Sequence record: PQ462667.1
Strand: one strand, 5' to 3'
Length of the DNA: 64,000 nucleotides
Source: Escherichia phage HMD-P3
How positions within the stretch are numbered: the stretch's first letter is position 1; each line of letters begins with the position of its first letter. The notes beneath the pieces were generated by a model. The model saw nothing but the letters and a program-made list of their open reading frames with translations, was not told where the DNA came from and searched no databases. Shown piece after piece: positions 1 through 64,000 of this stretch. The translations under genes were made by a program, and so were the position numbers.

Positions 1-1
1 C

Positions 2-223
2 GTCGTTTTTGATAGCTTTTACAGCTTTCGCCGCTTTTGGTTTTGCTGGTTTATTTGCTTCTAACCAATCACAAATCGCGGTCGAGTGTTTCGTTGTATC
101 GTAGACCGCTTTTGATATATCGTCGCAGACTTCCAGCTTAGTAGCGCGCAGACGTTTACCGTAGAAATTAAAATCAGCGGCCAGCTTCAGGATAACGGTT
201 TGTTTTTCTGCGGAAAAAATCAT
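2..223 (-). CDS. hypothetical protein, partial (ORF runs off the window start)
   Basis: Minus-strand ORF with ATG at 221-223 and no stop down to position 2; upstream GGAG-type leader (ccctttaatggagtttta) shared with the next three genes. Confidence 0.4.
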   Translation of the reverse strand, partial: MIFSAEKQTVILKLAADFNFYGKRLRATKLEVCDDISKAVYDTTKHSTAICDWLEANKPAKPKAAKAVKAIKND

Positions 224-319
224 GATAATAAAACTCCATTAAAGGGATTAAAAAACGTTTGTTATTGGCAATATTGCCAAATATAACGCCTCGAATAATA
301 GGCGTTATAATTTGCAACA

Positions 320-532
320 TTAATTTAAAGGCATCAGGCTAGAACTAACACCACAAACAACGGCGGCAATAAAACAAATCAGACCTAAACGCTTTGCCAG
401 CCTAGATTTACGTTTAAAATAATACGAATCTAAATCATTTTGAAAATATGCGAACAATAGCGAGGCCGCCATAATAAATAAGCCTAGAATCAATGATTCA
501 GTAGGATAAAAGATCATTTTTAAAAACTCCAA
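320..532 (-). CDS. small membrane protein (two hydrophobic segments)
   Basis: 70-aa ORF with hydrophobic stretches; same conserved GGAG leader upstream. Confidence 0.5.
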   Translation of the reverse strand: MEFLKMIFYPTESLILGLFIMAASLLFAYFQNDLDSYYFKRKSRLAKRLGLICFIAAVVCGVSSSLMPLN

Positions 533-575
533 TTAAAGGGAAATTATAGTGGGGAATAATCCCCACTAGTTAAAT

Positions 576-983
576 TTATTCACCTGCGGCCTGTTTTACC
601 TCATCGGCAACGCCTAACAACTGCGCCACGGCGTCCAGCGTTTCCAGCTTCGCGCTTTCAAGGCTTGCCAGATCATCGGCGTCCTTGATAATGCCGGAAT
701 CGATAGCGTGCTTTGCAATTACTCGTACATAGTGAGCTTTACGGATTGAGCTGCCGCCGCCTACTTTGCGTGGCTTGTCGCTTTTTTGATATGCTTTCGC
801 GCTGGTCAATTTCGAACGAACTGACACGGGAGAAGTCGCGCCAACTGCTTTCGCGATCTCTTTCAGGCCGTCGCTATTTGCGAATTCTAAACCGTTTTCG
901 TTGATTAACTGCTGATACATGGTAACAGCCTGCTGAGTGTTTTCTTCGTTCCAGGAAAATTTTGCGGTTTTTGCGTTGGTCAT
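576..983 (-). CDS. hypothetical protein
   Basis: 135-aa ORF; conserved leader ttaattggagtttatacc directly upstream of the ATG. Confidence 0.55.
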   Translation of the reverse strand: MTNAKTAKFSWNEENTQQAVTMYQQLINENGLEFANSDGLKEIAKAVGATSPVSVRSKLTSAKAYQKSDKPRKVGGGSSIRKAHYVRVIAKHAIDSGIIKDADDLASLESAKLETLDAVAQLLGVADEVKQAAGE

Positions 984-1084
984 GGTATAAACTCCAATTA
1001 ATTTAATTTAAGGGATTAAATGATTAACATAATGTTAATCGTTATATGCCCCGAACTACTGGGGCATATAAAGTTAACACTAAT

Positions 1085-1336
1085 TTATAATACAGCTTCC
1101 CATTTTTCGTTGCGTTGAACAACCTTTACAACGTCGCCAGACTTTACGCGAACGTTATAAATCGGCTTGCCGTTGTTACTGCGCTCATTTTCAGCGTATA
1201 CCGCGTCAATTGTATCGAACGGCATGAGCGCCGCGCCTTTAATACGTTCGGCTTTTCCGGTTAATTCGTCCGTTTTAGTAACGAAAGGAATAAAAACGGA
1301 TTGACCAATTTTAGGCGCGGTAATAACGTTTTTCAT
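1085..1336 (-). CDS. hypothetical protein
   Basis: 83-aa ORF; same leader motif upstream. Confidence 0.5.
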   Translation of the reverse strand: MKNVITAPKIGQSVFIPFVTKTDELTGKAERIKGAALMPFDTIDAVYAENERSNNGKPIYNVRVKSGDVVKVVQRNEKWEAVL

Positions 1337-1370
1337 GGTATAAACTCCAAGTTATTTGTGGATTGTTCCG

Positions 1371-1400
1371 CATTATCTGCTAGAAAATACTAGCAGATAA
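1371..1400. promoter_or_regulatory. perfect 12-bp inverted repeat with 6-nt spacer (operator-like palindrome)
   Basis: attatctgctag-aaaata-ctagcagataat, about 35 nt upstream of the 1085..1336 start; no T-run, so not a typical terminator. Confidence 0.4.
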
Positions 1401-2159
1401 TAAGAAAAAATCCGCTCGCCATTATAAAATCAATTTAAGGAACTCCACGCGGGCCGCTATATCCCAGTTAGGGGGCGGGGCACATTATGGTAAGTACCGA
1501 CCGTCAAATTGTATCAAGTTATCGCTCTTATCGAACTGGGCACATCTTAAAGCCTATCGGCTAGATTGTCAAATAGTTTTTTCGTTTTCTTTTAAGTTAG
1601 GATTTTCCCAACTGAATAACATTTCGCAAAATATTTTCCCATCTTTATGATGGTACGCTATTTCGCTTCCGTGGTTCGCGCAAAAACTGATCACCGCTTC
1701 AGCTTGTTCTACCGTGATATTGTTAGCCGTTTCTTTGATTTTCATATCGTCGATTCCTTATAATGAATAAGTTTACCGCCGATAGGCTTTAAGATATACC
1801 CAATTTTTTTAAAGAGCGCAGCGGTAAACTTCCCGCCGTGTAGTTCGTCATTGCCGCCCTACGAGATAAATAATAACAAACAACGAAAAAGGCGCAACCT
1901 TATATTTGTAAAGAAATGTAAAGACAAACACCACCGGACACCGTGCGGCGACCTGGGCGCGGCGCGTTAAAATTAAAAGAAACGGGCGCGCGAATACCAC
2001 AAAATAGGGCAGATAAGCAAGTAATTTTTTCATTTATATTTGCTTTGCCCTACTTGACAAAATCTAAAAAGCTCGTGGCAGCGATAAACGGCCTATCCCT
2101 TTATGATTGGATGGCCAAAAACTTTATTGCGTTCTAGGGCGTTTTAGGCGCATTCTAGC

Positions 2160-2640
2160 CTTGTTGATAACTTATCCCCAAAAGCAAAAATGAAATTTTC
2201 CTATTTATCCACTTGACTTTTATTTTCCAGTGGATAACTACTTATTTTATAAAATTAATTAATTGACTTTTATTTGTTAGTATGCATCGGAAAGATAGCA
2301 GACTAATAATTGCTGGGATGATAATCATGCTGGTGGATTGTAACGGCTTAAACTATTAGCAGACTATTAATCACGGAAAATCTCATTAGCCAACTAACTA
2401 TTTCATGATATATAATATACTTATAAATTAATGAGAAATAATAACTATAAGAAATCATCACCAATATAATAACTATAAGAAATCATCACCATTATAATAA
2501 TAACGATAAGAAACTATCGGCCTAAGTGAGAACCACTATCATTTAAGTTATCCACAACGTTATCCACAGCACAAAATAATTTGACACGATAGGCGGCGAT
2601 ATGAGGGCTTTTACACAGACTTATCCACAGGTTATCCTAC
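2160..2640. promoter_or_regulatory. cluster of DnaA-box-like 9-mers
   Basis: Three perfect TTATCCACA at about 2548, 2560 and 2621 plus 1-mismatch variants near 2163, 2173, 2205 and 2231; region is ORF-free. Confidence 0.55.
2438..2517. repeat. iteron-like tandem direct repeat (28-bp period, about 2.8 copies)
   Basis: ataataactataagaaatcatcacca at about 2438 and 2466, degenerate third copy about 2494-2517. Confidence 0.6.
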
Positions 2641-2922
2641 TGTATAAATATACAGGGTAAAAAGGCAGTGTTAACGACTGCAATCAATTTTAAGCGGCCT
2701 AAAACGCTTTCTAACGAGCTAAACGATGCGGGGTAATATTAAAGTAAAGCCGCGACACGGCGCCCTGGTGGCTTCGCCGTGTTTTGCTCGTTATTACACC
2801 GCTGCGCGGTTATCATAAAATTAGGCGTTAGGCAAGGAAAATAAAAAGGTAAATTAATCTTTGCCTATGCTAGAAAATTACCGTTATCATTCACTCACCA
2901 ATTAACGAGGGAGGCCGAACAA

Positions 2923-3900
2923 ATGAGGCTTTATAAACCTGATAATGCCACCGTTTTAAAAGGTGCGCTGCGTAACCTGCTGGATGGTAGCAGAACAACC
3001 AGCATTAAGCACTTTGTTAACAAGGCCGAAGATATTCACCAAAATTTTTTTGATGATTTCGACGCCTATGATATGAGTAGTTTTTTGCAACTATATAAGC
3101 AAGGGGCAACGCTTGTTTTATATAATCGGGATAATCACCTGCTCACTAGTCGGGGGCCGGATACTGATTTCATAATCGTAAAAGGCAACACAGTAAAAGC
3201 CTATGATACTGGGGCGGGCTTAGAAGTTTTCACAATAGTAAACTATGAGGCTAATGATAATGATCTTTATGACGTAGAAAATTTTCTTGATTCATTTTGG
3301 CGTTATTTATCAGTTGGCTGGAATCGGTCAATTGGTGACGGGTATCGTCTGGCGGCTGTAATGGCCTTTGATGATGATGGCAATTTTTTGCTACCGTCGG
3401 AAATATACCCCTACATATATGATGGAGATATAGAAAGCGCGGGCTTTTCTTTCTGGAAGGAGAAAGATCAGCCCATTGACAACACGGAAAAACATGCTGT
3501 AAATTCTAGCACTCAAACTACTGAAAACAAAGGAAAAAATGCCATGACCAAGATCTCTAATATCGTTGCCGCCAATAAGTCTGCCGTTGTAAACGCTGCA
3601 AAACTGGAAGCGGGTAAAATTGCACTAACTCAAATCACGAAAGTAGCGGCTAAAAAAGCACCGTTCATGATCAAAGGTTATATCGATACGCCGATTGGTC
3701 GTGTAGTGATCGCTAACCTGCTGAGTGTAGCGGTTGACCAGTACGCCCCGAGTAACCAGAAAGCGAAAGCGGTAGCGGGGGCGGCTATGGAAGCGGCAAT
3801 GTTAGAAATGGTGCAAAGTTTTAACATCGCTGAGATGATCGATGAAATGGTAAAAGGTATCGATATTTCTACTTTTACCGTTAACACCGAAAACGAGTAA
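2923..3900 (+). CDS. hypothetical protein (325 aa)
   Basis: Long ORF with strong SD (gagggagg) 7 nt upstream; followed by a hairpin and T-run. Confidence 0.7.
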   Translation: MRLYKPDNATVLKGALRNLLDGSRTTSIKHFVNKAEDIHQNFFDDFDAYDMSSFLQLYKQGATLVLYNRDNHLLTSRGPDTDFIIVKGNTVKAYDTGAGLEVFTIVNYEANDNDLYDVENFLDSFWRYLSVGWNRSIGDGYRLAAVMAFDDDGNFLLPSEIYPYIYDGDIESAGFSFWKEKDQPIDNTEKHAVNSSTQTTENKGKNAMTKISNIVAANKSAVVNAAKLEAGKIALTQITKVAAKKAPFMIKGYIDTPIGRVVIANLLSVAVDQYAPSNQKAKAVAGAAMEAAMLEMVQSFNIAEMIDEMVKGIDISTFTVNTENE

Positions 3901-3928
3901 TAACTAGCCTATTGTAAAGTTTTGTAAA

Positions 3929-3954
3929 GGTCGCCTTTTATGGTGGCCTTTTTT
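3929..3954 (+). terminator. rho-independent terminator candidate
   Basis: ggtcgcc-ttttat-ggtggcc stem (with G-U pairs) followed by tttttt; a TATAAT hexamer follows at about 3957. Confidence 0.5.
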
Positions 3955-4018
3955 GCTATAATGCCTTTACACCGTTTGAGGACGGTTGAAAATTTTCCCA
4001 AAAATTTGGAGGCTTAAA

Positions 4019-4249
4019 ATGGTTGCTTTTTCTTCTTCTGACGCTCTTTTCACTGGTAAAGGCTGGGTATCAAATCGCTGGATTATTCAAGAAATGGTGC
4101 AAGAATACGGCATCGCTAAAACTTATAATACCATTCAGGCGCTTTATGATAATGATCAAATCGATCAGCAAACGGCGGGCTTTTTACTGGATACCCTGAA
4201 GGCGGAACACTGTACCAAAAAACAAGCCGCTAAAATTGTTTTAATGTAA
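4019..4249 (+). CDS. hypothetical protein (start moved to the ATG behind GGAGG)
   Basis: In-frame ATG at 4019 preceded by ggaggcttaaa; the track start at 3986 is a TTG without an RBS. Confidence 0.55.
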   Translation: MVAFSSSDALFTGKGWVSNRWIIQEMVQEYGIAKTYNTIQALYDNDQIDQQTAGFLLDTLKAEHCTKKQAAKIVLM

Positions 4250-4297
4250 TTAATAACGGGGCGTTACTTTCGCCCCACTAACTAGGGAGTATTACAA

Positions 4298-4480
4298 ATG
4301 ATTATTTTTCGGGCTATTCTGGCGGGTATCTTGGGCGCTATTTTGACCCTTTTCGCCACCGCTTATGGTATTCAAGATTCTTATTGTGGTTTGGTAAACA
4401 CAAAACCTATGGTTATTATTGGCGCGGGCGTCGCTGTATTTTCTTATCTGCTGGGCTGCATGACTAGTAAAGGAGAATAA
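4298..4480 (+). CDS. small membrane protein
   Basis: 60 aa, two hydrophobic segments; RBS ctagggag. Confidence 0.55.
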   Translation: MIIFRAILAGILGAILTLFATAYGIQDSYCGLVNTKPMVIIGAGVAVFSYLLGCMTSKGE

Positions 4481-4482
4481 AA

Positions 4483-4695
4483 ATGATCCGCAACGTTTCT
4501 CTTGCACGTTCGAAAGGCTTTAAGCTGGTGGACGCTAACACGTTCGAGCGTCCAGATTGTAAAATCGAATATGTAGCACGTAATAAAAATGCCTTTCGTG
4601 TTACCGAGAAAAAATTTGATAAGCGCGGCAACGTGATCATTGAAACGGTTAGGCACTTTGCCACCTTTTACGCTGCGTTTCGTGGGGTACTATGA
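4483..4695 (+). CDS. hypothetical protein
   Basis: RBS aaaggagaa; tightly packed with neighbours. Confidence 0.55.
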   Translation: MIRNVSLARSKGFKLVDANTFERPDCKIEYVARNKNAFRVTEKKFDKRGNVIIETVRHFATFYAAFRGVL

Positions 4696-4823
4696 AAAGC
4701 GTTATTGTTGTTCTCCTTGCAATGGCTGGCGGTTTTATCGCCACCTTATTTAAGAATGATCCCATTTCGTTGGGTATCTTTATGCTTTTATCTGGATACC
4801 TGATCGGGAGGATATGCAAATGA
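4692..4823 (+). CDS. small membrane protein (43 aa, below the ORF-track cutoff)
   Basis: ATGA overlap with the upstream stop; hydrophobic product MKSVIVVLLAMAGGFIATLF; hand translation. Confidence 0.4.
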   Translation: MKSVIVVLLAMAGGFIATLFKNDPISLGIFMLLSGYLIGRICK

Positions 4824-5164
4824 TCATTTACGAGGGCAATCGTTTTGTTGCTAATTGCCGCCCGGCATTGTTAGCAAACTATTTGAACCAGCTTTCGCCA
4901 GCTTATAAGGGCGTTATTAATATTTACGAGGGAAAGGCGCATTATAAAATCAATGCGGTCGTTGCCCGTGAACTAGCGTTTCAATTTTTAACCTTTGCAT
5001 CTTGCGACGTTCAGGTTATGGGTGAGGCATTAATTGCAGAAAATGAGGATGATTTTATTAATATTTTTCGCAAGGTATGCACCGAGCGCCTGATAATGAA
5101 AGGCGCATATATTCAATCCACGGCTGATAGTATTGAAACAGCGTTTCGAAAGGTGGCGCAATGA
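4814..5164 (+). CDS. hypothetical protein
   Basis: 116-aa ORF; gggagg RBS. Confidence 0.55.
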   Translation: MQMIIYEGNRFVANCRPALLANYLNQLSPAYKGVINIYEGKAHYKINAVVARELAFQFLTFASCDVQVMGEALIAENEDDFINIFRKVCTERLIMKGAYIQSTADSIETAFRKVAQ

Positions 5165-5376
5165 ATGAAATTACTTGGAATATGTTGCTGAAGGTTAAAC
5201 GGGTAAAATTAACACAGGATTTATGGGGAGTAGGTAAAACAGGGGATGTATTCACTGTGTTTAAAGACGCTCATCATAGGTTTATAAGAAGGAATAACAA
5301 TACCGGTACAGCGTTTTATTTAATTGATTTAATCAAATTACACGGTGAGGATATTTTCAAACTAGAATATGAGTAA
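5161..5376 (+). CDS. hypothetical protein
   Basis: ATGA start/stop overlap with the upstream gene. Confidence 0.5.
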   Translation: MNEITWNMLLKVKRVKLTQDLWGVGKTGDVFTVFKDAHHRFIRRNNNTGTAFYLIDLIKLHGEDIFKLEYE

Positions 5377-5431
5377 CTATATAATTTTGGCGTATTGCAA
5401 TGAGATAGCCAACTAATAACGGGGCGTTATT

Positions 5432-5626
5432 ATGAGCAATAAAATTATTGTAACCAAAACCAGTACAATGGTTGATATTTTTTACGTGCCCGATACGCCG
5501 GAAAACCGACAAGCGGTTGAGCGTGGGGAATATGATAAAGTGATTTATGATCACGATGGTTATTATCAGTATTTAGTGGATTCCTACGGGGAGGAGGAAA
5601 AAATCACGCATCGACTACCAGACTAA
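5432..5626 (+). CDS. hypothetical protein
   Basis: 64-aa ORF preceded by the taataacggggcg element also seen at about 4250. Confidence 0.5.
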   Translation: MSNKIIVTKTSTMVDIFYVPDTPENRQAVERGEYDKVIYDHDGYYQYLVDSYGEEEKITHRLPD

Positions 5627-5665
5627 TAATCATGGGGCGCAACTATCTGGGAGTGCCCCCAATTT

Positions 5666-5690
5666 TCAAATGAGAATGATTCTCATTTGA
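5666..5690. repeat. perfect 25-bp palindrome tcaaatgagaatgattctcatttga
   Basis: Read directly; founding copy of the AAATGAGAAT repeat family. Confidence 0.8.
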
Positions 5691-5889
5691 CCGCGCCCGC
5701 TATGGTTAGCCTGCTAATGGTTAGGGTGTTACGTGTCGCCTTGTGTGATCGTTAGCGTGCTAACTAATTTTCAAGCCTCCTCCAATTTTGCCCTTGTTTT
5801 AGTATCCCCACCAAAATTAAACGCGTTAGAATGCGATCTAGGACGTTTTAGCGGTATATTAGAACTATTCACTGCGTAGGAATACTGTA

Positions 5890-5995
5890 TATTTATCCAG
5901 TAGGATAAGCTGTGGATAAGTCTGTTGATAACGCTTCAAAATGGCTAGAATTTTGTCAAGTCAAATCGTGCTGTTGATAAGTCTGGGGATAACTT
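5890..5995. promoter_or_regulatory. second DnaA-box cluster
   Basis: tgtggataa (perfect, reverse orientation) at about 5921, plus ttatccag, tgttgataa (twice) and ggggataac. Confidence 0.5.
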
Positions 5996-6017
5996 AAATA
6001 ACAGTGTTTCTCACTTC

Positions 6018-6180
6018 CGTTCTTAAATGCGAATCATTATCATTCGCATTCCACTTTTTAAATGAGAATCATTCCACTTTCTAAATGAGATTGATTCTCG
6101 TTTCACTTTCTAAATGCGAATTATTATCATTCTCATTCCGCTTTTTAAATGAGAATGATTCTTATTATCATTCGTATTTA
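6018..6180. repeat. about 6 direct or partly palindromic copies of the ctttttaaatgagaatcatt family
   Basis: Copies at about 6023, 6051, 6073, 6098, 6125 and 6143; ORF-free. Confidence 0.7.
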
Positions 6181-6206
6181 GCGCAGGGCAATTGCCCTGC
6201 GCTTTT
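6181..6206. terminator. GC-rich perfect hairpin (gcgcagggc-aatt-gccctgcgc) followed by TTTT
   Basis: 22-bp palindrome then a T-run; could terminate transcripts from either direction. Confidence 0.55.
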
Positions 6207-6943
6207 GTGCAAATCCGACATTGCTCCACGGGTGTTACGTGCGGGCATGTATGTGCAAATCCGACAATTTTTGGCAGTGTGCAAATCTGACCCGAAAAAT
6301 TTTTATAGTGTGCAAATCCGACAATGAATTTTCCTAAAAACTCCAGCAATCCGATGCTGCGCATCAATCCTGTGGAATTAACTAGAATATGTGCAAATCC
6401 GACATGGGTTTATTTGTGCGAATCCGACAAGATTTTTATGACTTCGATGAGAGGGTGTGTGATTGTGTGAGTTTAGGGAGAAGATGAGAGAGTGAGAGAA
6501 AATTAGGGGAACTACGGAAGGGGCGCATGTTTGGTGCAGGGCACCAGATTTGCGGGGATTTTGGGGAAGAGTTGAGAAGATTTGAGTTAATTTGAGATTA
6601 GTGGAGATAAAGTAAAATTTTATTAGCAAAATGGGGCAAAATAACTTGACAAGTGAAAATTTCTGTGGCTCTAAAAACTCAGGCAATCATGGGCCTTCGG
6701 CCCGAAATAATGCTGCTATTTTCAGGAGATTATGTGTTCCTAAAAACTTAGGTAATTGTGCAAATCCGACCATAAATTTCTAGAAACACAATGTGCAAAT
6801 CCGACAGTAATTTCTGGAAATGTGTTTTCAAAAAATGTCTCCTAGAAATAACCGCCCTCCCCATAACCGCCCTGTATAGGAAAACCGGCCTAGGATATTT
6901 ATAGTAGATGAAAAACTGCCCTAGAACATGTGCAAATCCGATT
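6206..6943 (+). repeat. nine same-orientation copies of the 15-mer TGTGCAAATCCGACA
   Basis: Copies at about 6206, 6252, 6278, 6309, 6390, 6415, 6757, 6792 and 6929 (four with one or two substitutions); irregular spacing. Confidence 0.8.
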
Positions 6944-7351
6944 TAAAGTTCAGTGTAAACCCTAGAGTTAGTGTTCAACTATTCCTAGAAACTTAGGAGT
7001 CTAGAAGAAAGTGTTGTGCCATCCTAGCAGATGAGCGGCAACAGGTGTATCATCTTAAACACAGATATTGCCTTTAAATATTTTTTAGTTATTTAAAAGT
7101 AAATATACCCCCATTTCATGAGAGTTAGCCCCTCTAGGCGCGTGCGATTTGATACATCCTCCTAAGTCTCGGTGTGGAAGAACAATTGACGAGAACCTGC
7201 GAGCAGAACCGTCATCAAGTGTTTTCCTACGAGGAATGATGTAAATCTACGGCCTAGAGGTAAAAACAAGTTGATGTTTTTAATCTATGAGATTATTATA
7301 ACACATTATTCTCACGAATGTCAAGCAGATTTCGTTATTTTTAAATTTTCG

Positions 7352-8189
7352 TCATGAGTTTGGAGTTGGGTAAACTTTTATACAACCTTGACTTAATAGA
7401 TACTCTTCTGCCTCTACAGCTTTAATGTTGAATATCTCTTTTGCTCCATCGAATTTATAATGGTTAGCAAATTTATTTTCGAAAAATTTATGTGCTTGAT
7501 GTTCTATTCTGTAAGCGAGTTCTTTCGATCCTTTTAATGATACGGCGACCACCGAGATCTACACCTGAGGAAACACTCTTTCCCTACACGACGCTCTTCC
7601 GATCTTGATGTTCTATTCTGTAAGCGAGTTCTTTCGATCCTTTCTTATATTGGTAGATACCAAATACTTCCATATCTTCGAAACCCGGCACACGCAATTT
7701 ATCATACTCTAGATTCTTAAACCTTTGATGTGGCTCTCTAGAGACTCCAATCTTTGTCTTTAATTTTTTCCTAGACTGATCTTTATTAGAGAAGATATAG
7801 AGATATGTGGGAAATTGAACATCTTCATCTACTTCTGGCTTCTCGACAGGTGTATTAAGGTTGCTTTCTCTAGCACACTGTAAACAGCCGTGCCCATCTA
7901 GGTGGGATCTAGCAGTTTGCATAAAGTATCCTTTATGCTTATAGCACCATATCTCTACTAACTGATTGGCTGTCTTATAATTAACTTTTTCATACCCATA
8001 TTCTTCTTTCTGGACTTTTAAAGCTTTCCTAATAAAGATAAGGTTTAAGGCCTCTTGTTGGAAGTCAGGGTGAAGTTGCCTAATCTTCGTTATATTAGTA
8101 GAGCCATTTGACTTCAAAAAGTTTTTAAGAGGAAACCTCCGGGCTTCCTCTCGTAGCTTTTTATTAATTTCAGTACGTAAATCATCCAT
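7352..8189 (-). CDS. HNH-like (Cys/His-rich) homing-endonuclease-family protein, reading frame broken by the adapter artefact
   Basis: Track ORFs 7352..7552 and 7584..8189 share the duplicated peptide KGSKELAYRIEHQ; paralog of 10216..10659; motif CYKHKGYF...TARSHLDGHGCLQC. Confidence 0.6.
7536..7605 (+). other. Illumina P5/TruSeq adapter with 8-nt index CTGAGGAA (sequencing artefact)
   Basis: Exact AATGATACGGCGACCACCGAGATCTACAC-CTGAGGAA-ACACTCTTTCCCTACACGACGCTCTTCCGATCT; flanked by a direct duplication of about 40 bp (7494-7535 and 7606-7645). Confidence 0.95.
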
Positions 8190-8907
8190 CTTTATTAACC
8201 TTCAGAATAACCCCTTTTGACGCCATGAAAAGGAATGTTGCTAGGTAAGATGACTCGGAATTTAGCGCAGAATAATCTACACTTCCCCTAGGTCTAGTTT
8301 CTTGTTTAGTGTCAAGAATTGTTGATATATCAAACTTAACAGACTTAGCAACTTTTCTAGCTTGTTCAGGATCACGTAAAACTTCAAAGTGAGCAGCATC
8401 TAGAATAGGGTTAGATGTTGTTGAGTCATCAACTATACTTAGATGAACCTGCGCAAGTGTAGATACGATTCCTAGCTTTAATTCAGATAGAGAAGAATAA
8501 GGTGGTTCTACTTTCTTTGTAAGCCTAGGGAGATGATCGTATTTACATTGCTTTTGAGGAATCATCAAAATGTTAGGATAACATTCTAGACATGACTTTG
8601 CATTTCCTTCTTTAAAATACGGTAGTTCTTTATCTGCAAAGACGTGGAATGAGTCTGCTGAAAATCCTTTAATAGTAGGATCAACAGTTTGAATCAGACG
8701 ACGTAAACTAATATAAGAAGGTGCTAGAGTAACTTCTCCTGCATCTTTATTATATTTAGGTTGTCCACTAGCATTAATATATGCAGGATAAAACTCTGCA
8801 CAAAATGCTACTGCATGTGCCTCTAACTCATTAAGCTGAGAAACACATTTCCCATTACAAGCTCTAGCTAACTTAATAATCTCTGCTAAATTCTTTTTAA
8901 TACTCAT
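8182..8907 (-). CDS. hypothetical protein (241 aa)
   Basis: Long AT-rich ORF, start/stop overlap with neighbours. Confidence 0.6.
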   Translation of the reverse strand: MSIKKNLAEIIKLARACNGKCVSQLNELEAHAVAFCAEFYPAYINASGQPKYNKDAGEVTLAPSYISLRRLIQTVDPTIKGFSADSFHVFADKELPYFKEGNAKSCLECYPNILMIPQKQCKYDHLPRLTKKVEPPYSSLSELKLGIVSTLAQVHLSIVDDSTTSNPILDAAHFEVLRDPEQARKVAKSVKFDISTILDTKQETRPRGSVDYSALNSESSYLATFLFMASKGVILKVNKDG

Positions 8908-9527
8908 TAACTACCTCTCTTGTCCTCATTAATAGCAGCTCCCAACGCCTCCATAATAGCATCCTCTAAACTTCCATGTTTACTAGGATTATTAAAATGA
9001 ATAGTACAAACAGAACTCCTAGAAACTCCAGCATCCGCAGGTGCTACGCTTCGCATATCAGATTCAAAAGCTTCTTGAGTATGTTTTAACTGCACAGAAG
9101 GGCCGTAATCTTCCGCAAATTTATATGACTGCGTACTACTTACCACACCCCCACAAGGAACATTGTGCATATCTGACATTAATCTTTTATCGGAGTTATT
9201 CAGCATTGAGATTGTCCCTGACTGCCACGGATCTCTAATAGTCACTGGAGTACTAGGGCGGTTCACCTCAGTCTTCACAAGTTTGTACCCTGCATCGATT
9301 AATGCGTTAATTAGATTATCAGCCGGGATGCGAGCCTTGCCAAAAATCTCACGAGCGTTGTTGAGCCTGCCTTCAAAACCTTTACATGCTCTAATATTAG
9401 TGTGTGCAAAGGTTAGCTTCATAGATTTGAATTGTACAGTAGCAGTTAAATCTTTAAAGCTATAATCCCATGTATTCAGTTCATGGTCTGGTACTACTTG
9501 AATAGGTTGTTGTACATTAAAAGTCAT
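8907..9527 (-). CDS. hypothetical protein (206 aa)
   Basis: Long ORF, translationally coupled to neighbours. Confidence 0.6.
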   Translation of the reverse strand: MTFNVQQPIQVVPDHELNTWDYSFKDLTATVQFKSMKLTFAHTNIRACKGFEGRLNNAREIFGKARIPADNLINALIDAGYKLVKTEVNRPSTPVTIRDPWQSGTISMLNNSDKRLMSDMHNVPCGGVVSSTQSYKFAEDYGPSVQLKHTQEAFESDMRSVAPADAGVSRSSVCTIHFNNPSKHGSLEDAIMEALGAAINEDKRGS

Positions 9528-9712
9528 TATTTATTCTCCAGTTTGTCTAACAGTTTATGGGCTGCGATGTTATATTGTTTAAGTTCACGATTAAGGATTT
9601 GGTTCTCACTCTTTAGCTCTAGATTCTTATTATTAAGAATACTGCAGATTAGTAGAAGTGCTAGTATTAGTAACAGAGAACCTACGAGCATTAAAAGAAA
9701 AAGAGTTTCCAT
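9527..9712 (-). CDS. small membrane protein with coiled-coil tail
   Basis: N-terminal hydrophobic helix LLMLVGSLLLILALLLI. Confidence 0.5.
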   Translation of the reverse strand: METLFLLMLVGSLLLILALLLICSILNNKNLELKSENQILNRELKQYNIAAHKLLDKLENK

Positions 9713-9957
9713 TATTTAACTCCCATGTAACGTTTGAGATACACAATGAAGTCTTCTGCTGTATGCGCTGTGCTACCTTGAGATACGAATAGCTTGAGAG
9801 CTTCACGTTGTAGTTTTAGACCCGCTACCTCACCACGTAATTTTACTAGATCTTCTGCTAGTTCTCTAGCTCTACGCATAATAGCAAAAGATACAAGTAC
9901 TACGATGAATAACATAACTACTAAAATAATTGCTATGATTTCCATATTAACATCCAA
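9712..9957 (-). CDS. small membrane protein
   Basis: Hydrophobic helix IIAIILVVMLFIVVLV. Confidence 0.5.
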   Translation of the reverse strand: MDVNMEIIAIILVVMLFIVVLVSFAIMRRARELAEDLVKLRGEVAGLKLQREALKLFVSQGSTAHTAEDFIVYLKRYMGVK

Positions 9958-10223
9958 CTTTTATCACACATTTGGGCATGCTCTATCAATTCATTCATTG
10001 ATATACTGGCATCATAAATACTCTCTAGTATATCCCTTCTGTCAAATTCGTCAACCAAATATTCTACGTTATTTATTACTACTTTATACAGATCTGGGAC
10101 TAGTGAGCATGTATTTGGTATTGGGCGACTGCTTAAGTCTATTTCATTATAGCCCCACGTTGTTTTAAATAGTTTGTTACTAAGTGCTGCTAATGGATTT
10201 GACCATATAATATAGCTACTCAC
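9933..10223 (-). CDS. hypothetical protein
   Basis: 96-aa ORF. Confidence 0.45.
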   Translation of the reverse strand: MSSYIIWSNPLAALSNKLFKTTWGYNEIDLSSRPIPNTCSLVPDLYKVVINNVEYLVDEFDRRDILESIYDASISMNELIEHAQMCDKSWMLIWKS

Positions 10224-10659
10224 TATTTATCTCCATTCTTAACTTTGAAAACTTATTATACCAAACTATATGATTATCGTCAATTACAAATTTATGATAA
10301 CATGCTGGCACGGTGTAGGTTCCATAATCCGTGACACGCTGCACAACCTTGTGTGCACACAGTCGACAACCATGCCCTTCTAAATGAGATCTAGCAGTTT
10401 GCCAGTAATAACCATCATGGTCCTGGCAATAGATCTCGACTTGCTGTTGCATTGTTTTATAATTTACACGCTCATACCCAAAGAAAGCTCCATGAGCTGC
10501 AATAGCTTTCTTGATAAATATAAGATTTAGTGCTTCTTGCTGAAAGTCGGGATGTAGCTGCTTAATCTTAGTTCTATTAATAGATCCATCTGATTTGATA
10601 AACCTATTTATTGGGAAGTTGTTAGCTTCCTCGATTAGTAATTCATTTACTTTTTCTCT
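10216..10659 (-). CDS. HNH-like homing-endonuclease-family protein (paralog of 7352..8189)
   Basis: Shared block NxxKIxQLHPDFQQEALNLIFI...QTARSHLxGHGC; start moved to the internal Met (MREKVNELL) to avoid overlap with 10664..10888. Confidence 0.6.
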   Translation of the reverse strand, partial: REKVNELLIEEANNFPINRFIKSDGSINRTKIKQLHPDFQQEALNLIFIKKAIAAHGAFFGYERVNYKTMQQQVEIYCQDHDGYYWQTARSHLEGHGCRLCAHKVVQRVTDYGTYTVPACYHKFVIDDNHIVWYNKFSKLRMEINSE

Positions 10660-10663
10660 CATA

Positions 10664-10888
10664 TTAGATATTCTCACACCTAAGATAGAAACATTCGTAA
10701 GCATCACCAGTAAACTCTTTATCTTGTAGTATACACTTAGCCTGGTCTTCTGGTACTCCAGCATCTAATAATTGTTGTTTACTTGGCTTTTCAGCGAATA
10801 CCTTTACAAAATATTCACCATCCTGATTGTATTCATTTATATCTCTAGTGAGGACATATACTTGCATTTGAAGTTCCTTGAAACACAA
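10664..10888 (-). CDS. hypothetical protein
   Basis: 74-aa ORF. Confidence 0.45.
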   Translation of the reverse strand: MCFKELQMQVYVLTRDINEYNQDGEYFVKVFAEKPSKQQLLDAGVPEDQAKCILQDKEFTGDAYECFYLRCENI

Positions 10889-10921
10889 AAGGCCAGAACA
10901 ATTAAGTCCTGGCCTCTAGAA

Positions 10922-11293
10922 TTAATGAAGTTGTTTACCACTTCTTAACATAGTGGCCGTTTCCATAAGATTTAACGTTGTATCACGCTTTTTGATTTGT
11001 TTGTCGAGTTCATCGGTACGTTTGCCAATGTAAGCGTTAATAGCCATATTCATAGCTGAGGCGAGATCTTCTTTGGTTATCTCTTCATCATCTAAAGCTA
11101 ATTTAGCCAAAGAATCGAAAGTACTAGAAAGTCCTATAAGGTCAGAAGCTTCCCCAGCCAAAATAGGGTTAACATTATCTATTGTTACTTCTAGCATGGA
11201 GTTAACAATATCTTCTCCGTCTACTAGACCAGATTCAATATTACTCTCCCATTCCTTCATCTGCTCCAGCAATGGATTTTTCTTTTCTGTCAT
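10922..11293 (-). CDS. hypothetical acidic protein
   Basis: Start moved to the Met preceded by aggaaacc. Confidence 0.5.
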   Translation of the reverse strand: MTEKKNPLLEQMKEWESNIESGLVDGEDIVNSMLEVTIDNVNPILAGEASDLIGLSSTFDSLAKLALDDEEITKEDLASAMNMAINAYIGKRTDELDKQIKKRDTTLNLMETATMLRSGKQLH

Positions 11294-11702
11294 GGTAGAG
11301 GTTTCCTGTGTCAGTTGGTAAGAAGGACGATTGAGCTTTAGGCGGATGTTGTTTAGCAATCCAGTTAAGAATCAGCACACGACTAGGAACAATATCAGTG
11401 TTGTACCAGAAATCATGAACCCATTGACGAGCATCCTCAAACTTACCAAATTTATACGCTTTCTTAAACAATTTAAATCCAAAACAATCCGGTGTAAAGT
11501 CTACTTCACGATACTGAATTACTTTAGAACCAGTTAGGTCTTGGATCGCTGCATTAATTTCTGTATGAGAGAATTTTGTTTCGTGAAACTTATTAAAGAA
11601 TCGGTAGTTGAAGCGTCCGTTCGTTTCGACAAATAACTGGATAAAGAGATCGTTAAATTGGTTATCAAACCAGTAATTCTGTAGTTGTTGTAGTGCTGTC
11701 AT
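11241..11702 (-). CDS. hypothetical protein
   Basis: 153-aa ORF. Confidence 0.55.
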   Translation of the reverse strand: MTALQQLQNYWFDNQFNDLFIQLFVETNGRFNYRFFNKFHETKFSHTEINAAIQDLTGSKVIQYREVDFTPDCFGFKLFKKAYKFGKFEDARQWVHDFWYNTDIVPSRVLILNWIAKQHPPKAQSSFLPTDTGNLYHDRKEKSIAGADEGMGE

Positions 11703-11899
11703 TTACGAACTCCGTTAATTGCCATAATGATGCCTTCATACATAAAAGGAAGTAGTTCAGAAGTGTAGAAGATATTTTCCGTTATTCCTAGATGTCGAAA
11801 AAGTATATTAAATAATGTTGTTAGAAATACAATCTGAGGCAGTAATACAAAATACTCAGTTACAATCTTTGGTGCCTGATAAACAAGACGTTTTATCAT
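11699..11899 (-). CDS. small membrane protein
   Basis: Hydrophobic segment. Confidence 0.45.
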   Translation of the reverse strand: MIKRLVYQAPKIVTEYFVLLPQIVFLTTLFNILFRHLGITENIFYTSELLPFMYEGIIMAINGVRK

Positions 11900-11998
11900 T
11901 GTTTTTAAGTCTCCTTATTACTTTGGCCTGCTCCACAATAATAAAAACTGCAAGCACTAATAGTGCTATTAGCCCCGCAGTAATTGGTACTAAATCAA

Positions 11999-12325
11999 TC
12001 ATGGGAGACGCCATACGTAATTAGCTGTCTGTAGGATCTTAGGTGTGTCATTATGATACATTACTACAGACTTTGGTGAATAGCTATCAGCTAGTTCTTT
12101 ACGAATCATTTCACACTCTTCACCAGTATCAATATTTTTAACTATCACTTTCATATTAAGCGGTGTTAATACAGAAAGTGGTTTCCAGGAGTCCTCAATC
12201 TCAATTCCTACCTTTTTCTCGATTAACATGAGAACTTCTAATGTATCATCTGGAATACTAATATTATTATTCACAAACTGTAATATCTCATGTAAGGTAT
12301 TTAATTCATTAAAATTAAGCTTCAT
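11999..12325 (-). CDS. hypothetical protein
   Basis: 108-aa ORF. Confidence 0.5.
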   Translation of the reverse strand: MKLNFNELNTLHEILQFVNNNISIPDDTLEVLMLIEKKVGIEIEDSWKPLSVLTPLNMKVIVKNIDTGEECEMIRKELADSYSPKSVVMYHNDTPKILQTANYVWRLP

Positions 12326-12560
12326 CTTTAAGAATATCCTCTACCATATCACAAGACTGTTGCAATTCATTCGCAATTCGTTTAATATCGGTTTTTGTTA
12401 CTTTACCAACTAACATCACCAGTAGCATAGAAAAGATAATAAGTGGAACTGGAATAACAAATAAAGCTACCTTAACAACATTCTTTGGCGTCCATGTGTG
12501 GTATTTAGTAACCAGTACACCAACCACAATTAGATAAAACGCTAGAATAAACATCATCAT
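12315..12560 (-). CDS. small membrane protein
   Basis: Two hydrophobic helices. Confidence 0.5.
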   Translation of the reverse strand: MMMFILAFYLIVVGVLVTKYHTWTPKNVVKVALFVIPVPLIIFSMLLVMLVGKVTKTDIKRIANELQQSCDMVEDILKDEA

Positions 12561-12838
12561 TTTTTAATCTCCGTAATTATCTGTGCACGCATTACTTTAT
12601 TAGGTAATTTTGTATTCCCAGCTATTGCTTCAATATTGTTTAGTTTTTCTTTTAGAATATCTGAGCGTCTTTGTGCTAGTTCAATATCTTGTTCTTGTTC
12701 TATTAAGCGGCAGTGAAGTCCACTATTAGTAGTAAGCATACTCTCTATATTTTTTCGTATGCTTACAATACCAATAATCCCACCTATAGCTACTAGTGTC
12801 ATAAGCACTAGCAATCCAATGAGAATTTCAGTTAACAT
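12557..12838 (-). CDS. small membrane/coiled-coil protein
   Basis: N-terminal transmembrane helix, then coiled coil. Confidence 0.5.
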   Translation of the reverse strand: MLTEILIGLLVLMTLVAIGGIIGIVSIRKNIESMLTTNSGLHCRLIEQEQDIELAQRRSDILKEKLNNIEAIAGNTKLPNKVMRAQIITEIKK

Positions 12839-13001
12839 TAAATACCTCTACATTTTTCGTTATCCGGGACTAATTTACACATTTCTACATTTAACTCGTG
12901 GAGAGATTTGTCTACCTCAGTTAATCGCATGTTAAGAGCAACCATATTATATATTAATACTCCTATAAGGAATGACAGTATTGAAATTGATACTCTTTCC
13001 A

Positions 13002-13271
13002 TTATTTCTTACCTTTCAGTTGCTTAACTTCACGCTCAAAAGATGCTGCACGACGTTCAGCAGTCGCCTGATGTTCTTTCGCAAAACGTGCTTCCTGTTT
13101 TGCAAGGTTGAACGCCATAGCATTCTTATTCAGGGAATCATACATCTTTTTCATTGCCGGAATAGACATCTTCATGAGCTGGCCTTCAAAACCCTGCATG
13201 TCGAGGAGAATTGCCAGAACGTTAGCCATTTCGATTTTTGTCATGTTTTCCATTAGAATTTCCTCTCTCAT
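13002..13271 (-). CDS. hypothetical protein
   Basis: 89-aa ORF directly downstream of a T5-type early promoter/leader. Confidence 0.55.
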   Translation of the reverse strand: MREEILMENMTKIEMANVLAILLDMQGFEGQLMKMSIPAMKKMYDSLNKNAMAFNLAKQEARFAKEHQATAERRAASFEREVKQLKGKK

Positions 13272-13285
13272 TAATTTATGAACTT

Positions 13286-13314
13286 ATTATACAGAATTTT
13301 AAGGCTTAAAGCAA
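13286..13314 (-). promoter_or_regulatory. T5-type early promoter (TTGCTT-N17-TATAAT) with conserved leader
   Basis: Minus-strand reading: ttgctttaagccttaaaattctgtataat, then aagttcataaattaatgagagagga-ATG. Confidence 0.6.
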
Positions 13315-13331
13315 CTGAATTTTTTAATTAC

Positions 13332-13763
13332 TTACCAATCGTTAACAACGCCGGAGAACTCAGAAGCAAAAACTTTTTCAAATTTCTCTGCAATTTCAGG
13401 ATGATCTTTGCAGATCAGCTCAATACAGGCTTCTGGAGTCATCCCTTCATCTTCAGGATCACCATAGTATTTATCCCAAAGATCATCAGGAATGATATGC
13501 TCCGCCAAATCTTGGAAAGAGATTAACTGATAACGTTCTGCCTCCTCAGCGATAAGAATTTCGCACAGATCTTTATCTATATCGCTACGATAATCCGCAA
13601 TTAATAGGGCATTGCAAGCATGACATTCCCAGACCATCAAACGTTCAGAGATAGGGTTAGACTTATCCTGAACGTAAGACTGGAACAAGGTTCGGAAAGT
13701 TGCCTTAACTTGTTCAAACTTATCTGCTGCTGCGAAAACTAGAGCTTTATCAACTTTGTTCAT
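13332..13763 (-). CDS. hypothetical acidic protein
   Basis: 143-aa ORF with promoter/leader module upstream. Confidence 0.55.
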   Translation of the reverse strand: MNKVDKALVFAAADKFEQVKATFRTLFQSYVQDKSNPISERLMVWECHACNALLIADYRSDIDKDLCEILIAEEAERYQLISFQDLAEHIIPDDLWDKYYGDPEDEGMTPEACIELICKDHPEIAEKFEKVFASEFSGVVNDW

Positions 13764-13930
13764 TTTGATTCCTTCTCATCAATTTATAAAGTAATTATAC
13801 AGAAACTTAAGCATTTTAGCAAATAAAACTTTTAATTAAAATGCCTAATCCCGTGCCAATAGCAATACAAATGATTATAAGTATTGCTATCGCTTGTATG
13901 ATTCGTTTAATAATAGCCTCAGCTATATAC

Positions 13931-14521
13931 TTAGACATTTATATCACCACGTAATACAGCAGCTACATCTTCCCCTATTTGTAATACTTCGCCGGTAGTA
14001 CAATTAACTACTCTATCATAGCTAGTAAACTTACCAGACACAATATCCTCTAGTGGAACTGGAGTTTTACTCATTTCAAATGAGACATTAATATAACGTG
14101 GGTCACGTAAAGAAATAGTATGTACATGTCCGTGAATATTTAGTTTACCACGAAGTTCATTGGGGTGCAAAGGGCAGTGAGATAACCAAAACTTTTTGCC
14201 ACCTCCAGTCTGTTTACCTAGAGCCTGAATATCATCATAAACTTCCACTAAGTCCCTAATACTCAGTCCTTGACGCTCCGCATCATGATTACCCATAATC
14301 AGTTGATTAGGAACATTGTGGATAACCGACTTTAATTTGGCCAAGCCTTCACGACCTACTGCAATATCTCCTAGCAAAATAAGTTTTGTTCGCTTACCAA
14401 TATTCTTGGACAAAGTATCTAAAATATACTCATCGTGTTCTTTCATGTTCTTAAACCACGGACGGAAACGTAACGCTCCAGGGTGATCTAGGTGCAAGTC
14501 TGACCAGAATTTAACTTTCAT
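13931..14521 (-). CDS. calcineurin-like metallophosphoesterase
   Basis: Motifs SDLHLDH, GDIAVG, GNHD, GHVH. Confidence 0.7.
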   Translation of the reverse strand: MKVKFWSDLHLDHPGALRFRPWFKNMKEHDEYILDTLSKNIGKRTKLILLGDIAVGREGLAKLKSVIHNVPNQLIMGNHDAERQGLSIRDLVEVYDDIQALGKQTGGGKKFWLSHCPLHPNELRGKLNIHGHVHTISLRDPRYINVSFEMSKTPVPLEDIVSGKFTSYDRVVNCTTGEVLQIGEDVAAVLRGDINV

Positions 14522-14837
14522 TACTCTTTTCCTTATTCTGTATTAAACTATCAGCCCAAGAGGTTAACACTTTGGTTTTAAACTCCTCTGGAGTCTCTCC
14601 TTCCTTAAGGTCTACCTCATTAAGGTAGGTAGTAAGCCTTGTTTCTATCTCTATTTCAGCAGGAGAATTAAAACAAAAATTGACTGCTATTCCAGAATAT
14701 ATTACTCCGGTATCTCCTTTGACGAAAGCATTAACTAATGCCCTCCAACGAAGGGCATCAATACGCATTGCTCGTAATTCTTCTTGTACTTCTTTCATTC
14801 TATCATTCATTAAAGAATCCTCTGTACACCGCAGCAA
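14511..14837 (-). CDS. hypothetical protein
   Basis: 108-aa ORF. Confidence 0.5.
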   Translation of the reverse strand: MLRCTEDSLMNDRMKEVQEELRAMRIDALRWRALVNAFVKGDTGVIYSGIAVNFCFNSPAEIEIETRLTTYLNEVDLKEGETPEEFKTKVLTSWADSLIQNKEKSNES

Positions 14838-15685
14838 TTATTTTTATCTGTGGTAAATGTGGTGATTTTGCCCGTTTCATCATTAACTTGCGCAACCGTC
14901 AACTGCCCGTTGAAAACACCGCCAGTATCAAGATAAACACGGTTTTTATAAAGAAGTGGGTAAGGAACCCCAGTGTGTCCGTGGAACACAAAATCTACCC
15001 CCTTAACTTCTGGCACTTCTACCATGTATTTTTCTTTAAATCCTGCATAACGCTGGAAATATGGGTGTTCCTCACCATTTTTGGACAAGTAGAAGCCTAT
15101 TTCTTGGATTACATCTCGATCCCATAAATATGGTTCAACATGGTATCCCGTATGGTCATGTGGGTCTTCCTTAGCTGCTTCTACTTGCGCAATAAGATTA
15201 TCCCATACTGGGGTTTCTACTTCATTACCGCATTCTTTGTACGTAAAAGGTACACCACCATGAACAACACCAAATTTCTTACCACGATGTCTAACAGTTA
15301 GGAATACTGGCATTTTTTCAGCCATATCTTCGGCAATATTTTTAATGGTGTCTGCATCTAGTTCATTCATAGCCCACATACCACCATTATACATCCAATT
15401 AGCCCAATCTCCCACAATCATAAATTGGTCATGATTACCCCGGACACTGATAAAGCGTGGATTATATAGGAATTTGGCTAAAACTTGTAAGTTTTGTGTA
15501 CCTCGGTCAATTAAGTCACCAACACATACTACGCAATCTTTTTTGCTATTATACCCCGCTAATTTCAGCGCATCTTCTAGCAAATCGTTGCATCCATGAA
15601 TATCACCAACGAAAAACAAGTTGGCCTCATCCGGCACTACTAGAGTTTTATGTACATTGAATTCTTTTTTCATAATTATTCCCAA
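14810..15685 (-). CDS. serine/threonine protein phosphatase (PPP family, lambda-phosphatase-like)
   Basis: Motifs GDIHG, GDLIDRG, GNHD. Confidence 0.8.
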   Translation of the reverse strand: MGIIMKKEFNVHKTLVVPDEANLFFVGDIHGCNDLLEDALKLAGYNSKKDCVVCVGDLIDRGTQNLQVLAKFLYNPRFISVRGNHDQFMIVGDWANWMYNGGMWAMNELDADTIKNIAEDMAEKMPVFLTVRHRGKKFGVVHGGVPFTYKECGNEVETPVWDNLIAQVEAAKEDPHDHTGYHVEPYLWDRDVIQEIGFYLSKNGEEHPYFQRYAGFKEKYMVEVPEVKGVDFVFHGHTGVPYPLLYKNRVYLDTGGVFNGQLTVAQVNDETGKITTFTTDKNNCCGVQRIL

Positions 15686-15921
15686 ATAACAGTTAAAATA
15701 GTTGTGCCATAATCATTAGATAGTTGGAGAGTATAACCCTCTTTATAGAGGGCTTTTATAGCTTCATAACTAATTTCATCACGATTAAACTGTACAAAAG
15801 AGCCTCCAATCTCCACAGAAGAAACTATTCTCTTTTTAACATACTTATATGGTTTCTTTCTGCTATTAATAAGTGCAGCTCTATTTATCCTGGCTAAACG
15901 TTTTGCTTGTTCCGCTAACAT
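15676..15921 (-). CDS. hypothetical protein
   Basis: 81-aa ORF. Confidence 0.45.
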   Translation of the reverse strand: MLAEQAKRLARINRAALINSRKKPYKYVKKRIVSSVEIGGSFVQFNRDEISYEAIKALYKEGYTLQLSNDYGTTILTVIWE

Positions 15922-16018
15922 TTAATCCTCCAATCAATTTATATAAGTATTATACCAAAATTTTTAGCAAAAAGCAAGTAAAATAAAAGCCTGATCAGCT
16001 AAGATCAGGCTTTGTTTA

Positions 16019-16309
16019 TTAGTCCTCTGGATTATCATCCAGGAAATTTTTAATAGCTTCGTGCATAGTTTCTTTACGAAGCTGACGTCCAATCAGAATA
16101 TGATTAGCTTCTACTCGACCATTAGGTAAGCGATCCGCCAGAACTACTACAGGAACTTGGCGCACACCAAATTTCTGCATTAATTCTGTATTATCAGTCT
16201 CTTTATGGATTTCCAAATTATAGTCACTGACTACTTTATCAAATACTGGCTCAAACATTTTGCAAGGATTGCAAGTGGAACCTTTCAATAGATATACTAA
16301 TTTACTCAT
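16019..16309 (-). CDS. thioredoxin/glutaredoxin-fold redoxin-like protein
   Basis: CxxC motif (CNPC) near the N-terminus, size about 10 kDa. Confidence 0.5.
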   Translation of the reverse strand: MSKLVYLLKGSTCNPCKMFEPVFDKVVSDYNLEIHKETDNTELMQKFGVRQVPVVVLADRLPNGRVEANHILIGRQLRKETMHEAIKNFLDDNPED

Positions 16310-16733
16310 AGTTATTAATGGCCTCTAAGAAGTTTCTCATAGTTTTTACGGTTGCGGTGCTTAGATCAAGATTTACACCCAAACACTCGGTTAATGCCTC
16401 CTGATAAGGAGCCTTCAATCTGCCTTCTGGGACTTCTACCTTTTTATACTCTTTATTTTTGACCTTTTTAATCATAGTCTCTAGTACAAGAAGCGGTAAT
16501 TTAGCACCTTCAATATCAGTACCCAAAAGTTCAGTTAAAATTTTATTAAGATCAAGACGAGTTAACTTTTTGCCCTTAGACATAGATGCACCTACCTTTG
16601 TATCAATAGATTTTTCCGCTTTCTTTTCGAGCTTTTTGTACTCAGGAGAGTCATGATCACGGAGTGCAATGTTTAGCTCGTAATGTGGTATACGAAAATG
16701 TTCCGCCATTTGAGTATAGAAACGATCAGACAT
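16302..16733 (-). CDS. hypothetical protein
   Basis: 143-aa ORF. Confidence 0.5.
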   Translation of the reverse strand: MSDRFYTQMAEHFRIPHYELNIALRDHDSPEYKKLEKKAEKSIDTKVGASMSKGKKLTRLDLNKILTELLGTDIEGAKLPLLVLETMIKKVKNKEYKKVEVPEGRLKAPYQEALTECLGVNLDLSTATVKTMRNFLEAINNYE

Positions 16734-16808
16734 AATATATACCTCTCTTAACTAATTTATGTATATATTATATAATAACTAGGGCTAAAAGTCAACTACT
16801 TTTTTATC

Positions 16809-17225
16809 TTAATCTACTACATGTATAAATCTTTTCCTAACTAGATACATAGTTATTGGGTAAATTGAGTACATAAGTATCGGGGAGAAAAGGGTGAAAT
16901 ACGCTGTAACTCCCCCAGCTAACATCAAAGGTATTAATGCTAGAGTAAGGGCCATAAGAATCATGCCGAATGAAACAGCCAAAGCTATGGATACTGGATT
17001 CTCTAGTTCCATCCATAGCCAACAGTACTTCGTATCTCCATGGCAATTGTATTTACAAACGCCGAATGAACCCATAATTATATACTCTAGTCCTTGAATA
17101 ATCTTTATTAATAAGTTATTTCTGGTAACTAGTGCAATGATAGTAAAGATTATCAGTGCAACGAATACTACTAGACTTATTTTCCAGATACCTAGCAGCA
17201 TCATAGTGAATAGTTCTGCAAACAT
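16809..17225 (-). CDS. integral membrane protein
   Basis: Four hydrophobic segments. Confidence 0.5.
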   Translation of the reverse strand: MFAELFTMMLLGIWKISLVVFVALIIFTIIALVTRNNLLIKIIQGLEYIIMGSFGVCKYNCHGDTKYCWLWMELENPVSIALAVSFGMILMALTLALIPLMLAGGVTAYFTLFSPILMYSIYPITMYLVRKRFIHVVD

Positions 17226-17304
17226 GGCTTTCTCCTATCTTTAGAAAATTATTAAAGCCCCCTTTTGCCTAAAAAGGCGGGAATATTCCCGCCTCAGTTA
17301 TTAA

Positions 17305-17718
17305 TTAAACTAGTTCTACATGACCGCCATCATAGGTACCACGTTTTATTTCGTCGTGATAGTCTCCCGAAGCATTCCAATCAGCACCAAAACGAAGTTT
17401 AATACCTAGTTCTTTACCTGCTTGTTCAAAAGCCTTTTTAACTGCCCAAAATGCTTCTAAGTCGTTCCAATCAATCTTGCCATTAATGTATGGAGCAAAA
17501 TCAAGAGCATCCCCAGTAATATGCTTGCTTTTACTAGGATCTTTTAAAAATGAAGTACCATTAGCAATATTCTGGGCACTTTGTGCTACTGTACGAATAC
17601 CTTGTACGATCGTAAAATCATATGGAGATAATTCTAAAGCTCTACGAGCTACTTTTTGTAACTCTGGCTTAACAGTAGCTAACTGTTTTTCGCTATTTTT
17701 ACCAAATTTAAAACTCAT
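17305..17718 (-). CDS. lys: endolysin, L-alanyl-D-glutamate peptidase (M15 zinc peptidase, T5 Lys-like)
   Basis: 137 aa; M15 H...D...H signature (HITGDALD...GGHVE); agrees with my recollection of the T5 endolysin. Confidence 0.85.
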   Translation of the reverse strand: MSFKFGKNSEKQLATVKPELQKVARRALELSPYDFTIVQGIRTVAQSAQNIANGTSFLKDPSKSKHITGDALDFAPYINGKIDWNDLEAFWAVKKAFEQAGKELGIKLRFGADWNASGDYHDEIKRGTYDGGHVELV

Positions 17719-18371
17719 ATTGATCTACCTAAAGATCTCTGTTGTGGGGAACAGAGCTTTGTTAAGTACTCGTTAAATTTCTCAGAATCGGCTGCATCTA
17801 CAGGATTATCTTTCCAAGCAATACCAATATATCCAGCATAGATATTGTTTAGATTGAAATACGGACAAGTGTATATGTAATTAAAAGTAACGTTCTTAAA
17901 CGCAGGTATATTTAACCCCATGTATTTATTTACTTTTACACTTAAGTCCGAGGCGTAGTTAAAGCCGTCTAAGTGTCGTCTATATAGCTCAGACGTTTTA
18001 TTTACTGCTTTATCGGCCAAGTCAGCCCTATCTAATTGCGCATTGCTTTCCCATGCAATAATGTTAGAATAATCATTAACGGCTTCGGGTTTATACTTGA
18101 CAACAAAAACAGCATCCGCACCCGTTTGGGAAAAAAGAACCATGCTCTTTTCTCTAGCTACGTTAGGAAAATTACTTATCCTTTGAGTTTGAACATCCTG
18201 TAGAACCGCAGACGTGGAGAAAGTCTTTAAGAATGACATCACCTCACTAGTATTACTAACAAATAAGAAAATAATGACAGCAACTAAGATAGTTAGCAGA
18301 CGTTTAAGAAGCGATGCTGGATCTTTCGCTTCTTGGAGCAGTACCGTTAATAATTGTAAGAACTTTTCCAA
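17715..18371 (-). CDS. putative holin
   Basis: Immediately upstream of and overlapping the endolysin; transmembrane helix ILVAVIIFLFV. Confidence 0.5.
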   Translation of the reverse strand: MEKFLQLLTVLLQEAKDPASLLKRLLTILVAVIIFLFVSNTSEVMSFLKTFSTSAVLQDVQTQRISNFPNVAREKSMVLFSQTGADAVFVVKYKPEAVNDYSNIIAWESNAQLDRADLADKAVNKTSELYRRHLDGFNYASDLSVKVNKYMGLNIPAFKNVTFNYIYTCPYFNLNNIYAGYIGIAWKDNPVDAADSEKFNEYLTKLCSPQQRSLGRSI

Positions 18372-18527
18372 TTGTAACCTCCTCTAACCAGTACCATTAT
18401 ACTAATTTTGGAGGAAAATTACAATGTGTTTTTAAAGATCACTTCTGGAGCATAAAATTTTGTCGTTGTCAAGAAGAATTTTAGATAAAAGAAAAGCCAG
18501 GGTCGTTAAACCCTGGCTTAAAACTAC

Positions 18528-19127
18528 TTACTCTTTGTTGTGCTCCTCGAATTGAGGTAACTGGGCTTTATTATATTGCTCAGATCGATATTTTGCCAAG
18601 ATTTCAATACGCTTATGGATTTCTTTGCTATCTAGATAGATATTTTTATTGTCTTTTACCATCTCGTCGATTTCGTCTATTGAGAAGAACGGATAGTAGA
18701 CATCTAGCATCATATCTTCTACGAACTTGTTGTAAGATTCATAGGCTTTCTTGATTTCTTGACCCTTCTCACAGAATCCGCCAGAGAACGTGTGTCCCAT
18801 TAGCGTAGCATGTGGATGTACTACCCACCCATGGCAGGATAGGAAAATTGTGCAGTAAGCAGAAGCACTAGGACCAACCAGATGCCCTATAACTGTTCCA
18901 CGGCAATTAGCAATTAAGTTAGATAACTGTGCAGCAGTATCAACATAACCACCCGGGCCATTAATCATCAGATTAATTTCGTCATCCTCATGTGCCTGCA
19001 TAAGTACCATTGATAAATCACGGTATTCATCCGGCGGGCCTAATTCTTCATCAAAGAAAAAGGTATACTCGTTAGATTGGCGAATGGAGTGAAACAGGTT
19101 AGTCTTTTCTTCTTTTTTATTAGTCAT
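18528..19127 (-). CDS. ClpP-like serine protease
   Basis: NGPGG motif and GPSAS serine-containing segment resembling ClpP. Confidence 0.5.
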   Translation of the reverse strand: MTNKKEEKTNLFHSIRQSNEYTFFFDEELGPPDEYRDLSMVLMQAHEDDEINLMINGPGGYVDTAAQLSNLIANCRGTVIGHLVGPSASAYCTIFLSCHGWVVHPHATLMGHTFSGGFCEKGQEIKKAYESYNKFVEDMMLDVYYPFFSIDEIDEMVKDNKNIYLDSKEIHKRIEILAKYRSEQYNKAQLPQFEEHNKE

Positions 19128-19139
19128 AGCGATCCTTGA

Positions 19140-19892
19140 TTATCCAACTAGTGGTTCTAGCTCTAAGTCACAGAAGTTATAAACTTCTAGTTTAAGATTA
19201 TTGATACCATCGAATTTATTAACTAATTCGTGAGTAATATATTTTGCAGGAATACCACTTTCAGATGGATGATCTGATTTAATAGTGAACTTCTGCTCAG
19301 CGGGTACTACATTTACTATCAAAGAATCCATATCTAAATGGTTTGTTTCTCTGAGTAACTCTCCTTCGTTGGGGAATCTAACATCTGTTATTACGGCGAC
19401 GTCTGGGTCGTCTTTAGCGATGGATTGCTCCAGAATTATGAGCCAAATGCGTTCATGCACCAGCTGCCTTCCTAGCTCTGTCCCTACGAGCTGTAACATT
19501 TTTCTCGGAGAAATAAATAAACTATAAAGTCCGTCTTCTTTATTCTCTGAGATAAGTTGTTGAGGATTAAGGTATTTTTCCTCAAAAATAGGCCAAACGT
19601 ACGAGAAGTCTTCAAACTTATCGATACCGTACTTAAACCACACATCTCTGGCTCGCTCCAATTGAGATTGTGTGACCGTAAACCATTGGTCAATCTCTTT
19701 TCCCCTGCGCTCTCCTAGAAACTCTGGAGTTACACCGAGGATTACGGATGCAAGTTCATAAACGGGCTTAGCAAAACTATAACGACGGGATAAACACGTT
19801 GGATACGTGTCATTACACCAATCGATAATTAATTTTGCAACGGTATCTTTTCCCGAACCAGCTTCACCATGTAAACCGACTAATACTGACAT
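19140..19892 (-). CDS. dnk: deoxynucleoside monophosphate kinase
   Basis: Walker A GEAGSGKDT at the N-terminus; 250 aa as for T5 dNMP kinase. Confidence 0.75.
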   Translation of the reverse strand: MSVLVGLHGEAGSGKDTVAKLIIDWCNDTYPTCLSRRYSFAKPVYELASVILGVTPEFLGERRGKEIDQWFTVTQSQLERARDVWFKYGIDKFEDFSYVWPIFEEKYLNPQQLISENKEDGLYSLFISPRKMLQLVGTELGRQLVHERIWLIILEQSIAKDDPDVAVITDVRFPNEGELLRETNHLDMDSLIVNVVPAEQKFTIKSDHPSESGIPAKYITHELVNKFDGINNLKLEVYNFCDLELEPLVG

Positions 19893-20245
19893 TAATCTTT
19901 CCTATTGTTAATTGGTGGATAATATACTAAACAACGTTTTTCTTGCAAATCCTGACGATAGAAGCAAACCATACCTGTCAGTCGTGAAATATATGAATAT
20001 TCTGCCTCACGGCATTTTGCCAACATATTCCAATCTTTATATGGTACAACAACTACTACGCCATCTTCTCCATTTGTAGCTAATTTCTTTTCAAACTTAA
20101 AGTCAAAGCTACAAGGTTGGAGTCCTTTAGGCCAATCTACATGAGCTGTTGGTAACTCATGTGAGGGTTCTGGCTTTATTTCTTGCGCACAGCCTGTGAT
20201 TGTGATTGCGGCTGCGAGCAGTATTCCACACTTCCAGAAAGACAT
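19892..20245 (-). CDS. putative o-spanin (outer-membrane lipoprotein, Rz1-like)
   Basis: Signal peptide with lipobox ITGC; 5' end overlaps the 3' end of the upstream gene by 70 nt. Confidence 0.5.
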   Translation of the reverse strand: MSFWKCGILLAAAITITGCAQEIKPEPSHELPTAHVDWPKGLQPCSFDFKFEKKLATNGEDGVVVVVPYKDWNMLAKCREAEYSYISRLTGMVCFYRQDLQEKRCLVYYPPINNRKD

Positions 20246-20619
20246 GCTAATCTCTCCTCAAATTCTTTACTCTGCTTTTTAGCATTTAATGTTACCAATC
20301 CAGGCTTTGCAGCTATAATGTCTTGACGACTAAGTGCTTTATCAAGCTGACTAATCTTTTTGTCTAGATCTGCTTGCGAAATATTATTCATTGTGAAATA
20401 CTGATTCATTCTAGTCTCACGAAGTTCGCTTTCAGCTTTCACTTTATTAAGTGAAGTCTCTAGAGAAGAAATCTTTTTAGTAGCTACCGCAAGATCTCCC
20501 GCCAAAGTCTCCACTTTATTTACTAAGTGATAAGCACCGAATCCGATGCCTATCGCTAGACCTGCTCCCAGGATATACCACTTACCTTTCCATAGAGAAC
20601 CGATAAAGTTTTTTATCAT
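20176..20619 (-). CDS. putative i-spanin (Rz-like)
   Basis: N-terminal transmembrane helix YILGAGLAIGIGFGAY, then coiled coil. Confidence 0.5.
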   Translation of the reverse strand: MIKNFIGSLWKGKWYILGAGLAIGIGFGAYHLVNKVETLAGDLAVATKKISSLETSLNKVKAESELRETRMNQYFTMNNISQADLDKKISQLDKALSRQDIIAAKPGLVTLNAKKQSKEFEERLACLSGSVEYCSQPQSQSQAVRKK

Positions 20620-21296
20620 CTTTTCATATTCCTGAATGACGTAACCGTATCAAATCCATGTGCTGCTAGACGGTCTTTATCTGATACAGTAATCATATCA
20701 GGCTCGCCCGTCCCTAACACGCCCCAGATATATTGCTCGATCATCTGGTGCAAACGGTATAAGTTACTTTCAATTTCCTGCCACGGAATACCTGATAGGT
20801 GTAGACGCGGATTAGTTATAATCTTGAAGTATTTATTGCTATCTTTATCATTTGGAACTAATGAATCTAGAACTGCTAGCGGTACTCTTAGCTCAGATAA
20901 GGCTTCTTTAGCTTTCGGGGTAACTTCTTCTTGCCACGATAAGATCGACTCTTTTGGCTTCCCTCTGTTTATGTCTAGCAAAGAAAACCCTGTTGACCAT
21001 CCCTTCTCATCTAAAATTTCTAACGCCTTGTCCAGGCTGAAGGTTTTTACTTGGGTATCCAGTACATCAATGTGGTATAACCAGTAAATCTCCCCAGCTA
21101 GGAAGAAAGGCAAAATTTTAAAGTAGCCAATCTTCCCCTCAATACGAGCAATCCTACGTTCTTGCATGATCATATAGTTGCCCTCATCTGGGGCTTTTAT
21201 TGTTAGCTCTTCAGTTTTACGTTCCCAAACACGATCTGCGTCAAATAAACTGTTCTGCAAATCATACACATCTACGAATTTAGAGATGATTCTCAT
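20616..21296 (-). CDS. hypothetical protein (226 aa)
   Basis: Long ORF. Confidence 0.55.
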   Translation of the reverse strand: MRIISKFVDVYDLQNSLFDADRVWERKTEELTIKAPDEGNYMIMQERRIARIEGKIGYFKILPFFLAGEIYWLYHIDVLDTQVKTFSLDKALEILDEKGWSTGFSLLDINRGKPKESILSWQEEVTPKAKEALSELRVPLAVLDSLVPNDKDSNKYFKIITNPRLHLSGIPWQEIESNLYRLHQMIEQYIWGVLGTGEPDMITVSDKDRLAAHGFDTVTSFRNMKR

Positions 21297-21450
21297 ATTT
21301 AATCCTCTTGCCTCAATCTATGAGTATATTATACAAAAGTTTGGGCATCTAAGCAACTAAAATTTTATTATAAAAATAGCCCAGTCGCAAAAGTGCAGGC
21401 TGGGCTTTGTCATTATTTGCTTTTGCTAGTAAGTTGATTTAGCATCAATC

Positions 21451-21831
21451 TTATGTAATATTAGTTTCTCTAGCTTTGTGTAGTACCCCTGCATTTCTCC
21501 ACAATTTGATGTCAGCAACTGTTTCTTTATAAGGAGCTATGGTAAAACCTAGTGGGCCAGCACCAAATAATCCTAAGAATCCTATTGCACGCATGTAGAA
21601 TAAACATTCTTCGCCTGTCATTTCTTCAACTGCTTTTCTTTGTTTTTCGTTTTCAAACCCGTGCTCCTTGTTGTCTATACGAAGGTGTTTAATGAACCAT
21701 TCAGCAGAATATTCATCTAAGTGTCTAAGTATAGCTATTGCATATCCAGCGCCAATTAAAAACCAAGCGGTAACAAGAATTAGTACTATAGTCATATAAT
21801 CTCCAGTTAAGGTCAGCGACCAACTCACCAC
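21451..21831 (-). CDS. membrane protein
   Basis: Hydrophobic segments. Confidence 0.5.
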   Translation of the reverse strand: MVSWSLTLTGDYMTIVLILVTAWFLIGAGYAIAILRHLDEYSAEWFIKHLRIDNKEHGFENEKQRKAVEEMTGEECLFYMRAIGFLGLFGAGPLGFTIAPYKETVADIKLWRNAGVLHKARETNIT

Positions 21832-21906
21832 TTACCGCACTAAGGGGGCACGACTCCCTTATCCGTAACAGTTGCAGGTGACGCAACTCGGTCCTACGCG
21901 AGTTCT

Positions 21907-22191
21907 TTAGGTATTCTGCATTTCAGCTTTAAATTTTTTCATATTACGAGTCTTTCTATAAAAGAAAAACACAGATGTTGGGCCTAGAAGAATATCCACA
22001 ATAAATATCATAGATCTAGCACATCTGAGTAATGTTTTATCATCAAGAGGAGGCAGATCTAACGGTCGAGTTTTATGTATAACGTATAATATTACATCTT
22101 TATTCTTAGAAACATACAGATCATCAACCAAGCTGTAAATAGCTACTATAGATCCAATGACGAACCAAAGAGCAAATGGAGAGATAATCAT
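21907..22191 (-). CDS. small membrane protein
   Basis: Hydrophobic N-terminus. Confidence 0.45.
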   Translation of the reverse strand: MIISPFALWFVIGSIVAIYSLVDDLYVSKNKDVILYVIHKTRPLDLPPLDDKTLLRCARSMIFIVDILLGPTSVFFFYRKTRNMKKFKAEMQNT

Positions 22192-22484
22192 TTCAGATCC
22201 TTTTCATTAATTAGAATATTAGTAAACAGTGGAGTAACTCCTAGACTCATAGTAGGTCCAAACGTATTCATGGCTACCCACAATTGCATAGTGATCATCC
22301 CATCTTTAATCTCTGGATCTTTATATTCTTCGATACGTTTTTTGGCAAAGGCAACTACATCTGGAGTACTACCGTTCTTTACAACATGATCATGCCAAAA
22401 CTGAGCGTTTTCACTCCGTAGGAATGTTAAAACATCCTTAGTTGCTGGAATCTGCACTGTGCTATTGATGTTTAGTCTTTTCAC
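22188..22484 (-). CDS. hypothetical protein
   Basis: 98-aa ORF. Confidence 0.45.
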   Translation of the reverse strand: MKRLNINSTVQIPATKDVLTFLRSENAQFWHDHVVKNGSTPDVVAFAKKRIEEYKDPEIKDGMITMQLWVAMNTFGPTMSLGVTPLFTNILINEKDLK

Positions 22485-22881
22485 GTTCTTCTCTCCGACG
22501 TTTGCGTTCTTTCATCATATGAGCTGCTACAACTTCATGGTAGTAGTCATTAATGTTACCTTCTGGTAAGAAATGCTTAATAGTCTCTAACTGACAAATA
22601 ACTCGATGAAGATGGTTATTTGGTAGACATAATTTTATACCTGCAACAAATCCAGAGAAGCCTGGAATACTGAACATGGGTTGGGCTTCTGCTCTACCTT
22701 CAGAGTTGATATTAAGCTCAATTGAGATACCCATTTTCATACTATAAAGCTGGCAATATTCTCCATTACCAGACCTTGACCAAACAGTGAAATCCTCATC
22801 AATTTGATCTTGAATTTCCGTAATTGCAAATTTAATTCTAGGGTCTAAATTATTCATCTTCACCTTCAAAGTCGCAATCAT
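22462..22881 (-). CDS. hypothetical protein
   Basis: 139-aa ORF. Confidence 0.5.
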   Translation of the reverse strand: MIATLKVKMNNLDPRIKFAITEIQDQIDEDFTVWSRSGNGEYCQLYSMKMGISIELNINSEGRAEAQPMFSIPGFSGFVAGIKLCLPNNHLHRVICQLETIKHFLPEGNINDYYHEVVAAHMMKERKRRREEREKTKHQ

Positions 22882-23155
22882 AACGACAAGTAAAAGAACT
22901 GGAGCTATTAGTACGTTGAGTGGTTATTTCACCACGTTTGCTAATAGTAACGGCTGGAGTAGAGAAGTTTTTATTAGTATAGATCTCTACTTTACCATTA
23001 CGTTCCTTAACATCACGAACTTTACCATACTCGGTAATAATGCCGTTCTGTTGGACTTTAACATTACCATTTTTCATAGAAACTTTGGTAGATGCCAGAG
23101 AACCGAAACTAACTGTGGAGATCATCAGTGCAATAATAAACTTATTCATCTTCAT
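22850..23155 (-). CDS. secreted/periplasmic protein (signal peptide)
   Basis: Start moved to MKMNKFIIALMISTVSFGSLAS. Confidence 0.5.
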   Translation of the reverse strand: MKMNKFIIALMISTVSFGSLASTKVSMKNGNVKVQQNGIITEYGKVRDVKERNGKVEIYTNKNFSTPAVTISKRGEITTQRTNSSSSFTCRYDCDFEGEDE

Positions 23156-23423
23156 CCTCCCCACTACAATCACGACATACATCATAATCGTTGAAAGAAC
23201 GTTCGTGAGCTTCACACCACCAAGAACAAGAATCGCAGAGAAACATTTCGGTTTTCTCTAGTGCTTGGCCTAAAAGATCATCAGCTTCCTCAGCAGTAAT
23301 CTTCAATCCGCACACATCTGCCACACGTTCTTTAATTAAACGACCTGCTTCGTGGTAAGACATACAGGTTCCCGCAACATCATGTTCAAGAACATGAACA
23401 GCACAGTCTAGACGAGTTTTCAT
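23142..23423 (-). CDS. Cys-rich zinc-finger-like protein
   Basis: CDSCSWWC...CRDCSGED; promoter/leader module upstream. Confidence 0.5.
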   Translation of the reverse strand: MKTRLDCAVHVLEHDVAGTCMSYHEAGRLIKERVADVCGLKITAEEADDLLGQALEKTEMFLCDSCSWWCEAHERSFNDYDVCRDCSGEDEDE

Positions 23424-23499
23424 TTCAAACCTCTCTCATCAATTTATAAACATATTATAGCAAGAAAAGAGAGGTTTAGCAAATGAATTATTTCAGAAT

Positions 23500-23847
23500 T
23501 TAGTCATAGCACCACCATAATCCACGCTTACGCATGTCATGATCGCGATTATAATCATAATTTTCTGGATCTTTCATCACGCGGTGGAGTTCTTGACGAT
23601 TCCCTTGACGAACCATTTTATTAGAATGCCACTTAACATTCTTACTAATAGAATTCCAGTTATAACCATCCTTTTTCTCATTACGAATGGTTGCTTCCTT
23701 CATTTCCTGTTCTACATCATCCCAGGATTTAGCATAAATAACACGAATCCAGTAGCCATTTTCTTTGAGGAAAGAATATTCTTGAGAGAAGTGTTCTTTA
23801 GACTTCCACCACTGATCACCAGATTGTCTACGATAAGTACGGCTCAT
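23500..23847 (-). CDS. hypothetical basic protein
   Basis: 115-aa ORF. Confidence 0.5.
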   Translation of the reverse strand: MSRTYRRQSGDQWWKSKEHFSQEYSFLKENGYWIRVIYAKSWDDVEQEMKEATIRNEKKDGYNWNSISKNVKWHSNKMVRQGNRQELHRVMKDPENYDYNRDHDMRKRGLWWCYD

Positions 23848-23968
23848 ATTACCTCCATTAAGTCTTTTAAATTAACCTAATGTGGGTGAATTTTATTATA
23901 CATAAACTATTTTCCTGTATACAGAAAAACCCCAGACTACTTATTCAATAGCTGGGGTTTGTTATTAA

Positions 23969-24283
23969 TTACAGATCGGGGCGTTCATCTTCGAAACAGC
24001 CTGAGCTAATTCCTTCTCCGAATCCTACAAAGCCATCAAATTCATCATTTGAGATGCCCATAATCATTGCTTCCATTTTCCTAATCTCCGAGATTTTCAT
24101 GCCTGCTTTACTATTCTTATAGTACTTGCGAGGGTTCCCACACATCCAACAAGAACAGATGCAAGGAGTAGTAGTGATAATACCTAACCGCTTAGGGCTT
24201 TCTTCATGTGGAAAGACTGTCCAGTACTTCTTGCGGTTGTTCTTCACACGTTGCCGGTGATGACGTCTTAATGCTCGATCCAC
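23969..24283 (-). CDS. Cys-rich protein
   Basis: CICSCWMCG cluster. Confidence 0.45.
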   Translation of the reverse strand: MDRALRRHHRQRVKNNRKKYWTVFPHEESPKRLGIITTTPCICSCWMCGNPRKYYKNSKAGMKISEIRKMEAMIMGISNDEFDGFVGFGEGISSGCFEDERPDL

Positions 24284-24364
24284 ACATTTCTCCTAAAACT
24301 TGGGAGATAAACGGAGTTTGCTCGACTACCTTGCGTAGCTGGGAGAAATCGTATCCAAACCCCA

Positions 24365-24733
24365 TTACATCGCCTGAGTAAATGTACGACTAATAACGTC
24401 GTTCTGTTGTTCACGAGTCAGTGCATTAAATCGAACAGCGTAGCCAGAGACACGGATGGTCAACTGAGGATATTTTTCAGGATGTTTCTGCGCATCCAAA
24501 AGCTGATCACGGCTTAACACATTGACATTTAGGTGCTGACCACCTTCGATTTGAGGGGCGACTTCCACTTTGACTTCACGGAAGGCTTCGGGATCGAATT
24601 GTGGTGTGATACCTTCTAGATCTTCAACTAGAACTTTCTGTTTAAGTTCACCATTGTCGGAGTATAGCTGAATAATCTGATTTTCATGAACAAGGTTAAT
24701 TACGCCAGATTTAAGATTTTGATATGCTTTCAT
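24365..24733 (-). CDS. grcA: autonomous glycyl-radical cofactor (GrcA/YfiD-like)
   Basis: C-terminal [29 protein letters not shown], near-identical to the E. coli YfiD glycyl-radical motif. Confidence 0.85.
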
Positions 24734-24756
24734 TAGATCTCCCCGATGTTAGAATT

Positions 24757-24832
24757 TGGTAGTTAGTAGTGGATTTGAACCACTGTAGTCGCTCCGTATG
24801 AAGGAGGTGCATAACCACTCTGCCAACTAACT
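24757..24832 (-). tRNA. tRNA, anticodon CAT (Met or Ile2)
   Basis: Hand fold: acceptor agttagt/actaact, T-loop ttcaaat, anticodon loop ttCATac, encoded CCA. Confidence 0.6.
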
Positions 24833-24928
24833 ATTATGTTTTATTAGGCTAAGTAAGTATTCTTTATACTCTCTAGTCCAATTAGCTTTTTTAAACTTTC
24901 CTGGACGCATAGTCTTAATTCCTAAATT

Positions 24929-25005
24929 TGGTACTCCGGGAGGGATTTAAACCCCCGATCTCTCGGTTATCAGCCGAGTGCTTTAGATCGCTAAGCTACC
25001 GAAGC
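24929..25005 (-). tRNA. tRNA-Ile (GAT)
   Basis: Anticodon arm ctcgg-ctGATaa-ccgag; T-arm and CCA present. Confidence 0.7.
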
Positions 25006-25006
25006 A

Positions 25007-25234
25007 TTAACATTTCACAGCAGAACGTTTGCCATTTCTAGGTGCACCTGGAAGTCGTGCACGTTCTGCCATTCTTCGCTTAATCTTTGAGATATTTTCT
25101 AGTGTTTGTTCTTCAGGCTTAATACCTGAAACACTACACCACTGATTACCATCCCATGCGGTAATGATCATAACACCATTACCCATAATCTTTTCTGTGA
25201 AAGTAATTCTCATTATAGCAACTCGTCTAAGCAA
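25007..25234 (-). CDS. hypothetical protein
   Basis: 75-aa ORF. Confidence 0.45.
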   Translation of the reverse strand: MLRRVAIMRITFTEKIMGNGVMIITAWDGNQWCSVSGIKPEEQTLENISKIKRRMAERARLPGAPRNGKRSAVKC

Positions 25235-25506
25235 GAGGTATATTTAAGTTTACCATCTTTATCTACTTTGATTTCGACTTCCGCTCGTGGTACTTGACGA
25301 ACTACACCATGAATCATCTTATAGCGAATGCCTTTAGCTGGTTCACGATCTTTTGGAAATACTTGCTTAACCGTTACTACTTTATACCCTTCACGCGGTG
25401 TTAACACTACTACTTGATCACCTTCTTTGATCTTCCAAGAGCTAGGAAATTCATAGGTATAGCGTTGACCACCAGTTTGGAACACAACAGAAAGATAACG
25501 TTTCAT
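25213..25506 (-). CDS. hypothetical protein
   Basis: 97-aa ORF with promoter/leader module upstream. Confidence 0.5.
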   Translation of the reverse strand: MKRYLSVVFQTGGQRYTYEFPSSWKIKEGDQVVVLTPREGYKVVTVKQVFPKDREPAKGIRYKMIHGVVRQVPRAEVEIKVDKDGKLKYTSCLDELL

Positions 25507-25573
25507 TTGGTTTCCCTCTCATTAATTTATATAAATATTATAACAATAAATAAGAGAGAAAGCAAATGAATTT

Positions 25574-25741
25574 TTAATAAAGTTTAGTCACTTCATAAAC
25601 TATACTACGAGATTCTTTATTACGTTGTATTAAATTAGCATATGCTTCTTCAGCTTCATTTTTAGTATTAAAGTCTATAACGTGAGAGGTATTAGCTCTG
25701 TTTGATTGGCTATACCAGATAACTACTAGGAGTTTAAACAT
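25574..25741 (-). CDS. hypothetical small protein
   Basis: Start moved to an internal Met to avoid overlap with the tRNA 3' end. Confidence 0.35.
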   Translation of the reverse strand: MFKLLVVIWYSQSNRANTSHVIDFNTKNEAEEAYANLIQRNKESRSIVYEVTKLY

Positions 25742-25755
25742 ACTAATCCTTAAAT

Positions 25756-25842
25756 TGGTGCTGGGCACAGGATTCGAACCTGCAACGGGATTACTCCTCC
25801 TGATTACAAATCAGGTGCATTCAACCATTCTGCCAACCCAGC
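25756..25842 (-). tRNA. tRNA with long variable arm, anticodon ambiguous (loop UUUGUAA)
   Basis: Acceptor gctgggt/gcccagc, T-arm gcagg-ttcgaat-cctgt, 15-nt variable arm; UGU by standard numbering, GUA if shifted. Confidence 0.6.
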
Positions 25843-26007
25843 AGAACCCGTTATTTCAACGGGATTTCTTTTTCAATAACAGAAGACTTATCAGTCATAA
25901 CTGTCATTGCCATTTGTTGTAGAAATTCAAAGGTGAAGGCTACACGTTCTTCACCAATCTCTACTTCTACACGTTTCTTTTGTTTATCGATCTTAACTTT
26001 TAGGTTA

Positions 26008-26229
26008 TCAGCCATCTTCTGGTTCTCGTTGCTGCACTACTTCTAGCCAGTCTGGTAGAAGAAACTTTGTACGAAATTCTTCGTAAGTTTCTTTGGGATA
26101 AAAGCTAAAACCTCCTTTCTCGTCATTCAGGATAACAGAGCCGTCAGTCTGTTCGTATGCTCGGTATGTTTCTCCAATAACAATAACTCGTTTATCGGTA
26201 CTTTTATTACGAAATTCAAAAACGTGCAT
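26008..26229 (-). CDS. hypothetical protein
   Basis: 73-aa ORF. Confidence 0.45.
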   Translation of the reverse strand: MHVFEFRNKSTDKRVIVIGETYRAYEQTDGSVILNDEKGGFSFYPKETYEEFRTKFLLPDWLEVVQQREPEDG

Positions 26230-26246
26230 AATGTTTCCTTAAAAAT

Positions 26247-26321
26247 TGGTGCGGGATACGAGAGTCGAACTCGTGTCTACTGGTTGGAAGCCAGTTATTC
26301 TAGCCACTGAACTAATCACGC
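26247..26321 (-). tRNA. tRNA-Gly (TCC)
   Basis: Anticodon arm actgg-ctTCCaa-ccagt; T-arm acgag-ttcgact-ctcgt; CCA. Confidence 0.65.
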
Positions 26322-26327
26322 GTAAAT

Positions 26328-26402
26328 TGGCAGGAAAGTAGGGATTCGAACCCTAACTAAGAGATTCAAAATCTCCAGTGCTAACCATTACACTACTTTC
26401 CA
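26328..26402 (-). tRNA. tRNA-Gln (TTG)
   Basis: Anticodon loop ttTTGaa; 3' end ...GCCA as in E. coli tRNA-Gln. Confidence 0.6.
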
Positions 26403-26408
26403 ATTGTT

Positions 26409-26484
26409 TGGCTGGGATGCCACGGATCGAACGTGGAACCTTCGATGTCAGAAATCGACGATCTGCCAATTGATCTACACCCCA
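26409..26484 (-). tRNA. tRNA-Gln (CTG)
   Basis: Acceptor tggggtg, anticodon arm tcgat-ttCTGac-atcga, T-arm ccacg-ttcgatc-cgtgg, 3' AGCCA. Confidence 0.65.
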
Positions 26485-26500
26485 ATAATTTCATCTCATT

Positions 26501-26695
26501 CTACGGAAAAATTGTTGTTGGCTCAGATTCTTCCAAACGTTTGCCTTCATGATCTACTCGAATAACTCCGCATCCTTCGCAAATCACAACAGCACCGTAG
26601 CCTTCTTTAACTTCTGCTTCTGTAATCAAACCAGAAAGATCACCAGTATCTTTACCCCACATATCAATGGAGCATTGTTTGCAGAAATCAGCCAT
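26501..26695 (-). CDS. zinc-ribbon protein
   Basis: CKQC...CEGC. Confidence 0.45.
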   Translation of the reverse strand: MADFCKQCSIDMWGKDTGDLSGLITEAEVKEGYGAVVICEGCGVIRVDHEGKRLEESEPTTIFP

Positions 26696-26720
26696 ATTTT
26701 ATTTCCTATTTAAGTTAATT

Positions 26721-26797
26721 TGGGGTGGCTAGTGGAATTCGAATCCACATAGGCCTGATTCACAATCAGGATCATTAACCAATTATGATATAGCCAC
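26721..26797 (-). tRNA. tRNA-His (GTG)
   Basis: Anticodon arm cctga-ttGTGaa-tcagg; discriminator C. Confidence 0.65.
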
Positions 26798-27165
26798 AAT
26801 TGAAAACTCGCAGGGTTAGCGAAACCTCCCTCAATTAGCATGTTCTAGAATACTAATCAAGTTATCTCCTATTGCACGCAGCTCAAGACGAGTACGAATT
26901 TTCAATTGTGGCGGCTCTCCGAAACTCTTCTACTCTAGCCTTAGCAGCTTACTCCCGAACGCATGTCGGGGAAGTCTTACTAAGAGCATCAAATAGCACC
27001 GTTACACTTTGAGCCATAGATATATCAAGAAGTAGAAGGACTTGAACCTTCACGAGATAGACCATTTATCTCAGCCGCTTTATGAGGTATGTTGTAGGGA
27101 GTGGATGTTCCCTATAAACCTTTTAGGCAGCCCCGTCTACCGATTCCGGCATACTTCAAGAACTT

Positions 27166-27348
27166 TTATAAACCAGCAGAAGCCTCATTTAAAGCATCAA
27201 CAATAGCCTGTTGTTGCGTCCATCCTCTACCAGTAGAATTAACATGTGGAAGATATACTTCCCAATAACCGTCCTCTAGTAAGGTTATTTGTGCACTAAA
27301 CTCTGTGCCATCAGTTAGTGTAACCTTCACAGTTTTTGTTAAAGACAT
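27166..27348 (-). CDS. hypothetical protein
   Basis: 60-aa ORF. Confidence 0.4.
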   Translation of the reverse strand: MSLTKTVKVTLTDGTEFSAQITLLEDGYWEVYLPHVNSTGRGWTQQQAIVDALNEASAGL

Positions 27349-27364
27349 ATATTATCCTATAAGT

Positions 27365-27454
27365 TGGCAGAAGATAATGGAGTCGAACCATCACCGTATC
27401 GCTACAGCGGGCTGGTTTTCAAGACCAGTTACGTACCACTACGTCCTATCTTCT
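27365..27454 (-). tRNA. tRNA-Ser (TGA)
   Basis: Long variable arm; anticodon arm ctggt-ctTGAaa-accag; discriminator G. Confidence 0.7.
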
Positions 27455-27467
27455 AGTATTTATTGTA

Positions 27468-27815
27468 CTAATAGTCACTCGTACTAGTGAAGTTTTCTAC
27501 TTTTCCACAAATTTTACAAGTCCTACGATGGTAGTAGGTAATTTTTACTTTAGACCAGCCATCGTGATCATTACCTAGGTTTTCTGTTACTCCCCAAGTA
27601 TGAGAACACTCATTTTCAATTTGCTTAGTAAGAGCGTTATAGCGAGTATAAAACTCCTCCTGAGCAATAGCAAATTCTTTCTGTAGTTTATCACGAGCAA
27701 TAATAGCACGTTCCAGATATGTTAAATCAGGCATTCCAGCTTTTTCAGCAGCATCTATAATCTTATCTTCATCTAAAGATGCTAAAAACTCTAGAGCTTT
27801 ATCTTTTGCTAGCAT
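27468..27815 (-). CDS. zinc-finger-containing protein
   Basis: CSHTWG...CKICGKV. Confidence 0.5.
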   Translation of the reverse strand: MLAKDKALEFLASLDEDKIIDAAEKAGMPDLTYLERAIIARDKLQKEFAIAQEEFYTRYNALTKQIENECSHTWGVTENLGNDHDGWSKVKITYYHRRTCKICGKVENFTSTSDY

Positions 27816-27834
27816 TATTATTACCTCAAATGTT

Positions 27835-27925
27835 TGGCGGAAGAGGAGAGATTTGAACTCTCAAGCCGTTTTACCAGTCAGCCACTTTCCAAGCGGTTTT
27901 CGTCGCCAATTCGATTTGCTCTTCC
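27835..27925 (-). tRNA. tRNA-Ser (GGA)
   Basis: Long variable arm; anticodon loop ttGGAaa; 3' GCCA. Confidence 0.6.
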
Positions 27926-28037
27926 AATAATAAGATGATGCCTCTATCACGCCAGGCAGTTACGCCTCGCTGGGATTCGAACCCATTAAAACAGCTCAAC
28001 CGAGATAGTAGGTTTAATTTACTCTGACCATCAAATT

Positions 28038-28120
28038 TGGTGCTTGCGGAGGGACTCGAACCCACACGAATTAACACGAACTCCTAAGGATCGCGCGTCT
28101 ACCAATTACGCCACGCAAGC
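28038..28120 (-). tRNA. tRNA-Leu (TAG)
   Basis: 5' gcttgcgtggcgtaattggtagac resembles E. coli tRNA-Leu; anticodon loop ctTAGga. Confidence 0.6.
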
Positions 28121-28606
28121 AATTATTTCTTCAAGTGGAGCATGAACCCACTCATTATTTCTAGATGAAAAAGAACTTAGGATTTCTTTTTCTTTGAGTT
28201 CATAATTATCTACTAGTTTATAATACTCTAATACATAGTCCCGAAAAGGGGAGTATGTTTGATAGGTATTTAATCTAGTCTCAGCATCTTTGGCTGCTCC
28301 TACTTTAAACCAGCCTGGAAAAGCTGGATTAGATATTATATAAATATATCCCAGCTTATTATTTATATTATTGATATAACAGTAAAGCTGTACTACTCTT
28401 AGGGATCTTTGATAGCTATGCTCTAGTCTCTTTTGGTATGTATTTGACTTCTTATCCTTACTAGGATTGGCCTTTCTAACTATATACCCATTATACCATA
28501 GAGCTATTTGCATGTAATTACTAGCGGTTACGTCTAGTTTGTTATTGTGGAGGAATATTTCTAACTCATTTAAGTTATCTTTTCTCCCATTTTTAGCTAT
28601 CTTCAT
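28106..28606 (-). CDS. T5orf172/GIY-YIG-like domain protein (homing-endonuclease-like)
   Basis: GYIYIISNPAFPGWFKVGAA...YQTYSPFRDY; paralog of 31392..31937. Confidence 0.65.
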   Translation of the reverse strand: MKIAKNGRKDNLNELEIFLHNNKLDVTASNYMQIALWYNGYIVRKANPSKDKKSNTYQKRLEHSYQRSLRVVQLYCYINNINNKLGYIYIISNPAFPGWFKVGAAKDAETRLNTYQTYSPFRDYVLEYYKLVDNYELKEKEILSSFSSRNNEWVHAPLEEIIACVA

Positions 28607-28624
28607 ACTACATACCCTTTAATT

Positions 28625-28700
28625 TGGTGGACAGTAGGAGAGTCGAACTCCTCACTCCTGAGTGCAAGTCAGGTATTTTCCCCAGATAAACTAACCGCCC
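28625..28700 (-). tRNA. tRNA-Ala (TGC)
   Basis: G3-U70 pair in the acceptor stem; anticodon arm cctga-ctTGCac-tcagg. Confidence 0.7.
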
Positions 28701-28985
28701 AAACTCTTTAGTTTACTAAGGCTATTAGCTCGGCGTAACTACAGCACCTTCGCTTCAAGCGGAAGGAACCGCGTCATCTCGCAAACCCGATACACTATTC
28801 AGTTGCCGCTGAATCTAGTGGACTAATCTAGAACTTCTCCCGAATCATAGGGATCGTGCTTTTTGGCAGCCAGTCCTAGGTCGAGCTAATACCTTAGTGA
28901 ACTATGATGAGGATTTCTCCTCATCAATTTATATAAATATTATAACAAGAAATTAAGCATCAAGCAACTGCATTTTTCTTGAAAT

Positions 28986-29064
28986 TGGTGGGTCGCCTGG
29001 GACTCGAACCCAGAACCTTCCGATTAAAAGTCGGATGCTACTAAACCTATTGAGCTAGCAACCC
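28986..29064 (-). tRNA. tRNA-Lys (TTT)
   Basis: Anticodon arm tccga-ctTTTaa-tcgga; T-arm ctggg-ttcgagt-cccag. Confidence 0.7.
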
Positions 29065-29073
29065 AAAATAACT

Positions 29074-29151
29074 TGGTAGCGGGTTCCAGTACTGCCCTGG
29101 ACTTACTTAGCTTATGAGACTAAGAAGAACTCTATGCCTCCCACCCGCAAT
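29074..29151 (-). tRNA. tRNA-like element, anticodon CAT, with non-canonical T-loop (GGCAGUA) and unpaired 1:72
   Basis: Anticodon arm ttagt-ctCATaa-gctaa, D-stem gagg/cttc, T-stem tccag/ctgga, CCA encoded. Confidence 0.35.
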
Positions 29152-29155
29152 TGTT

Positions 29156-29231
29156 TGGTCAGTGCGGCAGGACTCGAACCTGCGACCCGAAGCATCCAAG
29201 GCTCCCACGCTACCAACTGCGCTACGCACTG
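29156..29231 (-). tRNA. tRNA-Pro (TGG)
   Basis: 76 nt; anticodon loop ctTGGat; T-arm gcagg-ttcgagt-cctgc. Confidence 0.7.
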
Positions 29232-29240
29232 TTAATTCTT

Positions 29241-29438
29241 TTATTGTGGAGGAATATTAATAATTCGTCCATCTACACAATAAACGGTACTAGGAATCGT
29301 ACTATATATGTAGAAATTCTTTATATTACTCTCTCCGCCACAGAAATTTTTAGCAAATTCATACTCTTTATTAATGGTTGAGTCAAATTTAAAACAACCA
29401 GTAAGTAGGAATACAGATAGTAATAAAACTTTCTTCAT
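29241..29438 (-). CDS. small lipoprotein
   Basis: MKKVLLLSVFLLTGC (signal peptide with lipobox). Confidence 0.5.
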   Translation of the reverse strand: MKKVLLLSVFLLTGCFKFDSTINKEYEFAKNFCGGESNIKNFYIYSTIPSTVYCVDGRIINIPPQ

Positions 29439-29891
29439 TTAGCTTTCCTTCTCTTCACTTTATAAGATATATTATACAGAGAATTAAGCAGAATAGCAAA
29501 TGAATTTTTAATAAATTTACTTATTGTGTAGGCCACCTGGAGGCTACCAACCCCACGGCTGACAAAGAAGTTTGCGAGACCTCTCTTAAATGCCAGAATA
29601 GACCCGCCGATCTATCGGAACCTACATAATAAGTAAACTTTATAGTGTCATTCTAGACAGGACTCGAACCTGTTATCACTTGTGCGGACTTACGAGAACC
29701 ATTCTTTCACTCGAATCGAACGAGCTTCTGCCCTCGCCAAGCTGGTTTCCCCATCAACCACGCTAGAATGTTTGATTATTTTCAGTGCAAGAGTCCGAGT
29801 CTTGGACACGACCGCTTCGCAAGTACATAGGCAGCTTATCATGAGTCAGCACTTCCGAATTGCTAGCCCCGTGTTCTGCACTGAAATTTTG

Positions 29892-30239
29892 TTAATTTAA
29901 CAGTAAAGTACGATCTACTTCACCATTAATTGTTCGGCATTCTTCTGGGATCTCTGGTGTAGCCTTATATTCCCACCACTCAGAACCGTCATATTCACCA
30001 CGTTCTAACCAAGTTCCGTCAGTAAACCATACATTACCATAAAGCAATTGCCCACCATAACCAGAATCATATTTAAAGTCTAGATTATTTAGAAAATCTT
30101 CAATATCTTTTTCTGTATAACCTACGGGCAATACCCAAACTTCTTTGTCCCCATAATAACCGAATTCTATCTTAATACACTTAACTTCAGAATTAGTATT
30201 CTTTAGGGCAAGTAACAACTCTTCTTTAGCATTAATCAT
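29892..30239 (-). CDS. hypothetical protein
   Basis: 115-aa ORF. Confidence 0.5.
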   Translation of the reverse strand: MINAKEELLLALKNTNSEVKCIKIEFGYYGDKEVWVLPVGYTEKDIEDFLNNLDFKYDSGYGGQLLYGNVWFTDGTWLERGEYDGSEWWEYKATPEIPEECRTINGEVDRTLLLN

Positions 30240-30265
30240 AGCATATTTCTCGTGCTAGTTTAATT

Positions 30266-30342
30266 TGGCGCGACCGATGGGATTTGAACCCACATTCCCT
30301 CCCGTGACAGGGGAGTACCATTACCAAGCCAGCCCCGGTCGC
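30266..30342 (-). tRNA. tRNA-Asp (GTC)
   Basis: Anticodon loop ctGTCac; discriminator G. Confidence 0.7.
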
Positions 30343-30351
30343 ATAATTCAT

Positions 30352-30537
30352 TTACTCAGCTTTGAGTTTTTCAATAGCTGCATTAAGTTCCTTAAGAAAC
30401 TCTTTCCGTACATTAAGCTCTCGAATACTCATTAAAAGATCAGCCTTTCGAGCTTCAATATCTTTTTGTCGGCACTTAATGTTATTAGCTGTGTTATCAC
30501 GATGAACTTCTAACTGTGCAATTACATTCTTGGACAT
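30352..30537 (-). CDS. small coiled-coil protein
   Basis: 61-aa ORF. Confidence 0.4.
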   Translation of the reverse strand: MSKNVIAQLEVHRDNTANNIKCRQKDIEARKADLLMSIRELNVRKEFLKELNAAIEKLKAE

Positions 30538-30639
30538 GCTTGTTTCCTCAGTTATTAATGAAAATGGTATCTGTGGCTGAATTCGATGTCAGCAATGATA
30601 GCTGGTTGGCTACCGGCTTACTTAACTCTACACAGAATT

Positions 30640-30722
30640 TGGCGGGCCGTGTAGGATTCGAACCTACGTTGTCTTTCGACACGGATTAACAATCCGCCAC
30701 CAAACCGCTTGGCTAACGACCC
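30640..30722 (-). tRNA. tRNA, anticodon GTT (Asn?) with unusually long variable region
   Basis: Anticodon arm gcgga-ttGTTaa-tccgt; T-arm gtagg-ttcgaat-cctac; 83 nt. Confidence 0.5.
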
Positions 30723-30730
30723 TAAAAATT

Positions 30731-30806
30731 TGGACGACCGCATGAGATTTGAACTCACATAAAAAGGATTTGCAATCCTTCGCCTAAGCCATTCAGCCAA
30801 CGGTCG
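30731..30806 (-). tRNA. tRNA-Cys (GCA)
   Basis: Anticodon arm aagga-ttGCAaa-tcctt; discriminator U as in tRNA-Cys. Confidence 0.7.
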
Positions 30807-30875
30807 ATTTATCTTGTTCTGCCATGTTGCTTCTCCAGTTCAATTTATGTAATTATTATACAGAACTTTTGTAAA

Positions 30876-31163
30876 CTAAGCAACTACATTTTTTAAGAAT
30901 TTGATGCCTTTCTTTTTCTTCTTATATTTCCACGTTAAGGGATTCTGTCGATTATGAACGCTTGAGATCTTCGTCTCATCAAAGTTCTTCAATATCATGT
31001 AATCACAAGATAGTTGTTCTAGTGGAATGTGATCACCGTCAAAAGCATATACATAAGGCTGTTGACTAGCACGATAATGATAGACTTTGTTAATTCTACG
31101 TTTCAGCGACTTATCCGCGCAGTAAATAAAGAAATTTTCAGGATGCATCAGCAGCTCCTTCAA
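30876..31163 (-). CDS. hypothetical protein
   Basis: 95-aa ORF. Confidence 0.45.
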   Translation of the reverse strand: MKELLMHPENFFIYCADKSLKRRINKVYHYRASQQPYVYAFDGDHIPLEQLSCDYMILKNFDETKISSVHNRQNPLTWKYKKKKKGIKFLKNVVA

Positions 31164-31165
31164 AT

Positions 31166-31240
31166 TGGTGCACCCTGTTCGTATCGAACGAACCTCTCAA
31201 GCTCTTCAGGCAAGCGCTAATCCATCTCAGCTAAAGGTGC
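31166..31240 (-). tRNA. tRNA, probable Phe (GAA)
   Basis: Acceptor, D-stem and T-arm (gttcg-ttcgata-cgaac) are good; anticodon stem has two mismatches in my reading. Confidence 0.5.
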
Positions 31241-31246
31241 AAATTT

Positions 31247-31322
31247 TGGCAAACCTACTAGGACTCGAACCTAGACCGTACGGTTTTGGAGACCGACATG
31301 CTGTCCAGTAACACTCTAGGAA
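31247..31322 (-). tRNA. tRNA, probable Trp (CCA)
   Basis: Anticodon loop ctCCAaa and T-arm ctagg-ttcgagt-cctag are good; acceptor pairing poor in my reading. Confidence 0.4.
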
Positions 31323-31331
31323 TGCAGAAAT

Positions 31332-31406
31332 TGGTACACCCACGGAGAATTGAACTCCGATTCTCAGATTGAAATCCTGATGTCCTAACCATTAGACGAT
31401 AGGTGC
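31332..31406 (-). tRNA. tRNA-Glu (TTC)
   Basis: D-arm tcgtctaatggttaggaca resembles E. coli tRNA-Glu; anticodon loop atTTCaa. Confidence 0.6.
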
Positions 31407-31937
31407 ATTAACTATTTCTTTATTAACTTTCTGTACTAAATGTTCCAAGCCAGAAAGTTTATTAATTTGTTCAAATATTTTATTTAGTTTTCTCTGAGGC
31501 AACTTAACCCATTCATGGTCCCTATCTTGATAGAGGCTATGGACAAACTTTTCGCCTTCCTTTCTATCAAACCAGAAAGACCAGTGTAGCATTGTATAGT
31601 CCCTAAAAGGGCTATATGTTTGATAGTTTGCTAAGCGTTTCTTTGGGTTAGCTGACATACCAATCTTAAAATAATTGGGCCAGGCCTTATTTGCTATAAA
31701 ATATATGAAGCCTTCTTTTATGGGAAGTTTATTTTCTTGCTTAAATTTAATTAAGGATAAGCACAATAGTTTAACATTATATCTAAGATCTCCTAAGGAG
31801 ACTTTCTTAGCCTTTGTATTACTTAACTCTAAGTAAACTTTCGAGCATTCAACTATTAAATCTGGAGTTATATCAAACTCCTTAGTTTTTGTTATTATCT
31901 GTCTTTTTTGAAGCTCATTTATTAACTTATTGTGCAT
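31392..31937 (-). CDS. T5orf172/GIY-YIG-like domain protein (homing-endonuclease-like)
   Basis: GFIYFIANKAWPNYFKIGMS...YQTYSPFRDY; paralog of 28106..28606. Confidence 0.65.
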   Translation of the reverse strand: MHNKLINELQKRQIITKTKEFDITPDLIVECSKVYLELSNTKAKKVSLGDLRYNVKLLCLSLIKFKQENKLPIKEGFIYFIANKAWPNYFKIGMSANPKKRLANYQTYSPFRDYTMLHWSFWFDRKEGEKFVHSLYQDRDHEWVKLPQRKLNKIFEQINKLSGLEHLVQKVNKEIVNAPIV

Positions 31938-31955
31938 ATTACTTCCTTAGTAATT

Positions 31956-32036
31956 TGGTGGGGGATGGAGGACTCGAACCTCCGCGTGATATACCCGGTC
32001 TACAGCCAGGCGCCGTCGCCACTGAGCCAATCCCCC
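31956..32036 (-). tRNA. tRNA-Tyr (GTA)
   Basis: Acceptor gggggat; anticodon arm cctgg-ctGTAga-ccggg; long variable arm. Confidence 0.65.
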
Positions 32037-32225
32037 ATATTTGAATGAAAAGTAAGTCGGTTAAACTCAAGGTGGAATATTTCAGGATTTCCTGACTTTA
32101 CCCCTAAAGGCAACTCGCCTAATTACTTCTCATTCAGATATGTTTCCAAATTAGATAAATATTATATCAAGTTTTATAGTATTGGGCAAGTCAAATTTTA
32201 AAGAACTTGCCCAATGCTGTATTAG

Positions 32226-32501
32226 TTAGTCGAACTTAGGAGTGACAGTTAAGGAGAACGGAAGTTCAAAAACTTCTTCGCCCTCATCACTAACAGTGAT
32301 TACACGACCTTTAAGTTCAGACATTGAAATATCAATATCAGCTTTTGCATCTGGAGCCATGCCAGCTTCAACACATTTAGCTTTAATTTCCGGCAGAAGT
32401 TCTACATCGTAGAAATAAAGCCATTCAATCTCACCTTCCCAGCCTTCCCAGGATTTACAGATTGCACTTTCAATACCAGCTGCTATAACACGATTTTGCA
32501 T
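32226..32501 (-). CDS. hypothetical protein
   Basis: 91-aa ORF with promoter/leader module upstream. Confidence 0.5.
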   Translation of the reverse strand: MQNRVIAAGIESAICKSWEGWEGEIEWLYFYDVELLPEIKAKCVEAGMAPDAKADIDISMSELKGRVITVSDEGEEVFELPFSLTVTPKFD

Positions 32502-32591
32502 TCGTTAACTCCTTCATCAATTTATACAACTATTATACCAGAAATTTAAAGCAAAAGGCAAGTACATTTTTAAAAATTCTGTTTGGAGGAG

Positions 32592-32798
32592 CTAAACTCC
32601 AGATTCTTCAGCCAAGTCTAGACTAATAAGAGATATAGCCATAATTGCCGCTCCATGTTCTTTTTCTCCAGTCTCTTTAGCTAGAGTTATAATGTCAAGA
32701 AATTGCTTATGAAAATCTGCAACCTCTTGAGTTATACCTGCCTCAGCAATCATGCCTTTAAGCATGAAACGTTGTGCTGTAATTTCAGGATTAGCCAT
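32592..32798 (-). CDS. hypothetical protein
   Basis: 68-aa ORF. Confidence 0.4.
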   Translation of the reverse strand: MANPEITAQRFMLKGMIAEAGITQEVADFHKQFLDIITLAKETGEKEHGAAIMAISLISLDLAEESGV

Positions 32799-32973
32799 GT
32801 TGTTTCTCCAGTTTCATCTTTAATAATCTACAAATAAAATCAATGTCTTCATCCGTGCCTAGATCTCTGTCTTCAAGAGTTGCCTTGAAGTTTTTAGTCA
32901 ATTCCATGAGGATAACTTCCCTAGAACGACGTGTTGGCGGAGGTGGATGTCTATACATCTTATTTCCTTAATT

Positions 32974-33050
32974 TGGTAGGGGTGGTGGGATTCGAACCCA
33001 CAAAACCTGAATTTTAAGTCCAGTACCTATGCCAATTCGATTACACCCCC
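32974..33050 (-). tRNA. tRNA, anticodon TAA (Leu-UAA-like) with short variable arm
   Basis: Anticodon arm ctgga-ctTAAaa-ttcag; T-arm gtggg-ttcgaat-cccac; 77 nt. Confidence 0.5.
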
Positions 33051-33151
33051 ATGTAATCAGTTTATTAGTTGATACATATTATAGCCTAGTGAAAATCCTA
33101 CTACTAGTCCTACAAACCAACCAATATAATAATCTTTTAGTTTCACAGGTA

Positions 33152-33337
33152 TTATCCTCGTTCAATATCTAGGGAAATACCGCAGTTAGGATTAATACCT
33201 GTACCCTTGCAATTTGGGCAAACCCAGATATTGCAAAAAGTATCTCCTGCTTCTGCATCAGAACTTTCACCAATTCCCCTACACTCAGGGCAGGCACATT
33301 CTTCTAGCTCTTGCTTGAGTTCTTGAAACTTAGACAT
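33152..33337 (-). CDS. zinc-ribbon protein
   Basis: CPECRG...CPNCKG. Confidence 0.45.
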   Translation of the reverse strand: MSKFQELKQELEECACPECRGIGESSDAEAGDTFCNIWVCPNCKGTGINPNCGISLDIERG

Positions 33338-33346
33338 AAAGTCTCC

Positions 33347-33535
33347 TTAGTCAATTACTTTTGAGGCTTCAAGGTAGTCGATATAGTGTACGTTTTCTAC
33401 CGTAATCATATAATCAGCCACTTTATCCATAGCTTGGGCTTCAGAGGTAGCTCTGGCTAACCTATATCCTTTTTTATATTCATCCGGGTATTCTCTATCT
33501 TGAATAAACACAACATAAACTATATATAGATCCAT
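33347..33535 (-). CDS. hypothetical protein
   Basis: 62-aa ORF. Confidence 0.4.
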   Translation of the reverse strand: MDLYIVYVVFIQDREYPDEYKKGYRLARATSEAQAMDKVADYMITVENVHYIDYLEASKVID

Positions 33536-33553
33536 TTGTGACCTCTATTTAAT

Positions 33554-33631
33554 TGGTGGCTCCCCGAGGATTCGAACCTACGTACCTTCCGGTTATGAGC
33601 CGGGTGCTCATACCATATGAGCTTGAGAACC
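33554..33631 (-). tRNA. tRNA, anticodon CAT (Met or Ile2)
   Basis: Acceptor ggttctc/gggagcc (G-U pairs), D-stem gctc/gagc, anticodon loop ctCATaa. Confidence 0.55.
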
Positions 33632-33637
33632 AAAATC

Positions 33638-33726
33638 TGGCGGAAGAAGTGGGAATCGAACCCACAAGGCTATATTTCAAACCGACAGATTAGCAATCTG
33701 CTGCAATACCGTTATGCTATTCTTCC
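33638..33726 (-). tRNA. tRNA-Ser (GCT)
   Basis: Long variable arm; anticodon arm gcaga-ttGCTaa-tctgt; T-arm gtggg-ttcgatt-cccac. Confidence 0.65.
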
Positions 33727-33747
33727 GAATTTATAAGATATATTATA

Positions 33748-34317
33748 TTAGAAATTTAGCTTCATAGCAAGAAAATTTTTCAAGTTTTCGGTAGACATCT
33801 CATCCACATCTACAGGAGAAACAAATCCATTTAATTGTCTAGCAAACTTTTCACCAGCAGGATCGTTGTCCCCAACAGCTACTAATTTGAAAGGTAATAA
33901 TTTCAGTTGCTTTAATAACGCTTTTCCTGGAGAAGAACCCAGCATTGCCAGGGCTGGATAACCAGCATTATGTAATGCAACTGCCTTAAATACAGATTCA
34001 GCAATCAATACTACTTTTTCATCTCCATTGAGAGTTTCTAGTCCCCATACACACTGTGTAGTGGAGTAGGTAAAATATTTAGCCTCAAAGGGGCACTTAC
34101 CATGCCCTTTTGGAGCAGAAGGATTATACGTCTGATAGCCCCGCAACATCCCAGAGAAGTCATACAATGGGACTGTTAGCCACCCTTCCGGGCTTAACCA
34201 GCAATGATATTTATCTGTATCAAATCCTCTAGATAAGAGGTGCTGTGTTAGCTCATCAACATTCATATTTGGTTCCTCTCTCAAATTTATAGATATATTA
34301 TACAGAGAATTTAGCAT
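33748..34317 (-). CDS. Toprim-domain-like protein (189 aa)
   Basis: VVLIAESVFKA ... LVAVGDNDPAGEKFA matches the Toprim E...DxD layout; call by motif only. Confidence 0.45.
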   Translation of the reverse strand: MLNSLYNISINLREEPNMNVDELTQHLLSRGFDTDKYHCWLSPEGWLTVPLYDFSGMLRGYQTYNPSAPKGHGKCPFEAKYFTYSTTQCVWGLETLNGDEKVVLIAESVFKAVALHNAGYPALAMLGSSPGKALLKQLKLLPFKLVAVGDNDPAGEKFARQLNGFVSPVDVDEMSTENLKNFLAMKLNF

Positions 34318-34441
34318 TCAAGCAATCAAATTTTTTAACTTTTTAGAGGAAAATCATAGGGCACTTAAGGGTAGCAGATAAGTGGTGAGGACCAAAATTT
34401 GTGACTCCACTAAAAATCCGGGGGCAATTTTTAAAGACCCC

Positions 34442-34470
34442 TTGACATTTTTGTTGGGGTAGTGTAAAGT
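34442..34470 (+). promoter_or_regulatory. sigma70-like promoter (TTGACA-N17-TAAAGT) for the plus-strand island
   Basis: Read directly upstream of 34533; differs from the TTGCTT/TATAAT early module. Confidence 0.45.
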
Positions 34471-34532
34471 ATATGTTATGGATGAGTGATCAAAGAGACA
34501 CACATTTTCTATATACTAGGAGGTGTCAAAAA

Positions 34533-35525
34533 ATGACAGAAGAAGTAGCTAAGAGTCCTGAGACCGTCGCTAGCGTTGCAGCAGAACTGCACCGTCACGA
34601 GGAATCAGATAAGAAAAAGTGGGAGAAGGTCAGAGCCTACGAAGAAAAACATCGTGAACACGATGAAGATGATGAAGAAGATGACGATGATGAACATTGT
34701 CATAAATATGGAAAACATAAAATGCAAGAACCAGTAAACGTATTCACTAGTGGCTTCCCTGGCCTAATGGGCGGTTACCCAGCAAACGCAGGTGCTTTTG
34801 GTGGTGAAGGTATGGGTCTATTCGGAGCTATCCTAATCGGTGCTCTATTAACAGGCGGATTCGGTGGTTTCGGTGGATTCGGTGGACGTGGTGTAGTTGG
34901 TGATGGTAGCGCAGTTGATGCAGTGCTTCAGAATCAAGATACCGCTAGTATTCTAGCAGCTATTAACACTACTCGTACAGAAGCTAATCAGGGTACTGGA
35001 GCTGTTTTAAGCGCAGTTAATAATGGTTTTAGCCAGACATCCCAAAACCAGAGCCGTGATACTCAGTCTGTACTAACTACGATCTATGGTACGGGTGCTA
35101 ATCTGTCTAATCAAATCTGCCAGGAAACTCGCAACGTTATTCAGGGTCAGTTCGATCTTTCTCGCCAGATTGATCAATCTTTCGCAGCTAACCAGATAGC
35201 TCGTGCACAAGATAAGTTTGATTCTGCACAGATCGCTTTCCAGCAGACTTTACAAACTAATAACCAGTTTGCAGCTGTTCAGGCTCAGATGTGTGCTAAC
35301 CAGAACTCTCTGGAACGTCAGATCGCTGAATGTTGCTGTGAACTTCAGACTGCGATCGCTGGTGTAACTACTGCACGTATCCAGGACGAGTTAGACGCAT
35401 GTCGCCTACGTGAAGCAATCGCTGCGGGTAGTGGTGCTAACGGTCAGGTAATTAATCAAATCGCTTTAAGTCTTGGTGCTATCACTCAGACTCTGGCTGG
35501 TCTGCAGGCTAAACTGCCGGCTTAA
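34533..35525 (+). CDS. acidic N-terminus / glycine-zipper hydrophobic segment / Q,N,S,T-rich protein
   Basis: Start moved to the ATG behind taggaggtg; DEDDEEDDDDEH tract, GMGLFGAILIGALLTGGFGGFGGFGG, long polar low-complexity tail, CCCE; E. coli-like codon usage. Confidence 0.65.
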   Translation: MTEEVAKSPETVASVAAELHRHEESDKKKWEKVRAYEEKHREHDEDDEEDDDDEHCHKYGKHKMQEPVNVFTSGFPGLMGGYPANAGAFGGEGMGLFGAILIGALLTGGFGGFGGFGGRGVVGDGSAVDAVLQNQDTASILAAINTTRTEANQGTGAVLSAVNNGFSQTSQNQSRDTQSVLTTIYGTGANLSNQICQETRNVIQGQFDLSRQIDQSFAANQIARAQDKFDSAQIAFQQTLQTNNQFAAVQAQMCANQNSLERQIAECCCELQTAIAGVTTARIQDELDACRLREAIAAGSGANGQVINQIALSLGAITQTLAGLQAKLPA

Positions 35526-35546
35526 TATTAAGGGGAGGAGCCCATT

Positions 35547-35963
35547 ATGAGTAAATATGGTTTTGTAAATAACGGACTTAATCAAAGTATGGGCTCCCAG
35601 CAGCCCATTCCAGGTCTGGATAACCCCTACTTACAACAGTTGCAACAGCGTTTAGCAGAAGCGCAACAGATGCAGCAACAACTCCAGCAAAATCCTAGAA
35701 GTGTGAGTCCTATACAAATGATGCAGCAAATGAGCGGGCAGTCGCAAATGCCTCAACAAATGCAGCAACAGATGCCGCAGCAGCAAGTTCAGCAACAAAC
35801 CCAACAACCGCAGGTTTCTGCGGAAGGACAGGCAGTACTAGCCCTTTTCGAAGACTTCGCAAAGACAGAGGATGGGAAGCAGCTTGTATCACTTATGGGT
35901 AAGTTTAATAGCTTCTGCCAAAGCCAAATTGCAAAAGCTCAAAATAGCGGTGATAACTCCTAA
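35547..35963 (+). CDS. glutamine-rich protein
   Basis: Q-rich runs (QQLQQRLAEAQQMQQQLQQ, MPQQMQQQMPQQQVQQQTQQPQ); RBS aaggggagga. Confidence 0.6.
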   Translation: MSKYGFVNNGLNQSMGSQQPIPGLDNPYLQQLQQRLAEAQQMQQQLQQNPRSVSPIQMMQQMSGQSQMPQQMQQQMPQQQVQQQTQQPQVSAEGQAVLALFEDFAKTEDGKQLVSLMGKFNSFCQSQIAKAQNSGDNS

Positions 35964-35972
35964 GGAGGAATT

Positions 35973-36167
35973 ATGTGTTGCAGAAAATCTGTTTCGTGCT
36001 GCCCAATGCCTGTAGCACGTTGTTGCTCTCCAGCAATGTTTACGCAAATACCGGCGTTCAATCCGTTTGCCTTTAAGCCTACTCTTATCCTGCCCCCTAG
36101 AGTAGATTTTCAGTCAAGATTGGCCTCCCGTATGGGTGGTTGCTGTACACCGAGAGTGTGGTTCTAA
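35973..36167 (+). CDS. Cys-rich small protein
   Basis: MCCRKSVSCCPMPVARCC...GGCC; RBS aaggagga. Confidence 0.5.
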   Translation: MCCRKSVSCCPMPVARCCSPAMFTQIPAFNPFAFKPTLILPPRVDFQSRLASRMGGCCTPRVWF

Positions 36168-36180
36168 ACCAAAAAACAAA

Positions 36181-36213
36181 AGCCCCTGCCGAAAGGTAAG
36201 GGGCTTTTTCTTT
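36181..36213 (+). terminator. rho-independent terminator
   Basis: gcccct-gccgaaaggta-aggggc followed by ttttt. Confidence 0.65.
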
Positions 36214-36217
36214 TGCC

Positions 36218-36259
36218 TTAAATACAGAAAAGCCCGCGCTCTCAGAGGAAACGCGGGCT
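36218..36259 (-). terminator. rho-independent terminator (convergent)
   Basis: agcccgcg-ctctcagaggaaa-cgcgggct with a T-run on the minus strand (plus aaatacagaaa). Confidence 0.6.
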
Positions 36260-36283
36260 TGGTTAGAAGATTACGTGTAACTA

Positions 36284-37231
36284 TTACTTGTTACGCATAT
36301 CCATGATCATTTGACCATCGTAGCCAGTACCTACCACAGTCTGAGGCACACCACCTTGATACTTCTGAGCACGAATCATTTCAACTTCCAGTTGCTTCCA
36401 GCGAATCATCTCAGGAGTAATGGTACGTTGCAATGCGGCGTTAGCTTCAGCTTCTTTTTTAGCTGCGTACAGTTTAGCATCTGCGTCACGTTCATTAGCA
36501 ATAGCTTGGTTGTTGCGAGCTTCACGATCTGCTTCTGCTTGTTTAACTTTTTGCTGTGCTTCCTGTTCAACGCGGGCAAGTTCAGCTTTCGCAGCGTTAA
36601 CTTGCTCTTCACGAACTTTGGTATTCTGTACCTGTTCCATGATTACCGGTGGCAAAGTAATATCCTGAAGAAACACCTGCTTAACTGTGTAACCATATGG
36701 GCGTGCATACTCTTCAACTTCCTGTTGAATTGCAGTTTGCAATTGAGCCTGAATTTTAGCATCAAACAAATCTTGTGCTTTAGGTACAGACTTACCAAAC
36801 TCACGAATAGTAGACAGTAATTTTTCAGTTACATATTTGTCTAATGCTTGATCCTGGGTACCTGCATTAATACGGTTAATCGGTGCCTTAGAACCATCAA
36901 ACTGCAACATAACAGTCAGGTCAACAGTGGATTTAAACTTATCCTGACTAGGAACCTGAAGTTTATCTAATTTTAGAGCAATATCTTTAGTACTAAAAGT
37001 ATCGAAAGAAGCAAAAGGATTTACAATATGAAAGCCGGGTAATACTGGGCTAGGGTCAACTTTACCCAGGAAAGTCTGGGTTTTAACAGTACCGTCTTGG
37101 ACAACAGTATAAGAGTTAAGAGCCAGAACTAAACCTACCAAACCAACTGCAGCACCAATACCCCAACGTTTGATATTACGCATTAATTTTTGCTCATAAG
37201 TCAGTTCTTTAGTGTTTTTAGTAGCAAACAT
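36284..37231 (-). CDS. SPFH/band-7 (prohibitin/HflC-like) membrane protein
   Basis: N-terminal transmembrane helix WGIGAAVGLVGLVLAL, central domain, C-terminal Ala/Glu/Gln-rich coiled coil. Confidence 0.55.
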   Translation of the reverse strand: MFATKNTKELTYEQKLMRNIKRWGIGAAVGLVGLVLALNSYTVVQDGTVKTQTFLGKVDPSPVLPGFHIVNPFASFDTFSTKDIALKLDKLQVPSQDKFKSTVDLTVMLQFDGSKAPINRINAGTQDQALDKYVTEKLLSTIREFGKSVPKAQDLFDAKIQAQLQTAIQQEVEEYARPYGYTVKQVFLQDITLPPVIMEQVQNTKVREEQVNAAKAELARVEQEAQQKVKQAEADREARNNQAIANERDADAKLYAAKKEAEANAALQRTITPEMIRWKQLEVEMIRAQKYQGGVPQTVVGTGYDGQMIMDMRNK

Positions 37232-37265
37232 ATATTTCCTTTGTTTTAGTTACAGTTAATAAAAT

Positions 37266-37340
37266 TGGCCGAGGTGACAGGATTCGAACCTGCATAAAGG
37301 AATTTAGAAGACTCCTGCCTCTCCCTTAGACTACACCTCG
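37266..37340 (-). tRNA. tRNA-Arg (TCT)
   Basis: Perfect acceptor cgaggtg/cacctcg; anticodon arm ggagt-ctTCTaa-attcc. Confidence 0.6.
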
Positions 37341-37844
37341 TTTAAGTATTTTTAAGAACTCTCGTAAAAACTCTTAAAAATACAGACGATACCGGGAGAG
37401 TCATAAGTCTCACTCATTAAGTATTTCAAGACAAAATACGGTAACGTCTACTATTTTCCAGTTTAAGTCAGGGTGACTTAGTGGTTATGTCCTGCGGTAT
37501 ATTGAGGACTCGGTTAGGCTCGGGGTCATGACTTCCCGCCTTTTGCTGCTACTCAACAGGAGTTATCGCGAATTACCTGTGCTATTGTGCACCATTAGTG
37601 ACATCTCTCATGCCAGCATTTCCCACTTTGTGGATAGCTTGAAAAACTACTCCGATATGGAGAAAGAACTTCACTATCCTAGAATACCTTCTAAAGTTCT
37701 TCTTTAGCCTGGACATAGTTAAATCGTAATAAAACTATTCAGCAGACTGGTTGGTTAGTCTGGAACCAACTACCGCGTGGTTTAGGCAGTGCGCAACTAA
37801 CCTCGGAAGCTTTTACTTTAAAAGCATCAGTTATCCAGTTCTTA

Positions 37845-37920
37845 CCGACCATAGGATTCGAACCTACATCTTCCACCAGTTACGGCTTGATAATACCAAT
37901 TATACTAGGACGGCAGTGTT
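37845..37920 (-). tRNA. tRNA-like element, no encoded CCA, anticodon not resolved
   Basis: T-arm gtagg-ttcgaat-cctat and 6/7-bp acceptor found; anticodon arm not convincingly foldable by hand. Confidence 0.3.
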
Positions 37921-38174
37921 ACTACATAAGTGATTTCCACACCCCACTATTTATAAATTAGAGAAGAGTTTAGGGGAGAGGTTTCAGACGCCTCATTTTA
38001 CACGTTCTAGCCACTAACCGGGATTGCCGCCCCCTGTGTACTAGTTTTACAACTAACCCACCGACTCTATTCAATGCGCTTCGGTTGGGATTATGCATTC
38101 AGCGTAATCGGCTCGCTGTTCCCTAATTTATGAATATATTATACAGAATTTAAAGGCATTTAGCAAATAAATTT

Positions 38175-38618
38175 TTAATTAAATTCGCCAGCAATCTGAG
38201 CAGCAGTACCACCATCATAACGCCCAGGAAATTCTTCCTTAATCGCTTTCATCAGCATACCTTTTGTAATTCCAGGGTTTAGCTTAACTAATTCTGCAAA
38301 GTATTTACGAATCTCAGTATCAGATAACTGAGGAGGCAGATACTCCTGCAACCACTTATTTAGAATGTATTCATACTGAGCAGACTGCAAGCTATAGCTA
38401 TCAAGATCTTGACCATGAAGTTTAGCTTTCATCTGGTTAATGCTTTTTAGTTGAGCTTTGAGATAAGACACAAATTGTTCAGAAGTGATGAAATCTTTAT
38501 CAATACGCTGAAGATCCCCGATTATGGTCTGATAACTTTTAGCGACTTCTTTATCAGAACCATTAAACTTAGAATCCTGCAAAGCTCTACGCAAAACATC
38601 TAAAATATTCTCTTCCAT
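38175..38618 (-). CDS. hypothetical protein
   Basis: 147-aa ORF. Confidence 0.55.
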   Translation of the reverse strand: MEENILDVLRRALQDSKFNGSDKEVAKSYQTIIGDLQRIDKDFITSEQFVSYLKAQLKSINQMKAKLHGQDLDSYSLQSAQYEYILNKWLQEYLPPQLSDTEIRKYFAELVKLNPGITKGMLMKAIKEEFPGRYDGGTAAQIAGEFN

Positions 38619-38788
38619 TATTTCATTCCTAGCGCTTGGTTAAAAGATTGTTCTGTCATAACTGCTGAGACTTTGGCGAAATCAAACTTTTTAGGGTTCG
38701 TAGTGATTTCAGCAACGTTAGAAGTTTTAACAGTTTTCGTAGTACGAATACCGCGAGTGTTAACACCAATAATTACAACTGATTTCAT
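38618..38788 (-). CDS. small protein (56 aa, below the ORF-track cutoff)
   Basis: Hand translation MKSVVIIGVNTRGIRTTK...; TAATG overlap with the downstream gene; promoter/leader module upstream. Confidence 0.4.
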   Translation of the reverse strand: MKSVVIIGVNTRGIRTTKTVKTSNVAEITTNPKKFDFAKVSAVMTEQSFNQALGMK

Positions 38789-38856
38789 ACTTCGCTTCCT
38801 CTCATTAATTTATGGAAGTATTATACGGAAATTTAAGTAGTTAAGCAAGTAAATTT

Positions 38857-39324
38857 TTAAGTTTTAGTGACAACAGGTTTATAGAATGTATGTCCCTTAA
38901 TTTTAGTTGTTTTCTTAAATTTCTTTGTCCAGTAAGGTTTATCTTTACCACTATGGAAGTATAGTGCTCCATGTGTAGGATCTTGTGGTAAATCAACGTA
39001 GTATATCACTCTAGCTAAATTCTTAGCGGTTTGCCAAGCCTCATCAGTTTTATCAACTTTTGGTCTCTTAGATACCCAAGAGAACTGGTTAGACTGATAT
39101 ACTACTTTACAGTAGGAATCTGGGAATTTACCGGAGTTTACACGGTTTTTAGTAACATGTGCAATCGCCGTCATTCCCTTTATGCCCTCACCACGACTTT
39201 CGAAATAGATATTTTTAGCAATGCAATCTATTTCTTTTGCATCGTGCGATGCCTGACTACTAAAGCTGAAGGTAAGGGCAGCTACTAAAAGCAAAGCTGC
39301 CTTCATTCTTTTTACTCCTGCCAA
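38857..39324 (-). CDS. secreted cell-wall hydrolase (SleB/CwlJ Hydrolase_2-like)
   Basis: Signal peptide; NIYFESRGEGIKGMTAIAHVTKNRV ... QFSW. Confidence 0.65.
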   Translation of the reverse strand: MAGVKRMKAALLLVAALTFSFSSQASHDAKEIDCIAKNIYFESRGEGIKGMTAIAHVTKNRVNSGKFPDSYCKVVYQSNQFSWVSKRPKVDKTDEAWQTAKNLARVIYYVDLPQDPTHGALYFHSGKDKPYWTKKFKKTTKIKGHTFYKPVVTKT

Positions 39325-39629
39325 TCATATTCAACACGATTGGGATTTTCTTTATACCCTAAGTCAAGCAAATCATTACGCATATTTTGCTTAGCTACTG
39401 GGTTCGAGGTTACTAGTACCACTTTCTTTGGTCTCTGCCCAAATTCTAATAGTAAACGAAGAATTTGATAACCTTCCATACCATCTACAGCCAAGTCATT
39501 ATCCATATAAACGAAATGGCCTGTGGTATCAGTTTTATTCAGAAACTCTACAGCGGCTTCTGGGGTTCGAATGATAATGTCCATTCCGTGAAGATTACGC
39601 ACATCATCAATCAAAATATGAAAAGTCAT
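39312..39629 (-). CDS. hypothetical protein
   Basis: 105-aa ORF with promoter/leader module upstream. Confidence 0.5.
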   Translation of the reverse strand: MTFHILIDDVRNLHGMDIIIRTPEAAVEFLNKTDTTGHFVYMDNDLAVDGMEGYQILRLLLEFGQRPKKVVLVTSNPVAKQNMRNDLLDLGYKENPNRVEYDWQE

Positions 39630-40071
39630 AATAGCCTCGTTTCATCAATTTAAAAATATATTATACATATAATTTAGTAGATTAGCAAATACATTTTTAA
39701 ATTGTGAAACTAGTAAACCGATAAACAGCCTAGAGGCGCCACAGGCCATACCTTATGAGCCATGTACCTTTGATCTAGGGTTTTAATCATCAACGAATAC
39801 TTTGCATCTTTTAGCTTTAGAAGTTTAGAAGTTTGAGTTCTTTAAACTTTTCAGCTTTCATACTTAAATGTTGATCTTTGAAGTTGTGTCGGTAATATCA
39901 ACGACGCTTTGTTTTTACGTGTCAGCTTAAAAGGCTGGTGTAATAAACATAATCTCCAATAGATTATACTTTATAGTATGGTCAGCGGTCCTATTTAACC
40001 TCGTATTTCAACCGCTGCTGCGAGGTAAGATGCTTGGGCTTTCGTCTACCGATTTACTAGCTTTTAAATTA

Positions 40072-40710
40072 TTACTCTACTTCAATGAAGGTAGAGGCGT
40101 TAGACTCGGACAGAACAAAGTCAACATTTGTTGCAAAGTCCTGATATTCCTCGTCATGCTGCTTAATCAGCTTTTCCAGTTCCAGCGGATCAATCAAGAA
40201 TGGAGTATTCTTGAGTTCCAGCAGGTTGAGCTGCATTTTAACTTCATCTTCGGAAGTTTTCTTATCGCGAGTAGCCATGCTATCCTGCAAACGCTCATAT
40301 TTAGCATCAAACTGTGCTTTCTGCGTATTAAACTTAACCGTAGCGGCATGGAACTGCTTACGCATGTTAGCAAGCAGTTGAGCTTTAAGTTCCATAGAAC
40401 GCTTAGCTTCAATTGCTTCCGCAACAGTCATCTTACGAGAGCCAATCTCAACGATTGTTTCTGCATTGCTCTTAATCAGAGCAGATTTGATACTATCACG
40501 CTTAGACATCATATCCAGCAGAGACTGGAAATCAGTCTTAATACGAGTAGACAGATCGGCTACTTCGATTGCAGCGCCAACTACAACCTGGTTTTTATCC
40601 TTACCTTCACCAACAGCGATCAGAAGCTGCTGTTCAGTAGCTTTACGGATTTTAGCTTCCAGAGATTTGATAGTTGCCAGAGCACGAGTTTTAGAAATAC
40701 GAGTAGTCAT
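40072..40710 (-). CDS. hypothetical coiled-coil protein
   Basis: 212-aa ORF. Confidence 0.55.
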   Translation of the reverse strand: MTTRISKTRALATIKSLEAKIRKATEQQLLIAVGEGKDKNQVVVGAAIEVADLSTRIKTDFQSLLDMMSKRDSIKSALIKSNAETIVEIGSRKMTVAEAIEAKRSMELKAQLLANMRKQFHAATVKFNTQKAQFDAKYERLQDSMATRDKKTSEDEVKMQLNLLELKNTPFLIDPLELEKLIKQHDEEYQDFATNVDFVLSESNASTFIEVE

Positions 40711-40763
40711 TATTTGCTTCCTTATATGAAGTTTGAGATTTGAATTTGTTTGAATTTGGTCTA

Positions 40764-40946
40764 TTACAGACCAATTGCCAGCAGAGTGCGCAGAACAGTA
40801 TCGTTACTGTTATCAATTTTAGGATTAGCACGATTTAGTAGATTAAAGATTTTCTGGATACCTGATTGACGTTCAGCCATACGACGGATACCCAGATTAC
40901 GAGTAGCTTTCTTACCATTTTTACGAACATTTTTAGATACTGGCAT
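40764..40946 (-). CDS. small basic protein
   Basis: 60-aa ORF with promoter/leader module upstream. Confidence 0.45.
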   Translation of the reverse strand: MPVSKNVRKNGKKATRNLGIRRMAERQSGIQKIFNLLNRANPKIDNSNDTVLRTLLAIGL

Positions 40947-41016
40947 ATTTGTTTTCCTTTTATTGTTTTCTCAAATTTATGAATATATTATACAGAATTT
41001 TGGAGCCGGAAGCAAA

Positions 41017-41718
41017 TCAAATTTTCATTTTTTCGATCATAGCTGCAACACAATAGCTCTCAACTAAGGCATCAAATGCAGGATCATGCTTAACCGGATA
41101 AATCCCATAACGAATAGTGTCCATCTTCTCCATTTTAGCTATTGCCCAGCTAATACCTTCGGTCTCTAGAGCTTTATAACTGTATCCAGCTTGCATCCAG
41201 AGATTACGAAGAGATCGAACATTGCCCAAATTCCAGAATTTCCACGGAACTACTTCTTCATTGGTTCCAGCATGGAACGTGTTTGCAGAGTAGATAGTCA
41301 TATCAAACTCTGGGCCATTGCCATAATACAAAGCATTTTCGCCTAGAGCCAACTCCATAATATTTTTAGCCATAGAGAAGGCAGCATAGTTTGAGCCAAG
41401 TTTATTAGTGCAATGATGTTTACCATTTTGGAAGGCAATCAGTTTTGGATTACGCTCGTTCATAGCTTCCATAATGTGGATAGCAGACGGGCTATTTTTA
41501 GCTTGATCCATCCAGAATGCTAGAGTAGATGCTGTAACTTTGGCACCAGAATTAAGTTGATCTTGCACATCCAAAGTAACAAATACTAGATCAGGGTCTT
41601 TATCAATCCCATGCATAGCTACAAAAGCGAAAGAAGGCATTGCGATATGAGTAGTACCACAATCTCCTGGAGTTCCTAGAGATTCAATATCTAGCATACC
41701 AAATGGTTTTACTTTCAT
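41017..41718 (-). CDS. putative DEDD-family 3'-5' exonuclease
   Basis: N-terminal MLDIESLG (Exo I D-x-E). Confidence 0.45.
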   Translation of the reverse strand: MKVKPFGMLDIESLGTPGDCGTTHIAMPSFAFVAMHGIDKDPDLVFVTLDVQDQLNSGAKVTASTLAFWMDQAKNSPSAIHIMEAMNERNPKLIAFQNGKHHCTNKLGSNYAAFSMAKNIMELALGENALYYGNGPEFDMTIYSANTFHAGTNEEVVPWKFWNLGNVRSLRNLWMQAGYSYKALETEGISWAIAKMEKMDTIRYGIYPVKHDPAFDALVESYCVAAMIEKMKI

Positions 41719-41746
41719 AAGTTATCCTTTATTGTGTAGAAAACTA

Positions 41747-41968
41747 TTAAAGAGCTGTCTCTTTAATAGACTCCCACTTCTTGGGGTCTTTAAAACCAGG
41801 GAGCATATCCTCACTGACATCCCAGTTCTCCTCCATATAGAGGTCATCTAAGTCTAACTCACCCACTGCTAAATCCATTACCTCATGACTAGAAAGTCGT
41901 GTATAATCCCTAGCGGACTTATGAGTGCTAGCACGGTTAAAATCATTCTTTGCTACAAAATTACGCAT
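41747..41968 (-). CDS. hypothetical acidic protein
   Basis: 73-aa ORF. Confidence 0.45.
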   Translation of the reverse strand: MRNFVAKNDFNRASTHKSARDYTRLSSHEVMDLAVGELDLDDLYMEENWDVSEDMLPGFKDPKKWESIKETAL

Positions 41969-42009
41969 AGTTTCTCCGATTAAGAGGGGCTTTCGCCCCT
42001 ATTTATCTA

Positions 42010-42525
42010 TTACTTCGCTTTACGCTTGCGAGCTGGTTTAGCAGATTTACGAGCAGAATCACCCGTGAACTTAATGCCTACACCGTAACACAGAGCACGA
42101 ACATTATCTTTACTATACTCTACACCAAAGATATTTGGCTTAACAGAACCAAACTGTCCACGAGTATCACGCAATACATCTGCTGTTGGTTTACGCTTCT
42201 GGTTAACTGCCTTCTCATAGTCTTTCATAGACATACCATTACGAGAGAACAATTCAGCCCCAGCGTTGAAGCTCAGGGAAACTGGGACAGATTTGTGGCC
42301 GTAATTTTCTACATACATAACCATTTTGTAGGATTTACGGGTGGCATTTTTAGCTTTAGGCTTCTGACGAATCGGAGCCGGATTATTCAGTGCTTGCGCA
42401 GCCTGAGCATCGGTAGGATGCTTACGCAGGTGACGTTCCAGACGAGCTTTGCGATTAGCCTCAGTCTTCGGGAAAGTTTTAACTGCCGGAGCTGCTTGAG
42501 TTTTTGCGTTTTTCTGCTTAGCCAT
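42010..42525 (-). CDS. basic, Lys/Arg-rich putative nucleic-acid-binding protein
   Basis: Basic N- and C-termini. Confidence 0.5.
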   Translation of the reverse strand: MAKQKNAKTQAAPAVKTFPKTEANRKARLERHLRKHPTDAQAAQALNNPAPIRQKPKAKNATRKSYKMVMYVENYGHKSVPVSLSFNAGAELFSRNGMSMKDYEKAVNQKRKPTADVLRDTRGQFGSVKPNIFGVEYSKDNVRALCYGVGIKFTGDSARKSAKPARKRKAK

Positions 42526-42608
42526 TATTTGTTTTCCTTTTTGTTTATCAATTTATGAAGTATATTATACGAGAATTTGAAGCGTTTAGCAAATGAATTT
42601 TTTAAAAA

Positions 42609-42887
42609 TTATCTACCAACCATCTTAGCTTGTTCGGCATCTGAGACATATTGATACGCCCCTTTATTATACGCTGGAGCAGTACACATTTTCTTACGCT
42701 CAATCTCTTCTTGAGCTTTTCTTTCGCGTTCAGCTAACTCTTCGTCCAGATAAACTAAACGTTGCTCTGGAGGAGGTGGAAGACGTGTTTCTGGCTCACC
42801 AATATTAGCCTTTCTTATTTGACGAGGTGATTGTGCACGTTTTCTCAATGGCTTAAATCCTAATGAATTTGAGTTATAAATCCGCAT
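42609..42887 (-). CDS. hypothetical protein
   Basis: 92-aa ORF. Confidence 0.45.
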   Translation of the reverse strand: MRIYNSNSLGFKPLRKRAQSPRQIRKANIGEPETRLPPPPEQRLVYLDEELAERERKAQEEIERKKMCTAPAYNKGAYQYVSDAEQAKMVGR

Positions 42888-42963
42888 AAAGCCCTCCTCA
42901 CTTTCAATATGAATATTATACTAAATTAGAGGGCTTTAAGCAAGTGAATTTTTAATTTATTTA

Positions 42964-43440
42964 TTACATCTCAGCCATTTCAGCTTCAGTAATAACTGTA
43001 TTACACAATGCATCTACAGCTTCATTACCACTAATACCAGAATGTCCTTTGACCTTAATAAAGGTAGGGTTAGTGTTATGAAAGTTGATATACTGCTGTG
43101 TTAATTTAAATGCTTCCTGCCAAAGTTCTAGATTAAGAGGAACTTCACCATCTGCTTTCTTCCATCCTTTCCTTTGCCAAGAAAACATCCAACTTTCCAT
43201 GCCATTTTTGCAATAAGCAGAGTCAGTATAGATAGCAATTGGTCTATTATCTTTTTTAACAGACCAACGTAGAGCTTCTACAATAGCTGTGAGTTCCATC
43301 TCATTATTTGTAGTTTTAGGATTATAACCAGATTTAGAACCTAAACGATCGTCGTTATCATCATAGACAATAAAACCCCAAGCACCTGGACCTGGATTAG
43401 ACTTACAAGCACCATCTGTGTAAATGTGGAAAACGCTCAC
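42964..43440 (-). CDS. rnh: ribonuclease H
   Basis: IYTDGAC...TNNEMEL...YTDS...GHSG RNase HI motifs. Confidence 0.85.
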   Translation of the reverse strand: MSVFHIYTDGACKSNPGPGAWGFIVYDDNDDRLGSKSGYNPKTTNNEMELTAIVEALRWSVKKDNRPIAIYTDSAYCKNGMESWMFSWQRKGWKKADGEVPLNLELWQEAFKLTQQYINFHNTNPTFIKVKGHSGISGNEAVDALCNTVITEAEMAEM

Positions 43441-43985
43441 TTATTAAGTTCCTCTACTGGTGGGTAATAGTTGGTATAGAAATCTTCTATAACTGCTTCG
43501 CTACCATGAAGTGTTTTTCTTAGTTCATTAGCCTTTATGACCGCACTTTCTAGATCTAAGTAGTCAAAAACACCCCCGTAAATATTTTTACCATTATTAT
43601 CAATTACCTGTACTTGCCATTTCTGTAGTTGTTTGTTCCAGTGTACACCTAGATATCCAGATTTACTCGATGCGGTACAATTTCTATTATTAGACTGGCT
43701 TGTAGCTTCTCTTAGATTTATCCACCTATTATCTGACCTAATTCTATTTTTGTGGTCTATTAAATCAGGTATTGATCCTGTCATGTATAGAAAGGCTAAC
43801 CTATGTGCTAAATAATCTATTTTATCTATCTTAATAGTTATATAGCCATCTTTTCTTAGGTATCCAGCGGGCGAACCTGCTTTTCCTCCCCTACCACGAC
43901 TCACCTTATTAGTAAATATACCAGTATCTGGATCATAGATTAGTATTTCTTTTAATCTTTCTTGGCTAGGTAGCTTTTTACTCAT
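43437..43985 (-). CDS. HNH homing endonuclease
   Basis: YLAHRLAF...DHKNRIRSDNRWINLR...QSNNRN. Confidence 0.65.
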   Translation of the reverse strand: MSKKLPSQERLKEILIYDPDTGIFTNKVSRGRGGKAGSPAGYLRKDGYITIKIDKIDYLAHRLAFLYMTGSIPDLIDHKNRIRSDNRWINLREATSQSNNRNCTASSKSGYLGVHWNKQLQKWQVQVIDNNGKNIYGGVFDYLDLESAVIKANELRKTLHGSEAVIEDFYTNYYPPVEELNK

Positions 43986-44361
43986 CTAACCATCCTATGT
44001 CTATACTAAGTAGTGCTTTTATTCCTGTAATACCTGTACCATAAGTATTATATCGAATAGCACTTCTGCTCTTTACTTCAAGTATATTTTCATGCTCTGT
44101 ATTTTCTAGAATTTCTGTAGATATACCTAAATATCCTAATTGATCTTCCTCGTCCCAACCCATATCTTCTAGAAGATTTAGACGTAACTCTACCTTCTCA
44201 TCTCCATTTCCTACAGAGTAGTGGTCTTCTAAAGTCCTGAATTTAGAAGTGATAGAATCTAGTATTAATAATACCTGTTCCTTAGTAATAGTTTCTTTAT
44301 CACCCTGTAAGTAATTGGAGTAATTCAGAAGGGCTTGTTCTAATTCAATTTCTTTACTCAT
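43978..44361 (-). CDS. hypothetical acidic protein
   Basis: 127-aa ORF. Confidence 0.5.
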   Translation of the reverse strand: MSKEIELEQALLNYSNYLQGDKETITKEQVLLILDSITSKFRTLEDHYSVGNGDEKVELRLNLLEDMGWDEEDQLGYLGISTEILENTEHENILEVKSRSAIRYNTYGTGITGIKALLSIDIGWLDE

Positions 44362-44374
44362 TTTATTATCCTTT

Positions 44375-44434
44375 TGTACTTATTGAGTATATTATATTTG
44401 AAATTGTACTCAATAAGCGAGTACAATTTCAAAT
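44375..44434. promoter_or_regulatory. nested inverted repeats overlapping a promoter -10 region
   Basis: 16-bp perfect IR atttgaaattgtactc / gagtacaatttcaaat (about 44395-44434) plus 11-bp IR cttattgagta / tactcaataag (about 44379-44417); terminator-like hairpin agccccgaagggct at about 44441. Confidence 0.5.
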
Positions 44435-44460
44435 ATAATAGCCCCGAAGGGCTACTTAAG

Positions 44461-45300
44461 TTAAGAGGACATCTTAGCTTTAAGAGCTGGATGTGGATCA
44501 TATCCTTCCAGCTTGAAAGACCAGGCCGCAGTATTATTCTCTAATAAATCATAAAGATCTACAAATTCTGGCATTACTAGAGCTGGCAAAGGACGTGGTT
44601 TACGTTTCAATTGCTCCTCTACTTGCCCTATATGATCACTATAAATATGTGTATCTCCACCACTAAAGATGAGATAACGAGGTTTTAATCCAGTCAGTTT
44701 TGCTAGGATATGTGTTAGTAAAGCATAACTAGCAATATTGAAAGGTAGACCTAGAAAACAGTCTACAGAACGTTGTGTCCATTTAAGATCTAAGTATCCA
44801 TCATTACTTACGTAACATTGGAAACCATAGTGACACGGTGGTAATGCCATCTTATCCAGTTCAGCTACGTTCCATGCAGATACTAGGTGTCTACGACCAT
44901 GTGGATTATTCTTGAGACCCTCAATGAGTTCTAGGATCTGATCTCGTCCACCAAAGTTGCGCCATTGTTTACCATATACTGGCCCCAGATTACCTCTGTC
45001 ATAACCCATGCTTATGGCTTGGTCTTCATAATTTGGAGTCCAGATAGTCCACTGTCCTTCGTCACGCCCAAATGTGAATACTCGTAGATCATGGAGATTT
45101 GTAGATCCAGATAAAAACCATAGGAGTTCTCCAACTACCGATTTCCAAGCTAGACGTTTAGTGGTTACAGCTGGAAATCCTTCACGTAGATCGAACTTAG
45201 CATAGGAATCGAAAATCGAAACTGTGCCTGTCCCCGTACGATCGTTACGTGGTTCACCTAGTAAAATTACATCTGTTAGAATTTTTAAATATTGTTGCAT
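44461..45300 (-). CDS. thyA: thymidylate synthase
   Basis: PCH active-site cysteine; DCFLGLPFNIASYALL. Confidence 0.9.
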   Translation of the reverse strand: MQQYLKILTDVILLGEPRNDRTGTGTVSIFDSYAKFDLREGFPAVTTKRLAWKSVVGELLWFLSGSTNLHDLRVFTFGRDEGQWTIWTPNYEDQAISMGYDRGNLGPVYGKQWRNFGGRDQILELIEGLKNNPHGRRHLVSAWNVAELDKMALPPCHYGFQCYVSNDGYLDLKWTQRSVDCFLGLPFNIASYALLTHILAKLTGLKPRYLIFSGGDTHIYSDHIGQVEEQLKRKPRPLPALVMPEFVDLYDLLENNTAAWSFKLEGYDPHPALKAKMSS

Positions 45301-45833
45301 TAATAAGTAACCAATTCCTGTACAAATCGCAGGCTGTTATCACTGTTTGCGCCAGTTGCGTAAACTAAACGAGTAGATTCATAGTTGTAATCTAGAATCG
45401 TATTATCCAGATGTACATCTGCCTCTAGTTTTTGATTACTAAAGATTGTGGATACGAAAGCACTTTCAATATGACCATGAATATACATTTCGTACAGTAA
45501 TGTTGCGCCACCTAAAACCACTGTCTGTTGATCTTTTAAGAATGTAGGTAATGTATCCCCAATCTTAGAAATTGGAGTGTAAATACCATGTTTAATATCA
45601 TCAGGCAGAGGACGATCCGCACGAATAAAGAGGTCAGATTCTCCAATCATACGTTGCCGAACAACTTCTGGAAGTGCTAAATAAGTACCCGCACCAATGA
45701 TGATGTTATCTGGGTTCAACACGTCCAGTTGAGAGTAGAAAGCATCTAGTTCTTCTTTGAAGGAACCCCATGGAAGTTTACCTCGGAGGCCGAACTCCCC
45801 ATTCGGCCCAACTGCATATAATGCCGTTATCAT
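45300..45833 (-). CDS. frd: dihydrofolate reductase
   Basis: AVGPNGEFGLRGKLPW N-terminal motif; ATGA overlap with thyA. Confidence 0.75.
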   Translation of the reverse strand: MITALYAVGPNGEFGLRGKLPWGSFKEELDAFYSQLDVLNPDNIIIGAGTYLALPEVVRQRMIGESDLFIRADRPLPDDIKHGIYTPISKIGDTLPTFLKDQQTVVLGGATLLYEMYIHGHIESAFVSTIFSNQKLEADVHLDNTILDYNYESTRLVYATGANSDNSLRFVQELVTY

Positions 45834-46975
45834 AAGAAATCTCCAAATTCATTGCCCAGATCTTTCAGAGTATCAGTAGAGGTCTCAGTTACCTGACCTA
45901 CACGGTATGCTGCACCAATCTGGATTTCTTGTGGAGCAGGCTGTAGAGAAGTAGTATCCAACCAGTTCATGATCCACGGAATAGGGTTTTTGGTAATTAC
46001 TGGTAAGTGACTAGGCCATTCTACACCAATGTGCATAAATGCGTTACGTCCCACAAAGTACAAATACTCTTCTAGAAGTTCTGCGTTCAAACCAATCAGG
46101 CTACGACCTTTGAAAATGAAATGACCCCATTCAATTTCAGTTTTCAGAGTTTTCAGGAGCTGTGCTGGTGCTTTAGCCACTGCTTCATCTACCAGATCTT
46201 TGTCAAATTGCTGAAACATAATCTGGATGATTGCTTTGGACATCTGAGTATGCAGAGCTTCATCTTTAGCGATTAATTGCAGATTTTTAGCAATACCTTG
46301 CAGAATATCGTTCTCTGCTAATGCAAAGGTACATGCAAAGGATGCGTAAAACTGCATTGCTTCCAGACCATAGATCGCAAAGTAAGCGTCTAATAGTTTA
46401 GCCTGAGTTTCACGTTTAACTTCAGGGAACTCAGTTTCTGGGTATGTATTGTCGCCACGATGATCGCGTACTGCGATGAAATACTGACCTAACTGGTACA
46501 GTTCATCGAATAGTTCAACAGAATCAGCGATGCGTGCGAATGCTTCTTGGTTTTTGGTTACAGAATCAATAAATTCTGCTGGATCAGTTAACACATTACG
46601 AATAATATTGCTATAAGCACGACTATGCAGATCTTCAAAATAGCTCCACTGCTTGAGCATACCTTCCAATTCTGGACGACTTACAAGCGGCATAATAGCT
46701 GCTTCAGGAGCACGACTGATAAAGGAGTCGGTTTGGGTTTGCCATGCTAAGTTCAGGAGTGTAATTTCCTGAATTTCACGCGGAAGGTTAGGCCATTGTT
46801 TCTTATCTGCTTCCAGACTGATTTCAGTTTCAGTCCAAAATTGAGAGCGTTGCAGTAGTGCCAGACGTTCTAGTTCTGGATGTGCTACACGTACGTAATC
46901 TGCGATACCGAGAGAATCTCCCAGGAAAAGGTCAGCGTTAGTATGATCCCAATTCAGGTTTAGTAAAGTAGTCAT
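45830..46975 (-). CDS. nrdB: ribonucleotide reductase class Ia small subunit
   Basis: Di-iron ligand pattern (...EALH...), 381 aa. Confidence 0.85.
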   Translation of the reverse strand: MTTLLNLNWDHTNADLFLGDSLGIADYVRVAHPELERLALLQRSQFWTETEISLEADKKQWPNLPREIQEITLLNLAWQTQTDSFISRAPEAAIMPLVSRPELEGMLKQWSYFEDLHSRAYSNIIRNVLTDPAEFIDSVTKNQEAFARIADSVELFDELYQLGQYFIAVRDHRGDNTYPETEFPEVKRETQAKLLDAYFAIYGLEAMQFYASFACTFALAENDILQGIAKNLQLIAKDEALHTQMSKAIIQIMFQQFDKDLVDEAVAKAPAQLLKTLKTEIEWGHFIFKGRSLIGLNAELLEEYLYFVGRNAFMHIGVEWPSHLPVITKNPIPWIMNWLDTTSLQPAPQEIQIGAAYRVGQVTETSTDTLKDLGNEFGDFL

Positions 46976-47006
46976 TGATTTTCCTCTTTCTCACTATTTC
47001 AGGAAT

Positions 47007-47035
47007 ATTATAGCAAATCTGGTAGAGATTAGCAA
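47007..47035 (-). promoter_or_regulatory. T5-type promoter (TTGCTA-N17-TATAAT) for nrdB
   Basis: Minus-strand reading: ttgctaatctctaccagatttgctataat. Confidence 0.55.
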
Positions 47036-47045
47036 GTAAAATTTC

Positions 47046-47075
47046 AAAGAAAAAGGAGACCCGAAGATCTCCTTG
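47046..47075. terminator. hairpin with flanking A- and T-runs between nrdA and nrdB
   Basis: aaaaaggagacccgaagatctccttgttttt. Confidence 0.5.
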
Positions 47076-47081
47076 TTTTTA

Positions 47082-49412
47082 TTAAATAGTACAACCACCG
47101 GATGCACAACCGGCTGCTTCTTCTCCAGCACCTCCACCATTTGCGGTATTGAAGTTAGCATAATACCAAGTTTTCCACCCATACTTAACAGCAGTCATGA
47201 AATCACGAACTACTACTGGGCCAGGAATGATTTCATTCTCAAACTTGGTGTAGTCATAGTACATATTCGTACTGATAGACTGACTGAAGAATTTCTGCAT
47301 AGTTGCTACCCATTTGATCCACTCGATACGATCTACATCATAAGCCAGTTTATAGCTCATTAACGTTTCCCAATCGGTTGCGCCTGGAGCAATTGCAATT
47401 ACTTTATTTACTGCACTACCTTTAATAGATACAATCTTACGGGGTGGTTCGATAGAGTTAGTAACACCTAACAGAACAGAAGAACTTTCCCCTGGCATCT
47501 GAGCAGTCAGAACAGAGTTACGCATACCATATTTCAGAATATCTGCACGCAGAGACTCCCAATCCATTTCTAGACCTACGGATACCAGTTCATCAACAGT
47601 TTTCTTGTACGTGTCGATTACCAGAATTCCTTTAGATGGTTTAGTACGATCAAACCACTCACATGCACCCTGTTCTTTAGCTAGGCGTACAGAGGCTTTA
47701 TGCAGGAAGTAAGACAGTTTTTCAGCTTCACGGTGAATCCAGTTACGGGCTTCAATACCTTCATAAGCCAGACCTTCTGCCGCCATTGCACCTGCTGCGT
47801 TCATCAGGCCAATACCAACATTACGACGTTTCTTAGCCGTATATTCCATAGTTGGGAACGGATAATCCTGAATTTCAATAATTGTATCAACGAATTTCAG
47901 GAGGATGTAGCAAGTTTTTTCCCACTCAGCCAAAGATTCCATGCGCCCAAGTACAACACCACCTAAGTTACACAGAGATACTTCACCAATATCCTCCGGC
48001 TTCATTTGATCAAGCTGCTCTTTTGTCTTGTACAGCTCTGTAATGTGATGGAACGGGCGTGTAGGCTGAGTAATTTCAACACAAAGGTTTGTCATACGGA
48101 TCGGATCAAGGAAGTTACCGTGACGATTAGATTCCCCGATGTGATGAGCATACATACGTCCTGTTTCCATTCGGATACGTAGCCAAGTATCTAGGATTTC
48201 TTTTGCAGAGACTTTAGGAGCTGCTGGAACTGTTTTTCCTTCGTGGTCGATCTTTGTAAGAGATGCCACACGTTTCTCCGCTGCCACGTAGATTTCTTCA
48301 AATTTAGCCTCGTCATCACTATAAAACGCTTCATGAACTTCTGGAGCATAGAAGTATGACATTAGCGTAATATCTTCGTTTTTCAGATAACGTTTTAACA
48401 AAAGATTGTTGAAGCTCAGAGAGTAATCCATCTTATCGATTTTATTCTCATCTGTAGCACGTTGTTGCTTAACCTGCATCAATTGAATGATTTCAGGGTC
48501 GAAGTATGGATAAGACACTGTAGCAGAACCACCACGAGTTTGCTGAGTATTGGCCTTTACTGAGCGGTCAATGTGTCGATAATATGGCAGTTTTCCGGAA
48601 TGCGGGAATGCCCCATTTCGCACCGGATCAGCAATTGATCGGCTTTCAAGATGATACCCGATTCCCGCTCTGGCTGCGACCATTTTGAAGACGATGTGCT
48701 CGGCGGTGTCGATTGAATCCAACGTGTCAGTGGAATCCACGAGGCAGCAACTAGCAAATCCACGGTCACTAGAGCGCAGACCAACCAGTGGCGGCGTAGG
48801 AACGTTAATTTTGTGGAGCGACATTGCGTTGTAGAGGTCGATTGCATCTAGAATTGTCCAGTTAGGTTGAGATAGCATCGCCATTGCCATACCCATGTAG
48901 GCAAACTGCGGAGTTTCATAAATTTCACCAGTGGCTATGTTACGGCGGGAATACTTATCAAAGAACTGCTTCAGCCCACCACTAGTAAAAAGACGGTCAC
49001 GATCATGGTCGATAACCTGATTCAGAGCTTCAAATTGCTCATCGGTAATCCATGCACTCATGTCTTCCCATGCACCTACGCTAACCATATGGTCATGGAA
49101 GAAACGCAGAGAAGGCGGTTCGAAGGAATCATAAAGGCGTTTACGCATTTGCGCAAGACGTAATTCCTTTGCTGGCACATCATATGCTGGATTATCTTTG
49201 ATAAGACTTTCAGCAGCTTTAATTAATGCATCCATCAGAGTGTCGGAATCTACAACCCCTTTAGGCAGAGTTTTTTGAGCAGCCATAGTAATGGCTGACC
49301 AACTTACATCAACTGTTTTGCAACCATACTCTGCCCAACCATTGATTTTTTCAGGAGCAAAGTCTTCTACAGTACCGTCACGTTTAATTACTTTTTCAAT
49401 GCGATGGCTCAT
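47082..49412 (-). CDS. nrdA: ribonucleotide reductase class Ia large subunit
   Basis: Start moved to MSHRIEKVIKRDG (ATP-cone, RBS aaaggaaag); active-site region NLCVEI...; 776 aa. Confidence 0.9.
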   Translation of the reverse strand: MSHRIEKVIKRDGTVEDFAPEKINGWAEYGCKTVDVSWSAITMAAQKTLPKGVVDSDTLMDALIKAAESLIKDNPAYDVPAKELRLAQMRKRLYDSFEPPSLRFFHDHMVSVGAWEDMSAWITDEQFEALNQVIDHDRDRLFTSGGLKQFFDKYSRRNIATGEIYETPQFAYMGMAMAMLSQPNWTILDAIDLYNAMSLHKINVPTPPLVGLRSSDRGFASCCLVDSTDTLDSIDTAEHIVFKMVAARAGIGYHLESRSIADPVRNGAFPHSGKLPYYRHIDRSVKANTQQTRGGSATVSYPYFDPEIIQLMQVKQQRATDENKIDKMDYSLSFNNLLLKRYLKNEDITLMSYFYAPEVHEAFYSDDEAKFEEIYVAAEKRVASLTKIDHEGKTVPAAPKVSAKEILDTWLRIRMETGRMYAHHIGESNRHGNFLDPIRMTNLCVEITQPTRPFHHITELYKTKEQLDQMKPEDIGEVSLCNLGGVVLGRMESLAEWEKTCYILLKFVDTIIEIQDYPFPTMEYTAKKRRNVGIGLMNAAGAMAAEGLAYEGIEARNWIHREAEKLSYFLHKASVRLAKEQGACEWFDRTKPSKGILVIDTYKKTVDELVSVGLEMDWESLRADILKYGMRNSVLTAQMPGESSSVLLGVTNSIEPPRKIVSIKGSAVNKVIAIAPGATDWETLMSYKLAYDVDRIEWIKWVATMQKFFSQSISTNMYYDYTKFENEIIPGPVVVRDFMTAVKYGWKTWYYANFNTANGGGAGEEAAGCASGGCTI

Positions 49413-49562
49413 TTGGCTTTCCTTTTTATAGTTATCAGGATTTAAGGAATATTCTACTTTATTATCGGTCATTAGGCAAATAAAATTTTCTGATAGAAAA
49501 GGCCCGAGTATTTTCATACCCAGGCCCTATATATTACCAGTCTAGCTTTTTAGCTTATTCAA

Positions 49563-49847
49563 TTACTTTAGCTCTCTAGCTACTTCTTTTAATAGAATAT
49601 CTATGGAGGTGCTCAGCTCGTTATAATTGAATGGTTTATTTGGATTTGAGGTTACAATTTTCCACGCTAGGGTTGTCTTAGGACTTTCTTCCCCTTCCTT
49701 ACGTGTAATCATATTAGCAGCACTCAGTGAAGTACGATGTATTTTAGTTTTACGGCTCAGATGAACGACGTTTCCCATATTACACCTTCCCCATGTCTTT
49801 AAAAATATCATAGAATGCTTTAGACTCAACAGAACGAACGTTATCAA
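49563..49847 (-). CDS. hypothetical protein
   Basis: 94-aa ORF. Confidence 0.45.
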   Translation of the reverse strand: MITFVLLSLKHSMIFLKTWGRCNMGNVVHLSRKTKIHRTSLSAANMITRKEGEESPKTTLAWKIVTSNPNKPFNYNELSTSIDILLKEVARELK

Positions 49848-50541
49848 TCAATTCGATCATTGAGAATGGGGCATTTTCGTATTTCTCATAGACTTCCATA
49901 AGGAGCGCTAGACCTGAGTCACCTTTAATGTCTTTCTGAGCTATATCTCCGCAGATAATTAAACGGCAGTCTTGCCCTACACGAGTTAGGAGACAAATCA
50001 TTGCCTCAACGGAAATATTCTGAGCTTCATCGACAATTACATAGGAGTTGTTGAAAGTTCTGCCACGAGCATGTTCGATAGCCAAAAATTTAATTTTCTG
50101 ACGTTCGACATATCCTTTATATGCATGATCGCCGATGGCCCATTTCATACCATCAGCTATTGGCTCCAACCAAGGCTCTAGCTTTTCCGCTAGATCACCA
50201 GGAAGCATACCAAGAGACTTACCTAGAGGTTCATTAGGACGTACGAGGATCACTTGCTCAATATCTGAGTGAATGTCTACGAGTTCCTGAGCTGCAAGAA
50301 CGGACGGAATAAAGGTTTTACCAGTACCTGGCTCACCTATACCTACAGTCACTGTGTTGTTCTTGATCATATTGATATATGATTTTTGCTCGCGGTTTTT
50401 ACCTACTAGGGATTTAGCAACTGGGTTAGCGTAATCAGTAGAAAAATCAGCCTGAATTACGTTATTCTCATATTTGTTGCCACGCTTTCTTGAACCATTG
50501 CGGTTCTCTCTTTTTTGACGTGCTTTTCCCATAAATAACAC
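49780..50541 (-). CDS. phoH: PhoH-like ATPase
   Basis: Walker A GEPGTGKTF; PhoH-like size and layout. Confidence 0.8.
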   Translation of the reverse strand: MLFMGKARQKRENRNGSRKRGNKYENNVIQADFSTDYANPVAKSLVGKNREQKSYINMIKNNTVTVGIGEPGTGKTFIPSVLAAQELVDIHSDIEQVILVRPNEPLGKSLGMLPGDLAEKLEPWLEPIADGMKWAIGDHAYKGYVERQKIKFLAIEHARGRTFNNSYVIVDEAQNISVEAMICLLTRVGQDCRLIICGDIAQKDIKGDSGLALLMEVYEKYENAPFSMIELIDNVRSVESKAFYDIFKDMGKV

Positions 50542-50605
50542 TCCTATAGTGTACTTCGCTAACAGAGGATCAACAAAAAGATCTTGTTTATCAACTTACA
50601 AATAT

Positions 50606-50634
50606 ATTATACCAATATATACAGTAAAAAGCAA
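50606..50634 (-). promoter_or_regulatory. T5-type promoter (TTGCTT-N17-TATAAT) for phoH
   Basis: Minus-strand reading: ttgctttttactgtatatattggtataat. Confidence 0.55.
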
Positions 50635-50826
50635 CTACAATTTTAAATAAGCCTATGATATTGCATTTAAATAAAAAATTTGCTTGCTTTTAACGTGAGA
50701 TGTGTGATACTAGATAATCATTTTATATCGCGTGCACGAGTGCGTGATTATACAATTTTTAATAGAGATTGGCAAATAAAATTTTTTGACTCAGATCATG
50801 TTACAGAACTTTATAGTAAAATATTG

Positions 50827-50855
50827 TTGACATCCGCCCTCGAATGAGTTATAAT
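50827..50855 (+). promoter_or_regulatory. consensus sigma70 promoter (TTGACA-N17-TATAAT) for nrdD
   Basis: ttgacatccgccctcgaatgagttataat, 30 nt upstream of the ATG. Confidence 0.7.
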
Positions 50856-50884
50856 AGTAGTCTTAGTTAGAGAAGGAGAGTATA

Positions 50885-52759
50885 ATGAATCGCAATGAAG
50901 AACTAAAGTATAAAGAAATGCAGGCGTTAATTAGAAACTGCAAAGAGATTATCGAAGGGTCAGCAGATGAAGAGCTGCTGTTTAATAATGCTAATAAACC
51001 CTCAGAACGTTTCCCTACACAAAGGGATATGCTTGCAGGTGAATTGAGTAAGTATCTGATTCTAGAAGAAATGCCAATTCAGATTCGAAATGCTCATATG
51101 ATTGGGGATATTCATTTCCATGATGCTGATTATGCTGCATTAGGCATGACTAACTGTTGTCTGGTAGCTCTGGAAGATATGCTGAAGAATGGTATGAAGG
51201 TTGGTAATGCTGAAATTAGCACTCCAAACTCTATCACTACTGCGGCGGCTATTACTGCTCAGATTATCACTCAGGTTAGCTCTCATCAGTATGGTGGTAC
51301 TTCTGTAGATCGCCTTGATGAAGTATTAGCCCCTTATGTTCGTAAATCCTATGACAAAAATCATGCGTTTGCAAAACGTTGGACTAAGGATGAAGCCAAA
51401 GCATCAGTAATGGCTACGGAGATGACTGAAAAGGAAGTCTATGATGCCTGTCAGGGTCTAGAGTATGAAATCAATACGATGTTCAACTCTAACGGTCAGA
51501 GTCCATTTATTACCTTTGGTTTTGGTCTAGGAACTTCTTGGGAAGCACGTCTAGTACAGAAAGCAATACTGAAAGTACGCATGGATGGTTTAGGTATCAA
51601 TAAACGTACAGCTATCTTCCCGAAACTGGTATTTGTACTTCGTGATGGAGTAAATATGAAACCAGGAGATGTTAATTATGACATCAAGAAGTTAGCTATG
51701 AAATGTACTGCTGAACGTATGTATCCAGACTATATCAGCTATGATAAGGTTGTGGAAGTTACTGGGGACTACAAAGTTTCTATGGGTTGTCGTTCATTCC
51801 TAGCTGCTACAGAAGATGGTGAAACTGCCGGTCGTAATAACTTAGGTGTTGTTTCTGTAAACTTGCCTAGAATTGCTATCGAAGCTGAAGGAAATATTGA
51901 CCTATTCTTTGATTTGCTTGAGCTACGTGTAGATACAGCGTTAAAAGCGTTGGAGTGGAGAGTTGATCGCTTAAAATACATTCAAGCTAAAGCTGCACCC
52001 ATCCTGTATATGTCAGGAGCCTTTGGACTGCGCTTGGAGCCTGATGAATATGTATTCGATCATTTCTATAACCGTGCTTCTGTATCTCTAGGGTATATTG
52101 GTTGCCATGAAATGCTACAGTTTATGTTTGGCAAAGATGTAGACACAATGTCCGAGACCTGCATCAAGTTTGTTCAGCGTGTATTGCAGTACATGCGGGA
52201 TAGAGTCGATCAGAAGAAGGAAGAAACTAAATTAGGTTATAGCCTGTATGCTACACCATCAGAATCCCTATGTGACCGTTTTTGTCGTCTAGACCGTGAA
52301 TATTTCCCAGAGCATGAAGATATTCTGTCCAAAGGATACTACACTAACTCGCACCACCTTGATGTAGAACGTAAAGTTGCTCCCAATGTGAAATTTGATT
52401 ATGAATCTAACTTTACTCCGATTGCTTCTGGTGGGTGCATTTCCTATGTAGAACTACCGGATATGAAACGATTCCCAGATGCACTGGAATGGGTTATTAA
52501 TTATGCTGCTAGTAAGGTTCATTACTTCGGTATTAATACCCCAGTGGATTCTTGTGGTAAATGTGGATTCTTAGGTGAAACAATAGCATCCGAAGATGGA
52601 TTTAAGTGCCCTATCTGTGGTAATCATGACCCCGAAACTCTTGAAGTAACTCGTCGAGTTTGTGGGTATCTTGGAAATCCGGGTGCTCGTCCATTTAACC
52701 CCGGCAAACAGCACGAGGTGATGGGCAGAGTGAAGCATCAGGATATTCGAGCTAAGTAA
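50885..52759 (+). CDS. nrdD: anaerobic ribonucleoside-triphosphate reductase (class III)
   Basis: C-terminal glycyl-radical motif RVCGYLG and Zn ribbon CGKCGF...CPICG. Confidence 0.9.
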   Translation: MNRNEELKYKEMQALIRNCKEIIEGSADEELLFNNANKPSERFPTQRDMLAGELSKYLILEEMPIQIRNAHMIGDIHFHDADYAALGMTNCCLVALEDMLKNGMKVGNAEISTPNSITTAAAITAQIITQVSSHQYGGTSVDRLDEVLAPYVRKSYDKNHAFAKRWTKDEAKASVMATEMTEKEVYDACQGLEYEINTMFNSNGQSPFITFGFGLGTSWEARLVQKAILKVRMDGLGINKRTAIFPKLVFVLRDGVNMKPGDVNYDIKKLAMKCTAERMYPDYISYDKVVEVTGDYKVSMGCRSFLAATEDGETAGRNNLGVVSVNLPRIAIEAEGNIDLFFDLLELRVDTALKALEWRVDRLKYIQAKAAPILYMSGAFGLRLEPDEYVFDHFYNRASVSLGYIGCHEMLQFMFGKDVDTMSETCIKFVQRVLQYMRDRVDQKKEETKLGYSLYATPSESLCDRFCRLDREYFPEHEDILSKGYYTNSHHLDVERKVAPNVKFDYESNFTPIASGGCISYVELPDMKRFPDALEWVINYAASKVHYFGINTPVDSCGKCGFLGETIASEDGFKCPICGNHDPETLEVTRRVCGYLGNPGARPFNPGKQHEVMGRVKHQDIRAK

Positions 52760-52801
52760 GCTAATCAGCCGGGTTGCTAGTCGACCTGGCTTTTATTTTA
52801 T

Positions 52802-52830
52802 TTGCTTTCAGCCAAAAATTTATATATAAT
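52802..52830 (+). promoter_or_regulatory. T5-type promoter (TTGCTT-N17-TATAAT) with conserved leader
   Basis: tttgctttcagccaaaaatttatatataat, then agatttataaatttgagaggag-ATG. Confidence 0.6.
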
Positions 52831-52858
52831 AGATTTATAAATTTGAGAGGAGAAAGAT

Positions 52859-53239
52859 ATGGAATTAAAGCCCTATATAGTTGAATCTACATGTGGTAGT
52901 TTCCATCTGGGTGTGGATAATATTGCTGAGGCTGTCTTTGCTGCTACAGGTGATTACTCGCATATAGAGGGTGTTGCATACCCTACCATTATTGGCGATT
53001 GGGTGGGAACAAATCTAGATGTATCGCCTTATAACCCATATTGCTTGTTTGATGAAGACAGAGATGAAGTAAAATGTAATCTTGAATTTGTGTATAATAG
53101 AGTGTTAAAAGTGTACCAACGTAGCCCCAATGGGTACGAAGATATTACTTGGAGTATTAAACAGTATCTTAAAGATATATACTCTAGTTTTTCTGACGAA
53201 GACCTAGAAACAGTTGCAGTGGAGTTTAATAATGACTAA
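52859..53239 (+). CDS. hypothetical acidic protein
   Basis: 126-aa ORF behind the promoter/leader module. Confidence 0.55.
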   Translation: MELKPYIVESTCGSFHLGVDNIAEAVFAATGDYSHIEGVAYPTIIGDWVGTNLDVSPYNPYCLFDEDRDEVKCNLEFVYNRVLKVYQRSPNGYEDITWSIKQYLKDIYSSFSDEDLETVAVEFNND

Positions 53240-53438
53240 GAATGTGAAACACCTTAAATATCGCTTAATTTACAACGGACGTATGGAAACAGAAGATCTG
53301 GCCCAGTTAGCTATTAATTCTAATGAGGTTACAGTACGCGCGCTGGCAATTGAAAAGTTGCGTGCCTCTTATGAAAATCGTGTTATGGAACTAGAGGAGA
53401 AACTTTATGGCATTCTCGAAGCCGATGCTACCAGATAA
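53214..53438 (+). CDS. hypothetical protein
   Basis: 74-aa ORF. Confidence 0.45.
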   Translation: MQWSLIMTKNVKHLKYRLIYNGRMETEDLAQLAINSNEVTVRALAIEKLRASYENRVMELEEKLYGILEADATR

Positions 53439-53628
53439 GGGTTTAAACGCCGCTTTGGAAAACGCATTAATGCAGCGCTGGGAAACTGGCTATAAGGATG
53501 GTGTTGAATCCTGCGCTACTATGCTAGAAGTTATTGCTAATACCTTAATGGAGAAAGGCAATAAAGAATTAGCTGAGCTATTAGACAGTATTGGGCAAAA
53601 CTTCAGAGAACAGGTGAAAAATGCGTAG
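53407..53628 (+). CDS. hypothetical protein
   Basis: 73-aa ORF. Confidence 0.45.
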   Translation: MAFSKPMLPDKGLNAALENALMQRWETGYKDGVESCATMLEVIANTLMEKGNKELAELLDSIGQNFREQVKNA

Positions 53629-54436
53629 ATTAATTATTATTAGTGGTGCAGGTTTGAGTGTTGAAAGTGGTGTACGAGCTTTTCGTACTGATACTGCTAG
53701 CGGTAAAGCATTGTGGGATGATTATGATCTAGAAGAAGTATGTAATATTCATGCCTTTCGCGGTAATTTTTATCATAAAACCCATATGTTTTACAACAAG
53801 CGTCGTGAAGAACTAAAAACTGTTGAACCCAATCTTGCGCATTTGCGTATTGGTGAATGGTATAAACAATATCCAGGTCAAATAGTAAACTTGACTACCA
53901 ATGTTGATGACCTTATTGAGCGTGCTGGCGTTCCACATAGTGACATTCTGCACATTCACGGATATTTAAAAGAGGTTGTTGTAGCTGATAACTACAATAG
54001 TAGCAATAAACGGATTATTGATGTAGGATACAATTCTATTGATCCAGATGATTATAAATGGGTTAAACCTAATGTAATCTTCTTTGGAGAGCATGCTCCA
54101 GCATATGCGGAGATGTACAATGTTTTTGATGGTATTACCAGTCAAGATATGATCATTGTGGTTGGTTGCTCCAACCAAGTAATTAACTTCTACTGGGAAT
54201 TATTTCCTGTTCTTAATTTGACTGCTGCTAAGCTAATGGTTGTTAACTACTATGATAGTGCCCTAGCGGTGGAACCGGGCTATCAAGGTATGACTCGTAG
54301 TGAGATGTATCAACTGGAAGAACGTGGTATCCCTTACTGGAGTAAAGGTGCGGTAGATGCTTTCAGTGATCCTGATTTTATTGCTCGTGTAGAAGCTCAT
54401 TTAGGGGGTAGACCTTATGTATCAGGAACTAAGTAA
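53621..54436 (+). CDS. Sir2-family NAD-dependent deacylase-like protein
   Basis: IISGAGLSVESGVRAFR (sirtuin Rossmann motif), NVDDL, IFFGE. Confidence 0.7.
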   Translation: MRRLIIISGAGLSVESGVRAFRTDTASGKALWDDYDLEEVCNIHAFRGNFYHKTHMFYNKRREELKTVEPNLAHLRIGEWYKQYPGQIVNLTTNVDDLIERAGVPHSDILHIHGYLKEVVVADNYNSSNKRIIDVGYNSIDPDDYKWVKPNVIFFGEHAPAYAEMYNVFDGITSQDMIIVVGCSNQVINFYWELFPVLNLTAAKLMVVNYYDSALAVEPGYQGMTRSEMYQLEERGIPYWSKGAVDAFSDPDFIARVEAHLGGRPYVSGTK

Positions 54437-54929
54437 TACTCCAATTATTTTTCTAGACATTGATGGGGTGCTCAATTCGAGCATCTCCCACCATCATGCA
54501 CCTGATAATGAAAAGATTTTCTTTGGAAGTGACTGGGTTTTCAAACCGCTTCTCAAGGCTTTTCAGGACTTTATTCGTCCTTCTCCAATAATGATTGTTG
54601 GAGTATCATCTTGGTTCTCTGTCAGAAATGAGATGGAGAACGTTCAGATTATGACCGGATTAGGTCTTATCGATCGCTTTCTTGGTACAACGGATTTTAC
54701 TGGTGGTGGATTATCTAGGGGTAATTCTGTTCTTCGTTTCGTCGAAAAGCATAAGCTCAAACATTGGTGTGTACTTGATGATGCGGGTGCTATGATGTAT
54801 CAGTATCCAACGGTTATAGTCAACGGTAGAACTGGGATAAATCTTCAAGATTTAAAAGCTGTTAGCTATATGCTAGAATTTAGCCCAGATCTTGAAATGT
54901 GTAAATCCTTACAACAATTTAAGGTGTAA
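54417..54929 (+). CDS. HAD-superfamily phosphatase-like protein
   Basis: N-terminal IIFLDIDGVLN (HAD motif I). Confidence 0.5.
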   Translation: MYQELSNTPIIFLDIDGVLNSSISHHHAPDNEKIFFGSDWVFKPLLKAFQDFIRPSPIMIVGVSSWFSVRNEMENVQIMTGLGLIDRFLGTTDFTGGGLSRGNSVLRFVEKHKLKHWCVLDDAGAMMYQYPTVIVNGRTGINLQDLKAVSYMLEFSPDLEMCKSLQQFKV

Positions 54930-54931
54930 AT

Positions 54932-55360
54932 ATGTTCAATAATGTATTCTCTAAAGAAGCTAACCCAATTTTGGTTAACTTTTGGCGTACTCTCCCGGCT
55001 AGCCTGTATAATGAGGCTATTAACTCCTTGAAAATATGGTGTGAGAATAACGAAATCTCTTTTGCTTTTAAAGATGATGTTGATGAGGCCCCTTGTATTG
55101 GTTTAAGTGTGCAGGTAGAGGAGGGTCTTGAAGAGATTGTCGGCTGGAAAGAGTTAGATGAAATGGGCTTAGTTTTTGCGTTAAACTATAAGCTGTTTAT
55201 GCCTGCTAAGCATCGCCTCGTTGTTAACTATAAAACTAGTGAATCTCCTGGTTTTCAGGTTAATGAACGTTATGGTTGGTCTTACTCACCGGAAGAAGTA
55301 AATGAGGGGATTCAGAAACTTCGACGTTTCGGGTATATAATCCCAGGTTTAACTGCTTAA
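54932..55360 (+). CDS. hypothetical protein, paralog A
   Basis: Shares PCIG...W.EL...GL..ALN and C-terminal G(Y/I)..PGL(T/S) with 55370..55759. Confidence 0.55.
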   Translation: MFNNVFSKEANPILVNFWRTLPASLYNEAINSLKIWCENNEISFAFKDDVDEAPCIGLSVQVEEGLEEIVGWKELDEMGLVFALNYKLFMPAKHRLVVNYKTSESPGFQVNERYGWSYSPEEVNEGIQKLRRFGYIIPGLTA

Positions 55361-55369
55361 GGAGGCAGA

Positions 55370-55759
55370 ATGGAACAAGTATATTGGCGTCAGATTGACC
55401 CTAGTTTGGTGAAACGTGCGGAGAAGCTGCTACAACGTTGGTTGGGGGTAAGACAAGCCTCCTTTACTTTTCCGGAACAGCAAATAGATGACCCCTGCAT
55501 TGGTGTTTTCCTGTCTGGATATGCCGGGGAATGGGAATTGGATTGGAATGAATTGTCTGCTATGGGCTTGATTGTTGCCCTAAACTTCTCTATATTCCAT
55601 CCACGTGGTTTGGCCATATGTCGTGTGCCGGATGATGGTTGTTCGCCCCATCTTTTACAGGTGGAAGATGATATTTGGGAGTACACTCCAGATATTCTCA
55701 AAGAAGCTAAAGAACAATTAAACCGTGTTGGGATCTATGTTCCGGGGTTAAGTGACTAA
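55370..55759 (+). CDS. hypothetical protein, paralog B
   Basis: Tandem paralog of 54932..55360. Confidence 0.55.
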   Translation: MEQVYWRQIDPSLVKRAEKLLQRWLGVRQASFTFPEQQIDDPCIGVFLSGYAGEWELDWNELSAMGLIVALNFSIFHPRGLAICRVPDDGCSPHLLQVEDDIWEYTPDILKEAKEQLNRVGIYVPGLSD

Positions 55760-55785
55760 TGATTTTTATTAGCTGAACTCTGATT

Positions 55786-55812
55786 ACCGAGTCATTTTGG
55801 CTCGGTTTTCTC
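55786..55812 (+). terminator. rho-independent terminator
   Basis: ccgag-tcattttgg-ctcgg followed by ttttc. Confidence 0.6.
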
Positions 55813-55853
55813 TATGCTCAAGGACACTGATAGCACCTTTGGGAAAATTTTAC

Positions 55854-55882
55854 TTGCAGGATGCCCAAAATCTTGATATAAT
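55854..55882 (+). promoter_or_regulatory. T5-type promoter (TTGCAG-N17-TATAAT) heading a 650-nt leader
   Basis: ttgcaggatgcccaaaatcttgatataat. Confidence 0.5.
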
Positions 55883-56515
55883 ATTTATATTGAATTGAGA
55901 GACATTAGTAAAAATTGATTTTGCTAATTTTTCTTGTTTACAATCCGCGATACGGAACAGTTAGGCTGCCCCATTAAGGGTTGTTTTAACTGTTACGTGT
56001 TAGTTTTTAAACAAATAATTAATAGAATACTTAGCGATCTACATCCCGTAGGAACCCTGGTAAGGCCTCGAAGCAACCTAGTGTGAGGTGGTTGTGAAGT
56101 GAGACGGGAAGAGTGAAAAACTCTGAGAAGTGATGACGTAAGGTATACTGCATCTAGTATGAGCTAGTATATGAAGCATTAGGTGAGCAAATCTGGCTTA
56201 GCGGCCATCCTCAAGGATTTGTGCGGTATAGTGAAGCGGCAGTGTAGCGTGAAAGGGGAAGTTGCCACCCCCCTTCAGTATTTGCGATTAATTGTTGAGA
56301 AATTGACAGTAACAGTTGTTCTATTCTTTCTGAATAGTCCTAAAGAAAACTTATTTCATTTCCAACACAGGAGTATTGTTGTGTTCTCAATCCTACAAGG
56401 TCATGCAGGATTTCATCGCGATTTAGCCACAGGCAATTGGCGGGAAGTTAAAGCAGAAAACTATCTTTTTGCTAAAAGATTTTCCTCAAAGCATCCTGAA
56501 GGTAAACCAGCTTCA

Positions 56516-59170
56516 ATGCCCTTCAAGTTTGATGTAATTGATGAAGTTGATCCTCAAACCCTAGTAGAAATGCTCCCTCTTATGAGACGTTTAACGTCTG
56601 ACCCTCATATCGTTGCGGTACGAGGTCGATGTCTTGCACCTAAAAATAATGTGCGACGTAAGAAGGGCAACTTTAATGTATCTAACCCAAGTCATATAAT
56701 TGCAATGGACGTGGATGGTATTGTAGATACAGGTGGTTGTAACAAGTTTGATCTTGTTGGCATGGCTCGACATATTATTAGAATGTTAAATAGTATTAGT
56801 GAGGATATGTTTCCTCTTGATGCAGGGTTTATCGCTCATGCATCGTCTTCGGCTGGGCTAAAACCAGGTATCCGAATGCACTTAATACTAGAATCTAATG
56901 TTAAAGTAACTCAGGGTCAAATCAAATTCTTATTTACATCTATCAACGAAAGTAGTAGACAAAAGTATGGCTTTGATATTGCCGACTTAGCTTATTACTC
57001 TTCCGTACAGCTCCATTATTTTGCAGATCCGTTATTTACTGATGGTATAGTAGATCCGTTTAAAGCGGAGGGTGCTTCACGTCTGGTATTTGTTAAGGGT
57101 TCTAAGGTAAACTTACCCAATAATCTGGTTGATTATGAAACAACTAGAGGTGAGTTTAAAGAGGAGTTTTACTCTTTACTCGACCAAATTAAGGGTAAAA
57201 AAGCTGCCTCTGATAAAGTAGAGGAAACTATCAGCGAACTAGAAGAAGCTGAGGATGGAGTGTACCTACGTATCATACCTAAACTCTATCACAGAGCTTT
57301 AGAGGATGGTGTTGATTTTGCGTGGCTAGAAAAAGAAATCCGTCCAGCCTTATCAGAATATATTGCAACTAAAGATAATAGTCGTAATATTCAAGATTAC
57401 TTTAATAACGGTCGTAAACAGGCTCTGAAAGCGTTTGTTAATAATTCTAAACGCGATATACCTGATGTTTTAAAAGGTATTCCACTTAAAAAGCTAGAAA
57501 CTAATTCTTTAGAAACTGATAACTTCTTGAAATTAAATACTGTACCACCAGAAGGTTATATGACTTTTGTAAAAGCAAGTCTAGGTACAGGTAAAACTAC
57601 GGCGGTTGTGCGTTGGTTAGATTCAGGAGTTATTAAGGGTAATTTCTTAGCAATTACCAATACTCGAGCACTGGTATCTTCAAATGCTAAGAAATTTAGT
57701 GCAGGACAATATGATAAGTCTGTAGATATGCTTAATTTTAAGCGTGGCGCTATTGACCGTATGTCCACAACTATTCACTCTTTGCATAAGTTCAAGAGTT
57801 TTATTGGTCAAATCGATGCAATCTTTATCGATGAATGTGATGCTGTAATGAATGACCTATTATTCGCCCCGGTTGTTAAACAACGTCGTGAATGTATTCA
57901 GGTTCTTCGGGATATTCTTGCAACTGCAAAAATCATTATATTATCTGATGGGGATATTAGTGCTGAAACAATTGAAGCATATGGTTCTTTGATTGAGTTT
58001 GATAAACCGGTTGCATTTTATAATCACCACCGTAAGATGCTGTCAAAAGCTCATGCTTATGAATTCCCTGATGAATCCAGTATTTGGGTTGCACTTCAGA
58101 CTTCTCTAGAGATGGGTGAGAAGTCTATCCTAGTATCTGACTGTGGTCCAGATGAACTGAATGAGAAGGGTATGGCATTGCGTCGTAATACGGGTGCGTT
58201 AGTTAAGGAAATCCACTCAAACTCTACGTCTGATGTAGATATTCGACGTATTCTGGATTACACAACTAATGAGCTAATTGACCAACAAATTGATTGCTTA
58301 TTATGTAGTCCATCCGTAACGAGTGGTGTTGACTTTAACTATTTTGATAACGTATTCGTTATCACTAGAACCTCAAACCAAGCGCCAAACATGCGTTTTC
58401 AAGCAATCAGGCGCGACCGTGGCGCTCAGAACATTTATTATTTTATTGATAAATCTACGAGTGGATTCTCCGCAGGTTCTGAACAATATAACATTGATGA
58501 AGGTTGGCTGGAGTTAGCACAGCAATTATACGCACGTCGTAGGGAGCTGGAATCTAGGAACTATACTAGTACTTTACGTTATTACTTGCTTGATCAGGGT
58601 GCAACTATTGATATTTTCAGTGAAAGCTGGGGAACTATCGAAGGTGCAGGAAAAGAGTATACGGAAGAGCGAATCAAAGCTATTTTGTATTCAACTCCTG
58701 ATTATTGTGCTCCACGCCATGCAGATGCGTATGAGGCTAAACTACTTCTTGTTCGCTATTATCATCTTGAGTCTATTAAAGATGTAACAGTTGAGCACGT
58801 TGAACAATATATCAAGGATAAACCGAATGATCGAGCTGCATTCTTCCATAAGATGCACGAGATGTTCTGGGAAGATATTAAGAAGTGTTCAAATGTCACT
58901 ATCAAACCATTCATAGAAGCTCTGAAAGGTAAGAAGAAAGATTTCTTCCTTAAAACAGGTCAGAGTGCTAACCCAAAATATGCAAGAATGTATCTTGGTA
59001 TGATGGGTATTGGTAAGGATATGAACACTGAAAATATTGTAGACTGGTACAGAACCTATTGTAAAATCGAGTGTATGCCAATCCCGTATAAGTTTATGAC
59101 TGATGAGGAGAAACATATGCATGATGAAGCAATGGCAGAGCTAGGTGCTAGAAATGACAGTGAAGAATAA
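56516..59170 (+). CDS. large P-loop NTPase / helicase-like protein (putative replication initiator)
   Basis: Walker A ASLGTGKTT and Walker B IFIDECD; start moved to MPFKF because the first 111 codons of the track ORF lie in a C-poor leader; the true start is uncertain. Confidence 0.65.
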   Translation: MPFKFDVIDEVDPQTLVEMLPLMRRLTSDPHIVAVRGRCLAPKNNVRRKKGNFNVSNPSHIIAMDVDGIVDTGGCNKFDLVGMARHIIRMLNSISEDMFPLDAGFIAHASSSAGLKPGIRMHLILESNVKVTQGQIKFLFTSINESSRQKYGFDIADLAYYSSVQLHYFADPLFTDGIVDPFKAEGASRLVFVKGSKVNLPNNLVDYETTRGEFKEEFYSLLDQIKGKKAASDKVEETISELEEAEDGVYLRIIPKLYHRALEDGVDFAWLEKEIRPALSEYIATKDNSRNIQDYFNNGRKQALKAFVNNSKRDIPDVLKGIPLKKLETNSLETDNFLKLNTVPPEGYMTFVKASLGTGKTTAVVRWLDSGVIKGNFLAITNTRALVSSNAKKFSAGQYDKSVDMLNFKRGAIDRMSTTIHSLHKFKSFIGQIDAIFIDECDAVMNDLLFAPVVKQRRECIQVLRDILATAKIIILSDGDISAETIEAYGSLIEFDKPVAFYNHHRKMLSKAHAYEFPDESSIWVALQTSLEMGEKSILVSDCGPDELNEKGMALRRNTGALVKEIHSNSTSDVDIRRILDYTTNELIDQQIDCLLCSPSVTSGVDFNYFDNVFVITRTSNQAPNMRFQAIRRDRGAQNIYYFIDKSTSGFSAGSEQYNIDEGWLELAQQLYARRRELESRNYTSTLRYYLLDQGATIDIFSESWGTIEGAGKEYTEERIKAILYSTPDYCAPRHADAYEAKLLLVRYYHLESIKDVTVEHVEQYIKDKPNDRAAFFHKMHEMFWEDIKKCSNVTIKPFIEALKGKKKDFFLKTGQSANPKYARMYLGMMGIGKDMNTENIVDWYRTYCKIECMPIPYKFMTDEEKHMHDEAMAELGARNDSEE

Positions 59171-59387
59171 AAAATGGGAAACAAGGAAGTTCCCAGTAAA
59201 AGAACGTAAAGTTCCTGTTTACGACACTTCGGAAAAGCTATGTAGGGTGGTACCGCATAGATTAGTTGGCATCCCTAACATATCCGAGTGGTTACTTAAA
59301 CAACGGAAAACAAACGTGTCTCTTCGCATCGGCTTTGAGTTAGATAAAGTCTATGCTGAACTTGCTTCTTTGCTCAAGGAATCGTAA
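59145..59387 (+). CDS. hypothetical protein
   Basis: 80-aa ORF. Confidence 0.4.
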   Translation: MLEMTVKNKKWETRKFPVKERKVPVYDTSEKLCRVVPHRLVGIPNISEWLLKQRKTNVSLRIGFELDKVYAELASLLKES

Positions 59388-59395
59388 AAATTTAT

Positions 59396-59424
59396 TTGCT
59401 TTCAGGAAAATTTTTCTGTATAAT
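59396..59424 (+). promoter_or_regulatory. T5-type promoter (TTGCTT-N17-TATAAT) with conserved leader
   Basis: ttgctttcaggaaaatttttctgtataat, then agatttataaatttgagagaggag. Confidence 0.6.
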
Positions 59425-59455
59425 AGATTTATAAATTTGAGAGAGGAGTTTAAAT

Positions 59456-60160
59456 ATGGCTGGTTCTCGTAGAAAGAAACACATTCATGAAATCCCGGAT
59501 GAAGTCTTTAAAAAGGTTATAGAGCATCTGGAGAACGGTGGTACTAAGAAAGCAGCATGTGAAATGCTCGGCGTATCGTCCAATCCAACTATGGAAAGGA
59601 TGATTGAAGAATGGCAAGACCGCCAGATCCAAGTTGCCGAAATGAAGAAAAAGAAACGTGGCACACTTATTGAAGGCATCGAGTTAGCTAACGTTATTGA
59701 GCAGTATTTATCTGGTGATTCTTTTGAAGAAATTGCCGATCGTAATTATCGCTCTGTAGCAATGGTTAAATCTGTTCTGGAACGATACGGTGCTCTACTT
59801 CGTTTGAATGATATTGTAGATCCATTGAATCCTCCGATTATTCCTGATGATGCTGTAGCAGAAGAATTTGCAGTTGGTGAACTTGTTTGGGTTCCTGGAT
59901 ACCAGTGTATCGGTGAAATCAAAAAAGCAATGGATAATCCTGTTGGTTGCTACCGTGTATGGCTTCTATCAGAAGGCAAACAACAGAACGTCCATTATAT
60001 GAATTACGAGCTGGCTTCTGTTAAACATCTGGAAAAGTTAGGGGTAGACGTAAAATCTCTGGGGTATAAATGGACTCGTGAAGAAATTATTACGTTGATT
60101 AACGAAGCTGTTAAGGCTGCCCTGAAACTTGATAAAGAAAAAGGAAAACGCCGTGAGTAA
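59456..60160 (+). CDS. putative DNA-binding protein (helix-turn-helix-like N-terminus)
   Basis: GGTKKAACEMLGVSSNPTMERMI resembles an HTH. Confidence 0.5.
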   Translation: MAGSRRKKHIHEIPDEVFKKVIEHLENGGTKKAACEMLGVSSNPTMERMIEEWQDRQIQVAEMKKKKRGTLIEGIELANVIEQYLSGDSFEEIADRNYRSVAMVKSVLERYGALLRLNDIVDPLNPPIIPDDAVAEEFAVGELVWVPGYQCIGEIKKAMDNPVGCYRVWLLSEGKQQNVHYMNYELASVKHLEKLGVDVKSLGYKWTREEIITLINEAVKAALKLDKEKGKRRE

Positions 60161-60383
60161 ACTAACAGATTTGCTTAAAGATGGAGATGTAAAATATCTC
60201 CAGCGTGATAGTTGGGAAAATAATAAATACTTTACAGTGGTTTTAGAATTTAACGTAGGGCAGGGTACAGTGACCGAACATGTGTGGGAGAACGGTATGG
60301 AATCCCCACTTATCCGTCAAGTAAACCTTACCCTAGACGAGGCTCTGGCCGACGATTGGGAGATCATTGAGCTAGATGTGTAG
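60129..60383 (+). CDS. hypothetical protein
   Basis: 84-aa ORF. Confidence 0.45.
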   Translation: MIKKKENAVSKLTDLLKDGDVKYLQRDSWENNKYFTVVLEFNVGQGTVTEHVWENGMESPLIRQVNLTLDEALADDWEIIELDV

Positions 60384-60489
60384 CAATTACAGAAAAATTT
60401 CAGTTGCTTAATCCTATAATTCTTGATATAATATTCTCATAGTTTGAAAGAACTATTCTGTTTAATTCTTAATTAAGGAAATATAAAAT

Positions 60490-60900
60490 ATGACTACTCC
60501 AACTCAGTGGACTGATGAACTGTTCGAAAAAATGTCTTCCGAATACGTTGCTCGTATGGAGCAATTCCCAGAGGATGAACGTCCGGGTGTTAGCATGGAA
60601 ATTGTTAGCGAAATTGCCCAGGAAAATGGTGTAACTCCGAACGGTTTTCGTATGAAGCTGACTAAAGCAGGTTTGTATATCAAGAAAGCTGCTGGCTCTG
60701 CTTCTAAATCTAGCGCATCTACTGGAGAAAAAGCTTCTGGTGGTTCTCGTACTTCCAAAGCCCAGGCGCATGCAGATCTTCGTTCAGCGTTCTCTGATGC
60801 TGGCCTAGCACCAGATTTTCTGGATGATGCAATTATCGACAAACTGACCGGTAAAGCGGCTGCTCATCTGGCAGAAGCAATCCGAGCTATCACTAAGTAA
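60490..60900 (+). CDS. hypothetical protein
   Basis: 136-aa ORF; promoter ttgctt...tataat at about 60404-60432; E. coli-like codon usage. Confidence 0.55.
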   Translation: MTTPTQWTDELFEKMSSEYVARMEQFPEDERPGVSMEIVSEIAQENGVTPNGFRMKLTKAGLYIKKAAGSASKSSASTGEKASGGSRTSKAQAHADLRSAFSDAGLAPDFLDDAIIDKLTGKAAAHLAEAIRAITK

Positions 60901-60936
60901 TTTTTAGATAAATCCACCAACAAAAGGAACACAGTT

Positions 60937-61233
60937 ATGACCAAAGCTGAAATTATCGCACAATGTGAAAAATTTGGTGAGTTTTATCTTCATTACGAGA
61001 AACTTCGTCAGAAAGGAACCACGTACCTTCAGGGTACGATGGAATTTGATCCAGCCCAAGATAAATATCTGGCTGAGCGTATTAAACGTGAACGTATTCG
61101 TAAAGCGAAAGATGATGAAATCCTTGTCTTCTCTCGTACTAATGATAGCTTCCGTTTTATTCCTGTCGAGAAAGTCCGTCGTGTGACTAGCCTCCAATCA
61201 GAGTTAGATCGTGCTTCTCCAGTAGGCCGATAA
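60937..61233 (+). CDS. hypothetical protein
   Basis: 98-aa ORF; RBS aaaaggaaca. Confidence 0.5.
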   Translation: MTKAEIIAQCEKFGEFYLHYEKLRQKGTTYLQGTMEFDPAQDKYLAERIKRERIRKAKDDEILVFSRTNDSFRFIPVEKVRRVTSLQSELDRASPVGR

Positions 61234-61243
61234 GAAACCAATT

Positions 61244-61266
61244 AGCCCCTATATGGGGCTTTTTGT
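61244..61266 (+). terminator. rho-independent terminator
   Basis: agcccc-tatat-ggggct followed by ttttt. Confidence 0.65.
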
Positions 61267-61283
61267 GTATTTGGGATATGTAA

Positions 61284-61592
61284 ATGAGCGAACAGGTAAA
61301 TCAAAACTATGAAGGACACGTTGATGACCAGTCCATCATACTTTGGGAGAAGGAGGGAGAACAAGTAAGATTAACAGTATCTGAATTTCGTGGGAATCTA
61401 TACATGGGTATTCGTTACTGGCTTCTTGATATTAATGATGAATGGTTTCCAACGAAATCTGGCTTCTCTTTTCCTTACACCCTAGAAACAACATCACAGC
61501 TTTTCTATGCGTTTACACAGATTCTTAGCGAATCTGAGGTTTTACATGAAGTACAGAAACGAGCTGAAGAACTCAAAGCCAAGAATGCCTAG
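61284..61592 (+). CDS. hypothetical protein
   Basis: 102-aa ORF; terminator hairpin gccaagaa-tgcctag-ttcttggc-ttttt overlaps the stop. Confidence 0.5.
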   Translation: MSEQVNQNYEGHVDDQSIILWEKEGEQVRLTVSEFRGNLYMGIRYWLLDINDEWFPTKSGFSFPYTLETTSQLFYAFTQILSESEVLHEVQKRAEELKAKNA

Positions 61593-61619
61593 TTCTTGGC
61601 TTTTTCTTTATAAATGTAT

Positions 61620-61648
61620 TTGCTTTCAACTCAGTTTTGTTATATAAT
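61620..61648 (+). promoter_or_regulatory. T5-type promoter (TTGCTT-N17-TATAAT) with conserved leader
   Basis: ttgctttcaactcagttttgttatataat, then atttatataaattgatgagaggatc. Confidence 0.6.
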
Positions 61649-61659
61649 ATTTATATAAA

Positions 61660-61866
61660 TTGATGAGAGGATCAATTATGAACATAACACTTCCAAAAAT
61701 TCAAGCAAAGTTAAACCTAGTATCAACTGCTAGAAATAACTATCTAGATAACTTTGGTGGAATCAACGATAAAGCGTACAAAGATGCGTGGTTGAAAGAA
61801 GCGCAAGAGTTAGCCGATCTCACTACTCAGTATAGTAAAGAACTACAGGTAGAAATGAATGACTAA
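61660..61866 (+). CDS. hypothetical protein
   Basis: 68-aa ORF behind the promoter/leader module. Confidence 0.5.
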   Translation: MMRGSIMNITLPKIQAKLNLVSTARNNYLDNFGGINDKAYKDAWLKEAQELADLTTQYSKELQVEMND

Positions 61867-62830
61867 TGTAAAAGACTTTATTAAACGTTGTCAAGAAGCA
61901 TATTACCAGGGAATGTCTTTAATCTCTGACGAAGAATATGATCGTCTGATTAAAAGATTTCCGTTAGAAGAAGAGATCGGGCCTAAGGGTGATATTCCAC
62001 ATCTGTATCGTATGTATTCTTTACAGAAAGTTTATTATAATCGTGGAGATAAACCTCCGTTTAACCCATTAGGTCAGGTAGAAACTGATAAGTTAGATGG
62101 TTGTGCGATTTCTCTGTTATATATTAATGGCGAATTTGTTCAAGCACTAACTCGTGGTAATGGTATTCTAGGGAACGATGTCACAAGCAACGTAAGATTG
62201 CTGAACATTCCTAAAAAGATTTCCCAAAAAGTACCTACTCAAATCACTGGTGAAGTTCTAATTACAAAAGAAGTAGAAAATAAACGTAACTTTGCCTCTG
62301 GTGCTATTAACCTCAAAGATAGTGATGATTTCGTACAGCGTATCGGAGAAGGTGGTTTAATCTTCGTTGCATACGGTATCCAGTGTTCTGGTGAATCTGT
62401 AGGTATTACAGAAACGTATTTAAAAGATATGCTTTGGCTAGAGAATGAGAACTTCTTAACAGTTGTTAATGTGCGTTCCTTCTTTAAGTGGATTCCAACG
62501 GATGGTAAAGTTGTTCGTATTAATGACAACAACAAATTCTTCCGAGAAGGCTGGACTAATAAATTTCCTCGTGGAGCATTCGCTATTAAAGAGGATGAAG
62601 AAGGTGAGATTACTACTCTTACTAAAGTTGAATGGCAGGTAGGGGCTTCTGGTAAAGTAACTCCAGTTGGTTATTTCGAACCGGTAATTATTGATGATGC
62701 TACAATTGTTAAGGCGACTCTTAATAACGTTGATTATATTAACTCTCTCGATCTAGAGATCGGTTGCCAGATTCGAGTAATTCGTGCTGGTGGTGTAATC
62801 CCGTGCATAGTAGAGCGAGTATACGATTAA
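61859..62830 (+). CDS. ligA: NAD-dependent DNA ligase, adenylation-domain subunit
   Basis: KxDG adenylation motif in ETDKLDGCAISLLY. Confidence 0.8.
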   Translation: MTNVKDFIKRCQEAYYQGMSLISDEEYDRLIKRFPLEEEIGPKGDIPHLYRMYSLQKVYYNRGDKPPFNPLGQVETDKLDGCAISLLYINGEFVQALTRGNGILGNDVTSNVRLLNIPKKISQKVPTQITGEVLITKEVENKRNFASGAINLKDSDDFVQRIGEGGLIFVAYGIQCSGESVGITETYLKDMLWLENENFLTVVNVRSFFKWIPTDGKVVRINDNNKFFREGWTNKFPRGAFAIKEDEEGEITTLTKVEWQVGASGKVTPVGYFEPVIIDDATIVKATLNNVDYINSLDLEIGCQIRVIRAGGVIPCIVERVYD

Positions 62831-62973
62831 TACATAACCCTTTGCTACCCATCTACCATATCGGAATTATAAAGTGGTTATTGACATTTTCGCCGCTTAG
62901 GTATATACTATTATCATTCAGTTGAGGGATAGAAAGTTATGGCGAGGGTAAGCAAAGTTAGTTAAAATTGTAG

Positions 62974-63002
62974 TTGCTAAATGCTTAAATACTTGCTATA
63001 AT
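62974..63002 (+). promoter_or_regulatory. T5-type promoter (TTGCTA-N17-TATAAT) for ligB
   Basis: ttgctaaatgcttaaatacttgctataat, then atttatataaattgataaggaag; a second TTGACA-N17-TATACT lies at about 62880-62908. Confidence 0.55.
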
Positions 63003-63029
63003 ATTTATATAAATTGATAAGGAAGAAAT

Positions 63030-63812
63030 TTGATGAAAATCGAAATTCCAATACAATGTCCCTCTTGTGGTTCTAAGCTAGATCTTGTCAACGGACAATT
63101 ATTCTGTCGGAATAAGTCCAACTGTCCAGCGCAATCAAGTAAGTTAATTGAGAACTTCTGTACAAAAATGAAGTTAAAGGGCTTTGGCCCAAAAACTATT
63201 GAGAAGCTGGAGCTGACGAAGATTTCAGAACTATTCTACCTAACCGAAGAAGATTTGGTTAGAGCCGTGGGTAGCAAGGTTGCCGCTAAATTAATTAGCG
63301 AATTAAATACTAAAGTTCGCGGAGACATTGACTTTGGTTCAGTTCTCGGTTCTTTAGGAATCCCTCTAATTGGAGAGGTTGCAGCAAAGAAATTATCCCA
63401 AAATTGCACTAGCTTCCACGATGTGAAGGCTGACGGCAAGGCTGGAGAAAACTATAAAACCTGGCTAAATTCCCCACAAGGCAAGGATGTTATTGAATTA
63501 CCGTGGAAATTCTCAACTGGTATCAGAGGTGCAAAAGCTAATATTATCATTACAGATGAATTAGTTGCCCAGCCAAACGGAATCGCGGTATGTATTACCG
63601 GATCTTTGCAAGATTTTGCAAATCGAACGGATGCAACAAACTATTTAGAAAGTCTAGGATATACGGTTAAGAAATCCGTTACCAAAGACGTCAAATACCT
63701 AATCTGTGAGGATGAATCAAAACGTTCTTCCTCATCTTATAAGAAAGCCGAAACGAATGGGATAGAAATCCTGTCGATTAAAGAACTATTGGAGAAAAAT
63801 AATAATGTCTAA
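63030..63812 (+). CDS. ligB: NAD-dependent DNA ligase, C-terminal subunit (Zn finger / HhH / BRCT-like)
   Basis: CPSCGSKL...C...C zinc finger at the N-terminus; separate ORF from ligA. Confidence 0.75.
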   Translation: MMKIEIPIQCPSCGSKLDLVNGQLFCRNKSNCPAQSSKLIENFCTKMKLKGFGPKTIEKLELTKISELFYLTEEDLVRAVGSKVAAKLISELNTKVRGDIDFGSVLGSLGIPLIGEVAAKKLSQNCTSFHDVKADGKAGENYKTWLNSPQGKDVIELPWKFSTGIRGAKANIIITDELVAQPNGIAVCITGSLQDFANRTDATNYLESLGYTVKKSVTKDVKYLICEDESKRSSSSYKKAETNGIEILSIKELLEKNNNV

Positions 63813-64000
63813 ACTGAACTGGAACGTAGAAGGTGTAACCGAGTCTCTGAAAGCAAAAGCCACTGCTCTGGGTGTTGCTGTAATCTCTCAAGAACAAGTA
63901 GCTGCTATCGCTGCTGAACTGGCTGCTGAAACTGGCAAAGACGTTACAGCTCGCTCTGTCGGCTCTAAACTGCGTAAAGAAGGTTTTGAAGTACAGAAAG
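63806..64000 (+). CDS. hypothetical protein, partial (runs off the window end)
   Basis: ATG overlapping the ligB stop (aataATGtctaa); open to the window end; E. coli-like codon usage. Confidence 0.5.

What the first reader, a model, noticed from the sequence alone, without database searches (positions are those of the whole stretch)
28106..31937. Two T5orf172/GIY-YIG-like paralogs embedded among tRNA genes
ORFs 28106..28606 and 31392..31937 share the GIY-YIG-like core (G[YF]IY[IF]I(S/A)N...F(K)(V/I)G ... YQTYSPFRDY). Each ends within about 15 nt of the 5' end of a tRNA gene (Leu and Glu). Homing-endonuclease-like genes beside tRNAs suggest tRNA genes as homing targets or selfish elements shaping the tRNA repertoire.
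Basis: partly seen in the sequence, partly recalled or inferred. Interest (0 to 1): 0.4.

Follow-up and report, generated by a model that had tools for sequence, protein, structure and literature searches.

The report
Mobile nuclease genes wedged between phage tRNAs
Two related nuclease-like genes sit in the tiny gaps between tRNA genes of a T5-like phage and behave like selfish "homing" genes that copy themselves, together with neighbouring tRNA genes, into related phages; this kind of element is already known, so the case is well supported but not a new principle.

Summary
Both ORFs are on the minus strand. They do not merely end near a tRNA: each runs 15 nt into the downstream tRNA and takes its TAA stop from the tRNA D-loop. 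Both are full-length paralogs of the T5orf172 family (GIY-YIG superfamily; PHROG 5032), and T5 gene T5.069 is a third paralog.

Comparative data support a free-standing homing-endonuclease-like element.
- **Patchy presence:** ORF1 is in 13 and ORF2 in 28 of 553 phage records that share this tRNA region.
- **Clean empty sites:** in relatives the same tRNAs lie 5-9 nt apart.
- **Horizontal transfer:** a 1.2-kb block around ORF2 is 97% identical between genera that are otherwise about 81% identical.
- **tRNA linkage:** ORF1 is perfectly linked to a tRNA-Leu variant found nowhere else.
- **Functional genes:** dN/dS is 0.01-0.1.
- **Family-wide pattern:** all 15 family members examined, across several phage families and metagenomes, lie in tRNA clusters, and 12 end within 5 nt of, or inside, a tRNA 5' end.

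Nuclease activity and the cleavage target were not tested. The closest precedents are T4 SegB, the T5 HNH endonucleases and the ICP1 T5orf172 genes. This is a new member of a known kind, of moderate interest.

The parts
28106..28606 (-). ORF1, 166 aa, T5orf172-family putative homing endonuclease at site A, between tRNA-Ala and tRNA-Leu(tag)
   Evidence: ORF. Pfam T5orf172 1.5e-10 and MUG113 7e-8. PHROG 5032 6.6e-33. AF2 pLDDT 93.8. DNA present in only 13 phage records. dN/dS 0.09 against NBEco002.
28112..28351 (-). ORF1 C-terminal T5orf172 (GIY-YIG-like) core, aa 86-165, with invariant Y89, K101, G103, R111, E139, E152, W153
   Evidence: Pfam match to aa 86-165. Invariant columns in the 97-sequence alignment. 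Beta-beta-alpha-beta-alpha core in the AF2 model.
28367..28606 (-). ORF1 N-terminal three-helix domain (aa 1-80), inferred DNA-targeting domain
   Evidence: Helices 8-21, 31-46 and 55-78 in the AF2 model. The DNA-binding role is inferred from the domain order of other T5orf172 nucleases (PMC8263062, PMC10448857).
28038..28120 (-). tRNA-Leu(tag), 83-nt variant linked to ORF1. Its first 15 nt (28106-28120) encode the last 4 codons and the TAA stop of ORF1.
   Evidence: ARAGORN. Rfam 51.1 bits. The non-overlapping 68 nt are 100% identical in exactly the same 13 records that carry ORF1 and are found nowhere else. Other phages carry variants 66-74% identical.
28607..28624 (-). 18-nt spacer with Shine-Dalgarno-like AAGGG between the tRNA-Ala CCA end and the ORF1 ATG
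   Evidence: Sequence read.
28625..28700 (-). tRNA-Ala(tgc), upstream neighbour of ORF1. This variant is not strictly linked to ORF1.
   Evidence: NBEco002 has ORF1 but a T5-type tRNA-Ala.
31392..31937 (-). ORF2, 181 aa, T5orf172-family putative homing endonuclease at site B, between tRNA-Tyr and tRNA-Glu. It is 51% identical to T5 gene T5.069.
   Evidence: ORF. Pfam. PHROG 5032 2.2e-58. Comparison with T5.069. AF2 pLDDT 93.4. DNA in 28 records. dN/dS 0.01-0.12 in six comparisons and 0.35 in one near-identical pair.
31464..31712 (-). ORF2 C-terminal T5orf172 core, aa 76-158, with invariant Y79, K91, G93, R101, P110, E129, E142, W143
31728..31937 (-). ORF2 N-terminal three-helix domain (aa 1-70), inferred DNA-targeting domain
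31332..31406 (-). tRNA-Glu(ttc), 75-nt variant. Its first 15 nt (31392-31406) encode the last 4 codons and the TAA stop of ORF2.
   Evidence: 56.9 bits. The variant is in 94 records, including many that lack ORF2.
31938..31955 (-). 18-nt spacer with Shine-Dalgarno AAGGAAG between the tRNA-Tyr CCA end and the ORF2 ATG. It contains the left insertion junction.
31956..32036 (-). tRNA-Tyr(gta), 81-nt variant with a short (about 10-nt) variable region, upstream neighbour of ORF2
   Evidence: 83 records; 49.9 bits.
30829..32054 (.). 1.2-kb high-identity island covering a small ORF, tRNA-Phe, tRNA-Trp, tRNA-Glu, ORF2 and tRNA-Tyr. It is shared at 97% with Epseptimavirus beppo inside about 81% flanks and is read as a co-conversion tract.
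30723..30730 (-). Empty site C: the 8-nt spacer between tRNA-Cys and tRNA-Asn, where T5, NBEco002 and others carry the third paralog T5.069

Best explanation
ORF1 and ORF2 are intact, free-standing homing-endonuclease-type genes of the T5orf172 branch of the GIY-YIG superfamily. They belong to a lineage (PHROG 5032) that specialises in phage tRNA clusters.

Proposed mechanism:
1. Each gene is transcribed as part of the tRNA precursor and translated from its own Shine-Dalgarno site, 18 nt after the upstream tRNA.
2. The protein has an N-terminal three-helix targeting domain and a C-terminal nuclease core with Tyr, Lys-x-Gly, Arg and Glu.
3. In a cell co-infected with a relative that lacks the gene, the protein cuts the relative's DNA at or next to the matching tRNA-tRNA junction.
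4. Recombinational repair from the gene-bearing genome copies in the gene together with the adjacent tRNA variant(s).
5. The gene-linked tRNA variant, or the interrupted junction, is presumed not to be cut.

What is shown: family membership, intact coding sequence under purifying selection, patchy presence, precise empty sites, transfer between genera with a co-conversion tract, tRNA-variant linkage, and the family-wide rule of insertion at tRNA 5' ends.

What is inferred: nuclease activity, the cleavage site, and immunity of the occupied allele.

For: **Mobility.**
- The 4.2-kb region matches 553 phage records, but ORF1 is in 13 and ORF2 in 28. Only NBEco002 has both, and all four presence/absence combinations occur.
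- Empty sites have the tRNAs 5-9 nt apart.
- A same-flank empty site defines an insertion of about 541 nt inside an 8-nt spacer.
- Window 30829-32054 is 97.0% identical to Epseptimavirus beppo, against 80.8% and 81.0% in the flanks.
- Part of that tract (beppo 4163-5005, downstream of ORF2) is only 76.6% identical between beppo and its ORF2-less sister bobsandoy, which is 94-99% identical to beppo in the other aligned blocks.

**Function retained.** There are no internal stops. In the pairs with enough divergence dN/dS is 0.01-0.12, with dS up to 0.41.

**tRNA link.**
- The tRNA-Leu variant occurs only with ORF1, 13 of 13 records.
- The tRNA-Asn variant tracks T5.069 in all 17 loci that carry a tRNA-Asn.
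- The linked variants score as well as or better than T5's as tRNAs.
- All 15 family members examined are in tRNA clusters, and 12 end between a 24-nt overlap and a 5-nt gap from a tRNA 5' end, in front of at least 8 different tRNA species.

**Precedent.** T4 SegB is a GIY-YIG homing endonuclease in a tRNA cluster that cuts tRNA genes and spreads the flanking tRNAs (PMC2330249).
Against: - No cleavage or inheritance experiment exists for these proteins.
- The second motif tyrosine of canonical GIY-YIG enzymes is an invariant lysine here.
- The tRNA-Tyr and tRNA-Glu variants next to ORF2 also occur without ORF2 in roughly 55-65 records. For ORF2, therefore, immunity cannot rest on tRNA sequence differences alone.
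- Very low dN/dS together with dS up to 0.41 at a fixed site would also fit a gene that benefits the phage.
Confidence: 0.8

Rival explanations
1. The genes are retained because they benefit the phage rather than acting only as selfish elements. For example, the nuclease may stimulate recombination or amplification in the tRNA cluster, or may deliver tRNA variants that escape host tRNA-cleaving defences. Homing is then secondary.
For: - Purifying selection is strong and the gene has persisted at one site: dN/dS 0.01-0.12 with dS up to 0.41.
- The linked tRNA variants are good tRNAs.
- The ORF2-linked tRNA-Tyr has an unusually short variable region (and manual reading).
- SegB-driven amplification of a tRNA-Tyr locus lets T6 escape Septu, which cuts the tRNA-Tyr variable loop (PMC13096335).
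Against: - Most relatives lack the genes.
- No defence or escape phenotype was tested.
- Purifying selection is also expected for an actively homing element that keeps invading empty sites, and such sites are abundant.
Confidence: 0.3
2. The proteins are catalytically inactive DNA- or RNA-binding proteins. This would fit the database label 'T5 Orf172 DNA-binding domain'. They might, for instance, regulate expression or processing of the tRNA cluster, and their patchy distribution would reflect ordinary recombination among phages.
For: - The canonical second tyrosine is replaced by lysine.
- Structural similarity to solved GIY-YIG nucleases is weak.
- The genes are embedded in and overlap tRNA genes.
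Against: - The Tyr, Arg and Glu positions are invariant in 97 homologs.
- A T5orf172 protein with the same domain order, ICP1 Odn, is an active DNA endonuclease that depends on its conserved Glu (PMC8263062).
- The co-conversion island centred on ORF2 is what a DNA break would produce.
Confidence: 0.1
3. The genes are ancestral and vertically inherited, and have been lost repeatedly by deletion in most lineages. They are not mobile.
For: - In all copies each gene sits at the same site.
- Deletions do occur, as in the PK7 hybrid.
Against: - The island around ORF2 is 97% identical between two genera inside about 81% flanks, and that tract is foreign (76.6%) relative to the ORF2-less sister phage.
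- The presence patterns of ORF1, ORF2 and T5.069 are overlapping but not nested.
- Family members stand in front of at least 8 different tRNA species in several phage families.
- For ORF1 identity jumps from at least 95% to below 60% with nothing in between.
Confidence: 0.05

Closest known systems
T4 SegB, a free-standing GIY-YIG homing endonuclease in the T4 tRNA gene cluster (PMC2330249; PMC13096335)
   Same: - It is a free-standing nuclease gene located among phage tRNA genes.
- It is absent from close relatives.
- It spreads together with the flanking tRNA genes, and relatives differ in tRNA content around it.
   Different: - SegB is a canonical GIY-YIG protein, whereas the genes here hit only T5orf172 and MUG113 and have KIG in place of YIG. 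From general knowledge of GIY-YIG homing enzymes, not checked here, SegB's nuclease domain is N-terminal. Here it is C-terminal, after an N-terminal helical domain.
- SegB's cleavage at the tRNA T-psi-C motif and its roughly 100% inheritance in crosses are experimentally shown. Nothing has been tested for ORF1 or ORF2.
- The ORFs here overlap the downstream tRNA and borrow its stop codon.
T5 gene T5.069 (YP_006897) and other T5orf172 genes of T5-like phages
   Same: - It belongs to the same family. It is 51% identical to ORF2 over the full length and 41% identical to the ORF1 core.
- It has the same architecture and orientation.
- It also lies between two tRNAs (Cys and Asn), runs 24 nt into the downstream tRNA, and is linked to a divergent tRNA-Asn variant.
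   Different: - It occupies a different inter-tRNA site, which is empty in this window at 30723-30730.
- T5 itself lacks ORF1 and ORF2.
- It is annotated only as a hypothetical protein.
ICP1 T5orf172 putative homing endonucleases and the Odn (Gp88) nuclease (PMC10448857; PMC8263062)
   Same: - They have the same nuclease domain family and the same layout: a variable N-terminal DNA-binding part followed by a C-terminal T5orf172 domain.
- Their presence varies between isolates.
- Barth et al. already list T5-like phages as enriched in T5orf172 genes.
   Different: - The ICP1 genes sit near or inside essential protein-coding genes, not in tRNA clusters.
- Odn has been repurposed against a phage satellite.
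- The tRNA-flush insertion and the tRNA-variant linkage seen here do not appear among the passages of Barth et al. that mention tRNA or T5-like phages.
T5 HNH endonucleases hegA-D / F-TflI, II, IV in the T5 tRNA region (Akulenko 2004, cited in PMC2330249 and PMC10644984)
   Same: - They occupy the same genomic niche and show the same geometry. hegC and hegD overlap the 5' end of the downstream tRNA by 14 and 23 nt.
- HNH_3/NUMOD4 genes sit in equivalent spots in IrmaTschudi and HMD-P4.
   Different: - Their nuclease fold (HNH, His-Me finger) is unrelated.
- Their site-specific endonuclease activity has been shown experimentally.

Membership tests
Pfam T5orf172 (PF10544) / MUG113 (PF13455), GIY-YIG clan | Profile HMM score above the curated gathering threshold | tested here: met
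   ORF1 scores 41.9 and 33.4 bits and ORF2 scores 37.8 and 38.9 bits, against cut-offs of 20 and 22.3.
GIY-YIG nuclease superfamily | First motif GIY, with its tyrosine on beta-strand 1 | tested here: met
   GYIY (Y89) in ORF1 and GFIY (Y79) in ORF2.
GIY-YIG nuclease superfamily | Second motif YIG, with its tyrosine on beta-strand 2 | tested here: not met
   The motif is K-V/I-G with an invariant lysine (K101 in ORF1, K91 in ORF2) where I-TevI has Y17. This is typical of T5orf172 proteins.
GIY-YIG nuclease superfamily | Conserved arginine after motif 2 and a metal-binding glutamate on a later helix | tested here: inconclusive
   R111/R101 are invariant and align with I-TevI R27. E139/E129 are invariant at the start of a helix, but their equivalence to I-TevI E75 or Odn E180 was not shown by an alignment here.
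GIY-YIG nuclease superfamily | GIY-YIG alpha/beta fold | tested here: inconclusive
Free-standing homing endonuclease genes (Seg/Mob-like) | Sporadic presence at a fixed intergenic site among close relatives, with precise empty sites | tested here: met
   The genes are in 13 and 28 of 553 records. Empty sites are documented.
Free-standing homing endonuclease genes (Seg/Mob-like) | Horizontal spread with co-conversion of flanking markers | tested here: met
   There is a 1.2-kb island at 97% identity inside 81% flanks. Part of it, downstream of ORF2, is only 76.6% identical to the ORF2-less sister phage. ORF1 is linked to the tRNA-Leu variant in 13 of 13 records.
Free-standing homing endonuclease genes (Seg/Mob-like) | The encoded protein cleaves the gene-less allele site-specifically | not testable with these tools
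   This needs purified protein and junction DNA from T5, HMD-P4 or bobsandoy.
Free-standing homing endonuclease genes (Seg/Mob-like) | Super-Mendelian inheritance in mixed infection that depends on an intact gene | not testable with these tools
   This needs phage crosses.
T4 SegB-type (canonical GIY-YIG Seg proteins) | Canonical GIY-YIG catalytic domain (Pfam GIY-YIG model), with the nuclease domain N-terminal and the DNA-binding region C-terminal | tested here: not met
   Only T5orf172 and MUG113 models hit, and the nuclease core is C-terminal, after an N-terminal helical domain. The SegB-type domain order is taken from general knowledge of GIY-YIG homing enzymes. The genes may work like SegB but are not members of that family.

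The most novel reading that the evidence does not exclude
PHROG 5032 T5orf172 genes form a dedicated tRNA-gene-homing lineage found across Demerecviridae, Straboviridae and uncultured phages. Three things would follow.
1. The genes insert flush against tRNA 5' ends and use conserved tRNA core nucleotides (U8-A9-G10, or N13-A14-R15) as their stop codon. RNase P processing of the tRNA would then cut the stop codon off the nuclease mRNA and so limit its expression.
2. They drive wholesale replacement of phage tRNA genes by 60-75%-identical variants with the same anticodon.
3. They thereby generate the tRNA sequence diversity that lets T5-like phages escape tRNA-cleaving host defences. One candidate is the short-variable-loop tRNA-Tyr that accompanies ORF2.
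Probability: 0.3. Interest if true: 0.65.

Novelty: new member of a known kind. Interest (0 to 1): 0.45.

Why it matters
T5-like phages carry nearly complete tRNA sets, and recent work links these to escape from tRNA-cleaving bacterial defences. The data here indicate that much of the variation in that tRNA region between otherwise near-identical phages is tied to small nuclease genes. That variation covers which tRNAs are present and which sequence variant of each. The nuclease genes move together with an adjacent tRNA, and recombination between two copies can delete the tRNAs lying between them.

The region also offers a concrete and easily tested system. The donor and recipient junctions are defined to the nucleotide, so T5orf172 homing can be tested directly; according to Barth et al. 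2023 it had not been shown experimentally. The same system can test whether selfish nucleases feed the phage-host arms race over tRNAs. For annotation, these genes are mostly unannotated or labelled 'hypothetical' because they overlap tRNAs.

Tried and rejected
- **Foldseek against PDB (ORF1 model).** No significant match.
- **Profile search of PDB sequences.** It returned nothing, so no solved T5orf172 structure was available for residue mapping.
- **hhalign to I-TevI.** Only the first 25 columns aligned, so the catalytic Glu equivalence stays unproven.
- **NCBIfam.** No model for either protein.
- **IMG/VR scans with both proteins.** They returned almost only copies of GenBank phages.
- **Promoter/terminator scan.** Counts were not above shuffled expectation. 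The only useful site is a promoter-like match upstream of tRNA-Tyr.
- **Early idea that the tRNA-Tyr and tRNA-Glu variants occur only with ORF2.** This was suggested by 18 loci and rejected by database-wide counts of 83 and 94 records against 28. Exclusive linkage holds only for ORF1 with tRNA-Leu, and within the sample for T5.069 with tRNA-Asn.
- **Idea that the overlapped tRNAs are damaged pseudogenes.** One record labels the tRNA-Tyr 'pseudo'. This was rejected because Rfam scores are 50-57 bits, equal to or above the T5 variants.
- **Idea that the upstream tRNA is the conserved anchor.** Rejected: only 8 of 15 family members have a tRNA within 31 nt upstream, against 12 of 15 with a tRNA flush downstream.

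Full report
**What is in the window**

The window is from a T5-like phage (Demerecviridae). The best DNA matches of 27900-32100 are Phage NBEco002, Shigella phage SSP1 and Salmonella phages SE11 and Th1, at 95-98% identity but with only 80-90% coverage. ARAGORN finds 22 tRNA genes, all on the minus strand, between 24757 and 37340. Rfam confirms them and adds one at 33557-33631.

The two ORFs named in the finding are also on the minus strand: ORF1 at 28106..28606 (166 aa) and ORF2 at 31392..31937 (181 aa). Both pass the Pfam T5orf172 and MUG113 thresholds and both hit PHROG 5032, a family of unknown function. They are 41% identical over the 79-aa core (E = 4e-20) and are the only copies in the window. 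The quoted motifs are present.

**Anatomy**

The two genes have the same geometry.
- The ATG lies 18 nt after the CCA end of an upstream tRNA: Ala for ORF1 and Tyr for ORF2. A Shine-Dalgarno-like sequence sits in that spacer.
- The reading frame runs 15 nt into the downstream tRNA: Leu-tag for ORF1 and Glu for ORF2.
- The last four codons and the TAA stop are therefore tRNA nucleotides 1-15, and the stop is at D-loop positions 13-15.

**The proteins**

A profile search gave 103 homologs. In a 97-sequence alignment Y79, K91, G93, R101, P110, E129, E142 and W143 (ORF2 numbering) are invariant.

The AlphaFold models are confident, with pLDDT 93.4 and 93.8. Both show an N-terminal three-helix domain followed by a beta-beta-alpha-beta-alpha core. 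The two are therefore full-length paralogs.

Structural support for a GIY-YIG fold is weak.
- Foldseek against PDB found nothing significant for ORF1.
- The PDB holds no sequence relative.

The family thus keeps the first tyrosine, the arginine and an invariant glutamate, but has lysine where canonical enzymes have the second tyrosine. One T5orf172 protein with the same domain order, ICP1 Odn, is a proven DNA endonuclease that depends on its conserved glutamate (PMC8263062). Activity of ORF1 and ORF2 is inferred, not shown.

**Presence and absence**

The 4.2-kb region matches 553 phage records. ORF1 DNA is in 13 of them and ORF2 DNA in 28, two of which are partial. Only NBEco002 has both. Genomes with ORF1 only, ORF2 only, both or neither all exist.

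In T5 and HMD-P4 the same tRNA pairs lie 5-9 nt apart with nothing between them.

For ORF2 there are empty sites with identical flanks, in Epseptimavirus bobsandoy and IrmaTschudi.
- Empty: ...CCCCCACCA AAATTAAT GCACC...
- Occupied: ...CCCCCACCA AATTA[CTAAGGAAGTAATATG...ORF2...GAAATAG]TTAAT GCACC...

This is a clean insertion of about 541 nt inside an 8-nt spacer, with a few bases of microhomology at the ends.

**Horizontal transfer**

- The window and beppo, an Epseptimavirus that carries ORF2, are 80.8% and 81.0% identical in the segments on either side. They are 97.0% identical over window 30829-32054, which covers a small ORF, tRNA-Phe, tRNA-Trp, tRNA-Glu, ORF2 and tRNA-Tyr.
- Beppo and its ORF2-less sister bobsandoy are 94-99% identical in the other aligned blocks. 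They are only 76.6% identical over the tract just downstream of ORF2.

Beppo has therefore acquired ORF2 together with about 0.6-0.8 kb of downstream flank and about 0.1 kb of upstream flank.

**Linkage to tRNA variants**

In 18 loci the tRNAs next to these genes exist as sharply different variants with the same anticodon, 58-77% identical to each other. tRNA-His and tRNA-Leu(taa) are 99-100% identical in every locus that carries them, and tRNA-Phe is 97-100% identical in the rows shown.
- **ORF1:** the 83-nt tRNA-Leu(tag) variant occurs, over its 68 non-overlapping nucleotides, in exactly the 13 records that have ORF1, always at 100% identity, and nowhere else among 50,697 phage records.
- **T5.069:** the 78-nt tRNA-Asn variant tracks this paralog in all 17 loci that carry a tRNA-Asn.
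- **ORF2:** the linkage is looser. The tRNA-Tyr and tRNA-Glu variants occur in 83 and 94 records, against 28 with ORF2.
- **Upstream of ORF1:** the tRNA-Ala variant is not linked, since NBEco002 has the T5 type.

The linked variants are good tRNAs. Rfam scores are 51.1 (Leu), 56.9 (Glu) and 49.9 (Tyr) bits, equal to or better than T5's.

**A family-wide rule**

T5 gene T5.069 is 51% identical to ORF2. It lies between tRNA-Cys and tRNA-Asn and runs 24 nt into tRNA-Asn. That site is empty in this window, at 30723-30730.

Further members stand in front of many other tRNAs.

| Source | Downstream tRNA |
|---|---|
| BF23, IrmaTschudi | Lys |
| Vibrio phage PG07 | Glu |
| A Klebsiella T5-like phage | Pro |
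| Aeromonas phage 60AhydR15PP (T4-like) | Thr |
| Eight metagenome contigs | Asn, Asp, Lys, Gln, Pro or Val |

All 15 members examined are in tRNA clusters and co-oriented with the tRNAs. Twelve end between a 24-nt overlap and a 5-nt gap from a tRNA 5' end.

Their stop codons repeatedly fall on conserved tRNA nucleotides: TAG at positions 8-10, or TAA/TAG at positions 13-15. HNH-type endonuclease genes occupy equivalent spots. T5 hegC and hegD overlap tRNAs by 14 and 23 nt, and the same kind of gene is found in IrmaTschudi and HMD-P4.

**Selection**

All copies examined are intact. In the more divergent ORF2 comparisons dN/dS is 0.01-0.04, with dS up to 0.41. For ORF1 against NBEco002 it is 0.09. 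The proteins are under strong constraint. This fits an element that keeps homing into abundant empty sites, but it also leaves room for a benefit to the phage.

**Mechanism proposed**

Shown: family membership, intactness, patchiness, precise empty sites, inter-genus transfer with flanks, tRNA-variant linkage, and the tRNA-5'-end insertion rule.

Inferred: the protein binds through its N-terminal helical domain and cuts gene-less genomes at or beside the corresponding tRNA junction. Repair then copies in the gene and the neighbouring tRNA variant, and the occupied allele escapes cutting. T4 SegB provides the experimental precedent. It is a GIY-YIG enzyme in the T4 tRNA cluster that cuts tRNA genes at the T-psi-C motif and spreads itself and the surrounding tRNAs (PMC2330249). 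It can also amplify the tRNA locus under defence pressure (PMC13096335).

A further inference follows from the overlap. RNase P cleavage at the tRNA 5' end would remove the stop codon from the nuclease mRNA, which could restrain its expression.

**Comparison with what is known, and novelty**

Barth et al. (PMC10448857) already treat T5orf172 genes as putative homing endonucleases and note that they are abundant in T5-like phages. Homing endonucleases in the T5 tRNA region (HNH type) and in the T4 tRNA region (SegB) are established. ORF1 and ORF2 are thus new members of a known kind.

Several points do not appear among the passages I searched in those papers for tRNA and T5-like terms: the specialisation of this T5orf172 lineage for tRNA 5' ends across phage families, the borrowed stop codon, the exclusive ORF1/tRNA-Leu linkage, and the PK7 hybrid. 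They would merit a short study but do not change the category.

**Verdict**

The biochemistry is untested. Interest is moderate.

Noticed in passing
L020 2694-3215 (Salmonella phage PK7; PK8 gave the same partial ORF2 match): This is a hybrid gene. Nucleotides 1 to about 200 match ORF2 at 97% or more, and the rest matches T5.069 at 97% or more. The crossover lies in the conserved KFKQENKLPI stretch. In PK7 the tRNA-Glu, Trp, Phe and Cys genes that normally lie between the two paralog sites are missing. Recombination between paralogs has therefore deleted four tRNA genes.
   Followed up: yes
window 30723-30730: tRNA-Cys and tRNA-Asn are only 8 nt apart here. This is the empty form of the site that holds the third paralog, T5.069, in T5, NBEco002, HMD-P5 and others. 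The window also has the 83-nt tRNA-Asn variant, whereas every T5.069-bearing genome examined has a 78-nt variant that is 64-65% identical to the window's.
   Followed up: yes
window 33557-33631 (minus strand): Rfam finds a tRNA here at 40.3 bits that ARAGORN did not report. It lies directly beside tRNA-Ser(gct), the same arrangement in which T5 has tRNA-Ile2(CAU). The window therefore has 23 tRNA genes, not 22.
   Followed up: partly
window 31956-32036, compared with L004 8341-8428: The tRNA-Tyr variant next to ORF2 is 81 nt, with a variable region of only about 10 nt. Other T5-like phages have 87-91-nt variants with a long variable arm. Septu cuts the tRNA-Tyr variable loop, and retron-Eco7, which shares the same PtuAB proteins, acts by cleaving host tRNA-Tyr (PMC13096335). 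This variant might therefore behave differently, but that was not tested.
   Followed up: partly
L012 3388-3464 (108,640-bp T5-like phage from IMG/VR): At the position where relatives carry tRNA-Trp(CCA), this phage has a tRNA with anticodon CTA, which ARAGORN calls 'Pyl'. It looks like an amber-suppressor form of the Trp tRNA.
   Followed up: no
L014 2905-2998 (120,622-bp T5-like phage): The tRNA-Glu of the ORF2-associated type carries an internal 19-nt tandem duplication and is 94 nt long. It sits at an empty site next to a different tRNA-Tyr variant.
   Followed up: no
L004 2398-2979 and 4023-4607 (T5 hegD, hegC); L022 3885-4466; L002 2156-2746: HNH_3/NUMOD4 endonuclease genes in T5-like tRNA clusters show the same geometry as the T5orf172 genes. 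They are co-oriented with the tRNAs and overlap the 5' end of the downstream tRNA by 10-23 nt. Two unrelated nuclease families thus share the same niche.
   Followed up: partly
Loci L001-L022, tRNA-Pro, tRNA-Lys(ttt), tRNA-Ala and tRNA-Asp: Several tRNAs that are not next to a T5orf172 gene also exist as two to five variants only 62-78% identical to each other, in genomes that are otherwise 90-99% identical. The tRNA region is mosaic at the level of single tRNA genes.
   Followed up: partly

What the first reader, a model, noticed from the sequence alone, without database searches (positions are those of the whole stretch)
28700..28985. Orphan early promoter driving a 220-nt structured leader into tRNA-Ala
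A full promoter/leader module (about 28905-28985, minus strand) is followed by hairpins instead of an ORF (tgatgagga-tttc-tcctcatca at about 28890, attcag-ttgccg-ctgaat, ccttcgc...gcggaagg) and then tRNA-Ala. Either this is a tRNA precursor leader with processing sites or a small ncRNA. The same arrangement recurs at about 38120, heading an 800-nt noncoding stretch with a tRNA-like element before tRNA-Arg.
Basis: partly seen in the sequence, partly recalled or inferred. Interest (0 to 1): 0.5.

Follow-up and report, generated by a model that had tools for sequence, protein, structure and literature searches.

The report
T5 RNA2H-family pseudoknotted phage RNA
The flagged stretch is this Salmonella phage's copy of phage T5's "RNA2H", a promoter-driven non-coding RNA of about 170-230 bases that is already annotated in T5 with function unknown; here it is shown to fold into a pseudoknotted structure conserved across T5-like phages of enterobacteria.

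Summary
The window is Salmonella phage HMD-P5, a T5-like Tequintavirus. On the minus strand a T5-type early promoter (-35 TTGCTT, 17 nt, -10 TATAAT, ATATT discriminator) starts a transcript at about 28932. It has a 5' hairpin, a 194-nt structured core (28710-28903) and then tRNA-Ala. No ORF of 20 aa or more lies in it.

It is not an orphan. T5 RefSeq annotates the same slot as promoter P13b, then misc_RNA rna2H ("stable RNA with unknown functions", 172 nt, 98% identical), then tRNA-Ala. The second site near 38120 is T5 "RNAX".

New here: the RNA is a conserved module in nine lineages (Tequintavirus, Epseptimavirus including Yersinia phiR2-01, Enterobacter KKP_3711, Erwinia KEY, Sugarlandvirus, Pectobacterium DU_PP_V and My1). 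A 21-23-bp closing helix has an invariant bulged G. Helices P2 to P5 and a loop-to-junction pseudoknot all covary.

The downstream gene varies (tRNA-Ala, tRNA-Leu or an ORF), so this is an RNA gene, not a tRNA-Ala leader. It has no Rfam family, no detectable relation to T4 rnaC/rnaD and no match in E. coli genomes.

The function remains unknown. Release by RNase III or RNase P is inferred, not shown.

The parts
28936..28967 (-). T5-type early sigma-70 promoter, the equivalent of T5 P13b. -35 TTGCTT at 28962-28967, 17-nt spacer, -10 TATAAT at 28939-28944, discriminator ATATT at 28936-28940. Predicted +1 at about A28932.
   Evidence: Sequence. Aligns with the T5 regulatory feature 'promoter P13b'. 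ATATT is reported as the hallmark of T5 early promoters (PMC7472727). The start site is predicted, not mapped.
28905..28926 (-). 5' hairpin UGAUGAGGA-GAAA-UCCUCAUCA, one base upstream of P1.
   Evidence: Fold -13.8 kcal/mol, z = -4.2. A hairpin of different sequence sits at this position in KKP_3711, DU_PP_V and My1. It is absent in Sugarlandvirus. Its loop is inverted in two metagenome contigs, and an insert of about 95 nt replaces it in others.
28892..28903 (-). P1 lower helix, 5' strand: AGUUCACUAAGG.
   Evidence: Pairs with 28710-28721. It covaries across lineages; one position shows A-U, G-C and U-A.
28882..28891 (-). P1 upper helix, 5' strand: UAUUAGCUCG. Its first base, 28891, corresponds to the 5' end of T5-annotated RNA2H.
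   Evidence: Pairs with 28723-28732. Eight P1 pairs change on both sides. T5 coordinates mapped.
28878..28881 (-). P2, 5' strand: ACCU.
   Evidence: Pairs with GGGU at 28785-28788. All four pairs covary and 98.9% of cells are paired.
28872..28876 (-). Pseudoknot, 5' strand: GGACU.
   Evidence: Pairs with AGUCC in the P3 loop. 100% of cells are paired and four pairs covary (GC/AU, AU/GC, CG/UA/UG, UA/CG/UG).
28856..28871 (-). Conserved A-rich linker: GGCUGCCAAAAAGCAC.
   Evidence: CCAAAAA(A/G)CAC is kept in seven of the nine lineages. KEY has CCACAAAGCAC and My1 has GCAAAACGCAC. The small GGCU/AGC helix predicted inside it is not kept in Sugarlandvirus.
28838..28853 (-). Variable hairpin P2b: UCCC-UAUGAUUC-GGGA.
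   Evidence: The stem base covaries (CCC/GGG against UGC/GCA). Insertions of 20-28 nt carrying an extra hairpin occur in Epseptimavirus, Sugarlandvirus and KKP_3711.
28814..28832 (-). Hairpin P3: UCUAG-AUUAGUCCA-CUAGA. Its loop, 28820-28824 AGUCC, is the 3' strand of the pseudoknot.
   Evidence: Stem sequence differs by lineage: UCUGAU/AUCAGA in SE3, CGGAG/CUCCG in Sugarlandvirus, CUGG/CCAG in KEY and My1, UUCCG/CGGAA in DU_PP_V.
28798..28813 (-). Hairpin P4: UUCAG-CGGCAA-CUGAA. The loop motif is YGGYAA.
   Evidence: The stem is fully replaced in other lineages (ACGC/GCGU, AGGU/ACCU, AGAGA/UCUCU, AGGG/CCCU, GGGU/ACCC) while the loop motif is kept.
28785..28796 (-). Conserved junction AGUGUAUC followed by the P2 3' strand GGGU (28785-28788).
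   Evidence: AGUGUA is invariant in all lineages.
28733..28782 (-). 3' hairpin P5, T5-type. Its base pairs are GCG/CGC.
   Evidence: Ten pairs change on both sides. Within the T5 type there is a C-G to U-G to U-A series. An Eps7-type version is swapped in among Epseptimavirus, Sugarlandvirus and KKP_3711.
28710..28732 (-). P1 3' strand: CGAGCUAAUA, then an invariant bulged G (28722), then CCUUAGUAAACU. Position 28720 corresponds to the 3' end (...GCC) of T5-annotated RNA2H.
   Evidence: The bulged G plus CCU is invariant in all nine lineages.
28720..28891 (-). Equivalent of T5 misc_RNA rna2H: 172 nt, 98.3% identical.
   Evidence: blastn of the T5 feature against the window. The T5 note reads 'stable RNA with unknown functions'.
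28625..28700 (-). tRNA-Ala(UGC), co-transcribed downstream. It is not part of the conserved module.
   Evidence: ARAGORN and Rfam. It is replaced by other genes in other phages.
37341..38174 (-). A promoter (TTGCTA ... TATAAT, about 38174-38138) is followed by about 790 nt of non-coding sequence, the T5 'RNAX' slot, ending at tRNA-Arg.
   Evidence: T5 rnaX maps to 37341-37970.

Best explanation
This is a stand-alone gene for a structured non-coding RNA, the ortholog of phage T5 rna2H. It heads an early operon.

Shown here:
- A T5-type early promoter lies directly upstream.
- The stretch contains no ORF.
- The 194-nt core (28710-28903) is a conserved module in nine lineages of enterobacterial T5-like phages.
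- The core folds as follows. P1 is 21-23 bp with an invariant bulged G. P2 is 3-4 bp and stacks on P1. Inside lie a variable hairpin (P2b), hairpin P3 and hairpin P4 with a YGGYAA loop. The P3 loop pairs with the junction just 3' of the P2 5' strand, forming a pseudoknot. A long 3' hairpin (P5) follows.
- Every helix is supported by compensatory changes.
- The downstream gene is interchangeable.

Inferred:
- Host RNA polymerase transcribes the RNA early, together with tRNA-Ala.
- The RNA is then cut out of the transcript. The T5-annotated ends fall in the middle of the ~22-bp P1 helix with a 2-bp stagger. That is the geometry of an RNase III cut.
- The same 3' end can instead be read as a tRNA-like 'G + CC' acceptor end made by RNase P and 3' trimming.
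- RNase P frees tRNA-Ala downstream.

Most likely role, a weak inference: a trans-acting accessory RNA that binds a protein or other ligand through its conserved pseudoknotted core. It would serve host take-over or counter-defence, like the neighbouring tRNAs. The function itself is not established.
For: Identity and annotation:
- The window is 100% identical to Salmonella phage HMD-P5.
- T5 RefSeq has promoter P13b, then rna2H 'stable RNA with unknown functions', then tRNA-Ala at the same place.
- The window is 98.3% identical to the T5 feature over 172 nt.

Structure:
- Fold z = -5.0.
- On 36 Tequintavirus and Epseptimavirus sequences, 97.9% of cells pair, against 33-43% when partners are slid.
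- On the multi-lineage alignment, P1 is 96.3% paired with 8 pairs changed on both sides.
- In the same count the pseudoknot is 100% paired with 4 of 4 core pairs covarying, against 19-50% for slid controls.
- On the covariance-model alignment of 22 sequences, P2 is 98.9% paired (4 of 4 covary) and the pseudoknot is 100% paired.
- All helices were checked explicitly in nine lineages.
- Many G-U pairs would be C-A mismatches on the other strand, so the RNA is read from the minus strand.

Family breadth:
- Homologs not used to build the model were found by it: phiR2-01 at 108.7 bits, Erwinia KEY at 69.5 bits (E 7.5e-17) and My1 at 25.1 bits (E 2e-4), each with its own P1.

Independence from tRNA-Ala.

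Not coding:
- No ORF of 20 aa or more.
- Length differences between homologs sit in hairpins.

Promoter class: the ATATT discriminator (PMC7472727).

Processing geometry:
- The T5 ends fall between alignment columns 12/13 and 224/225 of the 22-bp helix.
- P1 length is kept at 21-23 bp.
Against: - No expression or end-mapping data were available here. The T5 note says 'stable RNA', but I could not find the primary evidence, so the annotated ends may be predictions.
- Nothing points to a specific function or partner.
- The family was not detected in Vibrio phage phi 3 or Aeromonas phage Akh-2, in the regions searched.
- The T5 tRNA region tolerates deletions of 200-15,000 bp (PMC12483538). The RNA is therefore probably dispensable in the laboratory, although no deletion was shown to include rna2H.
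- The covariation rests on about nine lineages, not hundreds.
- In Sugarlandvirus and KKP_3711 the P3 loop is only 5 nt, which is tight for a 4-bp pseudoknot.
Confidence: 0.8

Rival explanations
1. It is only a cis-acting leader or processing cassette. The structure would exist to protect, fold or correctly process the downstream tRNA(s), and the excised piece would have no function of its own.
For: - It is always the first element after a promoter and is usually followed by a tRNA.
- P1 looks like an rRNA-type processing stem.
- No trans target is known.
Against: - A processing stem needs only P1. The 150-nt interior, with a covarying pseudoknot, P2, P3, P4 and invariant loop and junction motifs, is conserved across four host genera or more.
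- The downstream gene is not constant and is sometimes a protein ORF.
- The other tRNAs in the cluster need no such cassette.
Confidence: 0.12
2. It is a riboswitch-like 5' regulatory element. An aptamer closed by P1 would sense a ligand, or a tRNA, and control the downstream genes.
For: - It has a promoter-proximal position.
- A multi-helix junction closed by P1, with a pseudoknot and conserved unpaired nucleotides, resembles aptamer architecture.
- In Eps7 and KKP_3711 an RBS follows P1 within a few bases.
Against: - There is no terminator or RBS-sequestering alternative. P1 is 21-23 bp and too stable to switch.
- The downstream genes are mostly tRNAs and have no common function.
- No Rfam riboswitch matches at E up to 10.
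Confidence: 0.05
3. It encodes a very small protein, or it acts as a DNA element such as a homing-endonuclease target or recombination site, rather than as an RNA.
For: - Several GenBank records call 'hypothetical protein' CDSs over it.
- The tRNA region is a recombination hot spot (PMC12483538).
Against: - No ORF of 20 aa or more lies in the window copy.
- The CDS calls lie on different strands and in different frames in different records.
- The substitution pattern is compensatory pairing with strand-specific G-U pairs, not codon-like.
- Insertions are whole hairpins.
Confidence: 0.02

Closest known systems
Phage T5 rna2H (misc_RNA T5s04, NC_005859 31808-31979), also annotated in DT57C and DT571/2
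   Same: Same gene. It is 98.3% identical over 172 nt. It has the same promoter (P13b) and the same downstream tRNA-Ala.
   Different: HMD-P5 lacks the tRNA-Val that sits between tRNA-Lys and the promoter in T5. It also has a 166-aa ORF between tRNA-Ala and tRNA-Leu. The HMD-P5 record does not annotate the RNA.
Phage T4 species 1 and species 2 RNAs (rnaC, rnaD)
   Same: Same kind of object: small stable RNAs of unknown function encoded inside a phage tRNA cluster and co-transcribed with tRNAs (T4 annotation).
   Different: No detectable homology. The core covariance model gives no hit at E up to 10 in the T4 tRNA region with filters off. They sit at the 3' end of the T4 cluster, not directly behind a promoter.
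RNase III processing stems, such as the 16S/23S rRNA flanking stems and the T7 early R1.1-type sites (from established knowledge, not tested here)
   Same: A long-range duplex of about two helical turns is formed by the sequences flanking the mature RNA. It has an internal bulge. The T5-annotated ends lie mid-helix with a 2-bp 3' stagger.
   Different: Cleavage has not been shown. The invariant bulged G + CC could instead be a tRNA-like discriminator + CC end produced by RNase P and exonucleases.
Large structured RNAs found next to phage tRNA genes (GOLLD, ROOL) and other Rfam families
   Same: Structured RNAs of unknown function in a phage tRNA neighbourhood.
   Different: No Rfam 15 family matches this region apart from the flanking tRNAs, at gathering thresholds or at E up to 10. 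This RNA is much smaller, about 170-195 nt.

Membership tests
T5 rna2H ('RNA2H stable RNA') | Sequence homology to the annotated T5 feature | tested here: met
   98.3% identity over all 172 nt, E 4e-83.
T5 rna2H ('RNA2H stable RNA') | Synteny: promoter P13b upstream and tRNA-Ala downstream, inside the tRNA cluster | tested here: met
T5 rna2H ('RNA2H stable RNA') | Accumulates as a stable RNA in infected cells | not testable with these tools
   Only the GenBank note is available. No paper was found.
tRNA or tRNA-like RNA | Cloverleaf with T-arm and D-arm, detectable by tRNA models | tested here: not met
   ARAGORN and Rfam RF00005 find nothing in 28701-28985, even at E up to 10.
tRNA or tRNA-like RNA | Acceptor-type end: terminal helix followed by N-CCA | tested here: inconclusive
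   The upper P1 helix (9-11 bp) is followed by an invariant G-CC. The next base is U, not A, and the CC pairs with the leader.
RNase III-processed RNA | Duplex of about 20 bp or more flanking the mature RNA | tested here: met
   P1 is 21-23 bp in all nine lineages and covaries.
RNase III-processed RNA | Staggered cleavage leaving 2-nt 3' overhangs, dependent on rnc | not testable with these tools
   The T5-annotated ends fit a 2-bp stagger, but their experimental basis is unknown.
Riboswitch | Expression platform (terminator or RBS-sequestering alternative) coupled to the aptamer | tested here: not met
   No terminator follows P1 on the minus strand. The downstream gene varies, and P1 is very stable.
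Any Rfam 15 family (6S, tmRNA, RNase P, YrlA, GOLLD, ROOL, ribozymes, riboswitches) | Score against the family covariance model | tested here: not met
   No hit at gathering score. The best non-tRNA hits have E 0.012-7.5, are far below gathering, and lie over the flanking tRNA-Lys, the promoter, the 5' hairpin or the ORF downstream of tRNA-Ala.
T4 rnaC/rnaD | Homology of sequence and structure | tested here: not met
   Core model R1 with filters off gives no hit in T4 69500-74000.
Small protein gene | Conserved open reading frame | tested here: not met
   No ORF of 20 aa or more. The substitution pattern is compensatory pairing.

The most novel reading that the evidence does not exclude
RNA2H would be the founding member of an undescribed class of pseudoknotted phage RNAs with a specific biochemical job. 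It might be a molecular mimic or decoy that binds a host RNA-processing or tRNA-targeting defence protein of Enterobacterales. It might be the RNA subunit of a phage ribonucleoprotein. The other 'stable RNAs' of the T5 tRNA cluster (RNAI, III, IV, 1, 2, 3 and X) could then be further parts of an RNA-based host-takeover toolkit.
Probability: 0.25. Interest if true: 0.75.

Novelty: already known. Interest (0 to 1): 0.45.

Why it matters
What the small stable RNAs in phage tRNA clusters do has been open since they were first seen in T4 and T5. T5-like phages are now workhorses for studying tRNA-targeting defence systems such as PARIS, retron Eco7 and Schlafen nucleases.

This analysis does not reveal the function. 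It turns an unexplained GenBank note into a testable object.
- It gives a defined family present in at least nine lineages of enterobacterial T5-like phages.
- It gives a base-pair-level model with a covariation-supported pseudoknot.
- It identifies invariant loop and junction nucleotides to mutate.
- It predicts a processing site.

It also shows that many phage genome records call spurious 'hypothetical proteins' over this RNA. Some miss the adjacent tRNA. A covariance model or Rfam family would correct both errors.

Tried and rejected
Structural elements dropped:
- The single-sequence MFE and the Tequintavirus-only RNAalifold model contained a long-range helix CUAGGACU/AGUUCUAG. They also extended P4 with CACUA/UAGUG.
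- Neither is kept in SE3/SB13, Sugarlandvirus, KKP_3711, KEY, DU_PP_V or My1. The P3 hairpin plus pseudoknot replaces them.
- The small helix GGCU/AGC(A)C and the 2-bp AC/GU at the base of P2b are not conserved in Sugarlandvirus and were dropped.

Searches that gave nothing new:
- Exact-pattern scans of IMG/VR and the metagenome collection with core motifs returned only close T5-like relatives.
- A motif pattern in genome contigs gave 72 hits. That is about the chance expectation, by my own calculation. The hits come from unrelated taxa and none has a P1-like helix.
- No match in 5,426 E. coli genomes.
- The core model found nothing in Vibrio phage phi 3, Aeromonas phages (a 28-kb and a 3-kb region) or the T4 rnaC/rnaD region.
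- A hammerhead-like reading of 'UGAUGAGGAG...' was considered. There is no Rfam ribozyme hit.

Technical limits:
A 120-position core model was used instead.

Literature:
- Searches for RNA2H and T5 stable RNAs found no description of structure or function.
- The supplements of the DRT9 paper, as held, did not list deletion coordinates.

RNAX:
- The whole RNAX region does not fold significantly better than shuffles (z = -1.1). It was not pursued.

Full report
**Identity of the window**

The stretch 28600-29070 is 100% identical to Salmonella phage HMD-P5 (PV016700.1; Demerecviridae, Tequintavirus). It has close matches in 439 phage records. On the minus strand the window carries the T5-type tRNA cluster. 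ARAGORN finds 22 tRNA genes between 24.7 and 37.3 kb, and Rfam finds 22 tRNA hits. The finding lies between tRNA-Lys (28986-29064) and tRNA-Ala (28625-28700).

**Check of the observation**

Reading the minus strand:
- -35 TTGCTT at 28962-28967, a 17-nt spacer, and -10 TATAAT at 28939-28944.
- ATATT at 28936-28940.
- A predicted start near A28932.
- A 9-bp hairpin with a GAAA loop at 28905-28926.
- About 200 nt of hairpin-rich sequence, then tRNA-Ala.

The generic promoter scan did not list the promoter. TTGCTT matches TTGACA at only 3 of 6 positions, below the scanner's cut-off. TTGCTT/TATAAT with an ATATT discriminator is the T5 early-promoter form. Klimuk et al. report that all known T5 early promoters carry ATATT (PMC7472727).

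The 240-nt transcript folds at -85.3 kcal/mol, against -59.8 +/- 5.1 for shuffles (z = -5.0). No ORF of 20 aa or more lies in 28701-28978 on either strand.

**It is already annotated in T5**

T5 RefSeq NC_005859 and the st0 record AY692264 annotate the syntenic slot as follows:
- regulatory 'promoter P13b';
- misc_RNA rna2H, 'RNA2H, stable RNA with unknown functions' (172 nt);
- tRNA-Ala, then tRNA-Leu.

The window is 98.3% identical to that feature (28720-28891). The whole promoter-to-RNA region aligns almost base for base. HMD-P5 merely lacks the tRNA-Val that T5 has upstream of the promoter.

All eight T5 'stable RNAs' map to the window:

| T5 RNA | Window coordinates |
|---|---|
| RNAIII | 26799-26904 |
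| RNAI | 26909-27015 |
| RNA1 | 27016-27160 |
| RNA2H | 28720-28891 |
| RNAIV | 29525-29627 |
| RNA2 | 29646-29770 |
| RNA3 | 30565-30637 |
| RNAX | 37341-37970 |

- a promoter at about 38174-38138;
- about 790 nt with no ORF over 60 aa;
- a tRNA-like element at 37843-37914 (Rfam tRNA, 33.7 bits);
- a 17-bp hairpin just before tRNA-Arg.

The region as a whole does not fold better than shuffles (z = -1.1). I found no paper describing RNA2H.

**A conserved module, not a tRNA-Ala leader**

The 285-nt stretch has full-length homologs in 424 phage records at 77-100% identity, from Tequintavirus and Epseptimavirus. I aligned 36 distinct copies from GenBank, IMG/VR and metagenome contigs. The conserved block runs from AGUUCACUAAGG to CCUUAGUAAACU, which is window 28710-28903.

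What follows the block differs:
- one of several different tRNA-Ala alleles; or
- an RBS and ATG in Eps7, L013, L021 and L023.

What precedes it also differs:
- The 5' hairpin has an inverted loop (GAAA to UUUC) in two metagenome contigs.
- An insert of about 95 nt replaces it in five phages.

**More distant members**

A promoter-only BLAST hit led to Klebsiella phage IME260 (Sugarlandvirus). There the same slot (promoter, about 205 nt, tRNA-Ala, tRNA-Leu) holds a diverged copy. BLAST from that copy links back to the Epseptimavirus 3' hairpin (E 7e-20). It also reaches Enterobacter phage KKP_3711, where the RNA is followed by a small ORF.

A pattern built only from unpaired motifs (CCAAAAANCAC...GGYAA...AGTGTA) found Pectobacterium phage DU_PP_V, where the RNA is followed by tRNA-Leu.

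A covariance model of the core domain (120 positions) then found members that were not used to build it:

| Phage | Bits | E-value |
|---|---|---|
| Yersinia phiR2-01 | 108.7 | 7.6e-28 |
| Erwinia phage KEY | 69.5 | 7.5e-17 |
| Pectobacterium phage My1 | 25.1 | 2e-4 |

Each has its own P1 helix. My1 also has a T5-type promoter and a 5' hairpin.

Negative results:
- No hit in Vibrio phage phi 3, Aeromonas phages or the T4 rnaC/rnaD region.
- No blastn match in 5,426 E. coli genomes.
- 72 pattern hits in bacterial genomes, at about the chance level by my calculation and without a P1.

All hosts of family members are Enterobacterales.

**Structure**

Helices (window coordinates in 'parts'):
- P1: a 12-bp lower part and a 9-11-bp upper part, separated by an invariant bulged G on the 3' strand.
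- P2: 3-4 bp stacked on P1, enclosing the central domain.
- A pseudoknot between the junction just 3' of the P2 5' strand and the loop of hairpin P3.
- P2b: a variable-length hairpin.
- P4: a hairpin with a YGGYAA loop.
- P5: a long 3' hairpin that comes in two exchangeable versions.

Unpaired motifs:
- CCAAAAA(A/G)CAC is kept in seven of the nine lineages and is modified in KEY and My1.
- AGUGUA is invariant in all of them.

Counts:
- On the 36 close sequences, 97.9% of cells pair, against 33-43% for slid partners. Fourteen pairs change on both sides.
- On the multi-lineage alignment, P1 is 96.3% paired with 8 pairs changed on both sides. One position shows A-U, G-C and U-A.
- In that count the four core pseudoknot pairs are 100% paired and all covary (GC/AU; AU/GC; CG/UA/UG; UA/CG/UG). 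Slid controls give 19-50%.
- On the model-based alignment of 22 sequences, P2 is 98.9% paired (4 of 4 covary) and the pseudoknot is 100% paired.
- P3 and P4 are out of register in column alignments, so I checked them explicitly. Both are fully paired in all nine lineages, with unrelated stem sequences.
- Within Sugarlandvirus alone the pseudoknot shows U-A (B01, Torridgeon), U-G (IME260) and C-G (Sugarland) at one position.

Frequent G-U pairs show that the RNA, not the DNA, is under selection, and that it is read from the minus strand.

Two helices from the first MFE and alifold models were rejected because they are not kept outside Tequintavirus and Epseptimavirus.

Caveats:
- The lineages number about nine.
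- The shuffle control is not a probability.
- The 5-nt P3 loops of Sugarlandvirus and KKP_3711 are tight for a pseudoknot.

**How it probably works**

Shown: the promoter, the absence of an ORF, the conserved fold and the independence from the downstream gene.

Inferred: early transcription by host RNA polymerase as the first cistron of an RNA/tRNA operon, followed by excision.

The T5-annotated ends fall between P1 columns 12/13 on the 5' strand and 224/225 on the 3' strand. That is the middle of a duplex of about 22 bp, with a 2-bp 3' stagger consisting of the bulged G plus CC. P1 length (21-23 bp) and the AGG.../...G-CCU junction are invariant. This geometry matches RNase III processing stems (established knowledge of rRNA and T7 early RNA processing).

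The same end can be read as a tRNA-like discriminator + CC. Other T5 small RNAs end in GCCA or ACCA. However, the next base is an invariant U that pairs in lower P1. I cannot tell whether the T5 ends were measured or predicted.

The covarying pseudoknotted interior argues for a role beyond processing. The most likely role is a trans-acting RNA that binds a protein or ligand. The function is unknown. The T5 tRNA region tolerates deletions of 200-15,000 bp (PMC12483538), which fits an accessory role.

**Comparison with what is known**

It is the ortholog of T5 rna2H, so membership is met on sequence and synteny. It is the same kind of object as T4 species 1 and 2 RNAs, but not detectably related to them. 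It is not a tRNA, and it matches no Rfam 15 family at gathering score or at E up to 10. It lacks a riboswitch expression platform.

**Verdict**

The finding is real and correctly described. It rediscovers an annotated T5 feature (promoter P13b plus RNA2H), so novelty is 'already known'.
- the family's breadth;
- a covariation-supported pseudoknotted structure;
- a processing hypothesis;
- the demonstration that it is an autonomous RNA gene.

Interest is moderate. The RNA class is unexplained and now directly testable, but no function emerged.

Noticed in passing
window 37341-38174 (minus strand): This is the T5 'RNAX' slot: a promoter followed by about 790 nt of non-coding sequence before tRNA-Arg. 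It holds a tRNA-like element at 37843-37914 and a 17-bp hairpin at about 37346-37383. The first ~160 nt (38132-37971) are absent from T5 RNAX. The whole-region fold z is only -1.1. Yersinia phiR2-01 has 1.6 kb of non-coding sequence in the same slot (L133 16583-18200).
   Followed up: partly
window 26799-27160, 29525-29770, 30565-30637 (minus strand): Six further T5-annotated 'stable RNAs of unknown function' have 84-99% identical copies in this phage: RNAIII, RNAI, RNA1, RNAIV, RNA2 and RNA3. Several have a closing helix and an NCCA-like 3' tail. None is in Rfam.
   Followed up: partly
window 29065-29155 (minus strand): The 91-nt spacer between tRNA-Pro and tRNA-Lys folds as a stem GCGGGU/ACCCGC enclosing two hairpins, followed by UACCA. 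It looks like a degenerate tRNA-like element. ARAGORN and Rfam do not call it, and its fold z is -1.2.
   Followed up: partly
L036 and L040 (metagenome contigs), equivalent to window 28905-28926: The loop of the 5' hairpin is inverted (GAAA to UUUC) while the stem is unchanged. This points to a DNA-level flip of the palindrome. It also shows that the loop sequence is not essential.
   Followed up: no
L015, L029, L044, L045 and L133 (phiR2-01), just upstream of P1: An insert of about 95 nt (AUAUCAGGUGUAUGACGUC...CUGAUAUCCAUCAAUU) replaces the 5' hairpin between promoter and RNA. It has terminal complementarity, but its fold z is weak (-1.05).
   Followed up: partly
L009 (SB13), L051 (Torridgeon), L134 (KEY 16547-16747), L132 (My1, about 9265-9345): Many GenBank records call 'hypothetical protein' CDSs over this RNA, on either strand. 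KEY lacks annotation of the tRNA-Ala that follows the RNA. My1 lacks annotation of the tRNA-Leu(UAG) that follows it.
   Followed up: partly
window 28106-28606 (minus strand): A 166-aa ORF sits between tRNA-Ala and tRNA-Leu(UAG). These two tRNAs are adjacent in T5. It may be a mobile or homing-type insertion, but it was not analysed. The HMD-P5 record leaves it unannotated.
   Followed up: no
L050 (Enterobacter phage KKP_3711), about 530-700: Directly after the RNA comes an RBS and a small Cys-rich ORF (MFLIKTTNWKCNCGCNIFHH...CKKCKSH...) where other phages have tRNA-Ala.
   Followed up: no

What the first reader, a model, noticed from the sequence alone, without database searches (positions are those of the whole stretch)
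29074..29151. tRNA-like gene with CAU anticodon but a non-canonical T-loop and unpaired 1:72
Hand folding gives a cloverleaf with anticodon loop ctCATaa, D-stem gagg/cttc, T-stem tccag/ctgga and encoded CCA, but the T-loop is GGCAGUA rather than TTCRANY and position 1 does not pair with 72. An unpaired 1:72 is an initiator-tRNA hallmark; the odd T-loop could mean a pseudogene or a tRNA with altered ribosome or EF-Tu interaction. Two canonical CAU tRNAs are also present (24757-24832, 33554-33631).
Basis: partly seen in the sequence, partly recalled or inferred. Interest (0 to 1): 0.5.

Follow-up and report, generated by a model that had tools for sequence, protein, structure and literature searches.

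The report
Hidden phage initiator-like tRNA, altered elbow
This is very probably a working tRNA gene of a T5-like phage whose corner ("elbow") is built from different, co-evolving bases than in ordinary tRNAs, so standard tRNA finders miss it and its many relatives in other phages.

Summary
Window 29149-29074 (minus strand) folds into a 76-nt cloverleaf with anticodon CAU, T-loop GGCAGUA, U1·U72, A73 and an encoded CCA. ARAGORN and the Rfam tRNA model miss it. It is not a pseudogene. It occupies the site where phage T5 carries its annotated "initiator tRNA fMet", and it shares that gene's acceptor and anticodon arms but not its D or T arms.

It belongs to a large phage/metagenome tRNA(CAU) lineage (94 unique sequences collected). 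A covariance model built without any T5-like sequence finds it at 72.7 bits (E=1e-17). In that lineage the elbow contacts co-vary: G18·U55 <-> A18·G55 (p~1e-18), U54·A58 <-> G54·G58 or A54·U58, and G19-C56 is kept. The GGCRGYA loop recurs on at least 15 different compensated T-stems. ARAGORN detects 1/18 of this class against 37/38 canonical members.

The acceptor and D-stem features (1:72 mismatch, G2-C71, C3-G70, A11:U24, A73, G30-C40) resemble bacterial initiator tRNA, but the three consecutive G-C pairs are absent. No expression or charging data exist. Verdict: a real tRNA with an alternative elbow, probably initiator-type; a new variant of a known kind.

The parts
29074..29149 (-). Complete tRNA gene X (76 nt, tRNA numbering 1-76; window coordinate = 29150 - n)
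   Evidence: Sequence; leave-out family model R1 gives 72.7 bits, E=1.4e-17 over 29149-29077
29143..29149 (-). Acceptor stem 5' strand, U1 G2 C3 G4 G5 G6 U7
   Evidence: Pairs with 29084-29078; U1·U72 is unpaired; 2-7 match 66-71
29078..29084 (-). Acceptor stem 3' strand, A66 C67 C68 C69 G70 C71 U72
   Evidence: across the family 2:71 is GC in 92/94 and 3:70 is CG in 94/94
29074..29077 (-). Discriminator A73 plus encoded CCA
   Evidence: A73 in 83/94 family members and CCA encoded in 59/94
29141..29142 (-). G8 G9 linker (G8 where U8 is near-universal)
   Evidence: GG in 92/94, but this was fixed by the search pattern
29125..29140 (-). D-arm: stem GAGG (29140-29137) / UCUU (29128-29125); loop CAUAGAGU (29136-29129) with A18=29133 and G19=29132; no GG
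   Evidence: D-stem 100% paired in the family; DT57C G10->A gives A10-U25; A18 co-varies with G55
29107..29123 (-). Anticodon arm: stem UUAGU/GCUAA (A29-U41, G30-C40, U31·G39), loop CUCAUAA, anticodon CAU at 29116-29114; C26 at 29124
   Evidence: anticodon stem 96.2% paired with all 5 pairs compensatory; G30-C40 in 84/94
29102..29106 (-). Variable region GUAAG
29085..29101 (-). T-arm: stem UCCAG/CUGGA, T-loop G54 G55 C56 A57 G58 U59 A60 (29096-29090)
   Evidence: the GGCRGYA class has 18 unique members on at least 15 different T-stems; T-stem 98.9% paired
29156..29231 (-). Upstream neighbour tRNA-Pro(UGG), 6-nt spacer to X
   Evidence: ARAGORN, Rfam 62.7 bits
28986..29064 (-). Downstream neighbour tRNA-Lys(UUU), 9-nt spacer after X
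   Evidence: ARAGORN, Rfam 60.6 bits
29471..29499 (-). Sigma-70-like promoter (TTGCTA-17-TATAAT, 10/12) upstream of a 65-aa ORF (29241-29438), then tRNA-Pro, X and tRNA-Lys; same position as T5 promoter P13a
   Evidence: This is a consensus match only.

Best explanation
X is a selectively maintained tRNA gene. It is the alternative allele of the phage T5 'tRNAfM(CAU)' locus. It is co-transcribed with tRNA-Pro and tRNA-Lys and cut out of the precursor like its neighbours.

It folds into a normal cloverleaf, but its elbow uses a different, co-evolved set of tertiary contacts. A18·G55 replaces G18·Psi55. G54·G58 replaces the T54·A58 reverse-Hoogsteen pair. The G19-C56 pair, whose outer face the ribosome (L5, L1 stalk) and RNase P read, is kept. 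With no U54 or U55, it cannot receive the usual m5U54 and Psi55 modifications.

By identity it is most likely a methionine-accepting, formylatable, initiator-type tRNA: CAU, A73, U1·U72, G2-C71, C3-G70, A11:U24 and G30-C40. Its 1:72 mismatch would keep it off EF-Tu. That could also explain why an unusual elbow is tolerated or favoured in this tRNA specifically.

Shown: the cloverleaf, family membership, the tertiary covariation, its invisibility to standard tools, and locus orthology with T5 tRNAfM. Inferred: expression and processing, the geometry of A18·G55 and G54·G58, Met charging, formylation and use in initiation.

My sub-confidences: real functional tRNA-type RNA about 0.9; alternative elbow about 0.8; initiator-type function about 0.55.
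For: 1. Locus. X sits 6 nt after tRNA-Pro and 9 nt before tRNA-Lys on the same strand, behind a promoter-like site. At this site T5 has 'tRNAfM(CAU), initiator tRNA fMet'. X and the T5 allele share positions 1-7, 28-42 and 66-72. The 27:43 pair differs by a compensatory C-G to U-A change. The D, variable and T arms are unrelated but still form helices.

2. Spread. 56 phage records in two genera carry X at >=98.7% identity and none annotates it. About 370 records carry the T5 allele.

3. Family. 94 unique sequences from IMG/VR, metagenomes and GenBank phages fit the cloverleaf. 93.3% of cells are paired against 73.6% in shuffles. 437 cells have double-sided changes against 118 in shuffles (0/500) and at most 122 in slid controls.

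4. Membership. The leave-out model R1 scores X at 72.7 bits, E=1.4e-17.

5. Elbow covariation. All 46 members with G55 lack GG in the D-loop, and 40 of 45 with U55 have it (Fisher p=1.6e-18). MI is 0.875 bits for 18:55 and 1.147 for 54:58, against 0.02-0.04 for controls. A model-made alignment reproduces this (33/3/4/36, p=1.6e-13). On an NJ tree, 18 and 55 each change about 23 times but jointly only 26 times. Minimal pairs are L183/L188 and L171/L226. C56 is kept in 90/94, and the three U56 members have A19.

6. The GGCRGYA loop sits on at least 15 different T-stems. One member (phage J2-1) is split in the anticodon loop by an ORF related to the tRNA-fMet-intron endonuclease.

7. Identity. 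PMC5389676 states that the 1:72 mismatch with 2:71 and 3:70 is the major Fmt determinant and that the middle G30-C40 pair suffices. X has these features, and G30-C40 is in 84/94 members. X matches verified E. coli tRNA-fMet at 35/65 positions against 19 (Met) and 23 (Ile2). The window's other two CAU tRNAs have a paired 1:72. Companion tRNA-Met genes in other arrays are elongator-like.
Against: No expression, processing, aminoacylation or formylation data exist for X or for any non-canonical member.

The three consecutive G-C pairs that define initiator anticodon stems are absent: X has A-U / G-C / U·G, and 31:39 is Y:R rather than R:Y.

U1, G8 and C14 differ from bacterial initiators.

Thermodynamics does not favour the cloverleaf: -18.7 against an MFE of -24.0 kcal/mol, and the MFE z-score is only -1.17.

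The family was collected with a pattern that fixes the 5' 13 nt and TCATAA, so conservation there is by construction. My parser picks the best-pairing register, which inflates the percentage paired.

Identity among T5-like phages says little, because the flanking tRNA-Pro is equally conserved.

The Fisher and MI values are not corrected for phylogeny, and the NJ tree rests on about 60 columns.

The geometries of A18·G55 and G54·G58 are inferred.
Confidence: 0.72

Rival explanations
1. X is a functional decoding tRNA but not an initiator. It would be an elongator tRNA-Met, or a tRNA-Ile2 whose C34 is converted to lysidine.
For: All CAU tRNAs share the CUCAUAA loop. The anticodon stem lacks the three G-C pairs. 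28/94 family members have a U1-A72 pair. The T5 'fMet' label is an annotation, not an experiment.
Against: The window already has two other CAU tRNAs with a paired 1:72, at the positions of T5 tRNAM and tRNAI2. 1:72 is never G-C in the family. A11:U24 is in 93/94, although A11 was fixed by the pattern. X matches E. coli Met and Ile2 worse than fMet. It has G4-C69/G5-C68, not the C4-G69/C5-G68 that I recall as the TilS determinants (from memory).
Confidence: 0.15
2. X is a tRNA-shaped RNA with a role outside decoding. Examples: a decoy for a tRNA-targeting host nuclease or enzyme, a processing punctuation mark in the polycistronic tRNA precursor, or one of the T5-type 'stable tRNA-like RNAs'.
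For: The T5 record lists several stable tRNA-like RNAs of unknown function in this cluster. Phage tRNAs are known counter-defence tools, and VapC-LT2 targets tRNA-fMet. A general tRNA model does not recognise X.
Against: The anticodon loop, A73, the encoded CCA, the acceptor determinants and G19-C56 are all kept. A mere processing signal or decoy would not obviously need all of them. The canonical T5 allele at the same site is an ordinary tRNA.
Confidence: 0.08
3. X is a decaying pseudogene of the T5 tRNAfM gene that has lost its T-loop and D-loop.
For: ARAGORN and Rfam reject it. No record annotates it. The MFE fold is not a cloverleaf.
Against: All four helices are intact. The only variant seen strengthens a pair (G10·U25 to A10-U25). 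The same GGCAGUA loop occurs on unrelated, compensated stems in distant phages, with a matching D-loop change. The leave-out model gives E=1e-17.
Confidence: 0.04
4. The cloverleaf is a chance fold in a spacer between two tRNA genes.
For: The MFE z-score is only -1.17.
Against: Homology to the T5 allele, the family model score, and the covariation.
Confidence: 0.01

Closest known systems
Phage T5 tRNAfM(CAU), gene T5t14 (NC_005859 32428-32505, annotated 'initiator tRNA fMet')
   Same: Same locus between tRNA-Pro and tRNA-Lys. Identical acceptor stem including U1·U72. Identical anticodon loop and nearly identical anticodon stem. CCA is encoded.
   Different: T5 has U8 A9, D-arm GAUC/GAUC with GG in the loop, T-loop UUCGAUU and discriminator U73. 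X has G8 G9, GAGG/UCUU, no GG, GGCAGUA and A73. ARAGORN calls the T5 allele tRNA-Met but does not call X.
Bacterial initiator tRNA-fMet (E. coli metZWV/metY)
   Same: 1:72 mismatch, G2-C71, C3-G70, G4-C69, G5-C68, G6-C67, G9 G10 A11 G12, A11:U24, A73, loop CUCAUAA and G30-C40 (determinants per PMC5389676).
   Different: U1·U72 instead of C1xA72. Only the middle one of the three G-C pairs is present. G8/C14 replace U8/A14. G54 G55 and A18 replace T54 Psi55 and G18.
Natural initiator tRNAs with reduced 3GC (au/GC/gu) in mycoplasmas and alpha-proteobacteria (PMC5389676)
   Same: A-U at 29:41 and G-C at 30:40, with a wobble at 31:39. The paper shows that the middle pair suffices in E. coli.
   Different: X has U31·G39 (Y:R), not G31·U39. 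Those tRNAs have canonical elbows.
tRNAs without G18G19/TPsiC: tRNA-Pyl and type II mitochondrial tRNAs (PMC7609411)
   Same: They lack the canonical D-loop/T-loop signature. D. hafniense tRNA-Pyl also has G8.
   Different: Those have lost or remodelled G19-C56 and often have shortened loops. X keeps 7- and 8-nt loops and G19-C56 and swaps specific partners (18:55, 54:58). It is also encoded by a bacterial virus.
T5/T4 'stable tRNA-like RNAs' (T5 RNA1, RNA2, RNA3; T4 species 1 and 2, the latter from memory)
   Same: Small RNAs inside phage tRNA clusters that escape tRNA finders.
   Different: X is a full 76-nt cloverleaf with an anticodon loop, a discriminator and CCA, and it is allelic to a bona fide tRNA.

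Membership tests
tRNA (general, Rfam RF00005) | Four-helix cloverleaf with a 7-nt anticodon loop, U33 and purine 37 | tested here: met
   loop is C32 U33 C34 A35 U36 A37 A38
tRNA (general, Rfam RF00005) | G18 G19 in the D-loop and T54 Psi55 C56 in the T-loop | tested here: not met
   X has A18 G19 and G54 G55 C56; only G19-C56 is kept
tRNA (general, Rfam RF00005) | Score at or above the family's gathering threshold (29 bits) | tested here: not met
   No match even at E<=10; 0/15 GGC-class relatives are found
Bacterial initiator tRNA-fMet | No Watson-Crick pair at 1:72 | tested here: met
   U1·U72; across the family U·U 56, U-A 28, U·G 9, never G-C
Bacterial initiator tRNA-fMet | G2-C71 and C3-G70 (Fmt determinants); A73 | tested here: met
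   determinants per PMC5389676; A73 as a determinant is from my memory
Bacterial initiator tRNA-fMet | A11:U24 in the D-stem | tested here: met
   (93/94, but A11 was fixed by the search pattern); its significance is from my memory
Bacterial initiator tRNA-fMet | Three consecutive G-C pairs at 29:41, 30:40 and 31:39 | tested here: not met
   A-U / G-C / U·G; only G30-C40 is conserved (84/94). PMC5389676 reports that the middle pair suffices.
Bacterial initiator tRNA-fMet | Charged with Met, formylated, and used in the P site | not testable with these tools
   Needs biochemistry or genetics
T5 tRNAfM locus (orthology) | Synteny promoter-ORF-tRNA-Pro-[X]-...-tRNA-Lys, with shared acceptor and anticodon arms | tested here: met
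Phage UGCGGGU-GG-GAGG tRNA(CAU) lineage (defined here) | Significant score with a covariance model built without X | tested here: met
   72.7 bits, E=1.4e-17
Phage UGCGGGU-GG-GAGG tRNA(CAU) lineage (defined here) | Elbow state obeys the 18:55 and 54:58 covariation (A18 with G55; G54 with G58) | tested here: met
tRNA-Ile2 (lysidine, TilS substrate) | Paired G1-C72 and C4-G69/C5-G68 in the acceptor stem (E. coli determinants, from memory) | tested here: not met
   X has U1·U72, G4-C69 and G5-C68; 23/65 identity to verified E. coli Ile2
tRNA pseudogene | Broken helices and unconstrained substitutions | tested here: not met
   All helices are intact; the one variant seen is pair-strengthening; the loop is conserved on compensated stems

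The most novel reading that the evidence does not exclude
The G54/G55 (and A54) elbows are an adaptive device rather than neutral drift. On this reading, many phages carry their own initiator-type tRNA with an elbow lacking the U54/U55 that host T-loop enzymes (TrmA, TruB) or elbow- or T-loop-directed defence nucleases would recognise, while keeping the G19-C56 face needed by RNase P and the ribosomal P and E sites. Because this class is invisible to ARAGORN and Rfam, phage-encoded initiator tRNAs would be far commoner than surveys conclude (for example 'phages generally avoid encoding tRNA-fMet', PMC10264068). They could secure or bias translation initiation during infection, for instance when the host initiator tRNA is cleaved by VapC-type toxins.
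Probability: 0.25. Interest if true: 0.8.

Novelty: new variant of a known kind. Interest (0 to 1): 0.62.

Why it matters
1. Annotation. A whole class of phage tRNA genes goes unannotated. That includes 56 GenBank T5-like genomes; ARAGORN detects 1/18 GGC-class and 0/13 AGC-class members, and Rfam 0/15. Censuses of phage tRNA repertoires, and conclusions drawn from them about initiator tRNA, are therefore biased.

2. tRNA structure. U55 is described as universally conserved, and T54·A58 closes the T-loop motif. Here nature supplies dozens of matched variants (A18·G55; G54·G58; A54·U58; A19-U56) that show which elbow contacts can be exchanged and which (G19-C56) cannot.

3. Phage biology. If it is an initiator, T5-like and many uncultured phages bring their own start-codon tRNA. 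This can be tested directly with existing E. coli initiator-tRNA genetics.

4. Engineering. Elbows that cannot be modified at 54/55 may be useful scaffolds for orthogonal initiator tRNAs.

Tried and rejected
- ARAGORN and Rfam at E<=10: no call at X, so 'a canonical tRNA at shifted boundaries' is rejected.
- MFE folding: gives a non-cloverleaf fold and a weak z-score, uninformative for a tRNA.
- IMG/VR scan with the D-arm 17-mer: apart from known T5-likes, only chance hits in coding DNA.
- IMG/VR scan with T-loop plus acceptor (GGCAGTANNNNNACCCGCT): 120 hits, almost all chance; only L123 and known T5-like genomes (L014, L150) parsed.
- Genome-contig scan: 17 hits. Only four parse as family members, all in MAGs, so there is no sign of a cellular homologue.
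- Plain MAFFT alignment (A1): mis-registers the D-loops. I replaced it with an N-padded structural alignment (A2) and a model-made one (A4).
- Literature searches for T5 plus T-loop and for G55 plus A18: nothing found.
- Group I intron test for the J2-1 insert: no Rfam intron match, so intron versus disruptive insertion stays open.
- Host association of the X allele: Salmonella phages make up 39/61 matching records for X against 234/408 for the T5 allele. This gives no support for a host-specific explanation.
- Coding alternative: only spurious ORFs that also cross tRNA-Pro.

Full report
**What is there.** The window is a T5-like Salmonella phage, 100% identical over the region to phages SE11 and HMD-P5 (Tequintavirus, Demerecviridae). 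All its tRNA genes lie on the minus strand. Read on that strand, 29149-29074 is UGCGGGU GG GAGG CAUAGAGU UCUU C UUAGU CUCAUAA GCUAA GUAAG UCCAG GGCAGUA CUGGA ACCCGCU A CCA. This is a 76-nt cloverleaf with standard numbering: anticodon CAU, U1·U72, A73, encoded CCA, T-loop G54 G55 C56 A57 G58 U59 A60, and a D-loop without GG. It lies 6 nt after tRNA-Pro and 9 nt before tRNA-Lys. A sigma-70-like promoter and a 65-aa ORF sit upstream, at the position of T5 promoter P13a.

**Standard tools reject it.** ARAGORN tRNAs in the window but not this one. The Rfam tRNA model gives no match even at E<=10. The MFE fold is not the cloverleaf: the cloverleaf is -18.7 and the MFE is -24.0 kcal/mol, with z=-1.17. 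None of the 56 phage records that carry the element at >=98.7% identity annotates it.

**The same locus in T5.** In T5 and about 370 other records, the position after tRNA-Pro holds a canonical CAU tRNA. The T5 reference annotates it 'tRNAfM(CAU), initiator tRNA fMet'. X and that allele share positions 1-7, 28-42 and 66-72. The 27:43 pair differs by a compensatory change (C-G to U-A). The D-arm, variable region and T-arm have unrelated sequences that still form helices. Both alleles occur in Tequintavirus and Epseptimavirus, with different neighbours: with or without a 55-aa ORF, tRNA-Lys, tRNA-Val or an HNH-like ORF. So the locus is a recombination mosaic. The DT57C variant of X has G10->A, which turns G10·U25 into A10-U25. 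The window's other two CAU tRNAs, at the positions of T5 tRNAM and tRNAI2, have a paired 1:72.

**A wider lineage.** The 5' 50 nt of X, odd D-arm included, match annotated tRNA-Met genes in Klebsiella (Stephanstirmvirinae) and Aeromonas phages. Pattern scans of IMG/VR and metagenomes returned many relatives. A cloverleaf parser gave 94 unique sequences. About 40% have canonical T-loops (TTCRAYT). The others fall into recurrent classes: TGCRAUN (15), GGCRGYA (18, including X) and AGCRUNA (13). The GGCRGYA loop sits on at least 15 different, fully compensated T-stems; L039, for example, has GGCAGUA on AUGGG/CCCAU. Only 17 hits appeared in 185,579 species genomes. Four of them parse as family members, all in MAG contigs. 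Members lie in dense phage tRNA arrays, for example 24 tRNAs in 8.4 kb.

**Secondary structure.** On a structure-registered alignment (A2), 93.3% of cells pair, against 73.6% in shuffles. There are 437 cells with changes on both sides, against 118 in shuffles (0/500 reach the observed value) and at most 122 in slid controls. The T-stem is 98.9% paired with all five pairs compensatory, the anticodon stem 96.2% and the D-stem 100%. Two caveats apply. The parser chooses the best-pairing register. The 5' 13 nt and TCATAA were fixed by the search pattern.

**Tertiary covariation.** This is the key result. All 46 sequences with G55 lack GG in the D-loop, and 40 of 45 with U55 have it (Fisher p=1.6e-18). 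With positions assigned, 18:55 is A·G in 45 and G·U in 43 (MI 0.875 bits). 54:58 is U·A in 59, G·G in 18 and A·U in 13 (MI 1.147). 19:56 is G-C in 88, plus three A-U double changes. Control pairs give 0.02-0.04 bits. A model-made alignment that does not use my parser reproduces this (33/3/4/36, p=1.6e-13; G·G in 17; C56 in 73/76). On an NJ tree built from non-loop columns, positions 18 and 55 each need about 23 changes but jointly only 26; 54 and 58 need 21 and 19, and jointly 21. Close relatives form minimal pairs. L183 and L188 differ by G18->A with U55->G. L171 and L226 share the same T-stem and differ in the T-loop by exactly U54->G and A58->G. These are the contacts that build the elbow: the 54-58 reverse-Hoogsteen pair, G18 with the 'universally conserved' Psi55, and the G19-C56 pair whose outer face L5, the L1 stalk and RNase P read (PMC4810234). 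The natural reading is an alternative but equivalent elbow that keeps the recognised face. The geometry itself is inferred.

**Membership.** A covariance model built from 91 family sequences, with no T5-like sequence included, finds X as the best hit in the window: 72.7 bits, E=1.4e-17, full length. The next hit, the elongator tRNA-Met, scores 30.2 bits.

**Invisibility.** ARAGORN detects 37/38 canonical-loop members, 9/15 of the TGC class, 1/18 of the GGC class and 0/13 of the AGC class. Rfam at its gathering score finds none of 15 GGC-class members, although it finds over 100 neighbouring tRNAs.

**Identity.** PMC5389676 states that the 1:72 mismatch together with 2:71 and 3:70 is the major determinant for the formylase. 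It also states that, of the three anticodon-stem G-C pairs, the middle one (G30-C40) suffices and is essential, and that natural au/GC/gu initiators exist. X has U1·U72, G2-C71, C3-G70, A73, A11:U24, and A29-U41 / G30-C40 / U31·G39. G30-C40 is kept in 84/94 members, and 1:72 is never G-C. Against E. coli genes verified in the database, X matches tRNA-fMet at 35/65 positions (acceptor strands 5/7 and 5/7), Ile2 at 23 and elongator Met at 19. Companion tRNA-Met genes in other arrays are elongator-like. Phage J2-1 has a family member with a GGCAGUA T-loop, split in the anticodon loop by a PDDEXK_5 endonuclease ORF. Its only solved relative is 2OST, which I recall as I-Ssp6803I, the endonuclease of the cyanobacterial tRNA-fMet intron. 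Against an initiator role: there are no three G-C pairs, 31:39 is in the wrong orientation, U1, G8 and C14 differ from bacterial initiators, and there are no experimental data.

**Verdict.** X is not a pseudogene and not a chance fold. It is very probably a functional tRNA: the alternative allele of the T5 tRNAfM locus, and a member of a widespread phage tRNA(CAU) lineage that has repeatedly rebuilt its elbow with co-varying bases. An initiator-type function is the best-supported identity but is inferred. I found no description of this elbow class in the searchable literature. A 2020 review lists only tRNA-Pyl and mitochondrial tRNAs as lacking G18G19/TPsiC, and nothing matched G55 plus A18. 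A 2023 survey concluded that phages generally avoid encoding tRNA-fMet. I rate it a new variant of a known kind, of moderately high interest.

Noticed in passing
L297 (Pseudoalteromonas phage J2-1, MF988720 132500-135400, reverse strand): A family member is split in the anticodon loop (CTCATA | about 451 nt | ACCTAA). The insert is almost entirely a 135-aa PDDEXK_5 endonuclease ORF (Pfam 3e-26; PDB 2OST 9e-11). The 3' part carries T-arm GCTGG-GGCAGTA-CCAGC and the matching acceptor strand. There is no Rfam group I intron match, so whether it is an intron or a disruptive insertion is open.
   Followed up: partly
window 33554-33631 (-): A CAU tRNA at the position of T5 tRNAI2(CAU). ARAGORN misses it and Rfam finds it at 40.3 bits. 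Its T-stem looks weak.
   Followed up: partly
window 27839-27925 (-), 27027-27158 (-), 37843-37914 (-): Three further tRNA-like stretches not called by ARAGORN. The first is a long-arm tRNA-like sequence ending in GCCA (19.7 bits to tRNA-Sec). The second is a tRNA match with a large insert (27.2 bits). The third is a 33.7-bit tRNA match about 500 nt beyond tRNA-Arg. T5 annotates 'tRNA-like stable RNAs' (RNA1, RNAX) in comparable places.
   Followed up: no
window 28986-29064 (-) and L003/L004: The neighbouring tRNA-Lys(UUU) is 79 nt with an unusual D-region. It exists as two very different alleles among relatives (60/79 identity), while tRNA-Pro and X are nearly identical. A T5-encoded tRNA is reported to neutralise the PARIS defence system (PMC11464382); that this tRNA is T5's tRNA-Lys is from my memory.
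   Followed up: partly
L002, L005, L006, L011 against window 28950-29240: The Pro-X-Lys interval is a mosaic hot spot. A 55-aa ORF (T5.065) is present or absent, tRNA-Lys is absent in DT57C, tRNA-Val is present only in some, and PH204 has an HNH-like ORF inserted right after X.
   Followed up: partly
Family alignment A2, columns 8, 14 and 24: The lineage has G8 (not U8), and positions 14:21 co-vary as a Watson-Crick pair (U-A 67, C-G 12). So the usual U8-A14(-A21) tertiary contact is also replaced.
   Followed up: partly
L170, L185, L206: Three members have U56 in the T-loop together with a D-loop UCGAA(A), that is A19. This is a double change of the G19-C56 elbow pair to A-U.
   Followed up: partly
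L180 1358-1429, L241 7146-7218, L210 722-792, L181 245-326: Some contigs carry a second, sometimes tandem, related CAU tRNA with U1 but a different acceptor stem (UACUGGA, UGCUAGA, UGCGGGA). The lineage is therefore broader than the search pattern, and two initiator-like genes can coexist in one phage.
   Followed up: no
L175 4326-4973 (+): A ROOL RNA (292 bits) sits inside a metagenomic phage-like array of 24 tRNAs.
   Followed up: no
X 29140-29136 against 29120-29116: The D-stem 5' strand GAGGC can pair with G30-C34 (GUCUC) of the anticodon arm, and this gives the MFE fold. E. coli tRNA-fMet has the same potential (GAGC against GCUC).
   Followed up: no
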